64,000 nt of DNA from Acetobacter sp. 46_36 (GTDB lineage: Bacteria; Pseudomonadota; Alphaproteobacteria; RF32; CAG-239), in the NCBI GenBank assembly GCA_001917135.1, contig MNTT01000008.1, forward strand, positions 6,216-70,215, given 5' to 3'. The notes beneath the pieces are model-generated. The model was not told the origin of the DNA. It did not search any database and was given only the letters and a program-made list of their open reading frames with translations. Positions 1 through 64,000 of the stretch are shown here, in pieces. Position 1 is the stretch's first letter; every line of letters starts with the position of its first letter. The translations under genes and the position numbers were made by a program.

Positions 1-1
1 A

Positions 2-574
2 CTGGGCGACAACATTTTTTACATCCAGTCGCAGATGAACTGCTACCGCACCCTGATACAGGAAGAAGACAACGCCGCCACCGTTTTCGGCTATCACGTT
101 TCCGACCCCGAACGTTTCGGCGTCATTGAATTTGACAGCTTAAAGCGTGTCGTGTCCATTGAAGAAAAGCCGAAAAAGCCAAAGTCCAACTATGCCGTAA
201 CCGGACTGTACTTCTATCCCTCAGACGTCGCGGAAAAAGCTGCCTCGCTCAAGCCATCCAAACGCGGCGAGCTGGAAATCACTGATTTAAATCGGCTCTA
301 CCTCAACGAAGGGCGCCTGAACGTCATCCCCCTGAAGCGCGGCAACGCCTGGCTCGATGCCGGCACGCCCGACAGCCTGATGGAGTCGTCGCAGTTCGTG
401 CAGATTATTGAACAGCGCCAAGGGCTGAAACTCGCCTGCATTGAAGAAATCGCTTTCCGTCAGGGCTTTATCGACGCCGCACAAATGCAAAGGCTGATAA
501 GCAGGCTCAAAGACGGCGTGCCTTATAAGGAATATCTGAAAAAAGTATATGAGGAAAATCATGATCTTTACTAA
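2..574 (+). CDS. rfbA: glucose-1-phosphate thymidylyltransferase (RmlA), 5'-truncated by window edge
   Basis: Open frame enters from position 2 with no start codon. LGDNIFY, PKSNYAVTGLYFY, GELEITD and AWLDAGT match the C-terminal two thirds of RmlA. It is followed by rfbC, rfbD and rfbB. Confidence 0.93.
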   Translation: MGDNIFYIQSQMNCYRTLIQEEDNAATVFGYHVSDPERFGVIEFDSLKRVVSIEEKPKKPKSNYAVTGLYFYPSDVAEKAASLKPSKRGELEITDLNRLYLNEGRLNVIPLKRGNAWLDAGTPDSLMESSQFVQIIEQRQGLKLACIEEIAFRQGFIDAAQMQRLISRLKDGVPYKEYLKKVYEENHDLY

Positions 575-1109
575 AACCAAACTTGAGGGCGTGTACGTCC
601 TCACCCCGCGCGTGTTTACCGACACCCGCGGCTACTTTTTTGAAAGCTACAGCAAAAGAGAGTTTGAACAAAACGGCCTGCATTATGACTTCGTACAGGA
701 TAACCAGTCGTTTTCAAGCTATGGCACCATCCGCGGCCTGCATTTCCAGAAAGGCGAACACGCACAGGCCAAACTCGTGCGCGTCATCTCCGGCGAAGTA
801 TTGGACGTCGCCGTGGACATCCGCCGCAATTCGCCGACTTACGGACAACACGTCGCCGTCCGCCTCTCAGGTGAAAATCAGCAGCAGCTGCTCATTCCCC
901 GCGGTTTTGCCCACGGCTTTTCGGTCTTGTCCGAAACCGCCGTCTTCGCCTATAAATGCGACAACTTCTATTGCAAAGAAGCCGAGGGCGGCCTCTGCGT
1001 CAACGACCCTGCTCTGAACATTGACTGGCAGATAGACATGAGCCGCGCCAACGTTTTGGAACGCGATTTGAATCACCCGCTGTTAAAGGATTTGGAACCA
1101 TGTTTTTAG
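561..1109 (+). CDS. rfbC: dTDP-4-dehydrorhamnose 3,5-epimerase
   Basis: ORF 549..1109. ATG 561 is preferred because GAGGA lies just upstream. RGYFFESY and GLHFQ are cupin motifs of RmlC. The start overlaps the rfbA stop. Confidence 0.92.
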   Translation: MIFTKTKLEGVYVLTPRVFTDTRGYFFESYSKREFEQNGLHYDFVQDNQSFSSYGTIRGLHFQKGEHAQAKLVRVISGEVLDVAVDIRRNSPTYGQHVAVRLSGENQQQLLIPRGFAHGFSVLSETAVFAYKCDNFYCKEAEGGLCVNDPALNIDWQIDMSRANVLERDLNHPLLKDLEPCF

Positions 1110-1924
1110 TAACCGGAGCCAACGGGCAGCTCGGCACCGCCCTGCAATGCCTGCTTAAAGATCAGGCGGTTTATATCGACCGCGAGGATTTGGATTTGGC
1201 CGACGAAGCCGCCGTCAAGGCATATTTTGCCACGCATAAATTTGACTTCGTCATCAACTGCGCCGCCTACACTGCTGTTGACAGAGCAGAAGGCGATGCG
1301 GAAAACGCGCATAAGGTCAACGCGCTTGCACCGCTTTACCTCGCCAAATATGGCAGAAACGTCGTCCATATTTCAACCGACTACGTTTTTGACGGCACCG
1401 GCTGCAAGCCGTATAACGAAGACGACGCAGCCAACCCGCAAAGCGTCTACGGCAAAACCAAACGCGAGGGCGAATTAAACGTCTTAAACAACGCCGATAC
1501 CGCTGTCGTCATTCGAACTGCCTGGCTCTATTCGCCCCACGGCGGCAACTTTGTCAAGACCATGCGCAAGCTCGGTGCCGAACGGGAAAACCTGAACGTC
1601 GTCTTTGACCAGGTCGGCACCCCCACCAACGCCTATGACCTGGCGGAAGCGATTGTCGCCGCTCTGCCGCAGATACGCCCCGGCGAAAAGGAAATTTTCC
1701 ATTTTACCGACGAGGGCGTCTGTTCGTGGTACGACTTCGCGCGCGAGATTATGGAGCAGTCCAAACTGTCCTGCCGCATCCGCCCGATAGAAAGCAAAGA
1801 CTATCCGACACCGGCGCCCCGCCCGCATTACTCGGTTTTGAACAAGGCGAAAATCAAACAGCGCTTTAATATTGAAATTCCCCATTGGAAAGAAGGATTG
1901 GTAAAATGTCTGAAACAATTTTAG
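1100..1924 (+). CDS. rfbD: dTDP-4-dehydrorhamnose reductase
   Basis: LVTGANGQLG Rossmann start plus STDYVFDG and YGKTKREGE motifs of RmlD. The start overlaps the rfbC end by 10 nt. Confidence 0.9.
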   Translation: MFLVTGANGQLGTALQCLLKDQAVYIDREDLDLADEAAVKAYFATHKFDFVINCAAYTAVDRAEGDAENAHKVNALAPLYLAKYGRNVVHISTDYVFDGTGCKPYNEDDAANPQSVYGKTKREGELNVLNNADTAVVIRTAWLYSPHGGNFVKTMRKLGAERENLNVVFDQVGTPTNAYDLAEAIVAALPQIRPGEKEIFHFTDEGVCSWYDFAREIMEQSKLSCRIRPIESKDYPTPAPRPHYSVLNKAKIKQRFNIEIPHWKEGLVKCLKQF

Positions 1925-2919
1925 TTACCGGCGGCGCCGGCTTTATCGGCTCAAACTTTATTCCGTATTTTATGGAAAAGCATCCCGATTACAAAATCGT
2001 CAACCTCGACAAGCTGACCTATGCCGGAAACCTTGCCAACCTGACGGAAGTGGAAAACAACCCGAATTACACGTTCGTTCAGGGCGACATCTGCGACGAA
2101 AACCTCGTCAGCCGTCTGTTTGACGAACACCGCTTTACCGGCGTCATCCATTTCGCTGCCGAAAGCCACGTCGACAACTCTATCAAAGGCCCGCGCGCAT
2201 TCATCAACACCAACCTCGTCGGCACGTTCAACCTGCTGGAAGCTGCTCGTACGCACTGGTTTGACGCGCCGTTTTCTCCAAAACCCGGCTGCGAAGCCCG
2301 CCGCTTCCACCATATCTCCACCGACGAAGTGTATGGCACGCTTGGCGCCGAAGGCTTTTTTAAGGAAACCACGCCTTACGCCCCGAACAGCCCCTATTCG
2401 GCGAGCAAAGCCGGTTCGGACTTTCTCGTTCGCGCCTATCATCACACTTTCGGCATGAACGTTACCACTTCCAACTGTTCCAATAACTACGGCCCCAAAC
2501 AGCACAGCGAAAAGCTGATTCCGACCATTATCCGCAACTGCCTGAACCTCTCGCCGATTCCGATATACGGCAACGGACAGAATATCCGCGACTGGCTGTA
2601 CGTTACCGACCACGCCAAGGCGATTGACCTGATTTTCCACCACGGCAAAAGCGGCGAAACCTACAACGTCGGCGGGCACAACGAACTGACGAATATGGAA
2701 ATCACCCACGCGATATGTGCTATTCTGGACGACCTGCGCCCACGCAAGGACGGCAAAAAGTACGCCGAGCTGATAACCTTTGTCAAAGACCGCGCCGGAC
2801 ACGACCTGCGCTATGCGATTGACCCGGAAAAAATCACCCGCGAACTTGGTTACAGGCCGGACGAAACCTTTAAGACCGGCATTGTCAAAACCGTCAAATG
2901 GTATTTAGATAAAGCATAA
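1906..2919 (+). CDS. rfbB: dTDP-glucose 4,6-dehydratase
   Basis: ATG 1906 has an AAGGA RBS; the ORF-track start at 1885 is TTG. ILVTGGAGFIGSN, HFAAESHVD and YSASKAGSD are SDR dehydratase motifs. Confidence 0.93.
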   Translation: MSETILVTGGAGFIGSNFIPYFMEKHPDYKIVNLDKLTYAGNLANLTEVENNPNYTFVQGDICDENLVSRLFDEHRFTGVIHFAAESHVDNSIKGPRAFINTNLVGTFNLLEAARTHWFDAPFSPKPGCEARRFHHISTDEVYGTLGAEGFFKETTPYAPNSPYSASKAGSDFLVRAYHHTFGMNVTTSNCSNNYGPKQHSEKLIPTIIRNCLNLSPIPIYGNGQNIRDWLYVTDHAKAIDLIFHHGKSGETYNVGGHNELTNMEITHAICAILDDLRPRKDGKKYAELITFVKDRAGHDLRYAIDPEKITRELGYRPDETFKTGIVKTVKWYLDKA

Positions 2920-4378
2920 ACCGCGCCAGAACCATTAGCGCCACCCCGCCTGCCAAAACGTAACCAACCGCTTTCGGCAGGCTTTTTTGCGTCAGAAAAT
3001 TCCCCAGCCAGAGCAGCGACACCGGCAATAAAATCATCACATAGCGGTATTCGCTGGAACAGAAATATGGATACTCCAGCCAAAAATTCGCCCACGCTCC
3101 CAGCACCGAAAATACCAGAACCACGGCAAAAGCATTAATGCCCCAGCCCTCGCCGAGCTTATAAAACGGCAGCGTGAAGAAACTTGCCGCCAGCAATATC
3201 GCCAGCCCGATTCCCAACACATACAGCAGGTACGCCCACGTTACGCCGCCCCAGCTCCATTCGCCGAACAGCGACGTCTTAATCAGCGCCAGCCACACGT
3301 TCGGTTCCGCCAGCCCGGCACGCACATCGGCAAAAACCTCTCCGGCCATTGTCAGGCAGGACAGCCGTTCCGCCAAACCGTAACTGCGCAAATCCTGAAA
3401 CGCATTGCCGACCGGCGGCGGCACCAGCGGGAAATCATACGCAAGCAGAAACCATCCCCAGGCAAAACCGACAGCCGCCCCGGCGCCGATAACCGCAAAC
3501 TGCCCCCACAACCGCAGCGACAATTTGTTTGCCGCCTGTACCAGCCGAAACAGCCCGAGCATGCCGAGCGCCGGCAGCATCATCAGGCCGGAAAACTTAA
3601 CCAGCCCCGCGGCCAGCAGCAGCCCCGCTAAGACCAGTGCCTCGCGCCATCTCCCGCTAACATACCATCTGTATCCGCAATATATCATCGCCGTCATCAG
3701 AAAATAAACCGCCGCATCGTTATTGACCAGATTGGCGGCAATCCCGTGCGCCGGAAAAAAGCAAAACAAAGCAAACAGCCCGAGCCGCACCCCGTCCTTC
3801 AGTTTAAACTCCCTCAGCAGGCGCCAGAACACAATCCCCGCCCCAGTTATGCAGAACAGGCTGACAAAGCGCACGCTGTCAAACGCCGCTTCCCTGCCCG
3901 CGCCAAACCACATGCAGAACTTTGTAACCGCCGCCGAAACCAACCCCCACAGCGGCGGTTGGAAATAAACCGACTGCAGATATGCCGCCGGCGCCGCCAG
4001 AAAGAACCCGTTTTGCAGAAAATAATCCGTATGCATGACAAAGTTGTAGTAGTCATACTGTCGCACGTTTCCCCAAGACCCGAGCACATACCACAGGTTG
4101 AACAGAAACGCCGCTGCCAGAATGCCGTCCGCCGCAGATACGCCGGCACCGCTCCGAAATACGCAACCGCCGCGCCGATTGCCCCCCTCTGTCGAAAAAC
4201 CATCTGCTGCTGAAGTGCCGTCTTCCGCCGCAACTCTCCTCCGCCGTTGCAGATACGCCAGCACCGCGCCGAAATACGCAGCCGCCGTCCATATCGTTCC
4301 TGCCGGCATCACCAGATTCCAAATCATCAGAACCACACATAATCCAAATATGTCTTTTAAACTAAAATGCAGCGTCAT
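2894..4378 (-). CDS. multi-pass membrane protein, putative GT-C fold glycosyltransferase (ArnT/PMT_2-like)
   Basis: Many hydrophobic segments. A YFQPPLWG loop resembles the HPPL motif of ArnT/PMT_2 enzymes. ATG 4378 has a GGAGA RBS; the track start at 4405 is GTG. The 3' end overlaps rfbB convergently by 26 nt. Family assignment is tentative. Confidence 0.55.
   Translation of the reverse strand: MTLHFSLKDIFGLCVVLMIWNLVMPAGTIWTAAAYFGAVLAYLQRRRRVAAEDGTSAADGFSTEGGNRRGGCVFRSGAGVSAADGILAAAFLFNLWYVLGSWGNVRQYDYYNFVMHTDYFLQNGFFLAAPAAYLQSVYFQPPLWGLVSAAVTKFCMWFGAGREAAFDSVRFVSLFCITGAGIVFWRLLREFKLKDGVRLGLFALFCFFPAHGIAANLVNNDAAVYFLMTAMIYCGYRWYVSGRWREALVLAGLLLAAGLVKFSGLMMLPALGMLGLFRLVQAANKLSLRLWGQFAVIGAGAAVGFAWGWFLLAYDFPLVPPPVGNAFQDLRSYGLAERLSCLTMAGEVFADVRAGLAEPNVWLALIKTSLFGEWSWGGVTWAYLLYVLGIGLAILLAASFFTLPFYKLGEGWGINAFAVVLVFSVLGAWANFWLEYPYFCSSEYRYVMILLPVSLLWLGNFLTQKSLPKAVGYVLAGGVALMVLARFMLYLNTI
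4134..4287. repeat. 39-bp direct repeat (36/39 identical) spaced 115 bp apart inside the GT-C-like gene
   Basis: gcagatacgccggcaccgctccgaaatacgcaaccgccg (4134..4172) matches gcagatacgccagcaccgcgccgaaatacgcagccgccg (4249..4287). The two copies are translated in different frames. Confidence 0.9.
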
Positions 4379-4444
4379 CGTTTCTCCACATCGCCTGTTT
4401 TTCACCCAATGCCTCCCGGTACTTTCTGCCCGCCGGTTTTCGTT

Positions 4445-5677
4445 TCATCGCCCGGCAGACCTCCGCCGCCACTTTTGCAGCACGCTTTCTTTCCACCCGC
4501 CATACCGGACTTCCGCCGCATCGGGCAGTTCGTTCCGATATCGCTTATACTGCGCTTCGTCGGCAAAATCCACATTCCTGACCGCACTCCAGTCGCAATC
4601 TTTTATTTCAAGCGCCGCGCAGTTTAAAAAATCCATTGTCTCGGGCAGAGGAATTCTGTTCAGGCTGACGGACGCCCCTTTGCGGAAGGAAAAAACGGTT
4701 CCTTCCGGCAGAGTTTTAAGCGCATACAATTTTATCCTGCGGTAACGCTTGCAGTCAATCATTCCTGTTCCCATATTTGAACTGCCGCTGATTGCCAGCG
4801 CTGCCCCTTCTTTAAACGGCAGTTCCCGGCATCCCTGAAAGTCCATTCCCGTAAAATACGCTTCATCCGCCTCGGCCAAGGTTTCCATAGGAAAATTTTC
4901 AAATCGCGCAATATGGGCGCAAACTCCTGCCGAAAACAGGGGCTTGGCATCTCCTTCCTCATAACGGCAGCAATCAAAATAAACTTTTTTCAGCCCCCGG
5001 AAATCCCTGTCTGCCGGCAGCCCGTCAACCGGCGCAAAACCGCCGAAACGAACCTCGCAATCCCGGCTGAACTTATAACCCGACACGCTTTCCAGCCGGC
5101 AATGGTCAAACAGGATATAGCGTACTCTGCTAAAATCCGTTTCTTTAGGAAAATTTTTACACCCGTCGAAAGTAACCGTTTTCCACCCCGTGCCATAGCT
5201 GTCCGGTCGGGGATAAACGCATAACCTGTCATAAGCGCCGAAATCGACATTGTTAAAATGATAGTCGCCTTCCGACACCGTCAAATCCAGTCTTCGTCTT
5301 TTCACCGGTGCCGACATCAGGCACATGCGCCCGCCGGATTCTCCCGCCGGTACTTCAATATCCTTCGGCAAAGCCGTCAATTCAGACGCGCACCCGGCGG
5401 CCGCAGCTATTTTTGCGCCCAGCTCCAGAATGTCGTCAGGCTGTTCCCGCCCGCAAAATACGGATAAGATAATCTCGCGGAATTCCGGCATTTTCTCTTG
5501 CGGAATTTTTTCTACACACCCCAGCATATCGCGAATGCTTCTGGCAAAGTTCGTCCCCCTGAGCACTCCCGTACAGACATCGACAGTAATTTCGGCCTCG
5601 CCGCGTTTATACGGCCGGAGGATGTTTTCCGTTCCCAGCGGGCTTCTCGGTTCCGTTATGTCAATAAATTCCGCCAT
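4445..5677 (-). CDS. hypothetical protein with about ten Cys-containing ~21-residue repeats (LRR_5/BspA-like)
   Basis: The motif F-x-x-C recurs every 20-23 residues (FDGCKNF, FDHCRLES, FDCCRYE, FQGCRELPF, FLNCAALEI). ATG 5677 has an AGGAG RBS. The longer track ORF begins at a TTG that is itself the -35 of a consensus promoter. Confidence 0.5.
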   Translation of the reverse strand: MAEFIDITEPRSPLGTENILRPYKRGEAEITVDVCTGVLRGTNFARSIRDMLGCVEKIPQEKMPEFREIILSVFCGREQPDDILELGAKIAAAAGCASELTALPKDIEVPAGESGGRMCLMSAPVKRRRLDLTVSEGDYHFNNVDFGAYDRLCVYPRPDSYGTGWKTVTFDGCKNFPKETDFSRVRYILFDHCRLESVSGYKFSRDCEVRFGGFAPVDGLPADRDFRGLKKVYFDCCRYEEGDAKPLFSAGVCAHIARFENFPMETLAEADEAYFTGMDFQGCRELPFKEGAALAISGSSNMGTGMIDCKRYRRIKLYALKTLPEGTVFSFRKGASVSLNRIPLPETMDFLNCAALEIKDCDWSAVRNVDFADEAQYKRYRNELPDAAEVRYGGWKESVLQKWRRRSAGR

Positions 5678-5807
5678 ATATGCGCTCCTGTTCCCCTGAC
5701 GCCGTTCCGTATCGGCCAAACGCCCCGCAATTTCTCCGAATATAGAGCCGCCAGGCAGGTTTCGCCGCTTCATAAGCCGTTTTCGGTTCCTGTCGGCCTG
5801 CGTTAAA

Positions 5808-5836
5808 ATTATACGCTGCCCCCTTTCTTTTGTCAA
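5808..5836 (-). promoter_or_regulatory. consensus sigma70-type promoter (TTGACA-17-TATAAT)
   Basis: The minus strand reads TTGACA aaagaaagggggcagcg TATAAT. It lies about 125 nt upstream of ATG 5677. Confidence 0.7.
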
Positions 5837-5940
5837 AACTTTTTTCGTCTTTCGCCGGAAAATGCTTGCTTTTTTATCCTTTTTCGCTATTATAAATCGT
5901 TTTTTAAATTATAAAGATATTACTGTAAATTATAAGCATT

Positions 5941-6231
5941 ATGAAAACGTACACTTACGAAGAACTGCAGGAATTCATCACTTCCGTATTAAACCGGCCC
6001 TGTAGCGGAAAACTCGTTTATTGTTTCAGCCGCCGCGGATCAGACAAAAACCTTCATGCATTTATCATTGTCGAGGAAAATATGCGCCTTGAACTGCCTT
6101 GGCACGACGGGCCTCAATATTTAAGCCCCGGCGATTATCTGCACGCGTCGCGAAACGATATTTATGGCATCTCTGCCGCTGTTTTTAAAAATTGCTACGT
6201 GGAAGCGCCGGCTTCGGAAATCATCTCCTGA
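5941..6231 (+). CDS. hypothetical protein (96 aa)
   Basis: ORF followed by a clean intrinsic terminator at 6315..6342. No recognisable motif and no clear RBS. Confidence 0.4.
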   Translation: MKTYTYEELQEFITSVLNRPCSGKLVYCFSRRGSDKNLHAFIIVEENMRLELPWHDGPQYLSPGDYLHASRNDIYGISAAVFKNCYVEAPASEIIS

Positions 6232-6314
6232 AGCGTTGGAAATCCCTCACTGCCGGAAACTATCTTTAGAACTGGCGCAAAACGCTCCTTCGGTGCACCT
6301 GCCTTTCTTGTCTG

Positions 6315-6342
6315 GCCGCTTCTTTTTGAAGCGGCTTTTTTT
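6315..6342 (+). terminator. intrinsic terminator
   Basis: gccgcttc-ttttt-gaagcggc followed by a T7 run. Confidence 0.8.
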
Positions 6343-6501
6343 GTGTATCCTTGTATTCCTCCCTTTCCTGTCCCTTGCCCTCCATTTTCAGCCCATTCCC
6401 CGCCCATTTCCCTCCCATTTCGGCCAGACGGCAGCCGTTTTTAATATGCCGGGTTATCTTTTATATATACCAAAATCACCAAAATATTATAGACAAAATA
6501 C

Positions 6502-6530
6502 TTGACAACTAAACAAAAACAGCTTATGTA
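6502..6530 (+). promoter_or_regulatory. sigma70-type promoter (TTGACA-17-TATGTA)
   Basis: An exact -35 with 17-nt spacing, ~35 nt upstream of the 6567 ORF. Confidence 0.55.
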
Positions 6531-6566
6531 TTAACTGAAAATTAACTTTTAAGAGGAAATTCCGCA

Positions 6567-6917
6567 ATGAAAAAACTTGCTTTGCTGACGCTGTTCCTAT
6601 GCCTTAGCTTTAGTTTTGCCGGTTTCGCCGATGCCGAAACCGAAAATTGGTGCGGAACTTATTTTGAAGAAGGAGGCCGCGGCTACATCCGTCTGGCGCG
6701 GGACGACTTTGGCGTCGGCAGCTCCAACTGCAGCATGGACGGCTACAACGAACGGGCGGAAAGAAGCGGTACCGCAAATATCGCCCTGGATTTTACCAAA
6801 AACCGTTCTACCGTCAACAAATGGCGCAAATTCAACAACCATCTGATTGAAGTGCGCGGCAAATTCCGCAACGGCTACATTTCAGGCACACGTTTCATCC
6901 GCGACATGGGCGTATGA
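6567..6917 (+). CDS. small secreted protein (116 aa), unknown function
   Basis: AAGAGGA RBS, a TTGACA-17-TATGTA promoter upstream, and the signal peptide MKKLALLTLFLCLSFSFAGFADA. Confidence 0.6.
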   Translation: MKKLALLTLFLCLSFSFAGFADAETENWCGTYFEEGGRGYIRLARDDFGVGSSNCSMDGYNERAERSGTANIALDFTKNRSTVNKWRKFNNHLIEVRGKFRNGYISGTRFIRDMGV

Positions 6918-7159
6918 GACGCCATACGGGCTCTGTCTCCTCCTGTACCGCAGCCAACCATAATCTTTTTTCCGTAATCAGATTCAATCCCTGCCGGCTT
7001 TTGCACCCATTATAATCCTTTTTGATTTTCCGCCCAAAATAAAACCGTATAAAGGTTTTTTATATATCAAAACGACTGAAAGTTTATAAAATCATTGTTG
7101 TTAATTAACTTATTTCATATAATATTTAGAAAATTAAATCTATTTATGGGAAATAAATT

Positions 7160-7648
7160 ATGAATAAGCTCGAAATGTATAATTACCTGAAAAAAATTAA
7201 CATTTGGCACGAAATTACAGAACACAAAGCTGTTTACAATATGGCCGAATTAGCACAAATTGATATTCCATATCCAAACTCGGAAGCAAAAAACCTTTTT
7301 GTACGAGATGACAAAAAAAGAAATTATTACCTTATTACAATTAAAGGAAATAAAAAAGTAAACCTTAAAGAATTCCAAAAAACAGCTGGCACACGCCCTT
7401 TAAGCTTTGCCTCTGAAAGCGATTTGATGAATATTTTAAACCTATCCTCCGGGGCTGTCACGCCACTTGGTCTATTAAATGATGAACAAACAAGAACAAT
7501 AATGTATCTAGACAGAGATTTTATAAAAGAACCTTCTTTGATCGGGGTACACCCCAATGATAACACGGCAACGGTTTGGTTAAAAACACATGATCTAATA
7601 AGGATTATTAAAGAGCACGGAAATATCATCAATCTAATAGAAATTTAA
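7160..7648 (+). CDS. YbaK/ProX-family aminoacyl-tRNA trans-editing domain protein
   Basis: Its ~160 aa length and the block NLFVRDDKK..YYLITIKG..KVNLKEF....SGAVTPLGLLND are typical of prolyl-tRNA-synthetase-associated (PrdX/ProX) proteins. It lies in the AT-rich islet. Confidence 0.72.
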   Translation: MNKLEMYNYLKKINIWHEITEHKAVYNMAELAQIDIPYPNSEAKNLFVRDDKKRNYYLITIKGNKKVNLKEFQKTAGTRPLSFASESDLMNILNLSSGAVTPLGLLNDEQTRTIMYLDRDFIKEPSLIGVHPNDNTATVWLKTHDLIRIIKEHGNIINLIEI

Positions 7649-7669
7649 ACAAGAAACAGAGAGGAAAAC

Positions 7670-8521
7670 ATGAAAACAATCAGATTGCTATACCCTGACT
7701 ATGTCAGCGGTGGCTTGGATACGTATTATTTCGGAGCAAATCTATTGGCGCATATTTTGCCGGAAAATAAAAACCAGCCCTTAATTAAAGTAGATATTGC
7801 CCAGCCCAATAGCGCAAACAAAATCATAACTGACGGAATTTATGCTAAAGGCGAAGTTCTATCCGGTATTCAAAATGCAATGGCAAAGATTGAAAAGGAA
7901 AATCCTGACAAAATTATCACCATCGGCGGCAATTGCTTGGTTTCATTAGCGCCATTTGATTATTTGCATGGAAAATATAAAAACACGGGCATTGTCTGGA
8001 TAGACGCACATCCGGATGTTTCTTCTCCCAAAGACGGCTATCCCAACGCCCATGCAATGGTTCTCGGCTCTTTAATGGGATATGGAGATAATTCACTTTC
8101 AAATATGATGAAAAATAACAAATTTAATCCTGATGAAATATTATATGTCGGTCTTCAAAACCTGCATGATTATCAAAAAAACTTTTTAAATAACACGGGG
8201 GTCAATTATAAAATTCAAACCAATAAATTTATTTCTAATAATGAAATACATAAATTTATTAAACGGTTTGACCATATTCTTGTACATTTTGATATTGATG
8301 TATTAGATGAGCATTTTTTTCATTCGACTTATTTTGCTAATTCCGAATTGGTGGGAGACGGTGCCGGCGGCGGAAAAATGACGATAGAAAAGCTAACAGA
8401 GATTCTCCGCTGTATCACAGACAATTCCGATATTGTCGGCTTTACCATAGCCGAATATCTGCCTTTTGATGAACATAAGCTTTACAAGATGTTGACTGAA
8501 ATCAAATTATTTACCGAATAA
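7670..8521 (+). CDS. arginase/agmatinase/formiminoglutamase-family (ureohydrolase fold) protein, atypical first metal motif
   Basis: WIDAHPDV (DAHxD) and HFDIDVLD (DxDxxD) metal motifs are present. The usual GGDHS motif reads GGNCL. GAGAGGA RBS. Lies in the AT-rich islet. Confidence 0.72.
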   Translation: MKTIRLLYPDYVSGGLDTYYFGANLLAHILPENKNQPLIKVDIAQPNSANKIITDGIYAKGEVLSGIQNAMAKIEKENPDKIITIGGNCLVSLAPFDYLHGKYKNTGIVWIDAHPDVSSPKDGYPNAHAMVLGSLMGYGDNSLSNMMKNNKFNPDEILYVGLQNLHDYQKNFLNNTGVNYKIQTNKFISNNEIHKFIKRFDHILVHFDIDVLDEHFFHSTYFANSELVGDGAGGGKMTIEKLTEILRCITDNSDIVGFTIAEYLPFDEHKLYKMLTEIKLFTE

Positions 8522-8626
8522 GTAATTCGCAGAGTGCACAACAATGTCCCCTGCCGCCGTATCCCGCTACTTCGGACACCGCAGCCGACCGCCGCTCACC
8601 CGACGCGGCTTGTTCCATATCGCCTG

Positions 8627-8684
8627 CCTCATAATATCCGTCCGAACTGCCGCGCTATTTCATAATATCCGCCCAGATTTCCGC
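8627..8684. repeat. degenerate tandem echo of the PBP1A 3' end
   Basis: ctatttcataatatccgcccagatttccgc holds the last codons plus the stop. A degenerate copy, ctcataatatccgtccgaactgccgc, follows just beyond the stop. Confidence 0.6.
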
Positions 8685-10553
8685 CGGCAGCGTTCCCCCG
8701 CCGATTTCTTTCATCGGACTGTTGTCGTCGTTGCCGACCCAAACCGCTGCCGTGTATCTGTCATTTGACCCGATAAACCAGGCGTCGCGATAATTTTGCG
8801 ACGTTCCCGTTTTGCCGCGGGCGTTTTTAACTTTTCTAGCCCGTTTTCCGGTTCCGCTGACAACCACCTCGCGCAGCAGAATATTAATGTTGCGAACCGT
8901 TTCCGGCTTCAAAACCCGTTCCCTTCCCGGCGAACGGTACTGATAAAGCAGATACCCGTCCGTATCTGTAATCTCGCGGATGGCATACGGAAACACCGCA
9001 TACCCCCCGTTTGCCGTTGCAGCATACGCCGCTGCCATATCCAAAACGCGCACTTCCGCCGCGCCGAGAATAATAGACGGCTCATCCTTGACCCCGGTCG
9101 TAATTCCCAGTTTCAGCGCCGTACTGATAATGTCTTCCAAATTCAGATACGTCGCCAAATCCACCGTCGCCACGTTCAGCGACTGGGCAAATGCCTGCTT
9201 CAGGCTGACGGCGCCGCGAAATTTCCGGTCATAGTTCTGCGGCTCCCAGTCGTCAATCCGGATTGGCTCGTCCGCCAGCAGTTCATCGGGGGAAAAGCCG
9301 TTTTCAAACGCGGTCAGATATACAAAAAGCTTAAAAGAGGATCCCGCCTGCCGCAATGCCTGTGTCGCCCGGTTAAACTGGCTCTTGTTATAGTCAAATC
9401 CGCCCGCCATCGCCTTAATCGCGCCGTTGCGGTCCAGAACGACCACCGCCCCCTCGCTGACGTTGTTTTGCCGGTTGGCGCGGATATATTTGCGCAGAAT
9501 ATATTCTGCCCGCTGCTGCAAATCATAATCCAGCGTCGTTTTGACATAAATATCTTCATCGCCGGTCTGCACCACATCCGGCAGAAGCCCCATCACATAA
9601 TCGCCGAAATACCTCGCGCCGAGAATTTTGCCGTCATCAGCCTCCCCAATCGGCAGGTCAATTGCGCTTTCCCATTCTTTAAGCGAAATGGAACCGGCGC
9701 GCCGCATGAGCTTCAGCACAACTTCCGAACGCTCCAGCGCCAGTTTTTTGTTCCTCAGGTAATTGTATTTGCTCGGCGCTTTCAACGCTCCGGCCAGAAT
9801 AGCCGCCTCGCGCAGATTCAAATCCTTTGCCTGCTTGTTAAAAAACCGTTTCGCCGCCGTATTCAGCCCGTACGCGCCGCTGCCGAAAAACACCCGGTTC
9901 AGATATATGTTCAAAATCTGCTTCTTGCTGAAGTGCTTTTCCAGCCACTGTGCCAGCAGATATTCCTGCACTTTGCGCCGGATGCTTTTCTCCCGGGTCA
10001 GAAACAGGTTTTTCGCCACCTGCTGCGTAATCGTAGACGCTCCCTGCGCATACCGCATCTTGGCAATGTTGACAGCCATCGCCCGTGCAAATCCGATATA
10101 GTCAAACCCGCCGTGTTTGAAAAAGCGCCGGTCTTCGGTATCAATCACCGCCTGATAAACATACGGCGGCAAATCGTCCACATCGACAGGCTCGGCAAAC
10201 AACGCGCCGTAAGACGTGATTTCCCGCCCGTCTGCCGCCAGAATTTTCACCCCGGCCTGCCGTTCGACATACACCGCCTTGGAAAAATCCGGCAGCGTCC
10301 TGTAACAGTAATAAACATAAAGGCCGGCACACAACGCCAAAACCAGCCCCAGCCACAAAGCCCCCATAAACAGTTTCAACTTCCATGATTGTTTGCCTTT
10401 GGCACCGCGTTGTTTCTTTTTTGATATATTCTTTTTCCGATTCGGCGCCTTCTCCGGCTGCGCTTGTTTTTTCCGGTTTAACGCCACGGACGGTTGCGCG
10501 CTCTTTTTCGGTGTTCTTCTTTTCAATGCTGCCTTTGCCATATTCCGCTCCAT
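8655..10553 (-). CDS. mrcA: class A penicillin-binding protein (transglycosylase/transpeptidase)
   Basis: Glycosyltransferase motifs EDRRFFKHGGFD and GASTITQQ; transpeptidase motifs SSFK and KTGT; N-terminal basic tail plus a TM segment. The alternative ATG at 10541 has the better GGAG RBS. Confidence 0.9.
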   Translation of the reverse strand: MERNMAKAALKRRTPKKSAQPSVALNRKKQAQPEKAPNRKKNISKKKQRGAKGKQSWKLKLFMGALWLGLVLALCAGLYVYYCYRTLPDFSKAVYVERQAGVKILAADGREITSYGALFAEPVDVDDLPPYVYQAVIDTEDRRFFKHGGFDYIGFARAMAVNIAKMRYAQGASTITQQVAKNLFLTREKSIRRKVQEYLLAQWLEKHFSKKQILNIYLNRVFFGSGAYGLNTAAKRFFNKQAKDLNLREAAILAGALKAPSKYNYLRNKKLALERSEVVLKLMRRAGSISLKEWESAIDLPIGEADDGKILGARYFGDYVMGLLPDVVQTGDEDIYVKTTLDYDLQQRAEYILRKYIRANRQNNVSEGAVVVLDRNGAIKAMAGGFDYNKSQFNRATQALRQAGSSFKLFVYLTAFENGFSPDELLADEPIRIDDWEPQNYDRKFRGAVSLKQAFAQSLNVATVDLATYLNLEDIISTALKLGITTGVKDEPSIILGAAEVRVLDMAAAYAATANGGYAVFPYAIREITDTDGYLLYQYRSPGRERVLKPETVRNINILLREVVVSGTGKRARKVKNARGKTGTSQNYRDAWFIGSNDRYTAAVWVGNDDNSPMKEIGGGTLPAEIWADIMK

Positions 10554-10663
10554 ACGATAGCTTTATGGCATAATAACGCACCGTTGGTTAGAAAAGATTT
10601 AATATCGGAAGATATTTGCCCCCAACATTATCGTACCTTTCCTGCCAACTTCTGCTGTCAGAC

Positions 10664-12280
10664 CTAATATTCCCGGCTCTTTTTAAACAATGTCGCTTTC
10701 TCTGCCGTTAAAGGCCGCGCCGCCGCTTTAAACTCACTTTTTTTCACTTCGCCGCGCGCCGCAATTTCGGCCTTCATCTCTGCCGACACTTTTGCCGGAC
10801 GGGCTGCCGCCGTAAGTTCGCCTTTCTGCTCAATCGCCGCCTCCCCGTTCTCATTAACGACCCCGGAAATATCACGCGCCGCCAGCCCGACGTCAATTGC
10901 CGTACTTGCTGCCGTTCCCAGCCCCGGCAGACACCCCAGAGCACCGGACGCCACTTCTCCGCAGGCGCCTTTCCAATCCCCGTCTTTAAGGCGCTGCCAT
11001 GCAAAATACGCTCCTGCGCCAAGGCTGACCAGCGGGATTTTCTTCAAGACCGATTTTCCGACCGCCGTGCCTGCCGTTTTGGCAACGGTTTTCGTAACGG
11101 CTTTGCCAACCGCCGTCTTTGCTACTGCCTGCCCGGCTTTCTCCGCCGTCTTGCCGACGGCTTTGGCGACTTTTGTATTAGAAACAGCTTTCTCCGCCTT
11201 GTCATACGCTCGCCCCAGCAGGGTCTCGTTCAAAATTTCCGCCCCGCCGTCAATCGCCGCGTCAACAGCCCGGTCAAACTTTGCATTGGCTGCTGCTGCC
11301 TGCGCCAGAATACCCGCCTGTTTCACCGCCTGCTCTGCTATTTGTTCAGCCGTCAGCGCCGCCGTTTTAGTCCCGCCTTTGGCTGCCAGTTTTTGCTCAA
11401 GTTTGTCCATCGATTCCGCAGCCATTTCCTTAACCGGAGCCACTTTTTGCTCCAGTGCCGCGTTTTGCTGCACAAAACCCTTTTCCCGCGCTTCTTTTTC
11501 CCGCAGGCGCTCCCCCATCATCTTAATCGTTTCCGATGATGGCACCCAATGGGGACGGAAATCCTTAATGCCCGCCTCTGCCAGTTCCCTTTGGATACGA
11601 GCCTCATGAGTACGGGCGATTGCCCCAACACCTTTTTCATGTTCCTGTAAAAAAAGCTCAATATCTTTGGCCGGAAAGTCATACATAACTCCGGCCTGCG
11701 CCATTCCCAGCGATGCCAGATTGTTTTTGTCAAACTTTATGTTCTTGAGTTCCGGATTTAACTCACAAAGCTCCGCCCACTCTTTTTGATACTCGCTCAC
11801 CATCTGCTCGCGGCTTCCGTGCTGCAAATTCCGCCATGCCTGAACATAAGCCCTTTCTTTGGCTGGTTTCTTACTGACATGCTCTTTTCCATCAATATCT
11901 GTCGGCTTCTCAAAACAAAAATCCCTTCCGTCGCCTTGTTGAAAGATATCTACACCGCCATGTTTTATAGCCTGTTCTCTATGATACTCGACATCAGACT
12001 TCCCGTTCGGAAACTTATAGCCGCCGCCGATGGCAATGCCGAGTTTTTTCTCCGCTTCCGGAATGCTCTCCTTTCCGTCAATTGCAGCAAGAGAATACCA
12101 ATCGGCAACCATCTTCTTTACCTGCTCTTCTGACGGTATCCTTTCCCACCATTTTTTCTTGAGTTCGGGACAAATGCGAACCATCTCGTCATAATACTCT
12201 TTGCCGCTGAAACTCTTTGACCGCGCAAAAATATCGTCCATAATGTCCGCATACGTCATACCGCTGAATTCTTCGCTCAT
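10664..12280 (-). CDS. hypothetical protein (538 aa): helical/charged N-part, AKAVGKTA-type repeats, C-terminal Gly-rich hydrophobic segment
   Basis: GGGAGAG RBS and a TTTACA-17-TATTAT promoter. No recognisable catalytic motif. Carries an A/K/T/V repeat tract and the segment GAGAYFAWQRLKDGDWKGACGEVASGALGCLPGLG. Confidence 0.6.
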   Translation of the reverse strand: MSEEFSGMTYADIMDDIFARSKSFSGKEYYDEMVRICPELKKKWWERIPSEEQVKKMVADWYSLAAIDGKESIPEAEKKLGIAIGGGYKFPNGKSDVEYHREQAIKHGGVDIFQQGDGRDFCFEKPTDIDGKEHVSKKPAKERAYVQAWRNLQHGSREQMVSEYQKEWAELCELNPELKNIKFDKNNLASLGMAQAGVMYDFPAKDIELFLQEHEKGVGAIARTHEARIQRELAEAGIKDFRPHWVPSSETIKMMGERLREKEAREKGFVQQNAALEQKVAPVKEMAAESMDKLEQKLAAKGGTKTAALTAEQIAEQAVKQAGILAQAAAANAKFDRAVDAAIDGGAEILNETLLGRAYDKAEKAVSNTKVAKAVGKTAEKAGQAVAKTAVGKAVTKTVAKTAGTAVGKSVLKKIPLVSLGAGAYFAWQRLKDGDWKGACGEVASGALGCLPGLGTAASTAIDVGLAARDISGVVNENGEAAIEQKGELTAAARPAKVSAEMKAEIAARGEVKKSEFKAAARPLTAEKATLFKKSREY

Positions 12281-12317
12281 TGCCGCTCTCCCGCCAAATA
12301 TCTCAATAATTGCTAAA

Positions 12318-12346
12318 ATAATACCACAAAATTAACACTCTGTAAA
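12318..12346 (-). promoter_or_regulatory. sigma70-type promoter (TTTACA-17-TATTAT) for the 538-aa orphan
   Basis: The minus strand reads TTTACA gagtgttaattttgtgg TATTAT. It lies ~35 nt upstream of the RBS. Confidence 0.55.
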
Positions 12347-12433
12347 CAAAAAACGCACAATCGCCGCTTTTCCCTTTACCTTACGCATTTTGCCTGCTAT
12401 ATTCTTTCCATCTGGAATATTGAGGAAAAATAC

Positions 12434-15226
12434 ATGACAAACACGCAAGATGCCAAAGAAAAAGTATGCCTGATAGACGGTTCGGGATATATCTTCCGCG
12501 CCTTTTTCGCCAGCCCGCAGATGACCAACCCCGAGGGTCTGCCCGTCAACGCCGTTTACGGCTTCCTCAATATGTTTTTAAGCCTGACCGCCAACATCAA
12601 ATGCGATTACTGCCTCGTGCTGTTTGACGCCAAACGCCAGAATTTCCGCAACGAATTTTTCCCTGAATACAAAGCAACCCGCCCCGAACTTCCGCCCGAG
12701 TTGAAACCGCAGTTCGCCCTTATCCACGAAGCGGTCGAGGCTCTGAACCTGCACTGGCTGCAAATGGAAGGGTATGAAGCCGACGACCTGATTGCTACTT
12801 ATGCCGATTTAGCGTTAAAAGAAGGCAAAGACGTTACTATCGTCTCCGCCGATAAGGACTTGATGCAGCTGATACGCCCCGGCGTCGAATTCTACGACGG
12901 TATGAAAAACAAGTTTTTCACTCCCGAAGACGTCAAAGAAAAATTCGGCGTTTATCCCGAACGCGTTACCGACGTGCAGGCCTTGGCCGGCGATTCCACC
13001 GACAATATCCCCGGCATTCCCGGCATCGGGCTGAAAACTGCCGCCGAACTGGTCAATATGTTCGGCTCGCTGGAAGGCGTACTGGAACACGCCGCCGAAA
13101 TCAAACAAAACAAACGCCGCGAACTGGTTATGGCGCATAAAGAAGACGCGCTCGTCTCCCAAAAGCTTGTTACCCTGAAACCTGACGTGCCGGTCGAACT
13201 GCCGCTAAAAGACCTGCGCTGTATGGCACCGCATCAGGACGTATTGATAAGCCTGCTCGACCGCCATGCTTTCAAAAGCCTCAAAAACAAAGCTTTAAAC
13301 TGGCTTAAACAGCGTTGCAGCGACCTGCCGGAAGAGGCGGACGCCGCCCCTGTTTACAAACCTGTTTATACTCTGGTTCAAACCCCGGCGGAACTTGATG
13401 CGCTCGCCGCCGCCATTCGCGCCGAAAACGCTTTTGCCTTTAAGGTACATACCGCCGGCAAAAAATTCCTCGGTCTGTCTGTCAGCCTGCAAAACGCTCA
13501 TGCCTGTTATATTCCCGTTACCGACACGCAAACCACATCTGCGCCCCTTGCAACAGACTTGTTCGGCGGAGATTTGTTCACACCCCCGCCCTCTGGCTCC
13601 ACTGCCGCTAAGGGGGGCAGCTCTTCCGCCGGCTTGTCCCTCTCCTGCCTTAAAGAATTTGTCCGGAGCCTGTTCGCCGACGCGTCCGTCCTTAAAATAT
13701 CCCTGAACCTGAAAGACAACCTGCACCTGCTTGACAGCGCCCTGCAAACGGAACTTTCCCCTTTCCCCTACGACGATGTGGCAATTATGTCTTACAACCT
13801 CAACAGCTCCGCGGCAACCCATACGCTGCCCGCCCTTGCTGCCGATTTTCTGGAAATGCCGCTCAAAAGCGCCGCCTCCGAATACAAAAAAGCCGACTTT
13901 TCGGCTATGCCCCCGGCAGAGGCGCTGAACTTCTTTGCCGAGGAGGCAGACTGCATCTTCCGGCTTTATAACCTGTTTTCCCCGCGTCTGCTGCCGGAAA
14001 AAAAGCTCTTTGTCTACGAAGGGATTGACCGCCCGCTTTCTGCCACTCTTTGTGATATGGAACGCGCCGGCATTATGCTTGACACCCTGCGCCTCAAGCA
14101 GCTTGACACGCGGTTCGACGATGAAATGCGCAAAATCTCGCAGGAAATCTATCAGCTCGCCGGCGAAGAGTTTAACCTCAGTTCCCCAAAACAAATCGGC
14201 GAAATTCTTTACACCAAATTCGGCATGAAAGGCAAAAAGCACACTTCCGGCTCGCTGAACACCAGTGCCGAAGTTTTGGAACAGATGGCGGAAGAACACG
14301 AACTGCCGCGCAAAATCCTCGATTGGCGCCAGTATCAGAAGCTGAAGTCCACATACACAACGGCACTGCTCGCTCTGATGGACAAAGACCACCGCATCCA
14401 CACGACATACAGCCAAATCTCCGTTAATACCGGGCGCCTGTCCTCGCTTAACCCCAACCTGCAAAACATTCCGGTACGCACGCCAATCGGACGCGAACTC
14501 CGCGAATGTTTCATCGCCGGACCCGGCTGCAAGCTGATAGCGGCCGACTATTCGCAGGTTGAACTGCGCCTGCTCGCGACCATTGCCGACGTCAAATTTC
14601 TGCAGGAAGCATTTCGCGAAGGCGTGGACATTCACCGCAAAACCGCTGCCCAGGTCTTCGGCATCCCATACGACGAAGTAGACGCCGGACACCGCCGCCG
14701 CGCCAAAGCAATCAACTTCGGCATCGTTTACGGCATTTCCGCGTTCGGGCTGTCCAAAGAAATTGAAACCACTCCTGCCGAAGCCCAGCGCTACATTGAC
14801 GCTTACTTCGCCAATATGCCGGAAGTCAAGGCCTATATGGATGCGACCATAAACTTCGCCCGCCAAAACGGCTATGTCGTAACTCCGTTCAATCGTAAAA
14901 TTACCATTTTCGGCATTCAGGACAATAACAAGCGCCTGGCATCGTTCGCCGAACGTGCGGCCATCAATGCGCCGATACAGGGCGGTGCCGCCGACATCAT
15001 CAAGCTGGCGATGAACAAAATCGCCGCCTCCCTTGCCGAAACCGGGCTGAAAACCCGTATGCTGCTGCAAGTACACGACGAACTGGTGTTTGAGGCGCCG
15101 CTTGACGAGGTGGAAACCGCTGCCGCGCTGATAAAACGGGAAATGGAAAACATTACCGGCATTGACCTCAAAGTTCCCCTGATTGCCGACGTCGGTATCG
15201 GGGACAACTGGGGCAAGGCGCATTAA
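12434..15226 (+). CDS. polA: DNA polymerase I
   Basis: 930 aa with a 5'-nuclease N-terminus, the DYSQVELR motif A and the QVHDELVFE motif C. GAGGA RBS. Confidence 0.97.
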   Translation: MTNTQDAKEKVCLIDGSGYIFRAFFASPQMTNPEGLPVNAVYGFLNMFLSLTANIKCDYCLVLFDAKRQNFRNEFFPEYKATRPELPPELKPQFALIHEAVEALNLHWLQMEGYEADDLIATYADLALKEGKDVTIVSADKDLMQLIRPGVEFYDGMKNKFFTPEDVKEKFGVYPERVTDVQALAGDSTDNIPGIPGIGLKTAAELVNMFGSLEGVLEHAAEIKQNKRRELVMAHKEDALVSQKLVTLKPDVPVELPLKDLRCMAPHQDVLISLLDRHAFKSLKNKALNWLKQRCSDLPEEADAAPVYKPVYTLVQTPAELDALAAAIRAENAFAFKVHTAGKKFLGLSVSLQNAHACYIPVTDTQTTSAPLATDLFGGDLFTPPPSGSTAAKGGSSSAGLSLSCLKEFVRSLFADASVLKISLNLKDNLHLLDSALQTELSPFPYDDVAIMSYNLNSSAATHTLPALAADFLEMPLKSAASEYKKADFSAMPPAEALNFFAEEADCIFRLYNLFSPRLLPEKKLFVYEGIDRPLSATLCDMERAGIMLDTLRLKQLDTRFDDEMRKISQEIYQLAGEEFNLSSPKQIGEILYTKFGMKGKKHTSGSLNTSAEVLEQMAEEHELPRKILDWRQYQKLKSTYTTALLALMDKDHRIHTTYSQISVNTGRLSSLNPNLQNIPVRTPIGRELRECFIAGPGCKLIAADYSQVELRLLATIADVKFLQEAFREGVDIHRKTAAQVFGIPYDEVDAGHRRRAKAINFGIVYGISAFGLSKEIETTPAEAQRYIDAYFANMPEVKAYMDATINFARQNGYVVTPFNRKITIFGIQDNNKRLASFAERAAINAPIQGGAADIIKLAMNKIAASLAETGLKTRMLLQVHDELVFEAPLDEVETAAALIKREMENITGIDLKVPLIADVGIGDNWGKAH

Positions 15227-15470
15227 AAATGCCCCTCGCTGAAACAACCGGCCAACAGCAGGCTGACACTGGCGAAACAAGGCGCATTAAAACGCCAATC
15301 ACTGCAACATACCGCCCCGCAACTTGCCGCACAGGCGAAACAAGACGCATTAAAATACCTCTCGCTGAAACAATCGACCAACAGCCGGCTGACACTGGTA
15401 AAACAAGACGCATTAAAATACCCCTCGCTGAAACAACCGGCCAGCGCCCCGACAATAGGGACAAGACACA
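15215..15470. repeat. 4 x 63-64 bp degenerate tandem repeat seeded by the polA stop region
   Basis: Units start at 15215, 15279, 15342 and 15405 with aag(g/a)cgcattaaaa. Unit 1 contains the last polA codons plus TAA. Unit 2 is the most diverged. Confidence 0.9.
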
Positions 15471-15517
15471 CTTAAAGACACTCTATTGCTAAAACATACA
15501 AAAAAGAAAGGACAACT

Positions 15518-16150
15518 ATGATAATATTTGATTTGGACGGAACGCTCCTCAACACAGCAAAAGACTTGGAAATCGCCTTGAACTACGCCTTACGCGCCCA
15601 CAATTTCCCCGAAAAGACCGAAGCCGAAACGCTGGCTCTGCTCGGCAACGGCATTGACGCCCTGGTTGCCGGAGCTCTCCCCCAAGGCCGGCAAAACCCG
15701 GATTTTGAACCTGTTTTTACCACATTCAAAACTTATTATTCCGCCCACCTCAACGATTACACCGCCCCATACCCGGGCATTATTCCGCTGTTGCAGGAAC
15801 TGCGCCGGCGCGGCGTTAAAATGGGCATCGTTTCCAACAAATTTGACGAAGGCGTCAAGGCATTGGCAGCAAAATTCTTCGGCGGGCTGATAGATTATGC
15901 GCAGGGCGTGAGCAACACCGTAAAGAAGAAACCGGCTCCGGACGCTGTCTTCGCCCTGATTGCCGCCCAAAACGCTGCCACCGAACCGAACATATACGTC
16001 GGCGATTCTGAAGTGGACATTGAAACAGCACAAAACGCCAGCCTGCCCTGCATAAGCGTTTCCTGGGGCTTCCGCACCCGTGATGCTTTGTTGCAACACG
16101 GAGCACAAACCGTCATCGACCGCCCGGAAGAATTGCTGGAACATATCTGA
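15518..16150 (+). CDS. HAD-IA family hydrolase (phosphoglycolate phosphatase-like)
   Basis: IFDLDGTL motif I, VSNK motif II, and GDSEVD motif IV. Confidence 0.75.
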   Translation: MIIFDLDGTLLNTAKDLEIALNYALRAHNFPEKTEAETLALLGNGIDALVAGALPQGRQNPDFEPVFTTFKTYYSAHLNDYTAPYPGIIPLLQELRRRGVKMGIVSNKFDEGVKALAAKFFGGLIDYAQGVSNTVKKKPAPDAVFALIAAQNAATEPNIYVGDSEVDIETAQNASLPCISVSWGFRTRDALLQHGAQTVIDRPEELLEHI

Positions 16151-16273
16151 GAATCCAGACGCCGCCCCGCCACCAGAACCGCACCGTCTGCCGCTGATTT
16201 CAACACACCCGGCCGTCCGACGGACTTTCTCCCCCGTCAAAGCTCCGGCACCTCATTGCCGTCCGGCTCTTGT

Positions 16274-16849
16274 TTACCCGCGATAAAACTTTCCCTCTAC
16301 CTTGAGCTTCTTAAAATGCTCTGCGTCACGGTATTTGAAAACTTTTGCGGGGTTTCCGCCTGCAATCGCATACGGCGGTATCTCGCCGTGCACGACGGCA
16401 CCGCCCTGAATAATCGCCCCTTCGCCGATTTTCGTTCCCGGCAAAATTAAAACCCGCGCTCCAATCCAGACAAAATCGCCGATAACCACATCGCGAAAAT
16501 TTAACGTATCGTCATACGGAATGGCATCTCCCTCATAATTGTGATTTTGTGTAATAATCATGCAGTCGCCGGCAGCAATGACATACGACCCGATATCCAC
16601 CCTTCCTTTGCCGGTAATTTTCATGCCGTGAAAGCGCACGTTATCGCCCAACGTTGTATTGCGGTTTACCTTGCTCGGCCCGGCAACATACAGGTTCCTG
16701 CCCGTTTTTTTCGCCGTACGGCGGATTTTTGAAACATACGGATTCCGATAATCCCCGCACCACAAAAGGTTCTCCAGCCGCTTTAAAAACGGTTTGCGGT
16801 ATTTTTTGACCGGCATCAGATAACTCAACAATTTGGCTAACGTTTTCAT
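16274..16849 (-). CDS. hexapeptide-repeat (LbH) acyl/acetyltransferase
   Basis: Left-handed beta-helix repeats (IGARVLILPGTKIGEGAIIQGGAVVHGEIPPYAIAGGNPAKV). GGAGGA RBS. Confidence 0.75.
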   Translation of the reverse strand: MKTLAKLLSYLMPVKKYRKPFLKRLENLLWCGDYRNPYVSKIRRTAKKTGRNLYVAGPSKVNRNTTLGDNVRFHGMKITGKGRVDIGSYVIAAGDCMIITQNHNYEGDAIPYDDTLNFRDVVIGDFVWIGARVLILPGTKIGEGAIIQGGAVVHGEIPPYAIAGGNPAKVFKYRDAEHFKKLKVEGKFYRG

Positions 16850-16909
16850 TCTAAAATCCTCCGTTCAACTGTCGAAATAAAACCGTCATTTTTTTGCAAC
16901 AATTTAACA

Positions 16910-16940
16910 GAGAAAATCTCCTTGCAAATACAAGGAGATA
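16910..16940 (-). terminator. intrinsic terminator after mltG
   Basis: Minus strand: atctccttg-tatttg-caaggagat followed by ttttct. Confidence 0.7.
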
Positions 16941-17070
16941 ATATAAACTAAAGGATATGAAATAAAACGACCCTTTAAATACAGCGCCTTAAATACGGCT
17001 CCTGCCTGCTAAATATAACGCCCGCCTGCTTTTCCCGAAAGCTTTCTCCTCCCCAAACATCGCACATATA

Positions 17071-18048
17071 TCAACGCCCGCGCTGTTTCCGGTACAACAC
17101 CACATTTTTATTATGCTCGGTCAGGCTTCGGGCAAACCGGTGCCCGCCGCTCAACCCGTCCGCCACAAAATACAGATATTTTGTTTTTTCGGGATGAGCC
17201 GCCGCCCGTATCGCCTCGCGCCCGGGGCTGCAAATCGGCGCCGGAGGCAGCCCTGCATAAACGTATGTATTATACGGGGAATCCGCCGTCAGGTCTTTCT
17301 TATACAGCGGCCGTCCCAAATTCATCTGCCCGTTGGTTACGGCATAAATCACCGTCGGATCCGTTTGAAGTTTCATACCGAGATTAAGCCGGTTGACAAA
17401 TACCGAGGCAACCTTGCCGCGTTCGGACGCCAGACCGGTTTCTTTTTCAACGATGCTCGCCAGCGTCAGCAGCTCTTTTTCCGTTGTCAAGGGCAAATCC
17501 TTATCCCTTCCGGCAAACGCCGCCGCCAGTTCGTTCTTCATAGCCGTTTTTGCCTTTGCCAGAATGCTGTTGCGACTCTCCCCTCGGGAAAAATGGTAAG
17601 TTTCCGGCAACACGTCGCCTTCCCGCAATTCCAGCGTAATGTCTCCACTCAAATACGGATTATCCGCCAGAATTTTCTTTATCTCCGCCAGCGTTTTCCC
17701 CTCGGGTATCGTTACGCTGCGGACAATCACGTCGCCTTCTGCCAGACGCCGCGCCGCCTTCTCTATCGAAACCGTGCCGGCAAAAGCGTATTCTCCGGCC
17801 TTAATTTTCCCGGCCAGCCCGTTCAGCCGCGCATACAATACAAACAGCCGCGCATCGGCCACCACGCCCTTTTCTTCCAGCAACGCCGCCGTCCGGTTCA
17901 GCCCCGCCCCGCGCGGCACGGAAACTTCCGTCATCCCCGCAAGTTCATATTCCTGCCGAAATTGTTCATTCACCCATAAAACGGCGAAAGCCCCTGACAA
18001 CGCAAGCAAAAACATGGTTGTCAGGAGCCAACGGAATATCTTCATCAT
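17071..18048 (-). CDS. mltG: endolytic murein transglycosylase MltG (YceG family)
   Basis: N-terminal TM segment plus a YceG-like domain (TIPEG, LASIVEKE, YNTY.. GLPPAPI). Starts 17 nt downstream of fabF. Confidence 0.85.
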   Translation of the reverse strand: MMKIFRWLLTTMFLLALSGAFAVLWVNEQFRQEYELAGMTEVSVPRGAGLNRTAALLEEKGVVADARLFVLYARLNGLAGKIKAGEYAFAGTVSIEKAARRLAEGDVIVRSVTIPEGKTLAEIKKILADNPYLSGDITLELREGDVLPETYHFSRGESRNSILAKAKTAMKNELAAAFAGRDKDLPLTTEKELLTLASIVEKETGLASERGKVASVFVNRLNLGMKLQTDPTVIYAVTNGQMNLGRPLYKKDLTADSPYNTYVYAGLPPAPICSPGREAIRAAAHPEKTKYLYFVADGLSGGHRFARSLTEHNKNVVLYRKQRGR

Positions 18049-18065
18049 AAACCCGCCGTATCGTT

Positions 18066-19343
18066 TTAATCGCTGTACTTCTTAAACACGATGGACGAAT
18101 TCGTACCGCCGAAACCGAAAGAGTTCGACATAGCCGCCTTGATTTCGCGTTTCTTCGGCTTTAACGGAACCAAATCAAAATCAGCCAGCTCGTCAGCAGG
18201 GTCTTCCAAATTCAGCGTCGGCGGACAGGTCTGTTCCTGTATTGCCATAATCGTATAAACAGCCTCAACAGCGCCGGCCGCACCAAGCAGATGCCCGATA
18301 GCCGACTTCGTTGAAGACATCGAAACATTCTTAATGCCCTCGTCGCCGAACAGACGTTTTACCGCCATTGCTTCGCCGACATCGCCTGCCGGAGTCGACG
18401 TCCCGTGCGCATTGATGTATCCGATATCAGACAACTCTACGCCATGTTCTTTCGCATGGTCAGCCGCCATTTTCATTGCCCGGTACGCGCCGTCGCCCGA
18501 AGGCGCCGTAATATGATATGCATCGCCGCTCATACCGTAACCGACGATTTCGGCATAAATCTTCGCACCTCTTTTCTTCGCATGTTCCAATTCTTCCAAA
18601 ACCAGCGCACCGCTGCCTTCGCCCATGACAAAGCCGCTGCGGCCTTTGTCCCACGGGCGGGAAGCCTTTTCCGGCGCATCGTTAAAGTCGGAAGTAATTG
18701 CCTTCATCCGGGCAAAACCGGCCAGCCCCAAAACGTTTACCGCAGATTCGGCACCGCCGGCCACCATCATGTCGGCATCGCCGCGCGCAATCATCGCCGC
18801 TGCATCGCCGATGGCATGGGTTCCGGTAGAGCAGGCCGTAACGCAGGCATGGTTCGGGCCTTTCAGCCCGTATCTGATGGAAACGTTGCCCGAAATCAGG
18901 TTAATCAGCACCGACGGAATAAAAAACGGCGAAATTTTCTTCATGCCGAATTCGTTAAACGAAACGGCATTTTCATAAATCCCCTGCAGGCCGCCGATAC
19001 CGGCGCCCATCATAACGCCCGCGCGGTCTTTTTCTTCCTCGCTGGCCGTTTCGGCATCCCATCCGGCGTCTTTTAAGGCATCTCCGGCGGCAGCCATCCC
19101 GTACATAATGAACTTATCATTCTTTTTCTGGTCTTTCGGGGCAAATACCGTATCCGGATTAAAATCGGGCTCGTTTTCGCCAAACGGAACCTGGCCGGCA
19201 ATCATAACCGGAATGTCTTTAAGGTCAACGCCCTCAATCCGGCTGATGCCGGACTTCCCTGCCATCAGGGACTCCCAGTTATGCTTAACGCCTCTTCCGA
19301 GCGGGGAAACCACGCCCATACCTGTAACGACAACTCTTCTCAT
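18066..19343 (-). CDS. fabF: 3-oxoacyl-ACP synthase II
   Basis: ATG 19343 (MRRVVVTGMG) has a GAGAGG RBS. ACSTGTHAIGDA, HGTSTP and GHLLGAAG are active-site motifs. Confidence 0.93.
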   Translation of the reverse strand: MRRVVVTGMGVVSPLGRGVKHNWESLMAGKSGISRIEGVDLKDIPVMIAGQVPFGENEPDFNPDTVFAPKDQKKNDKFIMYGMAAAGDALKDAGWDAETASEEEKDRAGVMMGAGIGGLQGIYENAVSFNEFGMKKISPFFIPSVLINLISGNVSIRYGLKGPNHACVTACSTGTHAIGDAAAMIARGDADMMVAGGAESAVNVLGLAGFARMKAITSDFNDAPEKASRPWDKGRSGFVMGEGSGALVLEELEHAKKRGAKIYAEIVGYGMSGDAYHITAPSGDGAYRAMKMAADHAKEHGVELSDIGYINAHGTSTPAGDVGEAMAVKRLFGDEGIKNVSMSSTKSAIGHLLGAAGAVEAVYTIMAIQEQTCPPTLNLEDPADELADFDLVPLKPKKREIKAAMSNSFGFGGTNSSIVFKKYSD

Positions 19344-19437
19344 TAAACAACCTCTCGTCTCTATCCGCCGCTTTGCCGCCCCGGAACAGGACAGGCCGTA
19401 CAACCGGCACGGCAAGCCAACACGGATAAATTTAGTA

Positions 19438-19472
19438 TGAAAAAACTCGCTTAAAACTTTTGAGCGAGTTCT
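19438..19472 (-). terminator. intrinsic terminator/attenuator between acpP and fabF
   Basis: Minus strand: aactcgct-caaaagttttaa-agcgagtt followed by tttttt. Confidence 0.7.
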
Positions 19473-19494
19473 AACTTATGATAATTCCAAAGAC

Positions 19495-19728
19495 TTACGC
19501 AGCTTTTGAAAGATAGTCAATAGCATCTTTTACTGTAAGAATTTTTTCTGCTGCTTCATCAGGAATTTCGCAACCGAATTCTTCTTCGAATGCCATAACC
19601 AGTTCAACGGTATCCAGGCTGTCAGCACCCAAATCGTCAATAAAGTTTGCGTTGTCTGTTACTTTTGTTTCTTCAACACCTAAATGTTCAGCAACAATTT
19701 TCTTAACACGATCAGCGGTATCAGTCAT
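19495..19728 (-). CDS. acpP: acyl carrier protein
   Basis: [14 protein letters not shown] phosphopantetheine site. ATG 19728 has an AGAGG RBS; the track start at 19737 is TTG. Confidence 0.95.
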
Positions 19729-20002
19729 TAAATTCAACCTCTAAAAATTATTAAAACAAATTTTAGACTAACGTCTGAAACAAACGCTACACACAAAAAC
19801 TTTATTTGACAAGCATTTTTTTAAACTTTTCAACTTATCCCCCTGTCCGAACAGCCGGAAGCCGCTGTTTTTCGGGCTTTTCCCCGCGCCAAAAAAAATT
19901 CGTTTTTCCTGCAAAATAACACTTTATTTCTATAAAAAGGCACACTATATATACCAATGAATTAAAGGACTAATGATTTTTTTAAGATGAAGGGATAAAA
20001 AT

Positions 20003-20944
20003 ATGCAGATAGGAATTATCGGAACCGGAATGGTCGGCAGCGCCATCGCCTATTCGCTGGCAAGCGAAGGCAGTGCGGAAAAACTGATTTTAATCGATGC
20101 CAACAAGGAACGCGCGATTGCCGAGGCCATGGATATTTCCCACTCCACCCCGTTTACGTTCGGCGCCCGTGTCGTCGCCGGCGATTATAAGGATTTGAAA
20201 GACGCCGGCATTATCGTCATTACGGCCGGAGCCAACCAAAAGCCGGGAGAAACCCGCCTTGACCTGCTGGAAAAGAACGTCGGTATCTTCAAAAGCATTA
20301 TCCCCGAAGTGGTCAAATACGCCCCGAACGCGATTTTGGTCATCGCCGCCAACCCGGTTGACATTATGACCGAAGTAACCTTAAAGCTTTCCGGCTTCCC
20401 CAAGAACCGCGTTTTCGGCACCGGTACCGTGCTCGATTCCGCCCGGTTCCGCAGCATTCTCGGACGCCACCTCGGCATCTCGCCCAAATCCGTCCATGCC
20501 AACGTCATCGGCGAACACGGCGACAGCGAGGTTCTGGTCTGGTCCAGCGCCGTCGCGGGAACCACCTGTGTTGAACGCCTCGCCGGACAAATCGGCAAAG
20601 ATTTGGATAAAGTCGTCAAAGGTTCCATTGATAACGAAGTGCGCAACTCTGCCTATACGATTATCAAAGGCAAAGGCTCTACCTATTTCGGCATAGCTTC
20701 CGCCACGCAGTACATCTGCAACTCCATCATCAGCGACAAGCACGCGATTTTAACCGTCAGCTCGCACCATGACGAAGGCATCGGCGGCTACGACAACATT
20801 TGCTATTCGCTCCCGTCAATCGTCAGCAAAAACGGTGTTGAAACGGCTCTCGTTCCCGAATTGTGCAACGGCGAACGCGAGGCACTGGAAAAAAGCGCCG
20901 CTACGCTTTCCGAATATACAAAAAAAGCGCTGGCCATGCTGTAA
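20003..20944 (+). CDS. ldh: L-lactate dehydrogenase
   Basis: GIIGTGMVGS NAD fold, ITAGANQKPGETRLDLL and GEHGDS motifs. Confidence 0.9.
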   Translation: MQIGIIGTGMVGSAIAYSLASEGSAEKLILIDANKERAIAEAMDISHSTPFTFGARVVAGDYKDLKDAGIIVITAGANQKPGETRLDLLEKNVGIFKSIIPEVVKYAPNAILVIAANPVDIMTEVTLKLSGFPKNRVFGTGTVLDSARFRSILGRHLGISPKSVHANVIGEHGDSEVLVWSSAVAGTTCVERLAGQIGKDLDKVVKGSIDNEVRNSAYTIIKGKGSTYFGIASATQYICNSIISDKHAILTVSSHHDEGIGGYDNICYSLPSIVSKNGVETALVPELCNGEREALEKSAATLSEYTKKALAML

Positions 20945-20952
20945 AACGAAAG

Positions 20953-20983
20953 AAACAGCCCGGCTCACCGCGGCTGTTTCCCC
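20953..20983 (+). terminator. hairpin after ldh (weak T tract)
   Basis: aaacagcccgg-ctca-ccg(c)ggctgttt followed by cccc. Confidence 0.45.
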
Positions 20984-21002
20984 AAAAACGTTTCAATTGC
21001 TC

Positions 21003-21038
21003 CAAAAAGAAGGCGTCCGTTTACCGGGCGCTTTCTTT
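21003..21038 (-). terminator. intrinsic terminator after the GT8 gene
   Basis: A 13-bp stem (aagaaggcgtccg / cgggcgctttctt, including G-U pairs). On the minus strand it is followed by tttttgg. Confidence 0.65.
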
Positions 21039-21118
21039 ATATGATCTGTAGGTTCCGACAGTTCTCCGATTGGACTGCCGCATCTTTCCCGCGTTCACCG
21101 CAGACAACACGACTGTCG

Positions 21119-22171
21119 CTAGTCCAACGGCGGCAGCGGCGTATAATATTTATACCATAACCGTTGCAGCATATAAAAGAAATTGGTCTTTGGCACCACT
21201 GTCCCCAGCGGCTTGCGCGAAGAGGCAAAGTGCAGAATAGTTGCCGGCGCAAACACGTCCTCATAATTCTGCCAGTCTTCTCCGTAATACGCTGCCATCG
21301 TCGGCAAATCGACATGCTCAAAAAAGAAATTCATCGTATTGTCTTCAAACGGCAATACCGCAACATCTTCGCCGACCACAACGTTAAATGCGTCCTGGTC
21401 CATATAGGTGCGGAAATTGTTGTTGGTATAGTCTTCAAGCTTCGCCAACAGGTTGTCCTCGCGGATTTTCTTAAGGTTCATCAGCATCACGCCCGCATTG
21501 AAATAATAGCCGCGCTTTTCCAGATTAAGCTCCAAAACGTGCGCGTTTTCAAAGAACCAGGACGGATCTTTGACCGCCGCCAGATATTTGCCCTCAATAT
21601 CAGTCCGGTACAGGCCGTTCAAATCATGCAAAACCAAAACGTCGGAATCCATATACAGGACTTTATCCAGCTGCGGCAGCGCCTCGGCAATATAATATTT
21701 CAGCAGCGATGTCTTTGAAACATGCGTATCCCTGATATAAAACAAATCAATTTCCTTCTGCGGCAAAACCGTAACCGTAACGCCGTTTCCTGCCAGCGCT
21801 TTCAACGCCGCCTCGTCGGAAGCCGAAACATCCAGCGTCATAACGTAAAAGTTATACCGGCTGTTCGGGCATTTGGTTTGCTTTGCCGAATTAATCGCCA
21901 CCCGCGTAAAATCCATATAATTGGCATCGGTAATCAGCGCCGCATCGACGGTTCCGTCCACGCCCTCGCAGTTTTGCGGTGTCAGCTGCAAATCAAAGTC
22001 ATAGCTTTTTGCCGCCGGCTTGTCCTGCCCGAGCTGGGTTTCCGCCTGTGCCTCCAGCTGCTGGCGCTCCACCTCGCGGTCAATATACGATGCCCACAAC
22101 AGCAGCCCGACCACGATAATCGCCATCACATCGGCAACTATCACCCATTTCATTCCTTTGTCTTTCATCAT
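21119..22171 (-). CDS. family 8 glycosyltransferase (LPS galactosyl/glucosyltransferase-like) with N-terminal membrane anchor
   Basis: DSDVLV (DxD), YFNAGVMLMNL and DQDAFN motifs. An ATGATG start at 22171/22168 follows GGGAGAG. Confidence 0.8.
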   Translation of the reverse strand: MMKDKGMKWVIVADVMAIIVVGLLLWASYIDREVERQQLEAQAETQLGQDKPAAKSYDFDLQLTPQNCEGVDGTVDAALITDANYMDFTRVAINSAKQTKCPNSRYNFYVMTLDVSASDEAALKALAGNGVTVTVLPQKEIDLFYIRDTHVSKTSLLKYYIAEALPQLDKVLYMDSDVLVLHDLNGLYRTDIEGKYLAAVKDPSWFFENAHVLELNLEKRGYYFNAGVMLMNLKKIREDNLLAKLEDYTNNNFRTYMDQDAFNVVVGEDVAVLPFEDNTMNFFFEHVDLPTMAAYYGEDWQNYEDVFAPATILHFASSRKPLGTVVPKTNFFYMLQRLWYKYYTPLPPLD

Positions 22172-22262
22172 TCTCTCCCGTCTGGTATTCCGGCCGCCCG
22201 TCTCATAACGTCGCCGCCCGTATGTTTTCCTGCAGTTTAACCCGGGATATGTAAACATCAGG

Positions 22263-24149
22263 TTAACCGCCATGTTCGCCGACAGCAGTATTTTTTGTCA
22301 GCTCCTCCTGGATAATGCCTATCAACGTCTCCCTGTCATACCTCACCTGCGGCATCATCAGAAAAATGTCTTTCTCTCCGATAAAACAATAGTCCGCAGC
22401 CGGATACGGCATCATAATTTTCAGAGTATCAAGCTGCGCTTCTTTATCCAATCCAAAAGTTCTGGCAAATATCTCAGCATCCAAGCGCTTTCCATTCATT
22501 ATATTTTCCGGCGTTATTCCGTAAAATATTCCACCGCCAAGATACATTGCATCACCCCAAATGGGACTCTCTGGCTCCGATAAAAAAAAGCCGCTGGAGA
22601 ACATCACACTAAAATACATTGGAGCTCTGAATAACTCCCTGTCACGCTCGCAAGTACGCAGAGAATACACAGTACTTATACCCGCAAATTTTTCTCTGCC
22701 GTACAGACCTCCCAAAGTTGCCAGCCTGTATTTCTTTCCCGGTTTCAAACGCGGCAGCAAATCTTGCTTTATCCTCTCAACATACAATTCATCCTGTCTG
22801 TTCCCCAACAGCCAGATTTTTTGTGCGTAAATGTCCGTTCGGATATAAACGCACATCATAACCGCCGCTGCCGCCAGCGCCAAATTGCGGCTGCCGTTGC
22901 CGCCGCAGGAAAATGCGATTGCAAACAAGACTGCCGTCAAATACGGAACTGAAAAAAAATGAATCCGAAACGTATCAAAAAAATCATGCGGCGTAATAAA
23001 AGCCAAAAAAAATGCCAGATAGACCGAAACAATCAGACATAACGCACCCCACAGAAATTTCCGCCGCCCCAGCGATGCAGCCAGTGCCGCCACGGCCAGC
23101 AACAGAAAGCCGTACCCTGCAAGCGGCGATTCATACGGAAACACCGAATATAATATTTCCCACGGCTTATGCCATCGCTGCAAAAATTTTTCCGGCATGT
23201 CCCGTAAAGGAAGCGTCTGCACGTTATACATACCTAAAAAAATCAGATTCCGCCTCTTCATCTCCCAGATAACCGCCGCATAACAAAGCAGCGCCGCCAT
23301 AACGCCCGCCCCCAGTTTCAAATAATGCCGGAAAATCACTTTAACGCTCTTTTCCGCCCGCAGGATGTCCAGCCAGAATTTCCCTGCGCAAATCGTCAGT
23401 ACCAACTCAAGCGCCGCCGTATATCCGCCCAGGCTGACAAACAGCGCCGACATGCCCGCCGCGGCATACCCTGCCGTTTTTTTCCCTTCGTCCGTAGCAC
23501 CACTCCACGCCATCCTGTCCCGTTCACCCGACACAACATCCCCTGCCGCTTTTTTCCTCCCGTCCACAGCAGCACCTTTTTCCCTCTCATCCGCTGCGGC
23601 ACATCCTGCCGCCCTTTTTCTTCCGCTCATCTCAGCATATCCTGTCCCCTTTTTCCCTTCTTCCGCCACCAAAACCGCCCGGTCAATCCAAATCACGCCC
23701 CAGACGCACAGAAAATGCCAGACGAATATGGACAGTATCTGGTGCACATAATATAATTGCGTCAGCACATATGGATTTAACACAATCAGCAAAGTAAACG
23801 GCAGTACATCGCGATATCTTTCCGACAGTCCGTACCATTCGGCCAGCCTGACCGCTGCCAGGGCAAAAAAGGCAAAACCCAGCAAGACGTTAAAAGCCGG
23901 CAGAATATGCCCGCCGGTCAACAGCCATGACGGCAGAAACTGGGTAAACCGTCCTTCAAAAACCCCAGCTTCAAGCGGTACACCGTAACGCATAAAACGA
24001 AAATCGTGATTCCCCAGAAAAAAACTACTCCAATAAGTCAGAAAAACTGCTGCCAAAATAAGCCAGACAACGCCCGCGCATTTCAGCTCAAAAGCGCAAA
24101 TCCCCCCGTGCCCCTTCTGTGATGACATATAACGTTCGATTATAGTCAT
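22263..24149 (-). CDS. large multi-pass membrane protein, unknown (possibly LPS/O-antigen-related) with an internal low-complexity repeat loop
   Basis: About 12 or more hydrophobic segments plus a C-terminal soluble domain. Sits immediately upstream of the GT8 gene. The loop holds repeats EEGKKGTGYA / SGRKRAAGCA / DGRKKAAGDV / DEGKKTAGYA. No catalytic motif recognised. Confidence 0.5.
   Translation of the reverse strand: MTIIERYMSSQKGHGGICAFELKCAGVVWLILAAVFLTYWSSFFLGNHDFRFMRYGVPLEAGVFEGRFTQFLPSWLLTGGHILPAFNVLLGFAFFALAAVRLAEWYGLSERYRDVLPFTLLIVLNPYVLTQLYYVHQILSIFVWHFLCVWGVIWIDRAVLVAEEGKKGTGYAEMSGRKRAAGCAAADEREKGAAVDGRKKAAGDVVSGERDRMAWSGATDEGKKTAGYAAAGMSALFVSLGGYTAALELVLTICAGKFWLDILRAEKSVKVIFRHYLKLGAGVMAALLCYAAVIWEMKRRNLIFLGMYNVQTLPLRDMPEKFLQRWHKPWEILYSVFPYESPLAGYGFLLLAVAALAASLGRRKFLWGALCLIVSVYLAFFLAFITPHDFFDTFRIHFFSVPYLTAVLFAIAFSCGGNGSRNLALAAAAVMMCVYIRTDIYAQKIWLLGNRQDELYVERIKQDLLPRLKPGKKYRLATLGGLYGREKFAGISTVYSLRTCERDRELFRAPMYFSVMFSSGFFLSEPESPIWGDAMYLGGGIFYGITPENIMNGKRLDAEIFARTFGLDKEAQLDTLKIMMPYPAADYCFIGEKDIFLMMPQVRYDRETLIGIIQEELTKNTAVGEHGG
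23440..23670. repeat. degenerate ~35-48 bp tandem repeats inside the 628-aa membrane protein gene
   Basis: The motif atcc(c)tg(c/t)c..ctttttc..ccg recurs about five times. It encodes the G/K/A-rich loop repeats. Confidence 0.7.
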
Positions 24150-24273
24150 CAGTTTTATTGTTTATTAACCTATTGTGTTTACACTAAAAGCCCTAAAAAC
24201 AGATTGTAGAAAAAAAAGGAACCCTTTTTTTCAGCACCCCGTGCCGCAGTTCCCCCTGCCCTGTCATCTCCGC

Positions 24274-24305
24274 ACAAAAAAGGCGGTTCTCCATGGAACC
24301 GCCTT
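24274..24305 (-). terminator. intrinsic terminator after adhE
   Basis: Minus strand: aggcggttc-catgga-gaaccgcct followed by ttttttgt. Confidence 0.8.
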
Positions 24306-24326
24306 TCATTTCATCATCGCTGCAAG

Positions 24327-26960
24327 CTAGATTTCAAAGTCCGTAACCCCTTCGTATGCCAGTTCATACAGTTTGCGGATTTCCTTAATCAGCGGATAAC
24401 GCGGGTTGGAACCGGTACACTGGTCGTCAAACGCCAATGTCGGCAGCGTTTCCATCGCTTTTTTGAAATCTTCGTCGGTATACTCGCCGCGGATGGCAAA
24501 CCACTCCCGGATAGAGCCCGGAATGCCGATTTTCGTCTTCAGCTCTTTAATCGCCTCAACCAGCGCGTTGACTTTCTCGTCGTCGGTCTTACCCTTAAAG
24601 CCCATCGCCGCCGCAAATTCGGCATACGCCGCTTTGGCATGCGGGAACTTATACTGCGGGAAAGCGCACTGTTTCGCCGGCTTGTCCGTTGCGTTAAAGC
24701 GGATAACCTGGCAAATCAGCAAAGCATTCGCTACGCCGTGCGGAATATTGAAGTGCGAACCGAGTTTATGCGCCATGGAGTGGCAGACGCCCAAAAACGC
24801 ATTCGCAAACGCCATACCGGCCAGCGTCGCCGCCGTATGAACTTTCTCGCGGGCATAAGAGTCTGCTGTCGCATAAGAGGACGGCAGATAGTCAAACACC
24901 AGTTTGCCGGCTTCCAGCGACAGGCCGCGCGTATATTCGGTCGCCATTGAGGAAACGTACGATTCCAGCGCATGGGTCAGGATGTCGATACCCGAAGCCG
25001 AGCACAATCCCTTCGGCATTGTCTGTACCAAATCCGAGTCGATAATCGCCATCGACGGAGTCAGCGCATAATCCGCTACCGCGTACTTAACGCCCTCATG
25101 GTCATCGGTAATAATGGAGAACGGCGTTACTTCCGAACCCGTGCCCGACGTAGTCGGAATAGCGACCATCACAGCCTTTTCGCCCAGCTGCGGAAATTCA
25201 AAAATACGTTTGCGGATATCCATAAAGCGCATCGCCAAATCTTCAAATTTCAATTCAGGATGTTCGTACATCAGCCACATAATCTTGCCCGCGTCAATCG
25301 GCGAACCGCCGCCCAGCGCAATGATAACGTCCGGCTCAAACGAACGGAGCGTACCGATAGCCATATTGACCGTCGTCAAATCCGGATCCGGATGCACGTC
25401 GGAGAATATTTTGTACGCAACGCCGATTTCGTCCAGAACATCGGTAACTTTCTTGGTATAGCCCAAATCAAACAGTGGCTTGTCGGTAACGATAAACGCG
25501 CGTTTTTTGCCTTTCAGTTCCTTAAGAGCAAACGACAGCGAACCCGGCTTAAAGTAAACTTTCGGAGGAATTCTGAACCACAACATATTTTCTTCGCGTT
25601 TCGCTACGTTTTTGATATTCATCAGATGTTTTACTCCTACGTTTTCGCTGACCGAGTTGCCGCCCCAGGAGCCGCAGCCCAAAGTCAGAGAAGGTTCAAG
25701 CCTAAAGTTGTAAATGTCGCCGATAGCGCCCTGCGACGACGGGCAGTTAATCATCACGCGCCCCGTAATCATCAGGTGGCCGAAATATTTAATCCTGTCG
25801 TCGTTCTGCGGATTGGTATAAAGCACCGAAGTGTGCCCCTTGCCGCCGTGCGATACCAGAGCCTTCGCCAAATCTGCGCCGCTCTTGAAATCGTCGGCCT
25901 TATACATTGCCAAAACCGGCGACAGCTTTTCGGCTGAGAACGGTTCTTCCGCACCGACTTTCGTACACTCGGCAATCAAAACTTTCGTTTCTTCCGGCAC
26001 CGAAATTTTCGCCATTTCCGCAATCTTGTATGCCGGCTGTCCGACGATTGCCGCGTTCAGATGCCCGTCAATCATAATCACTTTGGCGAGCTTTTCCTTT
26101 TCTTTCGGCGTCAGGATATACGCGCCGCGTTTGACAAATTCCGCCTTAACCGCGTCATACACGTCTTTAACTGCCGTAACCGACTGTTCCGATGCGCAAA
26201 TCATACCATTGTCAAAAGTCTTGGACATCAAAATTGAAGAAACCGCCATCTGAATGTCTGCCGTTTCGTCAATCAATGCCGGCGTATTGCCTGCACCGAC
26301 GCCCAGCGCCGGTTTGCCGGAACTGTAAGCGGACTTGACCATGCCCGGGCCGCCGGTCGCCAGAATAATGTCAATCTGCGGATGCTGCATCAGATACTGG
26401 GTCTGGAAAATTGTCGGATTCTCAATCCAGCCGATAATGTCTTCCGGCGCGCCTGCCTTAACAGCCTCTTCCAGAATAATGCGCGCGGTTTCTACCGTGC
26501 ACTTCTTGGCACGCGGATGCGGCGAAAAAATAATGCCGTTGCGGGTCTTGAGCGCAATCAGCGACTTGAAAATTGCGGTAGAAGTCGGATTCGTCGTCGG
26601 AATAACGCCGGCAATCACGCCCAGCGGCTCCGCAATCTTAATCAGCCCGTTGGCCTTGTCTTCTTCCAAAATGCCGCAGGTTTTGGTATCTTTGAATTTA
26701 TTGTAAATGTATTCCGACGCAAAATGGTTTTTAATGACCTTGTCTTCAACGACGCCCATACCGGTTTCTTCAACCGCCATTTTCGCCAGCGGAATTCTGA
26801 GCGAACTGAGCTTCAAAGCCACGCGGCGGAAGATGTGGTCAACCTGTTCCTGCGTATATTCGGCATATTTCTTTTGCGCCGCGGCAACGCGTGCCACCAG
26901 CTCGTCCACATGCTTTTTCTCTGCTTCTTCGTTCGTTTGCACCTGAGTTTCTTTTGCCAT
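24327..26960 (-). CDS. adhE: bifunctional acetaldehyde-CoA/alcohol dehydrogenase
   Basis: ~877 aa with an N-terminal aldehyde dehydrogenase and a C-terminal iron-ADH domain (GGGSPIDAGK, HSMAHKLG). ATG 26960 is well spaced from GGAG. Confidence 0.96.
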   Translation of the reverse strand: MAKETQVQTNEEAEKKHVDELVARVAAAQKKYAEYTQEQVDHIFRRVALKLSSLRIPLAKMAVEETGMGVVEDKVIKNHFASEYIYNKFKDTKTCGILEEDKANGLIKIAEPLGVIAGVIPTTNPTSTAIFKSLIALKTRNGIIFSPHPRAKKCTVETARIILEEAVKAGAPEDIIGWIENPTIFQTQYLMQHPQIDIILATGGPGMVKSAYSSGKPALGVGAGNTPALIDETADIQMAVSSILMSKTFDNGMICASEQSVTAVKDVYDAVKAEFVKRGAYILTPKEKEKLAKVIMIDGHLNAAIVGQPAYKIAEMAKISVPEETKVLIAECTKVGAEEPFSAEKLSPVLAMYKADDFKSGADLAKALVSHGGKGHTSVLYTNPQNDDRIKYFGHLMITGRVMINCPSSQGAIGDIYNFRLEPSLTLGCGSWGGNSVSENVGVKHLMNIKNVAKREENMLWFRIPPKVYFKPGSLSFALKELKGKKRAFIVTDKPLFDLGYTKKVTDVLDEIGVAYKIFSDVHPDPDLTTVNMAIGTLRSFEPDVIIALGGGSPIDAGKIMWLMYEHPELKFEDLAMRFMDIRKRIFEFPQLGEKAVMVAIPTTSGTGSEVTPFSIITDDHEGVKYAVADYALTPSMAIIDSDLVQTMPKGLCSASGIDILTHALESYVSSMATEYTRGLSLEAGKLVFDYLPSSYATADSYAREKVHTAATLAGMAFANAFLGVCHSMAHKLGSHFNIPHGVANALLICQVIRFNATDKPAKQCAFPQYKFPHAKAAYAEFAAAMGFKGKTDDEKVNALVEAIKELKTKIGIPGSIREWFAIRGEYTDEDFKKAMETLPTLAFDDQCTGSNPRYPLIKEIRKLYELAYEGVTDFEI

Positions 26961-27170
26961 AGTTTTCATCACTCCATAACAATTTATCACTATTGACAGC
27001 ATAATAGCATGGCAAAAATTAACAAGGCGTTTAAAACTCTTTTCCTGACACGAATTATTTCAGATTATTTCGTATATATAAGTTTTAAAATCAAGCGGAT
27101 AAGACACGTTTTTTGCTTTCTCCGCGCCTTCCTTCTCCGCAGCTTTCGCCGTTTCTTACCGCCCGGCCGG

Positions 27171-28592
27171 TCAAGCCTTAACGATATGCAGCACGTTCGT
27201 ACTCCCCACGCAGCCGAACGGATACCCGGCCGTAACCACAATATACTCGCCTTTTTTCGCCAGCCCAGCCTCCGCGGCAACTCCGCGCGAAACGGTTTCG
27301 ATATTGTCAAAACTCTCAAACACTTTCCGGTCGACAAACGTCTTGACACCCCAGACCAGATTCAGCCGGTGAGCAATTTCCTCCGTCGGATTGATGGAAA
27401 TAATCGGCAGTCTCGGACGTTCCTGCGCCATTGCCAGCGTCGTCGCCCCGCTGACCGAAAACGTCGCAGTGCAGGCAACTTTTTCCAGCGTTTTGACAAC
27501 TTCACCCGCCGCATGCGTAATCGCGCGCGCTTCGCTGCTGCCGCACGCCCCCTGCTCAAAGCGGTGCACGCTCTCCAGATATTTCGGGTCGGCCTCCACC
27601 TGCAAAATGACGCCGTGCATCGTTTTGACCGTCTCGACCGGATAGCTGCCGGCTGCCGTTTCGCCGGAAAGCATAACCACGTCGCAGCCGTCATAAACCG
27701 CGTTGGCAATGTCCGAAACTTCCGCCCGCGTCGGCATCGGCGCCGACATCATCGATTCGAGCATCTGCGTCGCCACAATGACCGGCTTGCCGAACACGCG
27801 GCAGCGCGACACAATCCGTTTTTGCAGCACCGGCACCGTAACAATCGGGCATTCCACGCCCAAATCGCCGCGCGCCACCATAACCATATCCGACGCTTTG
27901 ATAATGTTGTCCAAATCGTCAAGCACCTGCGGCTTCTCCAGCTTCGAAATAATCCATGCCCGCTTGCCGATAATCTTGCGCGCCTCCTTAATATCTGACG
28001 CCCGCTGCACAAAAGACAGGCAGATGCAGTCCACCCCGAGCCCCAGCGCAAACTGCAAATCGCTGTGGTCCTTTTCCGTCAGCGGCGAAATATTAAGCGA
28101 CGAATTCGGCAGGTTCACGCCTTTGTGCCCGGAAATAACCCCGCCGACCTCAACTTCCGTTTCCGCCGATTCTTTGTTGCACTTCAAAACGTTCAACACG
28201 ATATTTCCGTCATTAACCAGCAGTTTGTCGCCGGCTTTCAACGCTTCAAAAATTTCCTTGTGCGGCAGCAGAACCCTTGTTTCGTCTCCCGGAATATCCT
28301 GCATGTCCAGCGTAAACTTCTGCCCCTTTTTCAACAAAACTTTGCCGTCTTTGAACGTTCCGATTCGGAGCTTCGGTCCCTGCATATCCGCCACAACCGT
28401 TACGCGCACGCCCTTTTCTTTCGCCACACGCCTTACAATCTCATAAGTCCGTTTGTGTTCTTCCTGTGTCCCGTGGCTGAAATTAAGCCGGAACCCGTCA
28501 ATCCCCGCCTCAATCAGGGCGCTGATTTTTTCTTCGGTATTTGACGACGGCCCCAATGTTGCTAAGATTTTTGTACGCGTATCGTTTGGCAT
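27171..28592 (-). CDS. pyk: pyruvate kinase
   Basis: KILATLGPS, FRLNFSHG and MVARGDLGVE motifs. Confidence 0.95.
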   Translation of the reverse strand: MPNDTRTKILATLGPSSNTEEKISALIEAGIDGFRLNFSHGTQEEHKRTYEIVRRVAKEKGVRVTVVADMQGPKLRIGTFKDGKVLLKKGQKFTLDMQDIPGDETRVLLPHKEIFEALKAGDKLLVNDGNIVLNVLKCNKESAETEVEVGGVISGHKGVNLPNSSLNISPLTEKDHSDLQFALGLGVDCICLSFVQRASDIKEARKIIGKRAWIISKLEKPQVLDDLDNIIKASDMVMVARGDLGVECPIVTVPVLQKRIVSRCRVFGKPVIVATQMLESMMSAPMPTRAEVSDIANAVYDGCDVVMLSGETAAGSYPVETVKTMHGVILQVEADPKYLESVHRFEQGACGSSEARAITHAAGEVVKTLEKVACTATFSVSGATTLAMAQERPRLPIISINPTEEIAHRLNLVWGVKTFVDRKVFESFDNIETVSRGVAAEAGLAKKGEYIVVTAGYPFGCVGSTNVLHIVKA

Positions 28593-28688
28593 ATTCTTCC
28601 CCTAAAAAGTTTAAAACCATCTTTTGCTATGGTTACATATATACCATAAATTTTTAATAACTTATTATTCTTCATTTTCTCCACAATT

Positions 28689-28823
28689 ATTTAACCGCCG
28701 CCGTTCCTGTCCCCGTTTTCGTCCTCCCCGCCTTTCGCCTCCATTCAACCGCCGCCGCTTTTCGCAGCCATTTAACCGCCGTCGCCTTTTGCTGCTATTT
28801 TAACCGCCGCCGCTTTTCGCCGA
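28689..28823. repeat. tandem repeat (one 54-bp unit, then 3 x 27 bp) in the pyk/gapR divergent region
   Basis: att(t)(c/t)aaccgccg(c/t)cgc(c)ttttcgc units start at 28689, 28743, 28770 and 28797. Confidence 0.8.
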
Positions 28824-28912
28824 ATTTATATCTTGTCAAAAAAAAATATCTTTGCTAAAGTGCCGCAGCGTATATGATACGATTCTTTAATAACATAAAA
28901 GGGAGAACAACT

Positions 28913-29161
28913 ATGTCGGAAAATGAAGTCGGCGGCATCGACAGCACCAGATTGAATTCTTTGATTGAACGAATTGAACGCCTGGAAGAAGAAAAGAAAG
29001 GCATTTCTTCGGACATTCGCGACATCTACGCTGAAGCCAAAGGCGTCGGTTTTGATGTTAAAATTATGAAAGCCATTATCAAATTAAGAAAAATGAATCA
29101 GGCAGACCGCGACGAGCAGGAATTCCTGCTTGAAACCTACCGTAAGGCCTTAAACGTATAG
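28913..29161 (+). CDS. gapR: GapR-like nucleoid-associated protein (DUF2312)
   Basis: LNSLIERIERLEEEKK..IRDIYAEAKGVGFDVKIMKAIIKLRK is the DUF2312 signature. ATG 28913 has a GGGAGA RBS. Confidence 0.85.
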   Translation: MSENEVGGIDSTRLNSLIERIERLEEEKKGISSDIRDIYAEAKGVGFDVKIMKAIIKLRKMNQADRDEQEFLLETYRKALNV

Positions 29162-29211
29162 AGGTCGCTTAAACGTATAGATGACGCTTAAACGCACCGA
29201 GCGCACAAAAT

Positions 29212-29245
29212 ACAAGCACCGGAAGTTTTTCCGGTGCTTTGTTGT
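29212..29245. terminator. bidirectional terminator between gapR and the antiporter gene
   Basis: aagcaccgg-aagttttt-ccggtgctt with T-rich tracts on both strands. Confidence 0.65.
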
Positions 29246-29248
29246 TGT

Positions 29249-30817
29249 CTAAGCCGCAACCACGCCCGTCGCCATCGCGTAAATGGCAAACAGGGCTGCC
29301 GCAACCAATATCCATGCGGCAAAACGTTCTCCCGCGGAAAACGCCGGTTCATGCGGCGCATTCTGCCTGCGGGCATGGATAAAGACCGGAATGCCGATTG
29401 CCATAAAGATAAGAGCCATCAGCAGGTAATTAAGCCCGGCCGCATAGATGAGCCAGAGTGCATACAGCGACCCCAGAACTGCGGAAAGCAGCGCCGTCGA
29501 CCGGCGGATATAGAACCCGGACGGGTATTCGTGGTCTTCGCACAGTTTCCACAGATACATCGCGCTCGCAAAATAAGCCGGCAGCACCATAACGCTGGTA
29601 ATGCTGAGCATCGTGTTCCAAGCGTTGCCCGAAAAATATACGAGCAACATAAACACTTGCATCAGACCGCTCGTAACATACAGCGAAACCGACGGTGCCT
29701 GTGCGGCGTTTTCTTTGACAAACTCTTTCGGAAACGTGCCGTTTTCGGCCGCTGCCTGCGGAATCTGCGCCGTTACCATTGTCCACGCCAGCCAGCTTGT
29801 CAATACCGAAATCAGCAGGCCGATGTTCATGATATACGAACCCCATTTGCCGATAACCGGTTCCAAAACCGCCGCCGTCGACGGATTCGGCAGCTTCGAC
29901 AGCTGTTCCTGGTCCATAATGCCGTACGGCAGGACTGACAGCAAAACATATATCAGCAGACAGCCGGAAAAGCCCAGCAGCGTCGCCGTGCCGACCGCTT
30001 TCGGATTCTTGGCGTGTTTAGACATCACGACCGCGCCCTCTATACCGATAAACGCCCACAGGGTAACCAACATCGTGCCCTCAATCTGCTTCGCCAGACC
30101 TCCAAGCGAACGTTCCTGCTCGCCCCAGAAGTCGAACGAAAACCGCTCCGAGTTGAAAAATATCAGCGTTATGACGATAAAAAACAACAGCGGCGCAATT
30201 TTTGCCACCGTGCCGATAAGGTTGATAATCGTCGCCTGCTTGATGCCTTTCAGAACCAGCGCGTTAAAGCCCCATATCAGCAACGAACCGCCGATAATGG
30301 AATAAATGCCGTTGCCGCCCGCAAAATACGGCGGAAAGAAATAATTAAGCGCATCCATCGTAATCACGGCATAACCGACGTTGCCGCAAATCTGGCACAG
30401 CCAGTACGACCACCCGATGGTAAAGCCGACATACGGGCCGAAACCTGCCCGGCTGTACATATAAATGCCCGCCGTCAAATCCGGTTTGACAACAGACAAA
30501 ATGCGAAACGTATTCGCCAGAAAATAAACACCGATGCCGGTAATCAGCCAGGCCAGCAGCACCGCGCCGACCGACGCACCCGCGGCCATATTCTGCGGCA
30601 GGCTGTAAATGCCGCCGCCGATCATTGAACTGACAACCACGCCGGCCAACGCCCAAACGCCCAGCTTTCCGCCGCCGGAAGATTCGGACGTTTGCCCATG
30701 GCCGCCGGAAACGCCGGCAGCCCGTTCCGCGGAAACGCCTCCGCTTCCGCCGCCCGCGCCGCCTGCCGAAACTGGCTGAACCGCGGCGCTGTTTCTTCTA
30801 TTGTCTTTAATTGCCAT
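29249..30817 (-). CDS. aaxC: APC-superfamily basic amino acid/polyamine antiporter (arginine:agmatine antiporter-like)
   Basis: About 12-13 TM segments, a GGGIYSLP motif, and a position directly downstream of the pyruvoyl arginine decarboxylase gene. Gly/Ser-rich N-terminal tail. Confidence 0.65.
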
Positions 30818-30915
30818 TGCTTTTTCCTTTGACTTAATTAATTCCGGTTAACTAAAACGGCGCCGCAAGCCCCGCTGCTCTGCCGGATTAAACCCACACT
30901 TCTTCCGGTTCGCCG

Positions 30916-31497
30916 TTAAATTTTGGCTGCCGGAGCGTGTTCGAAATTCAAAAAGCCAAGACAGGTCAGACAATAGCCGAACTGTTGTTCGATATTGATA
31001 AAGTTATGGTAAAGCTGAAAATCGCTGTGCTTTTCGACGCCGCGGATTTCCAACTCATGGTTAAGCGACTTGTTCAGCCACATCTCCGCGTGCCCCTTGG
31101 CTATATCGTCGTCAATATGGGTATCAAAATACTCAACATATTCAGCCGCCCAGCCGCCGATAAGCTCGCCGTTTTTGTCCTTGCCCCAGCAGATGCCCAG
31201 CCCGGTGGCAATCGCTTTGTGTTCGTCGCGGTTTGCGCCGTTGCCTGCCATAATGACTTCCAGCACCGCGCCGTGCTTAAATTGGTTAACTACTTTGTCA
31301 ACCGGAACAATGTTGCCGTAAACTTCCTTCGGCAGCACCGACGTATAGGGAACTACGTTAAAGTTTTCAATCTTGGCCTCCATCAGCGCCGAATCATAGC
31401 AGAACGTTTCAAACGGCTGCGGCGGAATGCCTTCGTTCGCCTGTCCGGCACCGCCGGTAATAAACGCTAAAGTCGGAAATCTAACGCCTTCTGTCAT
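30916..31497 (-). CDS. aaxB: pyruvoyl-dependent arginine decarboxylase (AaxB/PdaD family)
   Basis: [29 protein letters not shown] carries the Thr-Ser self-cleavage site, at residues 52/53 when counted from ATG 31497. This ATG is well spaced from AGGAG. Length ~193 aa. Confidence 0.85.
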
Positions 31498-31666
31498 TTT
31501 CATCTCCTATAAAAAATTAATTGTTAAAACAGAAGATGAAATAAACCCGATTTTTATTTTTTAAATACCGGCAGCGGCAAATTAGACTTTCGGATAGGGT
31601 ACATTGGCAGTCCTTTTCTGCTCTCCGCAACTCTCAGACTTCATTCAAACGTACCACGCCCCACAG

Positions 31667-31898
31667 CCGTCATCATTCAGGTTTCGCCCAAACGCACCTC
31701 GCTCCGTTGCCGTCATCATTCGGGCTTCGCCTAAACGCACCTCACTCCGTTGCCGTCATCATTCAGGTTTCGCCCAAACGCACCTCGCCCCGTCCTCACT
31801 CCGTTGCCGTCATCATTCAGGTTTCGCCCAAACGCACCTCGCCCCGTTACCGTCATCATTCGGGCTTCGCCCAAACGCACCTCGCCCAGCAGCCGTCA
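31667..31898. repeat. 5 x 43-bp (one 54-bp) tandem repeat abutting the rsmA stop codon
   Basis: ccgtcatcattc(a/g)gg(t/c)ttcgcc(c/t)aaacgcacctc... units start at 31667, 31710, 31753, 31807 and 31850. The next unit position is the gene end, ccgtcaatctcc, where tca is the stop. Confidence 0.9.
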
Positions 31899-32747
31899 AT
31901 CTCCGGCCAGTGCCAGATATTGCTCCGGCGTCAGGTTCTCAGCCCTAAGCGTCGGCTCAATACCCAGCGCCGCCGCTTTTTCAACCGCACCCGGCACGCC
32001 TTTCAAACTCTGGCGTATCATTTTGCGCCGCTGTCCGAACGCTGCTTCCGTCAGCCTTTCCACACGCTCCAAAACCTGCCGCTTCACTGAAACGGATTTC
32101 GGCTTAAACAGCAGAACCGTTGACCAGATTTTCGGCGCCGGCACAAAGCAGGTCGGCGGCAAATCAAACAGCCGCACCACATCGCATTGCAGCTGCGCAA
32201 TAACTGAAATTCGCCCGTAATCTTTCGTTCCCGGAATCGCCGTTATCCTGTCGGCGACCTCTTTCTGAAACATCAGTGTCATACTCTTGATATTCTCAAT
32301 CTGTTCCAGCCACCCGGCCAGCAAAACAACCGAAACGTTATACGGCAGATTGCTCACAATATGAAACTTTCCCTCCGTTGCCGCTTTGCCTGCCCAGTCA
32401 AATTTAAGTGCATCGCCGTTGACAATATCCAGCTGCGGATAAGCCCCCTTTATTTCGCCCAAAATCTCCAGACACCGCTCGTCCATTTCTATCGCCGTCA
32501 GCTTTTCCGGATTCTGCCGCAGCACGGCCTGTGTCAGCCCGCCCGGACCGGGACCGACCTCGGCAACAGTTTCCCCTGCCAGGTCTTTCCGCCCCTGTGC
32601 CGCCAAAGACAACCGCATAATCTTATCGGTAATATTCCCGTCCAGCAGAAAATTCTGCCCCAGGGCTTTCTTCGCCATCAGCCCGTATTTTTCGACAAGC
32701 TCTCTCGTACTCGGCAAGGCATTTTTTCTGCCGTCTGTCCCGTCCAT
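31896..32747 (-). CDS. rsmA: 16S rRNA (adenine1518/1519-N6)-dimethyltransferase
   Basis: GQNFL, EVGPGPGGLT and NLPYN motifs. Downstream of surA, as in many proteobacteria. Confidence 0.92.
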   Translation of the reverse strand: MDGTDGRKNALPSTRELVEKYGLMAKKALGQNFLLDGNITDKIMRLSLAAQGRKDLAGETVAEVGPGPGGLTQAVLRQNPEKLTAIEMDERCLEILGEIKGAYPQLDIVNGDALKFDWAGKAATEGKFHIVSNLPYNVSVVLLAGWLEQIENIKSMTLMFQKEVADRITAIPGTKDYGRISVIAQLQCDVVRLFDLPPTCFVPAPKIWSTVLLFKPKSVSVKRQVLERVERLTEAAFGQRRKMIRQSLKGVPGAVEKAAALGIEPTLRAENLTPEQYLALAGD

Positions 32748-32821
32748 CTATGCTTCTCCCGTCATATTCCGCCGCACTATTTTTGCTTTTTGCCGCCGCA
32801 GCGCCAGTCCTTTTTATCGCA

Positions 32822-33940
32822 TCAGAATTTCTTTTCCACCACGGCACGGTTGCGCAAGTCGCGGATATACTTGTTTGCCATTTCATCCGTTTTACGGTTC
32901 TGTATAAAGGTTCTGACTTCGTCTTCGTCCGGCATTTTCTGCTTATCCCGCACCGGATTATAAATCTTGTCCATTTTGAAGATATAATAGTCGGCACGGT
33001 ACGGAACCGCCTGCGACACCTGCCCTTCCTTCAAACTGCGGACGACTTTGTCAAGCGGCGCCGCCAGCTGTCCGGCCGCTACCCAGCCGAGTTTGCCGCC
33101 CGACGGGGCACTGGCGCTCTGCGAAAACTGCGCGGCATACAATTCAAAACGCGGGTCTTTCTGCAAAATCTCCACCAGCTCGCCGATATGCTCGCCGTCC
33201 TTGCGCTTGATTACAATTTCCGAAACCATATATTTCGGCGTATTCATATCCTTTTTAATCCGGGCATATTCGTCTTTCACCTCGCGTTCAGAAACATCAG
33301 CACCGCGCCCCATGCGATTCGCCACCAGCTTGTTCCATAACAAATTCGCCTTAATCTGCGTCATAAACACATCCCTGCTGACCTGATATTCTTTCAGCAC
33401 GTTTGCAAATTTTCCGGCCGGTACGCCGTTTGACTTTTCAAAATTGCGATATGCTTCTTTAATCTCCTTATCCGAAACGTGAATTCCCTGTTTTTCGGCT
33501 TCCTGAATTTTAATTTTCTCGTCAACCGTGTTTTGCAACACCTTGTCCGACACCATTTTTTTATTCTTGTCATTAATATTAATGCCGGTCGTCAAGGCAA
33601 ACAAATTGGCTCTTTCCTGCAAATCCTTGTTGGAAATCATCTCCCCGTTGATGGTCGCCGCAATCTTAAGCCCGCGCCCAAACAGGTTATAAGGGCGGAA
33701 AACAGCCTGTTCCTGCTTTACTTTGGCTTCCTGCTCGGCCTTTTCTCTCGCCTCGGCCTCAGCTTCCGCCTGCATTCTGGCTTCCTCGGCTTCTCCGCCG
33801 CCCCGCCTGAACATAATCGACTTGGAACCGGAACTGCGCACTGCCTTATCCAAATCGGAAAGGTCTATATCCGCAGCCTGAACCGGCGCCTGCACGGCAG
33901 CCCAGAAAAGTAATGCCGTAAGTGCTGTTTTTATCATCAT
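32822..33940 (-). CDS. surA: periplasmic chaperone / parvulin-type peptidyl-prolyl isomerase SurA
   Basis: Signal peptide, a SurA-like N-domain, one parvulin domain (GGKLGWVAAGQL...) and a position between lptD and rsmA. Confidence 0.8.
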   Translation of the reverse strand: MMIKTALTALLFWAAVQAPVQAADIDLSDLDKAVRSSGSKSIMFRRGGGEAEEARMQAEAEAEAREKAEQEAKVKQEQAVFRPYNLFGRGLKIAATINGEMISNKDLQERANLFALTTGININDKNKKMVSDKVLQNTVDEKIKIQEAEKQGIHVSDKEIKEAYRNFEKSNGVPAGKFANVLKEYQVSRDVFMTQIKANLLWNKLVANRMGRGADVSEREVKDEYARIKKDMNTPKYMVSEIVIKRKDGEHIGELVEILQKDPRFELYAAQFSQSASAPSGGKLGWVAAGQLAAPLDKVVRSLKEGQVSQAVPYRADYYIFKMDKIYNPVRDKQKMPDEDEVRTFIQNRKTDEMANKYIRDLRNRAVVEKKF

Positions 33941-34137
33941 CTTCCAACTCTCCTTTTAATTTAACATTATTTCCCCGCCCCTCTCGCAGAAATTGTCGCT
34001 TCCTGAATTTCCGCAAAGGCAACAGTCTGCCGTTTCAGATTCTTCCGTCGCTGCTCTCGCAGAAAGCGCCGTTTCCGGAGCTTTGTCGCTCCGTTGGCGC
34101 CGACAATCGCACCGGCAGCCGCTTTGGCCGCCCCGCG

Positions 34138-36444
34138 CTAGCTTGACCCCATGCCGCCCAGCGTCTTCAGAAAGAACGTTACGCTAAACTCATAGTCATC
34201 ATCCAGCGTCGGGTCGTCATAATTATATTTTCTCGCCACAAATGCCAGCTTCAGACATTCGTCTTCATAAATCAGCTGCCCGCCGTGCTCCAGCGAACCG
34301 CCGTTGTCAGTCAGGTCGATTCGGTCATAAACGGAAACCGACCAGTCCTTCGTCAGCTTGGAATTCAGCGACAAATAGAGCTCTTTTCGTTCTCCGGCTT
34401 TGTAATATGAGTTCTGATTCGGTTGTAAATATATGTACGAAGTGTAAACATTAAATATGTCACTGCCGACTTTCGCCCCGAGTTCGCTGTATTTCAAATC
34501 AAAGTCGTCCTTGTCCAGCCGGTAGCGATAATTCAAATCCAGATAACGGTTCGGACTGGCATAAACGCGGCCGACATAATCGGAAAAACGGTTATCGTCC
34601 TCTTCGCCGTTAACGGCACGCATAAACGAACTGTTGTCGGAAAGCTGATAACTCTGGGCAATAAATGCCGACGTCCTCCCTAAGATGTTGCCGTACGAAC
34701 TCCAGTTCAAACCATAACTGACACGGCTTCCGTCATCATTGCGGTCATACCCTGCATATCTGTCCAGGCTCAAAATATTCGTATCGTCAAATTCCACATC
34801 GGCGCTGTCCGCATCGGGAATTTTTTCAATATCGTTGTCATTGTCCGGCGCCAGCACGGCCACGATAACCGGTTCCAATATCTGCCGGGTAGTTTCCGTC
34901 GCCCGAACGAACGGCAGCCGCCATTCGACGCCGACCTGCGGGAACACTCGGGCCACCGTGCCGTCATAATCTTCGTTGGTACGGTACATATAATCGTCAA
35001 CATAATATAAATCGGATTTCAACGAAGCCACAAATTTATACTGCTCGCCGTAATCGCTCGTATAAGGCAGCTCCCACGAATTTATCATCGTCAGCCGCTG
35101 CGATTCTTCGTCATTTTCACGGTACACCGAAGCCGAACTGATATTGGTCTTAAAATAAGCCCCGTATTCGTTTGCATCGCTGATGTGCTCATACTCCATA
35201 TACGGTGCCACCGTCGGCAGGCTCTTCATCCGGCTTTGAAACTCGGCATTGTTTGACGCTTTCAGATTATAACTTGTCAGCTTATAATAATATCCTTCAA
35301 TCGTTGCATAATCGCGCCCCTCAAATCGTTCAAACGCCAGTTTCGACGTCAGCCACGGGTCATCGCGTCCCTGCAAATTCATGTCTTTCAGATAAAAGAC
35401 GTCGGAAACATAATTCCAGTCCAGATTGGCTACCCAGTAATCATTGATTTCATAACGCGCATCCAAAAACAAATTGCCGCGGCGTTTGGGACGATTAAAC
35501 GTCTTATAATCAACGTTATTATAGTCTTTGCCGTCGTCTTCAAGATAAGTTCCCTCGGCTTTGATTTCGCCGTTATAAAAATACTGGCGATACTGTCCTC
35601 CGAGCACCACGCCGCGGTCAGTCGTAAAATACGGCGACAAAATAACATCGGTATGGTCGGAAACGTTCCAGAAATACGTCGGCTGGATATACTGTCCCGT
35701 ATAGGATGTACTCCCCATAGACGTCATCAAAAGCCCCGAACGGCGCTTAACCTCCGGCGACGGATGGCTGAGAAACGGCGTATAAAACACCGGAATGTTC
35801 TTGACCCGCAAAACCGCATCATTGTAATTGATATTCTGTCCCGCTGCGTCATAGCTGACCTTGCGCGCATCAATCTGCCACAGCGGCGATTTCCCCTGGC
35901 AGACATCGCAGGCCGTATACGACGCATTGCGCATCTGTTTGTTATCGTTGGTCTTTTTGACAAACGTATCCGCCCATATCCGCGATTCATCACGCATAAT
36001 CACTTTAACCTTATTGACGTCCGCCCGTTTCATCCTCTCCGAAAGCGTAATCCTGTCGGTATAAAGCACGCTGCCGTCAGCTTCGGTCAAAATCGCATTG
36101 CCTTCCGCCACGATAATATCTTTTTTCTGGTCATACCACAGCCGGTCGCAGACCAGTTCCATATTTCCGCGGGTAACGATAACATTGCCGACTGCCGTAA
36201 TCACGGCATTGGCTTCGTCCGTCTCCATCTCGTCGGCTGAAAAATATATTTCCGGCTCTTCTTCTTTTTTGTTTTCGCTCAAAGACGGCATAATATCCGT
36301 CATATTGCCGGGACTGAACTCGGCTTTCGGAGTAACTTCCGTATCCTTGCGCACAATAGCGCCGGCCTCGGGTTCGTTTGCTGCCTGCAGCGGAAAAGCC
36401 AGCATGGTCAAAACCGCCGCCGCGGCCCACGGATTAAGCTTCAT
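34138..36444 (-). CDS. lptD: LPS assembly outer-membrane protein LptD
   Basis: ATG 36444 has an AAGGAG RBS and the signal peptide MKLNPWAAAAVLTMLAFPLQA. OstA-like N-domain and a long aromatic-rich beta-barrel. Confidence 0.9.
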   Translation of the reverse strand: MKLNPWAAAAVLTMLAFPLQAANEPEAGAIVRKDTEVTPKAEFSPGNMTDIMPSLSENKKEEEPEIYFSADEMETDEANAVITAVGNVIVTRGNMELVCDRLWYDQKKDIIVAEGNAILTEADGSVLYTDRITLSERMKRADVNKVKVIMRDESRIWADTFVKKTNDNKQMRNASYTACDVCQGKSPLWQIDARKVSYDAAGQNINYNDAVLRVKNIPVFYTPFLSHPSPEVKRRSGLLMTSMGSTSYTGQYIQPTYFWNVSDHTDVILSPYFTTDRGVVLGGQYRQYFYNGEIKAEGTYLEDDGKDYNNVDYKTFNRPKRRGNLFLDARYEINDYWVANLDWNYVSDVFYLKDMNLQGRDDPWLTSKLAFERFEGRDYATIEGYYYKLTSYNLKASNNAEFQSRMKSLPTVAPYMEYEHISDANEYGAYFKTNISSASVYRENDEESQRLTMINSWELPYTSDYGEQYKFVASLKSDLYYVDDYMYRTNEDYDGTVARVFPQVGVEWRLPFVRATETTRQILEPVIVAVLAPDNDNDIEKIPDADSADVEFDDTNILSLDRYAGYDRNDDGSRVSYGLNWSSYGNILGRTSAFIAQSYQLSDNSSFMRAVNGEEDDNRFSDYVGRVYASPNRYLDLNYRYRLDKDDFDLKYSELGAKVGSDIFNVYTSYIYLQPNQNSYYKAGERKELYLSLNSKLTKDWSVSVYDRIDLTDNGGSLEHGGQLIYEDECLKLAFVARKYNYDDPTLDDDYEFSVTFFLKTLGGMGSS

Positions 36445-45556: not shown

Positions 45557-47209
45557 ATGGAAAAAGGAATGACGATAGAAACTGTAACCATATTGCTTTA
45601 TATCTGGCTTTCCGTCAGTCTGGTTTTCCCGCTGCTCGCGGTAATTCTGCTGCGCCGCGGCCGGCGGATGAAAGCCGAGCTGGCCAAGAAGGATTTGTCC
45701 AACCGCCACTATGAAGAAATGCTATATGCCTCCAAAGACGGCTATCTGACCCATTCCGTATATAAAAGCAAAGACTATCAGTACTGTTCGCGCCGTCTGG
45801 CAACCATGCTGAATCTGTCCGCCGGCGAAAAAAGTACGTTTGCCAACGTTGCCGCCGCATTTGAACGCGCCGATGCCGAAAAGCTGAACGGCATGTTTAC
45901 CGCCCTGCTCAAAGACGGAAAAAGCTTTGAAACCATCGTCAGGACGCCCGCAAGTAAAGCCGCTCTTTCCGGCAAAACATTCGTCGTCTCCGGCGTGCGG
46001 ATTAACTCCGCCGATTCGCTGATAAACAGCAGCTGCCTCTGGTTTCGCGATATCACGCGTGAAACCGACTTTATTGACCGTGCCACCGAAGACGCCCTCG
46101 CCTGCCGCCGCGAAGTTGAGGACTTTCGCATTCTGATAGACAATCTGCCCAGCCCTGTCTGGCTCCGGGACGAAAGTCTGAACATCCGCATTATGAACCG
46201 GCGTTACCTGAACCTGCTAGGCCTGAAAGACTTCAAAGACGCCACGCCGGAAAACACAATCCTGCGCGACCTCGGCAATGCCACCAATTTGCTGGAACTC
46301 GCCAAAACCGCCCGCGAATCAAACACGCCGCAAAAAAAGCAGATTAACATCTTACATGACGGCGAACTCAAAAAATACGAAATCACCGAAACGCCGTATT
46401 ACGATTCGTCGCTGAAGACATCGCATACTGTCGGTTCGCTGACGGATATCACCGGCTTTGACGAAGCCAAGCGCAGCTATCAGGTACATCTGGACACCCA
46501 TCTTGATATTTTAAGCTCGCTGGATACGGCATTCTGCATCATCAACACCGGACACGAGTTCACCTTTGGCAACGCCGCGTTCCTGAAATTGTGGAACCTT
46601 CCCGAAAACTTTATCGACAACGCGCCGCACTACAACGTTTTCCTTGACCGGATTCGCGAACAGCGGACTTTGCCCGAAGTCTCGGATTTCAAAGCCTACA
46701 AAGACGAAGAGAATAAAGCTTTTGACGCATTGACGGAACAGCGGGAAGACCTGCTTTATATCCCGGACGGCCGCACTTTCCGCCGCATCCGCGCCCCGCA
46801 TCCGGACGGCACGATTATCGCTTACGAAGACATTACCGACCGTCTGGCCGCCGCCCGCCGCCTCAGCGACCTGCTTGCGGTTCAGCGCGGCATTCTTGAC
46901 AACATCAGCGATTCGGTCGTTATCTTCTCGCCTAACCTAAAGCTGAAATCTTACAACGTGGCTTTCCTCAGGCTCTGGGGGCTGGGCGCGGCGGAACTTG
47001 ATGCTTCGCCATACCTGCGCGAACTGCTTGACCTGCTGAAGCCCAAACTGCCGGAACTGGAAGACTGGAACACATTCCGCGAAGACATGCTCAAGCATAT
47101 AACTTCCTGCACTCCTTTCACGCTGAAGCTCCGCAGCAAACAGCGTATTATGGTAACGCCGGTCATCTTGGCGGACACGTCGCTGATGATTACATATCAT
47201 AAGGAATAA
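45557..47209 (+). CDS. membrane-anchored multi-PAS sensor protein lacking a kinase/output domain
   Basis: N-terminal TM segment, then at least three PAS-like units that end in related motifs (MNRRYLNLLGL, GNAAFLKLWNL, YNVAFLRLWGL). No H-box or N/G1/G2 ATPase motifs appear before the stop. Confidence 0.6.
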   Translation: MEKGMTIETVTILLYIWLSVSLVFPLLAVILLRRGRRMKAELAKKDLSNRHYEEMLYASKDGYLTHSVYKSKDYQYCSRRLATMLNLSAGEKSTFANVAAAFERADAEKLNGMFTALLKDGKSFETIVRTPASKAALSGKTFVVSGVRINSADSLINSSCLWFRDITRETDFIDRATEDALACRREVEDFRILIDNLPSPVWLRDESLNIRIMNRRYLNLLGLKDFKDATPENTILRDLGNATNLLELAKTARESNTPQKKQINILHDGELKKYEITETPYYDSSLKTSHTVGSLTDITGFDEAKRSYQVHLDTHLDILSSLDTAFCIINTGHEFTFGNAAFLKLWNLPENFIDNAPHYNVFLDRIREQRTLPEVSDFKAYKDEENKAFDALTEQREDLLYIPDGRTFRRIRAPHPDGTIIAYEDITDRLAAARRLSDLLAVQRGILDNISDSVVIFSPNLKLKSYNVAFLRLWGLGAAELDASPYLRELLDLLKPKLPELEDWNTFREDMLKHITSCTPFTLKLRSKQRIMVTPVILADTSLMITYHKE

Positions 47210-47342
47210 CGGAAAACAAATAATCCTTGCATTCGCGCAGGACGTCATCCATAATATCCGGCAGATATCAGTCCAAGCGGCAGTTGCCGTAAAATGTCGG
47301 CCGCCGCAGCAAAAGCCTTGAAAAGCTCAAAGGAGAAAAGCA

Positions 47343-48293
47343 ATGACGGAACAATTGGCACCAAACCAGAAAAAAATTGTCGACTGGGACAAAAAATCCG
47401 ATTCGGATGCCGAACGCATCAGTAAACGGCTGGAAGGAAGAAGCGAACTGGACGACCGCACGTCCACCGCCAATGACGTTTCTGCCCGCCCGGTTGCTGA
47501 GCGCACTGCCGCTCCCGTCCGGCCGGCGACGCACCCCGCCGCCGCAAACCCTGCCGCTTCACGTCCAGCTCCGGCTGCCGGACAACCGCTGCAGCGCCTG
47601 CGCCAAAAAATTAAAGAAGTTTACGACGATGATGATGACGAAGACGAAAACGCCCCCGGTTTCTTCAATATCAGCCTGCTGGACGAAGAAGAAGCCGAAA
47701 ACGGCGTTCTCCCCGCAGGCACTGTTCCCGACCCGGCCCGCAACGAGTCGGAAACACTGCGCATTACCCGCGAACAGCAACTGGCCGGAAAGCTGGACGC
47801 CATTCTCAGCTCCTCAATGGCCGCAAGAGAAGCCGGGCTGTCCCCCCGCGCTTCCCGCACCGATGCCAGGCTGGCAAATTCGGCAGAATATGATGTGAAA
47901 AAAATCCGCCGTCAAACCTTAAAAGAGAAAATATCCGAACCGCTCGGACTGAAAGGTCATCTCCCTGAAAAAGAGCTTGGCCAAGCGCTTCGCGGTTTGA
48001 AAAATGCCGCCAAAACGCTGGAACCCTCTCTGCACTCAGCCGCATCCCAAGCGCCGCTTTCGGCCGCACCGCTGGCTTCTTTGCAGCGCGAAGCATCAGA
48101 TATCCTGAACGGCCTTCCCGCCGAAACCGCTCCGGAATTGGCGAAAGAAGACGATGAAAAAGCGCTCGCCAGACTGATACTGGAAAAATCGGGACGCGGC
48201 GCCCCGCGAAAAAAATTATCCGAAATTGCCAAAGGGTTGAAGCCATTTAAAAAAAATGAAAATACGGCTGACAACAGCAAAGAAAATAGCTGA
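47343..48293 (+). CDS. hypothetical low-complexity protein (316 aa; Ala/Pro-rich, acidic run)
   Basis: AGGAG RBS. Compositionally biased (PAAANPAASRPAPAAG, YDDDDDEDE). No domain recognised. Confidence 0.5.
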   Translation: MTEQLAPNQKKIVDWDKKSDSDAERISKRLEGRSELDDRTSTANDVSARPVAERTAAPVRPATHPAAANPAASRPAPAAGQPLQRLRQKIKEVYDDDDDEDENAPGFFNISLLDEEEAENGVLPAGTVPDPARNESETLRITREQQLAGKLDAILSSSMAAREAGLSPRASRTDARLANSAEYDVKKIRRQTLKEKISEPLGLKGHLPEKELGQALRGLKNAAKTLEPSLHSAASQAPLSAAPLASLQREASDILNGLPAETAPELAKEDDEKALARLILEKSGRGAPRKKLSEIAKGLKPFKKNENTADNSKENS

Positions 48294-48331
48294 TTCCGCC
48301 ACGCCCCGGAAGCACTTATTAAACAAACCTG

Positions 48332-48360
48332 ATTGACACTTATAAATCTTTGTGATATTC
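48332..48360 (+). promoter_or_regulatory. sigma70-type promoter with extended -10 (TTGACA-17-TATTCT, TG at -15/-14)
   Basis: TTGACA cttataaatctttgtga TATTCT, ~40 nt upstream of ORF 48401. Confidence 0.6.
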
Positions 48361-48400
48361 TGGACAGTGTTGATAACCTCATAAAACCAAAGGCCAAACT

Positions 48401-48817
48401 ATGGAAAACCAATATTATACGTTAATTGAAAAACAGGACTTTTTCGAAATCATCGAAAACAAGTTCGGCGAACTGGCGGTATTTATTGACGCCCGCAAAG
48501 GCGAACCGGTCAATCCGCAGCTGGAATATGACGGCAAAACCACAGCTTTGCTCAAACGCGACGGCAGGCTCGCTGTCAAGCTTGAAGGCATAAACGCCGA
48601 AACCGGCGCCGTTCTGGCTGAATCCGAATTTGTTATGATTGTAGAACTCTCCGGCGAAACAGTCGAACGCACCTACGGCGTTCCGGTTGAAACGGTTGAG
48701 GAATTTTCATTCAAAGGCCGTCAGACCCGTGCCGACGAACTGGAACGCATTAAAAGCAAACAGGAAATCATTGAAGCGTTTGGCGCCGTTAAAATCTGGA
48801 AAAGCGGAGAAAAATAG
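48401..48817 (+). CDS. hypothetical protein (138 aa), first gene of the EIIA-HPr-methyltransferase operon; paralog of ORF 40572..40940
   Basis: A promoter lies at 48332..48360. Its stop abuts the EIIA start. No Walker A motif, so it is not HprK. Confidence 0.6.
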   Translation: MENQYYTLIEKQDFFEIIENKFGELAVFIDARKGEPVNPQLEYDGKTTALLKRDGRLAVKLEGINAETGAVLAESEFVMIVELSGETVERTYGVPVETVEEFSFKGRQTRADELERIKSKQEIIEAFGAVKIWKSGEK

Positions 48818-49216
48818 ATGATAGGAATAGTATTGGTAACCCATGGCCGGCTGGCTGACGAATTTCTGTCTGCCATGCAGCACATTGTCGGCCCTCAGAA
48901 TCAGATTGCCACCGCCTGCATCGGCCCCAATGACGATATGAACGAACGGCGCAACGACATCTTAAACAAAGTTCAGGCGGTTGACAGCGGCGACGGGGTC
49001 ATTGTTTTGACCGATATGTTTGGCGGTACGCCGTCCAACCTTGCCATTTCGATTATGGACCGTGCCAACATTGAAGTTATCGCCGGCATAAATCTGCCGA
49101 TGCTCGTCAAACTCAATACGCTGAGAAAAGAAAAAGGGCTGAAGGAGGCCGTTACCGGCGCCAAAGAAGCCGGCATCAAATATATAACTATCGCGTCTGA
49201 ACTGCTGGGAAAATAA
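48818..49216 (+). CDS. PTS EIIA component, mannose family (regulatory EIIA-Man-like)
   Basis: MIGIVLVTHGRLADEF with the phospho-acceptor His near residue 9-10. 132 aa. GGAGA RBS. Confidence 0.85.
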   Translation: MIGIVLVTHGRLADEFLSAMQHIVGPQNQIATACIGPNDDMNERRNDILNKVQAVDSGDGVIVLTDMFGGTPSNLAISIMDRANIEVIAGINLPMLVKLNTLRKEKGLKEAVTGAKEAGIKYITIASELLGK

Positions 49217-49217
49217 A

Positions 49218-49496
49218 ATGAGCGACACCATTTCTGTAGAACTTGAAATCATTAACGAACGCGGATTGCATGCCCGTGCCGCCGCCAGTTTCGTCAAAAC
49301 GATTGACGGGCTGAACGCCGACGTGCAGGTTGAACGTCTGGGACAGGTTGTAGACGGCAATTCGATTATGGGGCTGATGATGCTTGCCGCCGCCAAAGGC
49401 ACCAAAATTAAGGTTTCCGCCGCCGGAACAGACGCCGAAACCGCCATCGCCAACATTACCCAACTTGTCAACGGCAGATTCGGCGAAGATAGATGA
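49218..49496 (+). CDS. ptsH: HPr-family phosphocarrier protein (HPr/NPr)
   Basis: NERGLHARAAASFV contains the active-site His. 92 aa. Starts 1 nt after the EIIA stop. Confidence 0.85.
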   Translation: MSDTISVELEIINERGLHARAAASFVKTIDGLNADVQVERLGQVVDGNSIMGLMMLAAAKGTKIKVSAAGTDAETAIANITQLVNGRFGEDR

Positions 49497-50554
49497 CGCA
49501 AACGCCCGACACCCTTGCCGATACTCTTACTGCGCTTTCTCCCGCTCAGCCAACGCCCTCCGCAGTTTCTCTCTCAACCTCCCGGAAAAGAGGCCGCAGC
49601 CCTGCCGCATCCCCTGCCGCGGCAGCCAAAGCACCGGCACCGCGCAACAAGACCATCACGTTGACAGAACCGGAAATCTCCGAATATTCTTCCCGTGCCA
49701 TATCCCTGAAAGGCAAAGCTGCCCTGCGCGACATCATTGACAAAACGATTTGGCAGGACACTTTTGAAGCTCTTAAATTTCTCCCCGCCAACTTTGCCGA
49801 TTTGGTGGTCGTCGACCCGCCGTACAACCTGACCAAAAAATTCGGCACCAAAGAATTTAAGTCCATGGACTGGAACGACTACAAGCGCTGGATGGACAAG
49901 TGGCTCGCGGAAGTCTTTATCTCGCTGAAACCCAACGGCAGCCTGTACATTTGCTCGGACTGGAACACGTCTATCGCCGTTCCCGAAATCGCCGGCAAAT
50001 ATTTTCTTCTGAAAAACCGCATCACTTGGGAACGGGAAAAAGGCCGCAGTTCAGGCAATAACTGGAAAAACTGTATTGAAGACGTCTGGTTTTTTACCAA
50101 ATCTTCCGAATACACTTTCAATCTGGATGCCGTTAAGCTGAAGCGCCCGGTTCTCGCCCCGTACAAAGACGGCAACGGCATTCCCAAAGACTGGCAGGAA
50201 GACGAAGAAATTGAAGGGGGAAAATACCGGCTGACTGCGCCGTCCAATCTGTGGACGGACATTTCCATCCCGTTCTGGTCTATGGCCGAAAACACGCCCC
50301 ATCCCACCCAAAAGCCGGAAAAGCTGATAGCCAAGCTGATTTTGGCCTCCAGCAACGAAGGCGATGTCGTTTTTGACCCTTTCCTCGGCTCCGGTACCAC
50401 TTCGGTAACCGCCGCCAAGCTCGGCCGTCATTATGTCGGCATTGAACGCGAAAAAGAATACGTAGCCCTTGCCGAAAAGAGGCTTGAAATGGCACAAACA
50501 GACAAGACCATTCAGGGATACGAAAACGGCGTATTCAAACTTCGCCACGCCTGA
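49493..50554 (+). CDS. beta-class DNA methyltransferase (N6-adenine or N4-cytosine; CcrM/HinfI-like), apparently orphan
   Basis: Motif IV VVDPPYNL precedes motif I DPFLGSGTT, with HPTQKPEKL between them. Has an ~80-aa Ala/Pro/Ser-rich N-terminal extension. The start overlaps the ptsH stop (ATGA). Confidence 0.85.
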   Translation: MTQTPDTLADTLTALSPAQPTPSAVSLSTSRKRGRSPAASPAAAAKAPAPRNKTITLTEPEISEYSSRAISLKGKAALRDIIDKTIWQDTFEALKFLPANFADLVVVDPPYNLTKKFGTKEFKSMDWNDYKRWMDKWLAEVFISLKPNGSLYICSDWNTSIAVPEIAGKYFLLKNRITWEREKGRSSGNNWKNCIEDVWFFTKSSEYTFNLDAVKLKRPVLAPYKDGNGIPKDWQEDEEIEGGKYRLTAPSNLWTDISIPFWSMAENTPHPTQKPEKLIAKLILASSNEGDVVFDPFLGSGTTSVTAAKLGRHYVGIEREKEYVALAEKRLEMAQTDKTIQGYENGVFKLRHA

Positions 50555-50666
50555 TTTGTCCGCAAAAAAAGCCATCTCTGCCGCCAATTTTCCTGCTCCG
50601 CCGGGGATTAACCGCCGGATTTTGCCCGGTACAGGCCAAAAACTTTTCACAAAACGAAAAAAATTG

Positions 50667-50695
50667 TTGCAAATACATATAACCTGATATATGTT
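50667..50695 (+). promoter_or_regulatory. sigma70-type promoter (TTGCAA-17-TATGTT)
   Basis: Lies 113 nt after the methyltransferase stop and ~175 nt before an intrinsic terminator. Confidence 0.4.
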
Positions 50696-50701
50696 ATCAA
50701 C

Positions 50702-50880
50702 GAATTTAATAGATATTAAGTTTAGGGCGTCAGAATCCCTTAAGCAGTCAGTCCGCAGCAGGACAAAATAAATATGCCACGTTCGGACGGATGTCGACGA
50801 ATAAGAGCTTCTCAAATAAGTCGAGCCGTCAATTGCTTACGGTTTCTGAACATCCGCCCGCCTTTGCGGGCTTTTTATTT
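50702..50880 (+). ncRNA. candidate small RNA (~180 nt), family unknown
   Basis: Bounded by the promoter-like element at 50667..50695 and the terminator at 50856..50880. Contains only a 10-codon ORF without an RBS. It could instead be a long 3' UTR of the methyltransferase operon. Confidence 0.3.
50856..50880 (+). terminator. intrinsic terminator
   Basis: gcccgc-cttt-gcgggc followed by tttttatttt. Confidence 0.75.
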
Positions 50881-51170
50881 TCCCTCTCTTCTTTCCGCTC
50901 ATCGCCAATATATCCGTTTTTCGAAGTGCGTTTATCTGCATGCATTCTTTCTGATCACTCCTCGTCTGTTTCTATTGCCCTACTGTCCGCCCCTACAGCC
51001 CGTTCCCATCTGTTCCTATCGTCCGACTGCCCGCCCCTTTAGCAGCTGCCCGTCTGCCACTCACGGGTCATCCTCTCCCAACGATACAAACTCCCTCAAA
51101 CGGTACAAACTCTCCCAAACGGCACAACCTCCCCCAAACGCCTGATACATTTATTCTGCCCCCAACATTC
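50881..51170. repeat. C/T-rich degenerate repeat tract in the long methyltransferase-ftsH intergenic region
   Basis: Recurring ctgtccgccc/ctgcccgccc and caaacggtacaaactc(t)cc motifs. No ORF with an RBS. Confidence 0.5.
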
Positions 51171-51308
51171 GCTAAAAACAAAAATTGCTATTGAGTTTTA
51201 ATCCGCACCGCTCTATATAATATATCTGTGCAATATGTATTTCTGATATGTTGCCGCACCGAACCGCCATATGCGATTCTCCAACCAACAACAGGGAAAT
51301 GACAACAG

Positions 51309-53174
51309 ATGAAACCAATGAAAAATATTATGTTCTGGCTTGTTGCCTTCATACTTTTGAGTGTGATTATGAACGGCTTCTCTCCAAGTGCTCGGCAGAA
51401 CGCCGCCGCGCCGATTGCTTTTTCGGAATTTATGGACAAAGCCGAAAACAACCATATTGACGCGGTAACGATTGTCGGCAACGACATTTACGGCACCTAC
51501 GACAACGGTAACAAATTCCGCACTTACGCTCCCTTTGACCCGAGCATGGTCGAAACGCTGCGCAAACTCGGCGTCAAAATTGAAGCCAAGCCGATAGACA
51601 CGTCCGAAAGCACGTTCTGGGGCATTGTCATTTCCTGGTTCCCGATGCTTCTGCTGATTGGCGTCTGGATTTTCTTTATGCGCCAGGCCAGTTCCGGCAA
51701 CAACAAAGCCATGAGTTTCGGCAAATCCCGCGCAAAATTGATAGAAAACACCAAACGCGTTACGTTTGCCGACGTTGCCGGAGCAGACGAAAGCAAGCAG
51801 GAACTTGAAGAAATTATTGATTTTCTGAAAGACCCGCAGAAATTTCAGCGTCTCGGCGGCAAAATTCCGAAGGGCGTCTTGCTCGTCGGCCCTCCGGGAA
51901 CCGGCAAAACCCTCTTGGCAAAAGCCGTAGCCGGCGAAGCCAATGTCCCGTTTTTCTCTATTTCCGGTTCGGACTTTGTCGAAATGTTTGTCGGCGTCGG
52001 TGCGTCGCGTGTGCGTGATATGTTCGCTCAGGCCAAGAAAAACGCCCCCTGCCTGCTGTTTATTGATGAAATAGATGCCGTGGGCCGCCATCGCGGCGCC
52101 GGCCTGGGAGGCGGCAACGACGAACGCGAACAGACTCTAAACCAGCTTCTGGTGGAAATGGACGGGTTTGATGCCAACGAAAACGTTATTCTGATTGCGG
52201 CGACCAACCGCCCCGATGTTTTGGATCCGGCCTTGCTGCGTCCCGGACGTTTTGACCGTCAGGTAACTGTCAGCAATCCGGACGTCAAAGGACGGGAGGA
52301 AATTCTGAAAGTCCACACCCGCAAGGTTCCGCTCTCCAAAGACGTCAACCTCAGCATCGTCGCCCGCGGCACACCCGGATTTTCCGGAGCTGATTTGGCC
52401 AATCTGGTTAATGAAGCGGCTCTCCTTGCCGCCCGTAAAAACAAACTCAAGGTCAGCTCTGCCGACTTTGACGCAGCCAAGGACAAAGTCTTGATGGGCA
52501 ACGAGCGGAAATCCATGGCGATGGACGAAAAAGAAAAGCAGCTGACCGCTTATCACGAAGCCGGACACGCCATCTGTTCTCTGAACGTCAAAGACACCGA
52601 CCCCATTCACAAAGCGACGATTATTCCGCGCGGCCGGGCACTCGGAATGGTTCAGCAGCTGCCGGAAAAGGACAAATACTCCTATACCCGCGCTCAAATG
52701 TTGTCCCGTTTGGCAATATTGATGGGCGGACGCGTTGCCGAAGAAATCAAATTCGGTTACGATGCGGTTACTTCGGGTGCGTCTTCCGATATTAATGCTG
52801 CCACGGATTTAGCGCGTGCCATGGTAACAGAATGGGGAATGAGCGACGCGCTGGGGCCGATTCGCTATTCCGAAAATTCCAACGAAGTCTTCCTCGGACG
52901 CTCCGTTACGCAAAACCAGAATATGAGCGAAGAAACTGCCCGTCTGGTCGACGCGGAAATCAAGCGTCTGGTTACCGGCGGCTACGAAGAGGCGAAAAAA
53001 ATTCTCCAACAGCACCAAAAAGATTGGGAAACGCTTGCCCAGGCGCTGATGGAGTATGAAACGCTGACCGGAGAAGAAATCCAAGATGTCCTGGCCGGAA
53101 AGCAAATTGATAAAAATAAAGACGCTCCGGTATCGGAAGAAAAACGTACCAAAGCGTCTGTACCGGAACTGTAA
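51309..53174 (+). CDS. ftsH: ATP-dependent zinc metalloprotease FtsH
   Basis: GPPGTGKT Walker A, DEID Walker B, the SRH region and the HEAGHA zinc site. Confidence 0.97.
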
Positions 53175-53236
53175 ACCAATGTTCCAGGCAGCTGACCGCC
53201 AAGCAGCCGGCTCCTCAATCACCTGGTTCTGTATTA

Positions 53237-53270
53237 AACAGCCTGCCTTCCGGCAGGCTGTTTTTTATTG
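53237..53270 (+). terminator. intrinsic terminator after ftsH
   Basis: aaacagcctgcc-ttcc-ggcaggctgttt followed by tttatt. Confidence 0.85.
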
Positions 53271-53495
53271 CCGCTATGCTCCATTACTATCGGCACAGCC
53301 GTCCTGCAAAACGGTTCAACATCCCTGCAAAAACGGCCTCCTGCTTGATTAATACCCTTTCCAATTATCGCCCGTTCAAATTTCCGTTGCACGATATTAT
53401 CAAAATTCTCCTCCCCAAAAACATCTCCGTAAAAGACATCGCCGTTCCGTGAATCATTCCCACAAAAGAAAAGCCCCCAACCTAGTTGATGGTAC

Positions 53496-53531
53496 TAAAA
53501 AAAAGAGCCGCATACCGCAGCTCCTTTTTTA
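53496..53531 (-). terminator. intrinsic terminator after ORF 53561..54148
   Basis: Minus strand: gagctgc-ggtat-gcggctc followed by T8. Confidence 0.6.
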
Positions 53532-53560
53532 TTCCGGATATTCCGTCCTTTGACTCAACG

Positions 53561-54148
53561 TCAGAAATGCAGAACATCATAACAATGCGCATCCCACATA
53601 TTAAGATGCATTTTTCCGCGTTCATCAAAAAACAGACACCGTCTGCCTTCCGACAAATTTGCCTTCTTGAAGCATCTGCCGCGAGCAGGCGCCCCACAAC
53701 GCTCGCAAAGCATCCAGCCTCCGCTCTCATAACGGATAAGATGGAAACGCTCATTGAGAGGCATAAAGCCGCGCACATTTTCGTGCACCACCATGCCGTT
53801 CGCATCAGCCACCTTCAGCCTATGACCTTTAACGAGCTGAAAGTCTGCGTTAACTTCAAGTTCTTCCACTGAAGAAACATAAAAGCCGCCAACTGAAACA
53901 CTATGCTGCGCTTCAAAAGAAACCAGTTTCCAGTCCGGCGTATAGACATAAGTCGTCCCGTCCGTCATGAAAATTCTGTTAAAACGGGTACCTACCGAAA
54001 CCTTGTCCACTCCGGACATCAGCGGATATTTTCCGTTTGCGGAAGAATACAATTTTCCGTCACGCAAATGCATTCCGTTGAATACGTTGTTTCTCACTTT
54101 GCTGTTTGCAGACGCCGCATGGGCAGTCGTTGAACTAAAATTTTTCAT
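53561..54148 (-). CDS. hypothetical protein (195 aa), beta-rich
   Basis: ORF followed by an intrinsic terminator at 53496..53531. No family recognised. Repeat style is loosely similar to ORF 62491..63510. Confidence 0.45.
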   Translation of the reverse strand: MKNFSSTTAHAASANSKVRNNVFNGMHLRDGKLYSSANGKYPLMSGVDKVSVGTRFNRIFMTDGTTYVYTPDWKLVSFEAQHSVSVGGFYVSSVEELEVNADFQLVKGHRLKVADANGMVVHENVRGFMPLNERFHLIRYESGGWMLCERCGAPARGRCFKKANLSEGRRCLFFDERGKMHLNMWDAHCYDVLHF

Positions 54149-54293
54149 ATTAAAAAATTTATATGTGAATAATAATTTACCTATCTCTAAAAAACTTACC
54201 TAACATACCACATCTTTCCGCCCGGCGCAAGTGTTTTTTGTCAATTTTTTCAAAAAAAGCACCTCAACGCCATTGCCACGCAATTATCCCTGT

Positions 54294-54977
54294 CTAATTC
54301 CGCTGCACGCTGTCTTCTTTCTGCAGCCTGAACTGATATAATGCGGCAATCGCAATATACGGCAGGAACATTTCTCCCGATTCTTCCACCAGCTGGCAAA
54401 GGGCATACGTTTCATCAGCCAGAGGAACGCCGCCGTGCGCTTTTTTCCAATTCGACGGAAAACGGTCAACGATCTTGGAGCAAACACCGACCGTGCACAA
54501 AACGGCAATCGACCACGTTACCGGATTAAGCTTGAAAAACGAACCTACCAGATGCTTGGAATATTTAACCGCCAGATATGCAACCGCTCCGGCAACAACC
54601 AGCAAGACCAATCCGAAAATAATCTTTTCGCTCAACGGATTATTCGGATTAAGAAAAAATCTCGATTTAAACGGAGTCGTATCCGTTCTGGACAGATGGT
54701 GCTGTATCCCTTCCTCACGCAACAGAGCACAAATTGCCAAAAACAAAAGAATACCCCATGTTCTAATCCTGTCCTTGTAATCATCACAAACAACAAGCAA
54801 CATTCCGATAAGCAAAACATATCCTATATGGGTAATATTCTCAATCAGTTCCCCTTCAACCGTTACTTTCAGCACATTTTCGGGAAATCCATAATAAACA
54901 GTACCCATAAAAGACAACCACAAAATCAAAAAAGCCGCAGGTACAAAAAACGGCGACATAAATATCTTTTTCATCAA
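54294..54977 (-). CDS. hypothetical integral membrane protein (227 aa, about 6-7 TM)
   Basis: Hydrophobic segments run throughout. No motif recognised. Confidence 0.55.
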   Translation of the reverse strand: MMKKIFMSPFFVPAAFLILWLSFMGTVYYGFPENVLKVTVEGELIENITHIGYVLLIGMLLVVCDDYKDRIRTWGILLFLAICALLREEGIQHHLSRTDTTPFKSRFFLNPNNPLSEKIIFGLVLLVVAGAVAYLAVKYSKHLVGSFFKLNPVTWSIAVLCTVGVCSKIVDRFPSNWKKAHGGVPLADETYALCQLVEESGEMFLPYIAIAALYQFRLQKEDSVQRN

Positions 54978-55230
54978 AAAAGTCCTTCAATTCATTAAAA
55001 TTGCATAAAGTATAGATACCTTGCCGTTCCCTCGCAACAAAAACAAAAAATTCCTAACAACAAAACCGTATGCTACAGAATGTTTATTTCTTTCAAACCG
55101 CAAGTTTCCGCGCTTTAAAGCCGTTCCTTAATGATATCCGATAAATGTCGCCAAAACGTTTCGCCTTTTGCAACCGCAAACATTCAACAACGAACCTGCG
55201 CAACAGATAAAATCCCTCCCACATTTTTCA

Positions 55231-55815
55231 TCATTCCCAAACAATTGTTGCGCCTTTTTCCAAAATCCCCGCAATTCGCTTCAAAACACTCTGCTCCACA
55301 AAGTCGCCTTTGCGAACCCAAACTGCGCTTTTAACATTGTCCAAAACATAAAAAGGCGATATCCGCCGATACCATTTCAGCATCACCGCCACGCTGTCCG
55401 CAATGCTGATTTTTTCTCCCGGCAAATCAGCTGTTTCACCCTCATATACGCAATCGACGACAATCTGCGGTTTCAGCTTCTCCTTTCCCGTCATAAACAA
55501 ATAATATACTGCGGCTCCGCCGGCAACGTAAATGTCAGTTTCTTCCTCGGCCAGCGCCTTTTGCCCGCTGATAACGCGGTGCGCCGCCAAATCCGAAACT
55601 TCATATTCCGGATTAGAGGTCAGCACCAGCATTTTACAGCCGTCAATTGTCCGCCCGGGAAAACTTTCGTACGTTATCCTGCCGCAAACGACGGTCTGCC
55701 CGGACACGACATCAAGAAAATGTTTCGTATCGCTGGGAACATTCCACGGTATATTATCGCCAATGCCGATTAAATCGTCCCCGGCATGCCGGCACCACAT
55801 CGCTACCACCGTCAT
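55231..55815 (-). CDS. folA: dihydrofolate reductase-like protein
   Basis: IGIGDNIPWNVPSDTKHF...VVCGRITYESFPGR...VLTS...IYVAGGAAVY follows the DHFR motif order. Has a longer than usual C-terminus. The start overlaps the rnhB stop (ATGA). Confidence 0.7.
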   Translation of the reverse strand: MTVVAMWCRHAGDDLIGIGDNIPWNVPSDTKHFLDVVSGQTVVCGRITYESFPGRTIDGCKMLVLTSNPEYEVSDLAAHRVISGQKALAEEETDIYVAGGAAVYYLFMTGKEKLKPQIVVDCVYEGETADLPGEKISIADSVAVMLKWYRRISPFYVLDNVKSAVWVRKGDFVEQSVLKRIAGILEKGATIVWE

Positions 55816-56432
55816 TTCAAAAACTCCTTTACCGGCGCATAAGATCTCCGGTGTTCGGGCGTAACGCCAAACCGTTTCAATCCCTCAATATGCGCTTTCG
55901 TACCGTAACCGGCATTTTTCTCAAAGCCGTATCCCGGATACTGCGTTGCCATCTGTTCCATCAGCCGGTCGCGATAAACTTTGGCTAAAATGGAAGCCGC
56001 GGCAATAGAATAAGACTTCGCGTCCCCTTTTACCACCGCCCGCACCGCACAGCCAAAATCTTTCGGCGTTCTGTTCCCGTCAACCAGCACCATATCCGCA
56101 GCAATATCGGCCGCCGCCATTGCCCGTTTCATTGCCAGAAACGACGCATTTAAGATATTGATTTCATCAATTTCCCGTGCCGAGGCCTGCCCGATTCCCA
56201 GCCGCACCGTTCCCTTTTTTGCTTCTTCTTGCAGCAGGCTATACAACATTTCTCTTTTCTTTTTGGAAAGCTTTTTGGAGTCATTCAGATTTTCTAACAG
56301 CCGGATGTCAACTTTCCGGTTCAAAAAAACAGCACACCCGGCAACCACCGGTCCGACCCACGGGCCGCGCCCGGCTTCATCAACGCCGGCAACAACCCCG
56401 CCGGTCTCATCTTCAAGTAAAAAATCAGGCAT
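55812..56432 (-). CDS. rnhB: ribonuclease HII
   Basis: ATG 56432 has an AAGGAGAGG RBS. GVDEAGRGPWVGPVV and DSKKLS motifs. The longer track ORF (GTG 56546) runs into the tandem repeats. Confidence 0.92.
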   Translation of the reverse strand: MPDFLLEDETGGVVAGVDEAGRGPWVGPVVAGCAVFLNRKVDIRLLENLNDSKKLSKKKREMLYSLLQEEAKKGTVRLGIGQASAREIDEINILNASFLAMKRAMAAADIAADMVLVDGNRTPKDFGCAVRAVVKGDAKSYSIAAASILAKVYRDRLMEQMATQYPGYGFEKNAGYGTKAHIEGLKRFGVTPEHRRSYAPVKEFLK

Positions 56433-56439
56433 ACCGCCT

Positions 56440-56775
56440 CTCCTTCGTCCGAAACGATATCCTATCCAACACCCCCGCTTCGTTCTCGCCAAAAACGGCA
56501 GCTTGCCGACATATCGCTTTCCCTTTGTCCAAACGACACCTCTCACAACCCCATTTCACTCTCGCCTGAAACGGCAGCTTGCCGACATATCGCTTTCCCT
56601 TTGTCCAAACGATATCCCTCACAACACCGTTTCGTTCTCGCCAAAAACGGCGGTTTGCCGGCATATCGCTTTCCCTTTGTCCAAACGACATCCCACACAA
56701 CACCGTTTCGCTCTCGTCAGAAACGGTATTATGCCGGTATATCGCTCCTTATAACCAAAACGATAATACCCTATT
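56440..56775. repeat. 4.5 x 76-77 bp tandem repeat seeded by the rnhB RBS/start region
   Basis: Units start at 56440, 56517, 56593, 56669 and 56745. On the minus strand each unit reads ggatatcgttt(c)ggac(a/g)aagg(g)a(a/g)ag.cg(a/g)tATGcc, a copy of the rnhB Shine-Dalgarno plus ATG. Confidence 0.92.
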
Positions 56776-56797
56776 GCCTTTATAACTCAACAATTTT

Positions 56798-57109
56798 TTA
56801 ATTTTTAAGCACTCTTACGCCCTCATACTCTGCTTCGATTATACCGCCGACGACAACTGCGACATTCGGATAACCCGCCTCTTCAAACTTCTCGGCAACC
56901 TCCGAAGCAACGCCGCCCGACGTACAGAGAATATTAACCAGCTTGTCGCCGCCGGGATTATATTCCGCCATAAACTTGTCCGGATCTACTTTATCCGCTT
57001 TTATGACAATATGCGGCAAAGCCAAACGCTCATGCGCATATTCGTCCGCCCCGCGCACATCAAGAATAATCGAATCTTTGTCCAGGCTTTCCGGTTTTAC
57101 AAAACGCAT
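56798..57109 (-). CDS. single-domain rhodanese-like sulfurtransferase
   Basis: 103 aa. ILDVRGADEY and the active-site loop ILCTSGGVAS. Confidence 0.75.
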   Translation of the reverse strand: MRFVKPESLDKDSIILDVRGADEYAHERLALPHIVIKADKVDPDKFMAEYNPGGDKLVNILCTSGGVASEVAEKFEEAGYPNVAVVVGGIIEAEYEGVRVLKN

Positions 57110-57180
57110 CGGCTCCTCCTTCTTTGTCTTCCATAAACATAAGCCTGTTATGTAGCGGTTAAACCTCTATTTTAGTTTAA

Positions 57181-57210
57181 AAAGCAAAAACGGCTGCAAT
57201 TGCAGCCGTC
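57181..57210 (-). terminator. intrinsic terminator after the lipoprotein gene
   Basis: The palindrome acggctgcaattgcagccgt is followed on the minus strand by tttttgcttt. Confidence 0.75.
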
Positions 57211-57235
57211 TCCCTCTCTCATATTTTCCGCCGTT

Positions 57236-57368
57236 CCTCACAAGCGCCCCTTCCGGTACATTCCGTTCCCGGAAACGCGCCCTCTGCCAAAAGCCGCCCT
57301 TTTCTCAAAGCGCTGACTTTTATCCAGACGCCGGCTTTTGCCTACACGCAGCCCTTTTGCCTAAAGCG
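57236..57368. repeat. ~17-20 bp degenerate repeats echoing the lipoprotein gene stop region
   Basis: The gene end, cctaaagcgcc, is echoed downstream by ctcaaagcgct, ccaaaagccgcc, ggaaacgcgcc and cacaagcgccc. Confidence 0.55.
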
Positions 57369-58140
57369 CCAGAACTTTATACTCGATTCCGCTCTCGTCA
57401 GCACCGAGAACTTCGATTTTTATCGTGCCGATGTTTACGTTTTTGTCATACATCGGAAATTTATACGTTTTGTTTTCTTCCAAAGGCATACCGTTATTCG
57501 GCACTACCGTTTTATATTTAAAGACCATCTTGTAGTCTTCAATGCCTGCATAACGGACTTCAAAGCTTGAAAGCATATCTTCCTCGCCCGAGCGGCTCTT
57601 AAGCTCGTTTTGGAATTTCAAATCTTCCGGCTCCAGCTGAAAAGCAGTTTCCAGCAAAGCCAGCCGGTCATTGTAAATTCTTCCTACGCGCGGATAAATG
57701 TTTCCGTTTCCGTCCAACAGAACGATATCGCCAAAGCGATTCGGTTCGACCATCCGGTAAATATGCTCGTTAATTTCAACCTCACCGATGATTTTATATA
57801 CCTGCTCGTCCGAAAACTGTACCGGAACCGTATAGGAAACCAGCGCCCCTTTCTTCGTCGGCCGAACAATCTCATCGGAATAAACTTCCTTTTCAAACAC
57901 TTTGGAAGAAACGACGATTCCGCCCGGAACGGCATGGCGTACCACGCCTGCTTCATAATCGCTGACGGTTTCTGTTTCCTTCTCTACGCTGGAAAACTCG
58001 TCCGTATCGTAATAGCGGATATTGTAAGTATAGAAAAAATCATTAAACGTATTGCGTTTCCCGAGAGTATAGTCGCCTTTCATATAGTATGAACACGAAG
58101 CTACTGCCAATGCTGCCAGACCGATAAATATTTTTTTCAT
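57361..58140 (-). CDS. hypothetical lipoprotein
   Basis: ATG 58140. The lipobox in MKKIFIGLAALAVASC places the Cys at the cleavage site. Followed by a terminator at 57181..57210. Confidence 0.65.
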   Translation of the reverse strand: MKKIFIGLAALAVASCSYYMKGDYTLGKRNTFNDFFYTYNIRYYDTDEFSSVEKETETVSDYEAGVVRHAVPGGIVVSSKVFEKEVYSDEIVRPTKKGALVSYTVPVQFSDEQVYKIIGEVEINEHIYRMVEPNRFGDIVLLDGNGNIYPRVGRIYNDRLALLETAFQLEPEDLKFQNELKSRSGEEDMLSSFEVRYAGIEDYKMVFKYKTVVPNNGMPLEENKTYKFPMYDKNVNIGTIKIEVLGADESGIEYKVLAL

Positions 58141-58231
58141 AATATAATCTCTTGTTAACGTTTTCCTCACTAATATTTATGCATCTTGAAATACAACTTG
58201 TAAACAAAAAAAATATTTTTGAGGCAAACCT

Positions 58232-59104
58232 ATGCATAACCCTGGCAAAAGCTGCAAACTGATAAAATTCTCCCCTCTAGCGTCCCTCCCCGAAGCCGAA
58301 GCGGAATTTCTGGAAGAAACCTTTGACGTCGTTGCCGTCAATTATACCGACGACGGTCTTGAAGAATACGTCGGCTACGCGCCGCTGGATTTCGATGCCG
58401 AAGATTTCCGCCGCCGGGTTGCCGCACGCGGCCTGAAATTGCCGCCGTTTTGCGAAGAAACGCTGGAAAGCAAAAACTGGCTGAAAGAAAACGTCATAAA
58501 ATTTGCCCCGTTTGAAATCGGTGCGTTTATGGTTTACGGCATTCATGAAGCAGCCTGCCCGCCCACAGAAAAAATTCCGGTGCAGGTCTATGCCGCCACC
58601 GCTTTCGGGTCCGAACACCAGACGACAAAAATGTGCCTGTCGCTCATCAGCCGGCTGTATGAGGACTTTCCCACACCCCAAAAAATTCTCGATATGGGAA
58701 CCGGCTCCGGCATTCTTTCCGTTGCCGCTGCCAAAATCTGGCATCAGACGCCGCAGATTATTGCCGCCGATATTGACGCTGAGGCAGTCGATGTCGCCGC
58801 CAGCAATGCCGTAACTAACGGTGTGGAAAAAAACATCGCCGCAATCTTAAGCGACGGATATGCCAACCCGGCCATTGCCGCCGCCGCACCGTACGACCTG
58901 ATTTTTGCCAACATCCTCGCCAACCCGCTGCGGGAAATGTCTGCCGCGGCATACGCAAATCTCCGCCCCGGCGGCTGTTACTTAATTTCGGGATTTATTG
59001 ACAATCAGGAAAACGATATTATAGAACATCATCTGCAGACCGGTTTCAAATTGCTGCAAACCTGCCGGATAGAAAACTGGCGCGCCGCCCTCCTGCAAAA
59101 ATAA
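58232..59104 (+). CDS. prmA: ribosomal protein L11 methyltransferase
   Basis: LDMGTGSGILSVAAAK SAM motif, ANILANPL, and PrmA-like length and architecture. Confidence 0.85.
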   Translation: MHNPGKSCKLIKFSPLASLPEAEAEFLEETFDVVAVNYTDDGLEEYVGYAPLDFDAEDFRRRVAARGLKLPPFCEETLESKNWLKENVIKFAPFEIGAFMVYGIHEAACPPTEKIPVQVYAATAFGSEHQTTKMCLSLISRLYEDFPTPQKILDMGTGSGILSVAAAKIWHQTPQIIAADIDAEAVDVAASNAVTNGVEKNIAAILSDGYANPAIAAAAPYDLIFANILANPLREMSAAAYANLRPGGCYLISGFIDNQENDIIEHHLQTGFKLLQTCRIENWRAALLQK

Positions 59105-59184
59105 CATCGGCAAATCGGCGGTTTCTCCGCTGCAGAAACACCCGCTCGGAGCATCCGCCACCCCTAACTAACGGAGTTAATGCA

Positions 59185-60861
59185 ATGGACATTAAAAGCA
59201 TTCAAAAAGAACTGAAAGCGCAAAAACTCTCCGGAAGGATATTTACGCTCGGCAACCTGTTTATCGGCGAAGACATTCTTCCCGAAGAAAACCGGATATG
59301 CGAATTGACCGGCTTCACCGGTTCCTACGCTCTTCTGTTTGTAACGCCTGCCAAAGCATACCTGTTTGTTGACGGACGCTACGAACTCCAAGCCAAAAAG
59401 GAAGTAAATCTCCGCCGGATTGAAATCGTTAAGCTGTCAGAAATAAGCTTTTGTTCATGGCTGAAAAACAATTTCGCCAAGTCCTCCGCCCGCATTGCCT
59501 ACAACCCTTGGATAATCAGCCTGAGCACGCTCAACGGGCTGAAGAAGCTGCTGCCCGCCGCCGAATTTATCCCTGCCGCCAATGCCGGCAGGCTGTTAAG
59601 CCCCAAGCCGGTAAAAGTCTTCACGCATCAGAAAAAATTTACCGGACAGGTTTCCAAAGACAAACTGGCGCAATTCGCCGCCCATATCAAAAAATGCGGG
59701 CTTGACGCTTTTCTCGTTACTTCGGCCGCCAGTACATCATGGCTGTTAAACCTGCGCTCCAACGCTTTACCGTACACGCCGGTTTTTCGCGCCTATGTTC
59801 TGGTTGAAAAGAACGGTGCATACAAAGTCTTTGCCGAAAATACCGACTACGAAACCGCGCTGCCGTTCGCAAAGCTTGCCGAAATTCTGCCCCGTTATGC
59901 CAAACTCGGCGCCGACTTCTGCTCAACGCCCGCCGCCATCGCCGGTTTTGCACCGCAGCTTGCCGACACGGCCGATGCCGTTGCCGCCATGAAAGCCGTC
60001 AAAAACCCGACAGAACTGAAAGGAATGCGCAATGCACATCTGCGCGACGGCGTTGCCCTGACCAAATTCCTGTTCTGGCTTTCCAAGAATTACAAAGGAA
60101 AAACCGAAACCGAGGTTGCCGAAAAACTGCTGGCATTCCGCAAAAAAGAACTGAATTTCTATTCAGAGAGTTTTGCCGCCATCGCCGGATTCGGCGCCAA
60201 CGCCGCCGTTGTCCATTATCACGCCGACGAAAAAAGCGCCGCAGTCCTCAAAAAAAACGCCGTCCTGCTTTTAGACAGCGGCGGACAGTATTATGACGGC
60301 ACCACCGACGTAACCCGCACCATCGCCCTTGGCGAACCGTCCGCGGATATGACAGAAAAAAACACCCTCGTCTTAAAAGCGCACATCGCCCTGGCCTCCG
60401 CCGTCTTTCCGCAGCAGACTTCCGGCAGCGAGCTGGATTTGATTGCCCGCCAGCCGCTGCTGAAACAGGGACTGGATTATGAACACGGCACCGGACATGG
60501 CGTCGGTTTCTTCTCCGACGTCCACGAAGGCCCGGCAAGAATTTCCGTCCACGCAAAAAACAGTGCGCCGCTCGCTGCCGGTATGGTAACGTCGATTGAA
60601 CCCGGATACTACAAGGAAAACGCTTTCGGTATCCGGATTGAAAACCTTTACACCGTCAAACCGGCCAAAAATCCGAAATATCTCCATTTTGAAGTTTTAA
60701 CCCTGGCTCCTATTGATAAAAAGCTGATTAACAAATATATGTTGACGACGGAAGAACTGACGTGGCTCAACCGCTATCACCGCCAGGTTTTCCTGAGCCT
60801 GAAGAAATATCTGACGCGCCAGGAACTGGAATGGCTGCGCGAAGCCTGCGCCCCGCTCTGA
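59185..60861 (+). CDS. pepP: M24-family Xaa-Pro aminopeptidase (aminopeptidase P)
   Basis: Creatinase-like N-domains plus the pita-bread core HGTGHGVGFFSDVHEGP, SIEPGYY and IRIEN. Confidence 0.85.
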   Translation: MDIKSIQKELKAQKLSGRIFTLGNLFIGEDILPEENRICELTGFTGSYALLFVTPAKAYLFVDGRYELQAKKEVNLRRIEIVKLSEISFCSWLKNNFAKSSARIAYNPWIISLSTLNGLKKLLPAAEFIPAANAGRLLSPKPVKVFTHQKKFTGQVSKDKLAQFAAHIKKCGLDAFLVTSAASTSWLLNLRSNALPYTPVFRAYVLVEKNGAYKVFAENTDYETALPFAKLAEILPRYAKLGADFCSTPAAIAGFAPQLADTADAVAAMKAVKNPTELKGMRNAHLRDGVALTKFLFWLSKNYKGKTETEVAEKLLAFRKKELNFYSESFAAIAGFGANAAVVHYHADEKSAAVLKKNAVLLLDSGGQYYDGTTDVTRTIALGEPSADMTEKNTLVLKAHIALASAVFPQQTSGSELDLIARQPLLKQGLDYEHGTGHGVGFFSDVHEGPARISVHAKNSAPLAAGMVTSIEPGYYKENAFGIRIENLYTVKPAKNPKYLHFEVLTLAPIDKKLINKYMLTTEELTWLNRYHRQVFLSLKKYLTRQELEWLREACAPL

Positions 60862-61021
60862 TACGACGGCGCCGTCCCTGTTCGGGCATAAGCGCGCACT
60901 CCCCCTGCACAGATACAGCCGCACGCCCTGCTCTGATACGAAGCCGCAAAACCGCATCCAATCTTGATTCGCGCCGCCCATTGACCGTTTACTCCCGTCC
61001 CTGTTTACACAAGAGGTAAAT

Positions 61022-61552
61022 ATGCATCTGACCGCCGGATTGTACATCATCCTGTTTTCTTTATCGGCATTAACGGCCGCCTCCCGTCCTGCTGCCGGAA
61101 GCCCCGGTTTCCCCCCATCCCCGCTTGCCGCTGTTTTTCCTGCCGGAAACTCCGGCACTGCCCCGTTCCCGGCCGACACTGCCCCGGACCTGCAAAACCT
61201 CTACCAAAACCCGGAAGGAAAAAGACTTCCCGAGGCAATCATTTTTTATAATTCGGCCAATCCCTGTTTTGGCTGCCAACAAGCCATAAACATGGCCGTC
61301 CGTGTCCTCAGAAAAAATTATCGCGGCCGGATGCACGCCTACCTTATAGATGCAGCCAAACACCCCGAATTCATCAGTACCTTCAAACTGCGCGGGCCGC
61401 TCAACCTTGTCCTCGTCCGCATCTCTGACGGCGCCTCATTCGGATATGCAAAAATAAGCGGTCTGCAAAGCGAAACCGGCGATGCAGATGCTTTCACCGC
61501 CCTCATAACGGAAAAAATCGGCAATTTTTTAAACCTCCTGCCGGAAAATTAG
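61022..61552 (+). CDS. secreted thioredoxin-fold-like protein (CxxC), tentative
   Basis: Signal-like N-terminus and a Pro/Ala-rich linker, then IIFYNSANPCFGCQQ (CFGC). AAGAGG RBS. Fold assignment is weak. Confidence 0.45.
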   Translation: MHLTAGLYIILFSLSALTAASRPAAGSPGFPPSPLAAVFPAGNSGTAPFPADTAPDLQNLYQNPEGKRLPEAIIFYNSANPCFGCQQAINMAVRVLRKNYRGRMHAYLIDAAKHPEFISTFKLRGPLNLVLVRISDGASFGYAKISGLQSETGDADAFTALITEKIGNFLNLLPEN

Positions 61553-61644
61553 GAATTTGCTAAGTATCTGTCTTATATGCTGACAAATATATTTACACCG
61601 TACCGCTTTTTATGCTATACTCATAAAAAAGCAAGGAGAGAGTT

Positions 61645-62283
61645 ATGAATAAAATTCTAAACTGGTTTAAATTCTGGGAAACAAAAGAACAGCCGTATGT
61701 CAAACCGCAGAAATTCGTGGATTTGAAACGGACAAACTCTATTGTCAGCTTTATTCATCCGGGGCACCCCCTGTATGACAACATCGCTGCCAAAGAAGAA
61801 AACCGGCTCCGCATTCTGGCTCCGAACGAAACCGCTTACAGCGAAAACAGCCTGACGCACAATTTTGCGGCCATCGTCATATACAACGGCCTAAACTATC
61901 TTATCATCAATTCGCTTAAACATTTTAAGGAACAAAGCATCGGCGGCCTGCTCCAGTTTGATGAAAACATCTATAACGTCATTCCTTTTTTTGAAGACGA
62001 AGAAGAATACCAAACTGCCAGCGACTACACTTTCCGCGAAACGTATGAATATGACCACCCCGTTGAAAGTTACGCTTTCCTTGCCGAACAAAACGGAAAA
62101 AGCGTCAAAATAACGCTTGACCATGGCAAAAAGCCGGTAAACGTCAAAATGATAGATGAAAAGCGCAGCCTTTTCACCGCCAAACTCACGGCAGAGCAGG
62201 TTGAACTTATCGATTATGTCGTCATGCCGGCATTAAATGCCTATACGGAAATCCTGAACAAACGCAAATCCCGCGCCTCATAG
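61645..62283 (+). CDS. hypothetical protein (212 aa)
   Basis: AAGGAGAG RBS. No motif recognised. Confidence 0.55.
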   Translation: MNKILNWFKFWETKEQPYVKPQKFVDLKRTNSIVSFIHPGHPLYDNIAAKEENRLRILAPNETAYSENSLTHNFAAIVIYNGLNYLIINSLKHFKEQSIGGLLQFDENIYNVIPFFEDEEEYQTASDYTFRETYEYDHPVESYAFLAEQNGKSVKITLDHGKKPVNVKMIDEKRSLFTAKLTAEQVELIDYVVMPALNAYTEILNKRKSRAS

Positions 62284-62490
62284 AACTCCGCAGCTGCTTT
62301 TCGCCGGCAGTCGCTGCCTGCAAAATTCCATCTCTCCGCAACGGCAGCCCCCGGATTTTATCCTTTCGCCTCCGTATCCCTAAGATGCCGCAGTCTGTTT
62401 TGAGGCTTCCTGTTGCAAAAAAATAAACGGCAGTTTTACACCTGCCGTTTATTTCACACCTGCCGTTTATCTGCATTCTCCGCCTGCGCA

Positions 62491-63510
62491 TCAGACCACA
62501 AACGGCACGCAAGTTCCGTTCGGAGCCTCAATGCGGTTTCCTTCCGGCGTTAAAAAGCTTCCGATTCCGCTGCGGGAAAAATGCAGCCACCCGTTTTCGA
62601 AAAAACGCACGATAATATGCTCGTTGCGTTCCGAGCTTCCGAACAAAATGCACGGAACATCCTGCTCCGTCTCATACAGCTGCAAATCAAACACATTTGT
62701 TTCCAAAATCGTGCCGTCAGCAGCTACAAGCTTCCATTCTGTTCCAAACTGCCGGAAAGACATGCCGTTTTTAAACATAATTATGTCCGAAAGGCCTTCG
62801 TCGCACAACTGCAAACGTTCATCGTACAAATCGATTTCTCCGCCGGAAAGCCTCTTCACCCAAAGACAGCCGGATTTATGCCATACCGGCCGAAAAGCCG
62901 CATCTGACAAAACAAATCCTCCGTTAGGAAGATAAAGGTATCGCCCCCGCCGCGTCAATTCAGCCTTTATATTGCCGAATACCGCGTCGCGGTGCTGCAA
63001 GACTGACATATCCCCGTCGCTCAAAGCAAAAACCAGGCTGCCCGTACCGCTGCCCTGATAAATCTTCAAGTCTTCGGTACATACCTTTGCAAAAATCTGC
63101 CAACGTTTGGAAAAAAGGCTGACAGAAATCTGTCGTTCAAAACACAGGCCCAAAATCTGGTAAACGTTCCACTCCTGTCCCTGCACGCGCAAAGCCAACC
63201 AACTGCTGCCGGCGATTTCAGCCTTGTCTGCCGTTGCAATAACAGTTCCCTGCGGCGTTTCAAACGTCCAATTCTGTCCCTTTCGCTTTTTTTTGAGAAC
63301 AAACCCGTTTTTAAAAACAAAAACATCGTCCAGAAAATCGTCCGCTTTGTGGCCAGAGTGGTCATAAAGCGTTACGCCGTTTTCCCCCAGCAGGGCAAAA
63401 CTACCGTCATCAAACCGACGCGCGCCGAAACAGACGCCGTAACTCTCCTGGCTTTCCCCGCGCACAACAACTCTGGGCGTTAGAAAACCTGTAACAAATT
63501 TTGGTTCCAT
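62491..63510 (-). CDS. hypothetical repeat protein (WG-repeat-like beta units)
   Basis: Recurrent units FKNGFVLKK..W.F.TPQGTVI, FKNGMSFRQFGTEWKLVAADGTILE and FENGWLHFS...LTPEGNRIE. ATG 63510 is chosen over the upstream hydrophobic extension. Confidence 0.5.
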   Translation of the reverse strand: MEPKFVTGFLTPRVVVRGESQESYGVCFGARRFDDGSFALLGENGVTLYDHSGHKADDFLDDVFVFKNGFVLKKKRKGQNWTFETPQGTVIATADKAEIAGSSWLALRVQGQEWNVYQILGLCFERQISVSLFSKRWQIFAKVCTEDLKIYQGSGTGSLVFALSDGDMSVLQHRDAVFGNIKAELTRRGRYLYLPNGGFVLSDAAFRPVWHKSGCLWVKRLSGGEIDLYDERLQLCDEGLSDIIMFKNGMSFRQFGTEWKLVAADGTILETNVFDLQLYETEQDVPCILFGSSERNEHIIVRFFENGWLHFSRSGIGSFLTPEGNRIEAPNGTCVPFVV

Positions 63511-63690
63511 ACAAATTGAATTTATGATAAATAATAAAAATAATTGTTTGCATACACACACTAAATTGACTGCATAATCTTATAAAATCCGCACCAGTAT
63601 AGAACAAAGTTCATGCTTGTCAAATGTTATCGTCCCTTTAAAAAAGCCATCGGAAAATTATATAATCCATACGACCAAAGGAGAAAACGC

Positions 63691-63915
63691 ATGGGAAAAA
63701 TCATAACCTATATCATCTATTTTCTGGTTGCCGTTGCCATTTATGTTCTGATAAGAGCAGCCTTTACCGGCAGCATTAATTCCAACACCACCATCGGCGA
63801 AGCCGCCACGGAAGTCAAAGACGGCAGCGTCCAAACTTTAAAGGAGATAAAAAATGATGCTTCTTCTGCTATTGACAATCTGAAAAACAAAGCCGAAACA
63901 CCCAAGCAGCCGTAA
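63691..63915 (+). CDS. small membrane protein (74 aa)
   Basis: ATG 63691 has an AAGGAGAA RBS. One TM segment (IITYIIYFLVAVAIYVLI). Confidence 0.5.
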   Translation: MGKIITYIIYFLVAVAIYVLIRAAFTGSINSNTTIGEAATEVKDGSVQTLKEIKNDASSAIDNLKNKAETPKQP

Positions 63916-64000
63916 GGCTTTGCCGCTTTGGCCGGCCGGGCTGCCGTTTTTTCGTATTCCGGTTCAGACCAAAAAAGGGAGCGGTTCCATACCGCTCCCT

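Follow-up and report, generated by a model that had tools for sequence, protein, structure and literature searches.

An apparently solitary DNA methyltransferase gene lies directly behind the EIIA-Man and HPr genes in most genomes of an uncultured alphaproteobacterial order of the gut and rumen

Four tightly packed genes were identified on the forward strand of the window, the 64,000-nt stretch of contig MNTT01000008.1 that was analyzed and to which all unprefixed positions refer. The first (48401 to 48817) encodes unk138, a conserved acidic protein of 138 amino acids with no assigned function. It is followed by genes for an EIIA-Man protein of the ptsM/manX type (48818 to 49216; PF03610, E = 2.6e-31, 108.6 bits against a cutoff of 21.4), an HPr/NPr phosphocarrier of the ptsO/ptsH type (49218 to 49496; PF00381, E = 9e-26, 90.1 bits against a cutoff of 23), and a beta-class DNA methyltransferase of predicted N6-adenine type (49493 to 50554; PF01555, E = 2.4e-46, 158.9 bits against a cutoff of 26.7). 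The TAG stop codon of unk138 abuts the EIIA-Man ATG at 48818, EIIA-Man and HPr are separated by 1 nt, and in the ATGA at 49493 to 49496 the TGA of HPr shares bases with the ATG of the methyltransferase; coordinates and junctions are as a preliminary description of this DNA had given them. Upstream, on the same strand, are genes for a membrane protein of 550 amino acids, in which a Pfam search found PAS domains alone, and an acidic low-complexity protein of 316 amino acids (together 45557 to 48293). These neighbors keep their synteny throughout the genus and in a large part of the family, and a promoter-bearing gap of 107 nt divides them from the four genes. No two-component genes were found at the locus upstream of EIIA-Man and HPr, where unk138, the acidic protein, and the PAS-only protein occur instead. 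The methyltransferase gene is flanked by the HPr gene and ftsH, and the locus contains no nuclease gene.

The putative promoter is of the sigma-70 type (48333 to 48361, forward strand), consisting of TTGACA, a 17-nt spacer, and a TG-extended TATTCT, and no other site in the region matches a promoter as well. Across 17 species of the genus, the -35 hexamer and the TGnTA...T of the extended -10 element do not vary, whereas the flanking sequence does, lending weight to the TTGACA-17-TATTCT promoter proposed earlier. No terminator was found within the four-gene cluster. There is also none directly after the methyltransferase, where the 146 nt past the stop codon show no folding beyond that of shuffled sequences (z = +1.1); the first terminator-like element downstream in a terminator scan is a hairpin plus T-run at 50856 to 50881 (forward strand). 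A search for known RNA families returned a single subthreshold match only.

The EIIA-Man protein has the PF03610 domain and an N-terminal active-site histidine, with its THG aligning to that of solved IIA-Man structures (VTHG compared with ITHG in 3LFH). In HPr, which has the PF00381 fold, GLHARAA and NSIMG align with the phosphorylatable His15 and regulatory Ser46 of solved HPr proteins. Both proteins are encoded once in the genome, so the possibility that the locus is a degenerate duplicate was rejected. Genes for EI (EI-Ntr) and EIIA-Ntr are located elsewhere in the genome, as is an HprK of 141 amino acids (C11:274137-274559) with the P-loop GKSGSGKS, adjoining tsaE on another contig. The preliminary description had reported no HprK; this holds for the locus but not for the genome, and all 41 genomes of the order that were searched have hprK. 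In Brucella and Sinorhizobium, the corresponding cluster has the order chvIG/bvrRS-hprK-ptsM-ptsO(-ahcY-divL-tsaE) (PMC2937029, PMC9491525). The locus described here shares with it an adjacent EIIA-Man and HPr/NPr pair belonging to a permease-less regulatory PTS, and the genome likewise encodes EI-Ntr, EIIA-Ntr, and a short single-domain HprK. In contrast to the classical cluster, in which hprK is immediately upstream of ptsM and is preceded by chvIG, the present locus is without upstream two-component genes, has an unrelated 138-amino-acid protein in the hprK position, has lost ahcY, and carries a DNA methyltransferase directly after HPr; hprK, relocated in the present genome to its site beside tsaE, is immediately upstream in the sister-family genome G025. 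In its PTS part, the locus corresponds to the regulatory PTS-Ntr that alphaproteobacteria ordinarily have.

The protein in the hprK position, unk138, had no match in Pfam, NCBIfam, PADLOC, or PHROGs, and relaxing the threshold to E = 10 in Pfam and NCBIfam gave nothing except a chance PepSY match. Its AF2 model (pLDDT 70.8) matched no PDB fold (best E = 0.55, TM below 0.25). Across genera its mean column identity is 79%, and in f1, the family to which this genome belongs, it is always found upstream of EIIA-HPr. An identity as HprK/P was ruled out, as there is no match to Hpr_kinase_C and no P-loop (GxxGxGKS is absent). The place taken by hprK in classical alphaproteobacteria (PMC9491525) and in the sister family is indeed filled here by a non-P-loop protein, in keeping with what had been proposed. 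Marginal paralogy was detected between unk138 and a 122-amino-acid protein at 40572 to 40940, confined to a 40-residue block (pairwise E = 0.001), and a clearer paralog is present at C10:494069.

In the methyltransferase, VVVDPPYNL (motif IV) lies N-terminal to FDPFLGSGTT (motif I), the motif order of the beta class, and the DPPY motif favors an N6-adenine specificity. From its sequence, the protein is best described as a restriction-modification-type beta-class m6A enzyme with predicted DNA m6A activity. It resembles CcrM, the GANTC cell cycle methyltransferase of Caulobacter (PDB 6PBD), in being of the beta-class N6-adenine type and, apparently, an orphan conserved in an alphaproteobacterial lineage. 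In contrast to CcrM, it scores just 114.6 bits with the CcrM model NF050803 (cutoff, 830), with two stretches covered only; it lacks the C-terminal domain of approximately 80 amino acids; and it coexists with a full-length CcrM encoded on another contig (C12; 589 bits, model positions 3 to 348 of 350). On the model score and the separate CcrM gene, identity with CcrM was rejected. All of 41 genomes examined carry a canonical CcrM separate from this methyltransferase, and a search of the genome for hprK, EI, and ccrM, as had been suggested, located all three outside the locus.

The nearest solved relative is M.BceJIV of Burkholderia cenocepacia (PDB 8URK; 121 bits over residues 95 to 332), an orphan GTWWAC m6A methyltransferase (PMC11380664). 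The two are of similar size, beta class, and apparently both solitary, with DPPY before FxGxG, but the relationship is distant, and GTWWAC may not be the target of the enzyme described here. M.BceJIV has no described PTS linkage, whereas the present enzyme is PTS linked in most genomes and belongs to the core genes of an entire order. Homologs in other phyla are 56 to 60% identical, and few alphaproteobacterial families other than its own contain the gene. In these other phyla and families the homologs are found amid housekeeping genes, with neither nuclease nor PTS genes nearby. No nuclease gene adjoins the methyltransferase here or in the inspected loci of the order and of five other phyla, which makes the enzyme a candidate orphan; a nuclease could be encoded elsewhere in the genome.

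Gene order was also compared among relatives, a check that the preliminary description had suggested. A sample of 101 genomes from the order was found to carry exactly one copy of the methyltransferase each, at 53 to 92% identity, and in 87 of these it lies directly after HPr. In the remaining 14 it is located elsewhere, and HPr then ends a three-gene operon; a tree of the three PTS-locus proteins requires at least three independent switches between the linked and unlinked states. The same arrangement was present in 20/20 loci inspected within the genus and in 61/61 alphaproteobacterial loci from public genomes, a recurrence far beyond chance, and neither other phyla nor other alphaproteobacterial families yielded an independent HPr-methyltransferase linkage. 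On gene content, the methyltransferase is a core gene, apparently solitary and additional to canonical CcrM, of this order, whose uncultured members come from gut and rumen. Their genomes are compact, with 1.3 to 1.9 Mb and tightly packed genes. In 34 of 35 junctions from many genera, the interval from HPr stop to methyltransferase start is between -4 and +6 nt (-4 in 17 loci, 0 in 8, -1 in 3, and +2 to +6 in 6), and the start codon varies among ATG, GTG, and TTG.

The origin of the adjacency may be deduced from the sister family, which keeps the hprK-EIIA-HPr-ahcY order of the classical operon bvrRS-hprK-ptsM-ptsO-ahcY-divL-tsaE (PMC9491525). In G025 the genes hprK-EIIA-HPr-ahcY-...-methyltransferase lie on a single strand, while a search of 40 family f1 genomes found ahcY in none. 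If the G025 order is ancestral, loss of ahcY and the spacer would have placed the methyltransferase behind HPr. Such a deletion in the course of genome reduction is the most likely origin, on the basis of one sister-family MAG that is 79% complete. Two genomes have HPr followed directly by ftsH, representing an empty site. In a tree of the methyltransferase, the two types present in the order are separated by copies from other phyla, and a replacement or insertion event is therefore also possible.

The methyltransferase is probably made together with EIIA-Man and HPr, because its gene is directly behind theirs and overlaps the HPr stop codon. A single conserved sigma-70 promoter would drive unk138, ptsM, ptsO, and the methyltransferase, and the HPr/methyltransferase junction appears to leave no space for a separate promoter. 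The last HPr codons (G-E-E/D) could provide a purine-rich ribosome-binding site, and ribosomes terminating on HPr may go on to read the methyltransferase. Cotranscription of the four genes and translational coupling of the last two are thus read from sequence features. The best explanation, which we consider moderately probable, is a four-gene operon with one promoter in which the methyltransferase is read with HPr and the adjacency arose by genome reduction. The methylase would then be expressed in step with HPr, and no direct mechanism between phosphotransfer and methylation is required.

The preliminary description had gone further, seeing a hint that phosphotransfer signaling is coupled to DNA methylation. 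In a true regulatory coupling, how much methylase is made, or how active it is, would depend on the state of the PTS-Ntr. P~HPr or EIIA-Man might, for instance, bind or phosphorylate the enzyme, or the proteins might be cotranslated in fixed stoichiometry, and genome methylation would track carbon/nitrogen status. The narrow range of junction lengths across many genera is consistent with this and could reflect selection for coupled expression, and within the genus the methyltransferase is more conserved than HPr (84 to 92% compared with 66 to 80% identity). A genetic link between the PTS-Ntr and an orphan adenine methylase is known in Caulobacter, where every evolved ΔccrM suppressor line had acquired a mutation in ptsP or hprK, with increased ftsZ transcription as the result (PMC4551980); however, that link involves CcrM, which is a separate gene here. 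The ancestral neighbor of ptsO, ahcY, encodes the enzyme that clears the product inhibitor of methyltransferases, but the explanation of the adjacency by ahcY loss, the 14 genomes in which the methylase lies away from the PTS genes, and the lack of PTS association among homologs outside the order all weaken the proposal. The methyltransferase also has no evident interaction domain, and we consider regulatory coupling improbable.

The opposite view, that the adjacency has no consequence for expression, is likewise improbable. The methyltransferase would be transcribed mainly from its own promoter within ptsM or ptsO and translated independently, with the spacing a result of packing. [quoted passage not shown] However, the sole strong internal site, a TTGACA at 49661, was rejected as a promoter because relatives do not share it and because it lies 3' of the point where the methyltransferase begins. 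The promoter ahead of the four genes is invariant, and 20 of the 35 loci have the stop/start overlap that is a classical signature of coupled translation.

In its strongest form, the coupling proposal would make the locus a nutrient-gated epigenetic module, with the P~His/P~Ser ratio of HPr, or EIIA-Man, directly setting a second genome-wide adenine methylase, which we regard as unlikely. That the methyltransferase is instead the modification half of a restriction-modification or defense system with its nuclease elsewhere, protecting the genome rather than regulating it, is very improbable: the highest-scoring PADLOC model describes a Type II methyltransferase (220 bits), the family is patchy across phyla in the manner of restriction-modification genes, and one relative adjoins a PLD-family protein, but the inspected loci have no adjacent nuclease, and restriction-modification systems vary from strain to strain, whereas this gene occurs as a single copy in 101/101 species at 53 to 92% identity.

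Dam, CcrM, and other orphan adenine methylases act as master regulators. In the present case, a second and apparently orphan methylase, conserved across an order that is widespread and uncultured in gut and rumen, appears to sit in the expression unit of a regulatory PTS, an arrangement for which a literature search found no published description. A functional linkage would tie nutrient signaling to the epigenome; without one, the locus would be a clear case in which genome reduction generated a mixed operon and a restriction-type methylase was domesticated into the core genome. Were the nutrient-gated module true, DNA methylation would be a readout of carbon/nitrogen supply in gut alphaproteobacteria, and the locus would be a physical counterpart of the Caulobacter PTS-CcrM genetic interaction and of the ancestral ptsO-ahcY linkage.

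The N terminus of the methyltransferase carries a Pro/Ala/Ser-rich insertion of 43 codons (49508 to 49636, forward strand) that includes RKRGRSP and that only this species and its closest relative have. In the 18 other species of the genus, the sequence reads MxxTPAPRNKT, with no insertion.

The ORF list and the sequence place four genes in one direction on the forward strand of the window: those for a 138-aa protein (unk138; 48401 to 48817), EIIA-Man (ptsM; 48818 to 49216; Pfam/NCBIfam EIIA-man, 2.6e-31), HPr (ptsO; 49218 to 49496; PTS-HPr, 9e-26), and a methyltransferase (49493 to 50554; N6_N4_Mtase, 2.4e-46). The TAG stop of unk138 directly abuts the EIIA-Man ATG, 1 nt separates EIIA-Man from HPr, and the methyltransferase ATG overlaps the HPr TGA, confirming the tight packing reported in the preliminary description. 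The promoter proposed there, TTGACA-17-(TG)TATTCT (48333 to 48361, forward strand), proved to be the best consensus site of the region and a clear phylogenetic footprint; neither its -35 hexamer nor the TGnTA...T of its extended -10 varies among 17 species, in which the flanks have a mean identity of 60%. No terminator-like sites were found inside the four-gene cluster, the first 3' of it being at 50856 to 50871. Co-transcription from the conserved promoter, with termination-reinitiation at the HPr/methyltransferase junction, appears to be the best-supported mechanism. A sub-threshold Rfam match to RF02221 (sRNA-Xcc1) at 50785 to 50867 on the forward strand (32.4 bits versus a gathering score of 53; E = 0.007) ends in the 50856-to-50871 hairpin, within the 750-nt gap preceding ftsH.

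The arrangement is not unique to this strain, a possibility raised when the gene order was first described. The order PAS550, acidic protein, unk138, EIIA, HPr, methyltransferase is retained in 20 species of the genus, at 84 to 92% identity for the methyltransferase versus 66 to 80% for HPr, and the ATGA overlap is present at 19 of the 20 loci. Of 35 loci of many genera, 17 had a distance of -4 nt between the HPr stop and the start of the methyltransferase, 8 a distance of 0, 3 of -1, and 6 of +2 to +6, with one unresolved. Across the order of uncultured gut and rumen alphaproteobacteria (101 genomes, 19 genera), each genome encodes a single HPr and a single close homologue of the methyltransferase (53 to 92% identity), and the two are adjacent in 87. 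All 61 alphaproteobacterial loci from public genomes carry unk138-EIIA-HPr-methyltransferase, usually with ftsH next. No published account of this operon was found in a literature search.

The window genome assembly (1.9 Mb, 100% complete), whose closest public relative is labeled "uncultured Rickettsiales bacterium UMGS1453," carries the window on contig C13. EI (open frame, 746 aa) is encoded on contig C2, EIIA-Ntr on C6, and hprK on C11, as a 141-aa single-domain kinase with the P-loop GKSGSGKS, immediately 3' of tsaE and 5' of mlaEF. The absence of HprK noted previously thus holds for the window locus and not for the genome. EIIA-Man and HPr were found nowhere else in the genome, and the locus was rejected as a degenerate duplicate of a canonical hprK-EIIA-npr locus. 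The presence of EI, EIIA-Ntr, and hprK with a single EIIA-Man/HPr pair therefore indicates a complete alphaproteobacterial regulatory PTS-Ntr in which hprK is unlinked. In HPr, the His that can be phosphorylated (in GLHARAA) and the NSIMG Ser are both retained, as is the THG histidine of EIIA-Man.

The methyltransferase has the beta-class motif order, DPPY followed by FDPFLGSGTT, and is one of four PF01555 genes in the genome. A second ccrM had been suggested as worth seeking; the canonical CcrM is the 368-aa PF01555 product on C12, which matches the Caulobacter CcrM model along the entire length (589 bits) and carries the C-terminal domain of CcrM. With just 114.6 bits on the CcrM model, the window enzyme was rejected as CcrM. 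The remaining two genes encode an SPPY-type enzyme and a 646-aa Mod-like enzyme. The closest solved relative of the window enzyme is M.BceJIV (8URK), an orphan GTWWAC m6A enzyme, followed by MboIIA, CcrM (6PBD; matching only over a short C-terminal segment), DpnA, and RsrI, and its top PADLOC model is Type II methyltransferase. Full-length homologues with 56 to 60% identity occur in Ignavibacteria, cyanobacteria, Chloroflexota, Planctomycetota, and others, next to housekeeping genes (metG, PPIase, nadE, nrtR, and others), and no nuclease was found beside them. Among about 149 further alphaproteobacterial families sampled, a homologue was found in only seven, never with PTS genes beside it. In the methyltransferase tree, the HPr-linked type and the copy from a sister-family genome (G025) form one clade (SH-aLRT support, 99), and the copies from other phyla are placed between it and the type encoded away from HPr; the branch carrying the root is very long, and the direction of transfer is not fixed by the tree. 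The family is a horizontally mobile one of restriction-modification type, fixed in this order as a solitary core gene beside CcrM, which is vertically inherited and was present in 41 of 41 genomes.

Residues 6 to 48 of the methyltransferase (43 codons; 49508 to 49636, forward strand) are a Pro/Ala/Ser-rich insertion that includes an AT-hook-like RKRGRSP and occurs only in the window species and its nearest relative; the remaining 18 species of the genus lack it. A strong TTGACA at 49661, just 3' of the insertion, is not credible as an internal promoter, as it falls at residue 57, in conserved N-terminal coding sequence, and relatives do not share it.

In thirteen genomes of the family, unk138-EIIA-HPr persists as a unit of three genes without the methyltransferase. 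In two of these ftsH directly follows HPr, representing an empty site, and in most others convergently oriented genes do. Their methyltransferase is of the more divergent type (53 to 57% identity), with unrelated housekeeping neighbors such as serine dehydratase, uvrA, bipA, a NUDIX gene, and tsaB. In a tree of unk138, EIIA, and HPr these genomes are scattered among those with the adjacency, and well-supported branches require at least three state changes; therefore, linkage to HPr is dispensable, and having one such methylase is not. In one genome (G111; locus L123, 2082 to 2654) a 190-aa PLD-family (PLDc_2) protein adjoins the unlinked-type methyltransferase and could be a nuclease partner.

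G025 retains the classical arrangement, in which hprK, EIIA, HPr, ahcY, a spacer, and the methyltransferase lie on one strand. This order matches the Brucella operon bvrR-bvrS-hprK-x-ptsM-ptsO-x-ahcY-x-divL-tsaE; RT-PCR demonstrated the operon, and synteny extends to other Alphaproteobacteria (PMC9491525). ahcY, encoding S-adenosylhomocysteine (SAH) hydrolase, was not found in the window genome or in a search of 39 further genomes of the family, each with a completeness of at least 99%; the two PNP_UDP_1 genes of the window genome could include a SAH nucleosidase. The simplest reading, based on G025 as the sole sister-family genome sampled (a 79% complete MAG), is that ahcY and the spacer were lost through genome reduction, which would have joined the downstream methyltransferase to ptsO. 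The G025 methyltransferase and HPr each match as two pieces in different frames (locus L131, 2849 to 3962 and 6754 to 7181), which could reflect frameshifts or assembly errors. A functional link between the PTS and DNA methylation is a minority possibility with a genuine precedent: every evolved Caulobacter ΔccrM line acquired a ptsP or hprK mutation (PMC4551980), but the linkage has been lost repeatedly and a neutral origin of the adjacency is plausible. Elsewhere in the window genome, hprK directly follows tsaE (C11, 274137 to 275240; locus L010, 8135 to 9242), and tsaB is divergent from a PAS-only 550-aa membrane protein (window 44515 to 47209). As divL and tsaE share one operon with hprK-ptsM-ptsO in Brucella (PMC9491525), these two loci look like scrambled remnants of such an operon.

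Conservation of the unk138 protein is strong (mean column identity of 79% across genera). No family match was found in Pfam or NCBIfam, no defense or phage match, and no fold match for its moderately confident predicted model. It occupies the position of hprK in G025 and was nonetheless rejected as a kinase; all that can be said is that it consistently accompanies EIIA-Man and HPr in the family. It is a member of a small protein family, of which a shorter paralogue (C10, 494069 to 494350 in the window genome), with approximately 35% identity over residues 9 to 102, is present in nearly every genome of the genus. Nine further sequences resembling unk138 (E ≤ 0.001; approximately 23 to 36% identity) lie in another alphaproteobacterial genome, G027, and stop codons interrupt at least two of them.
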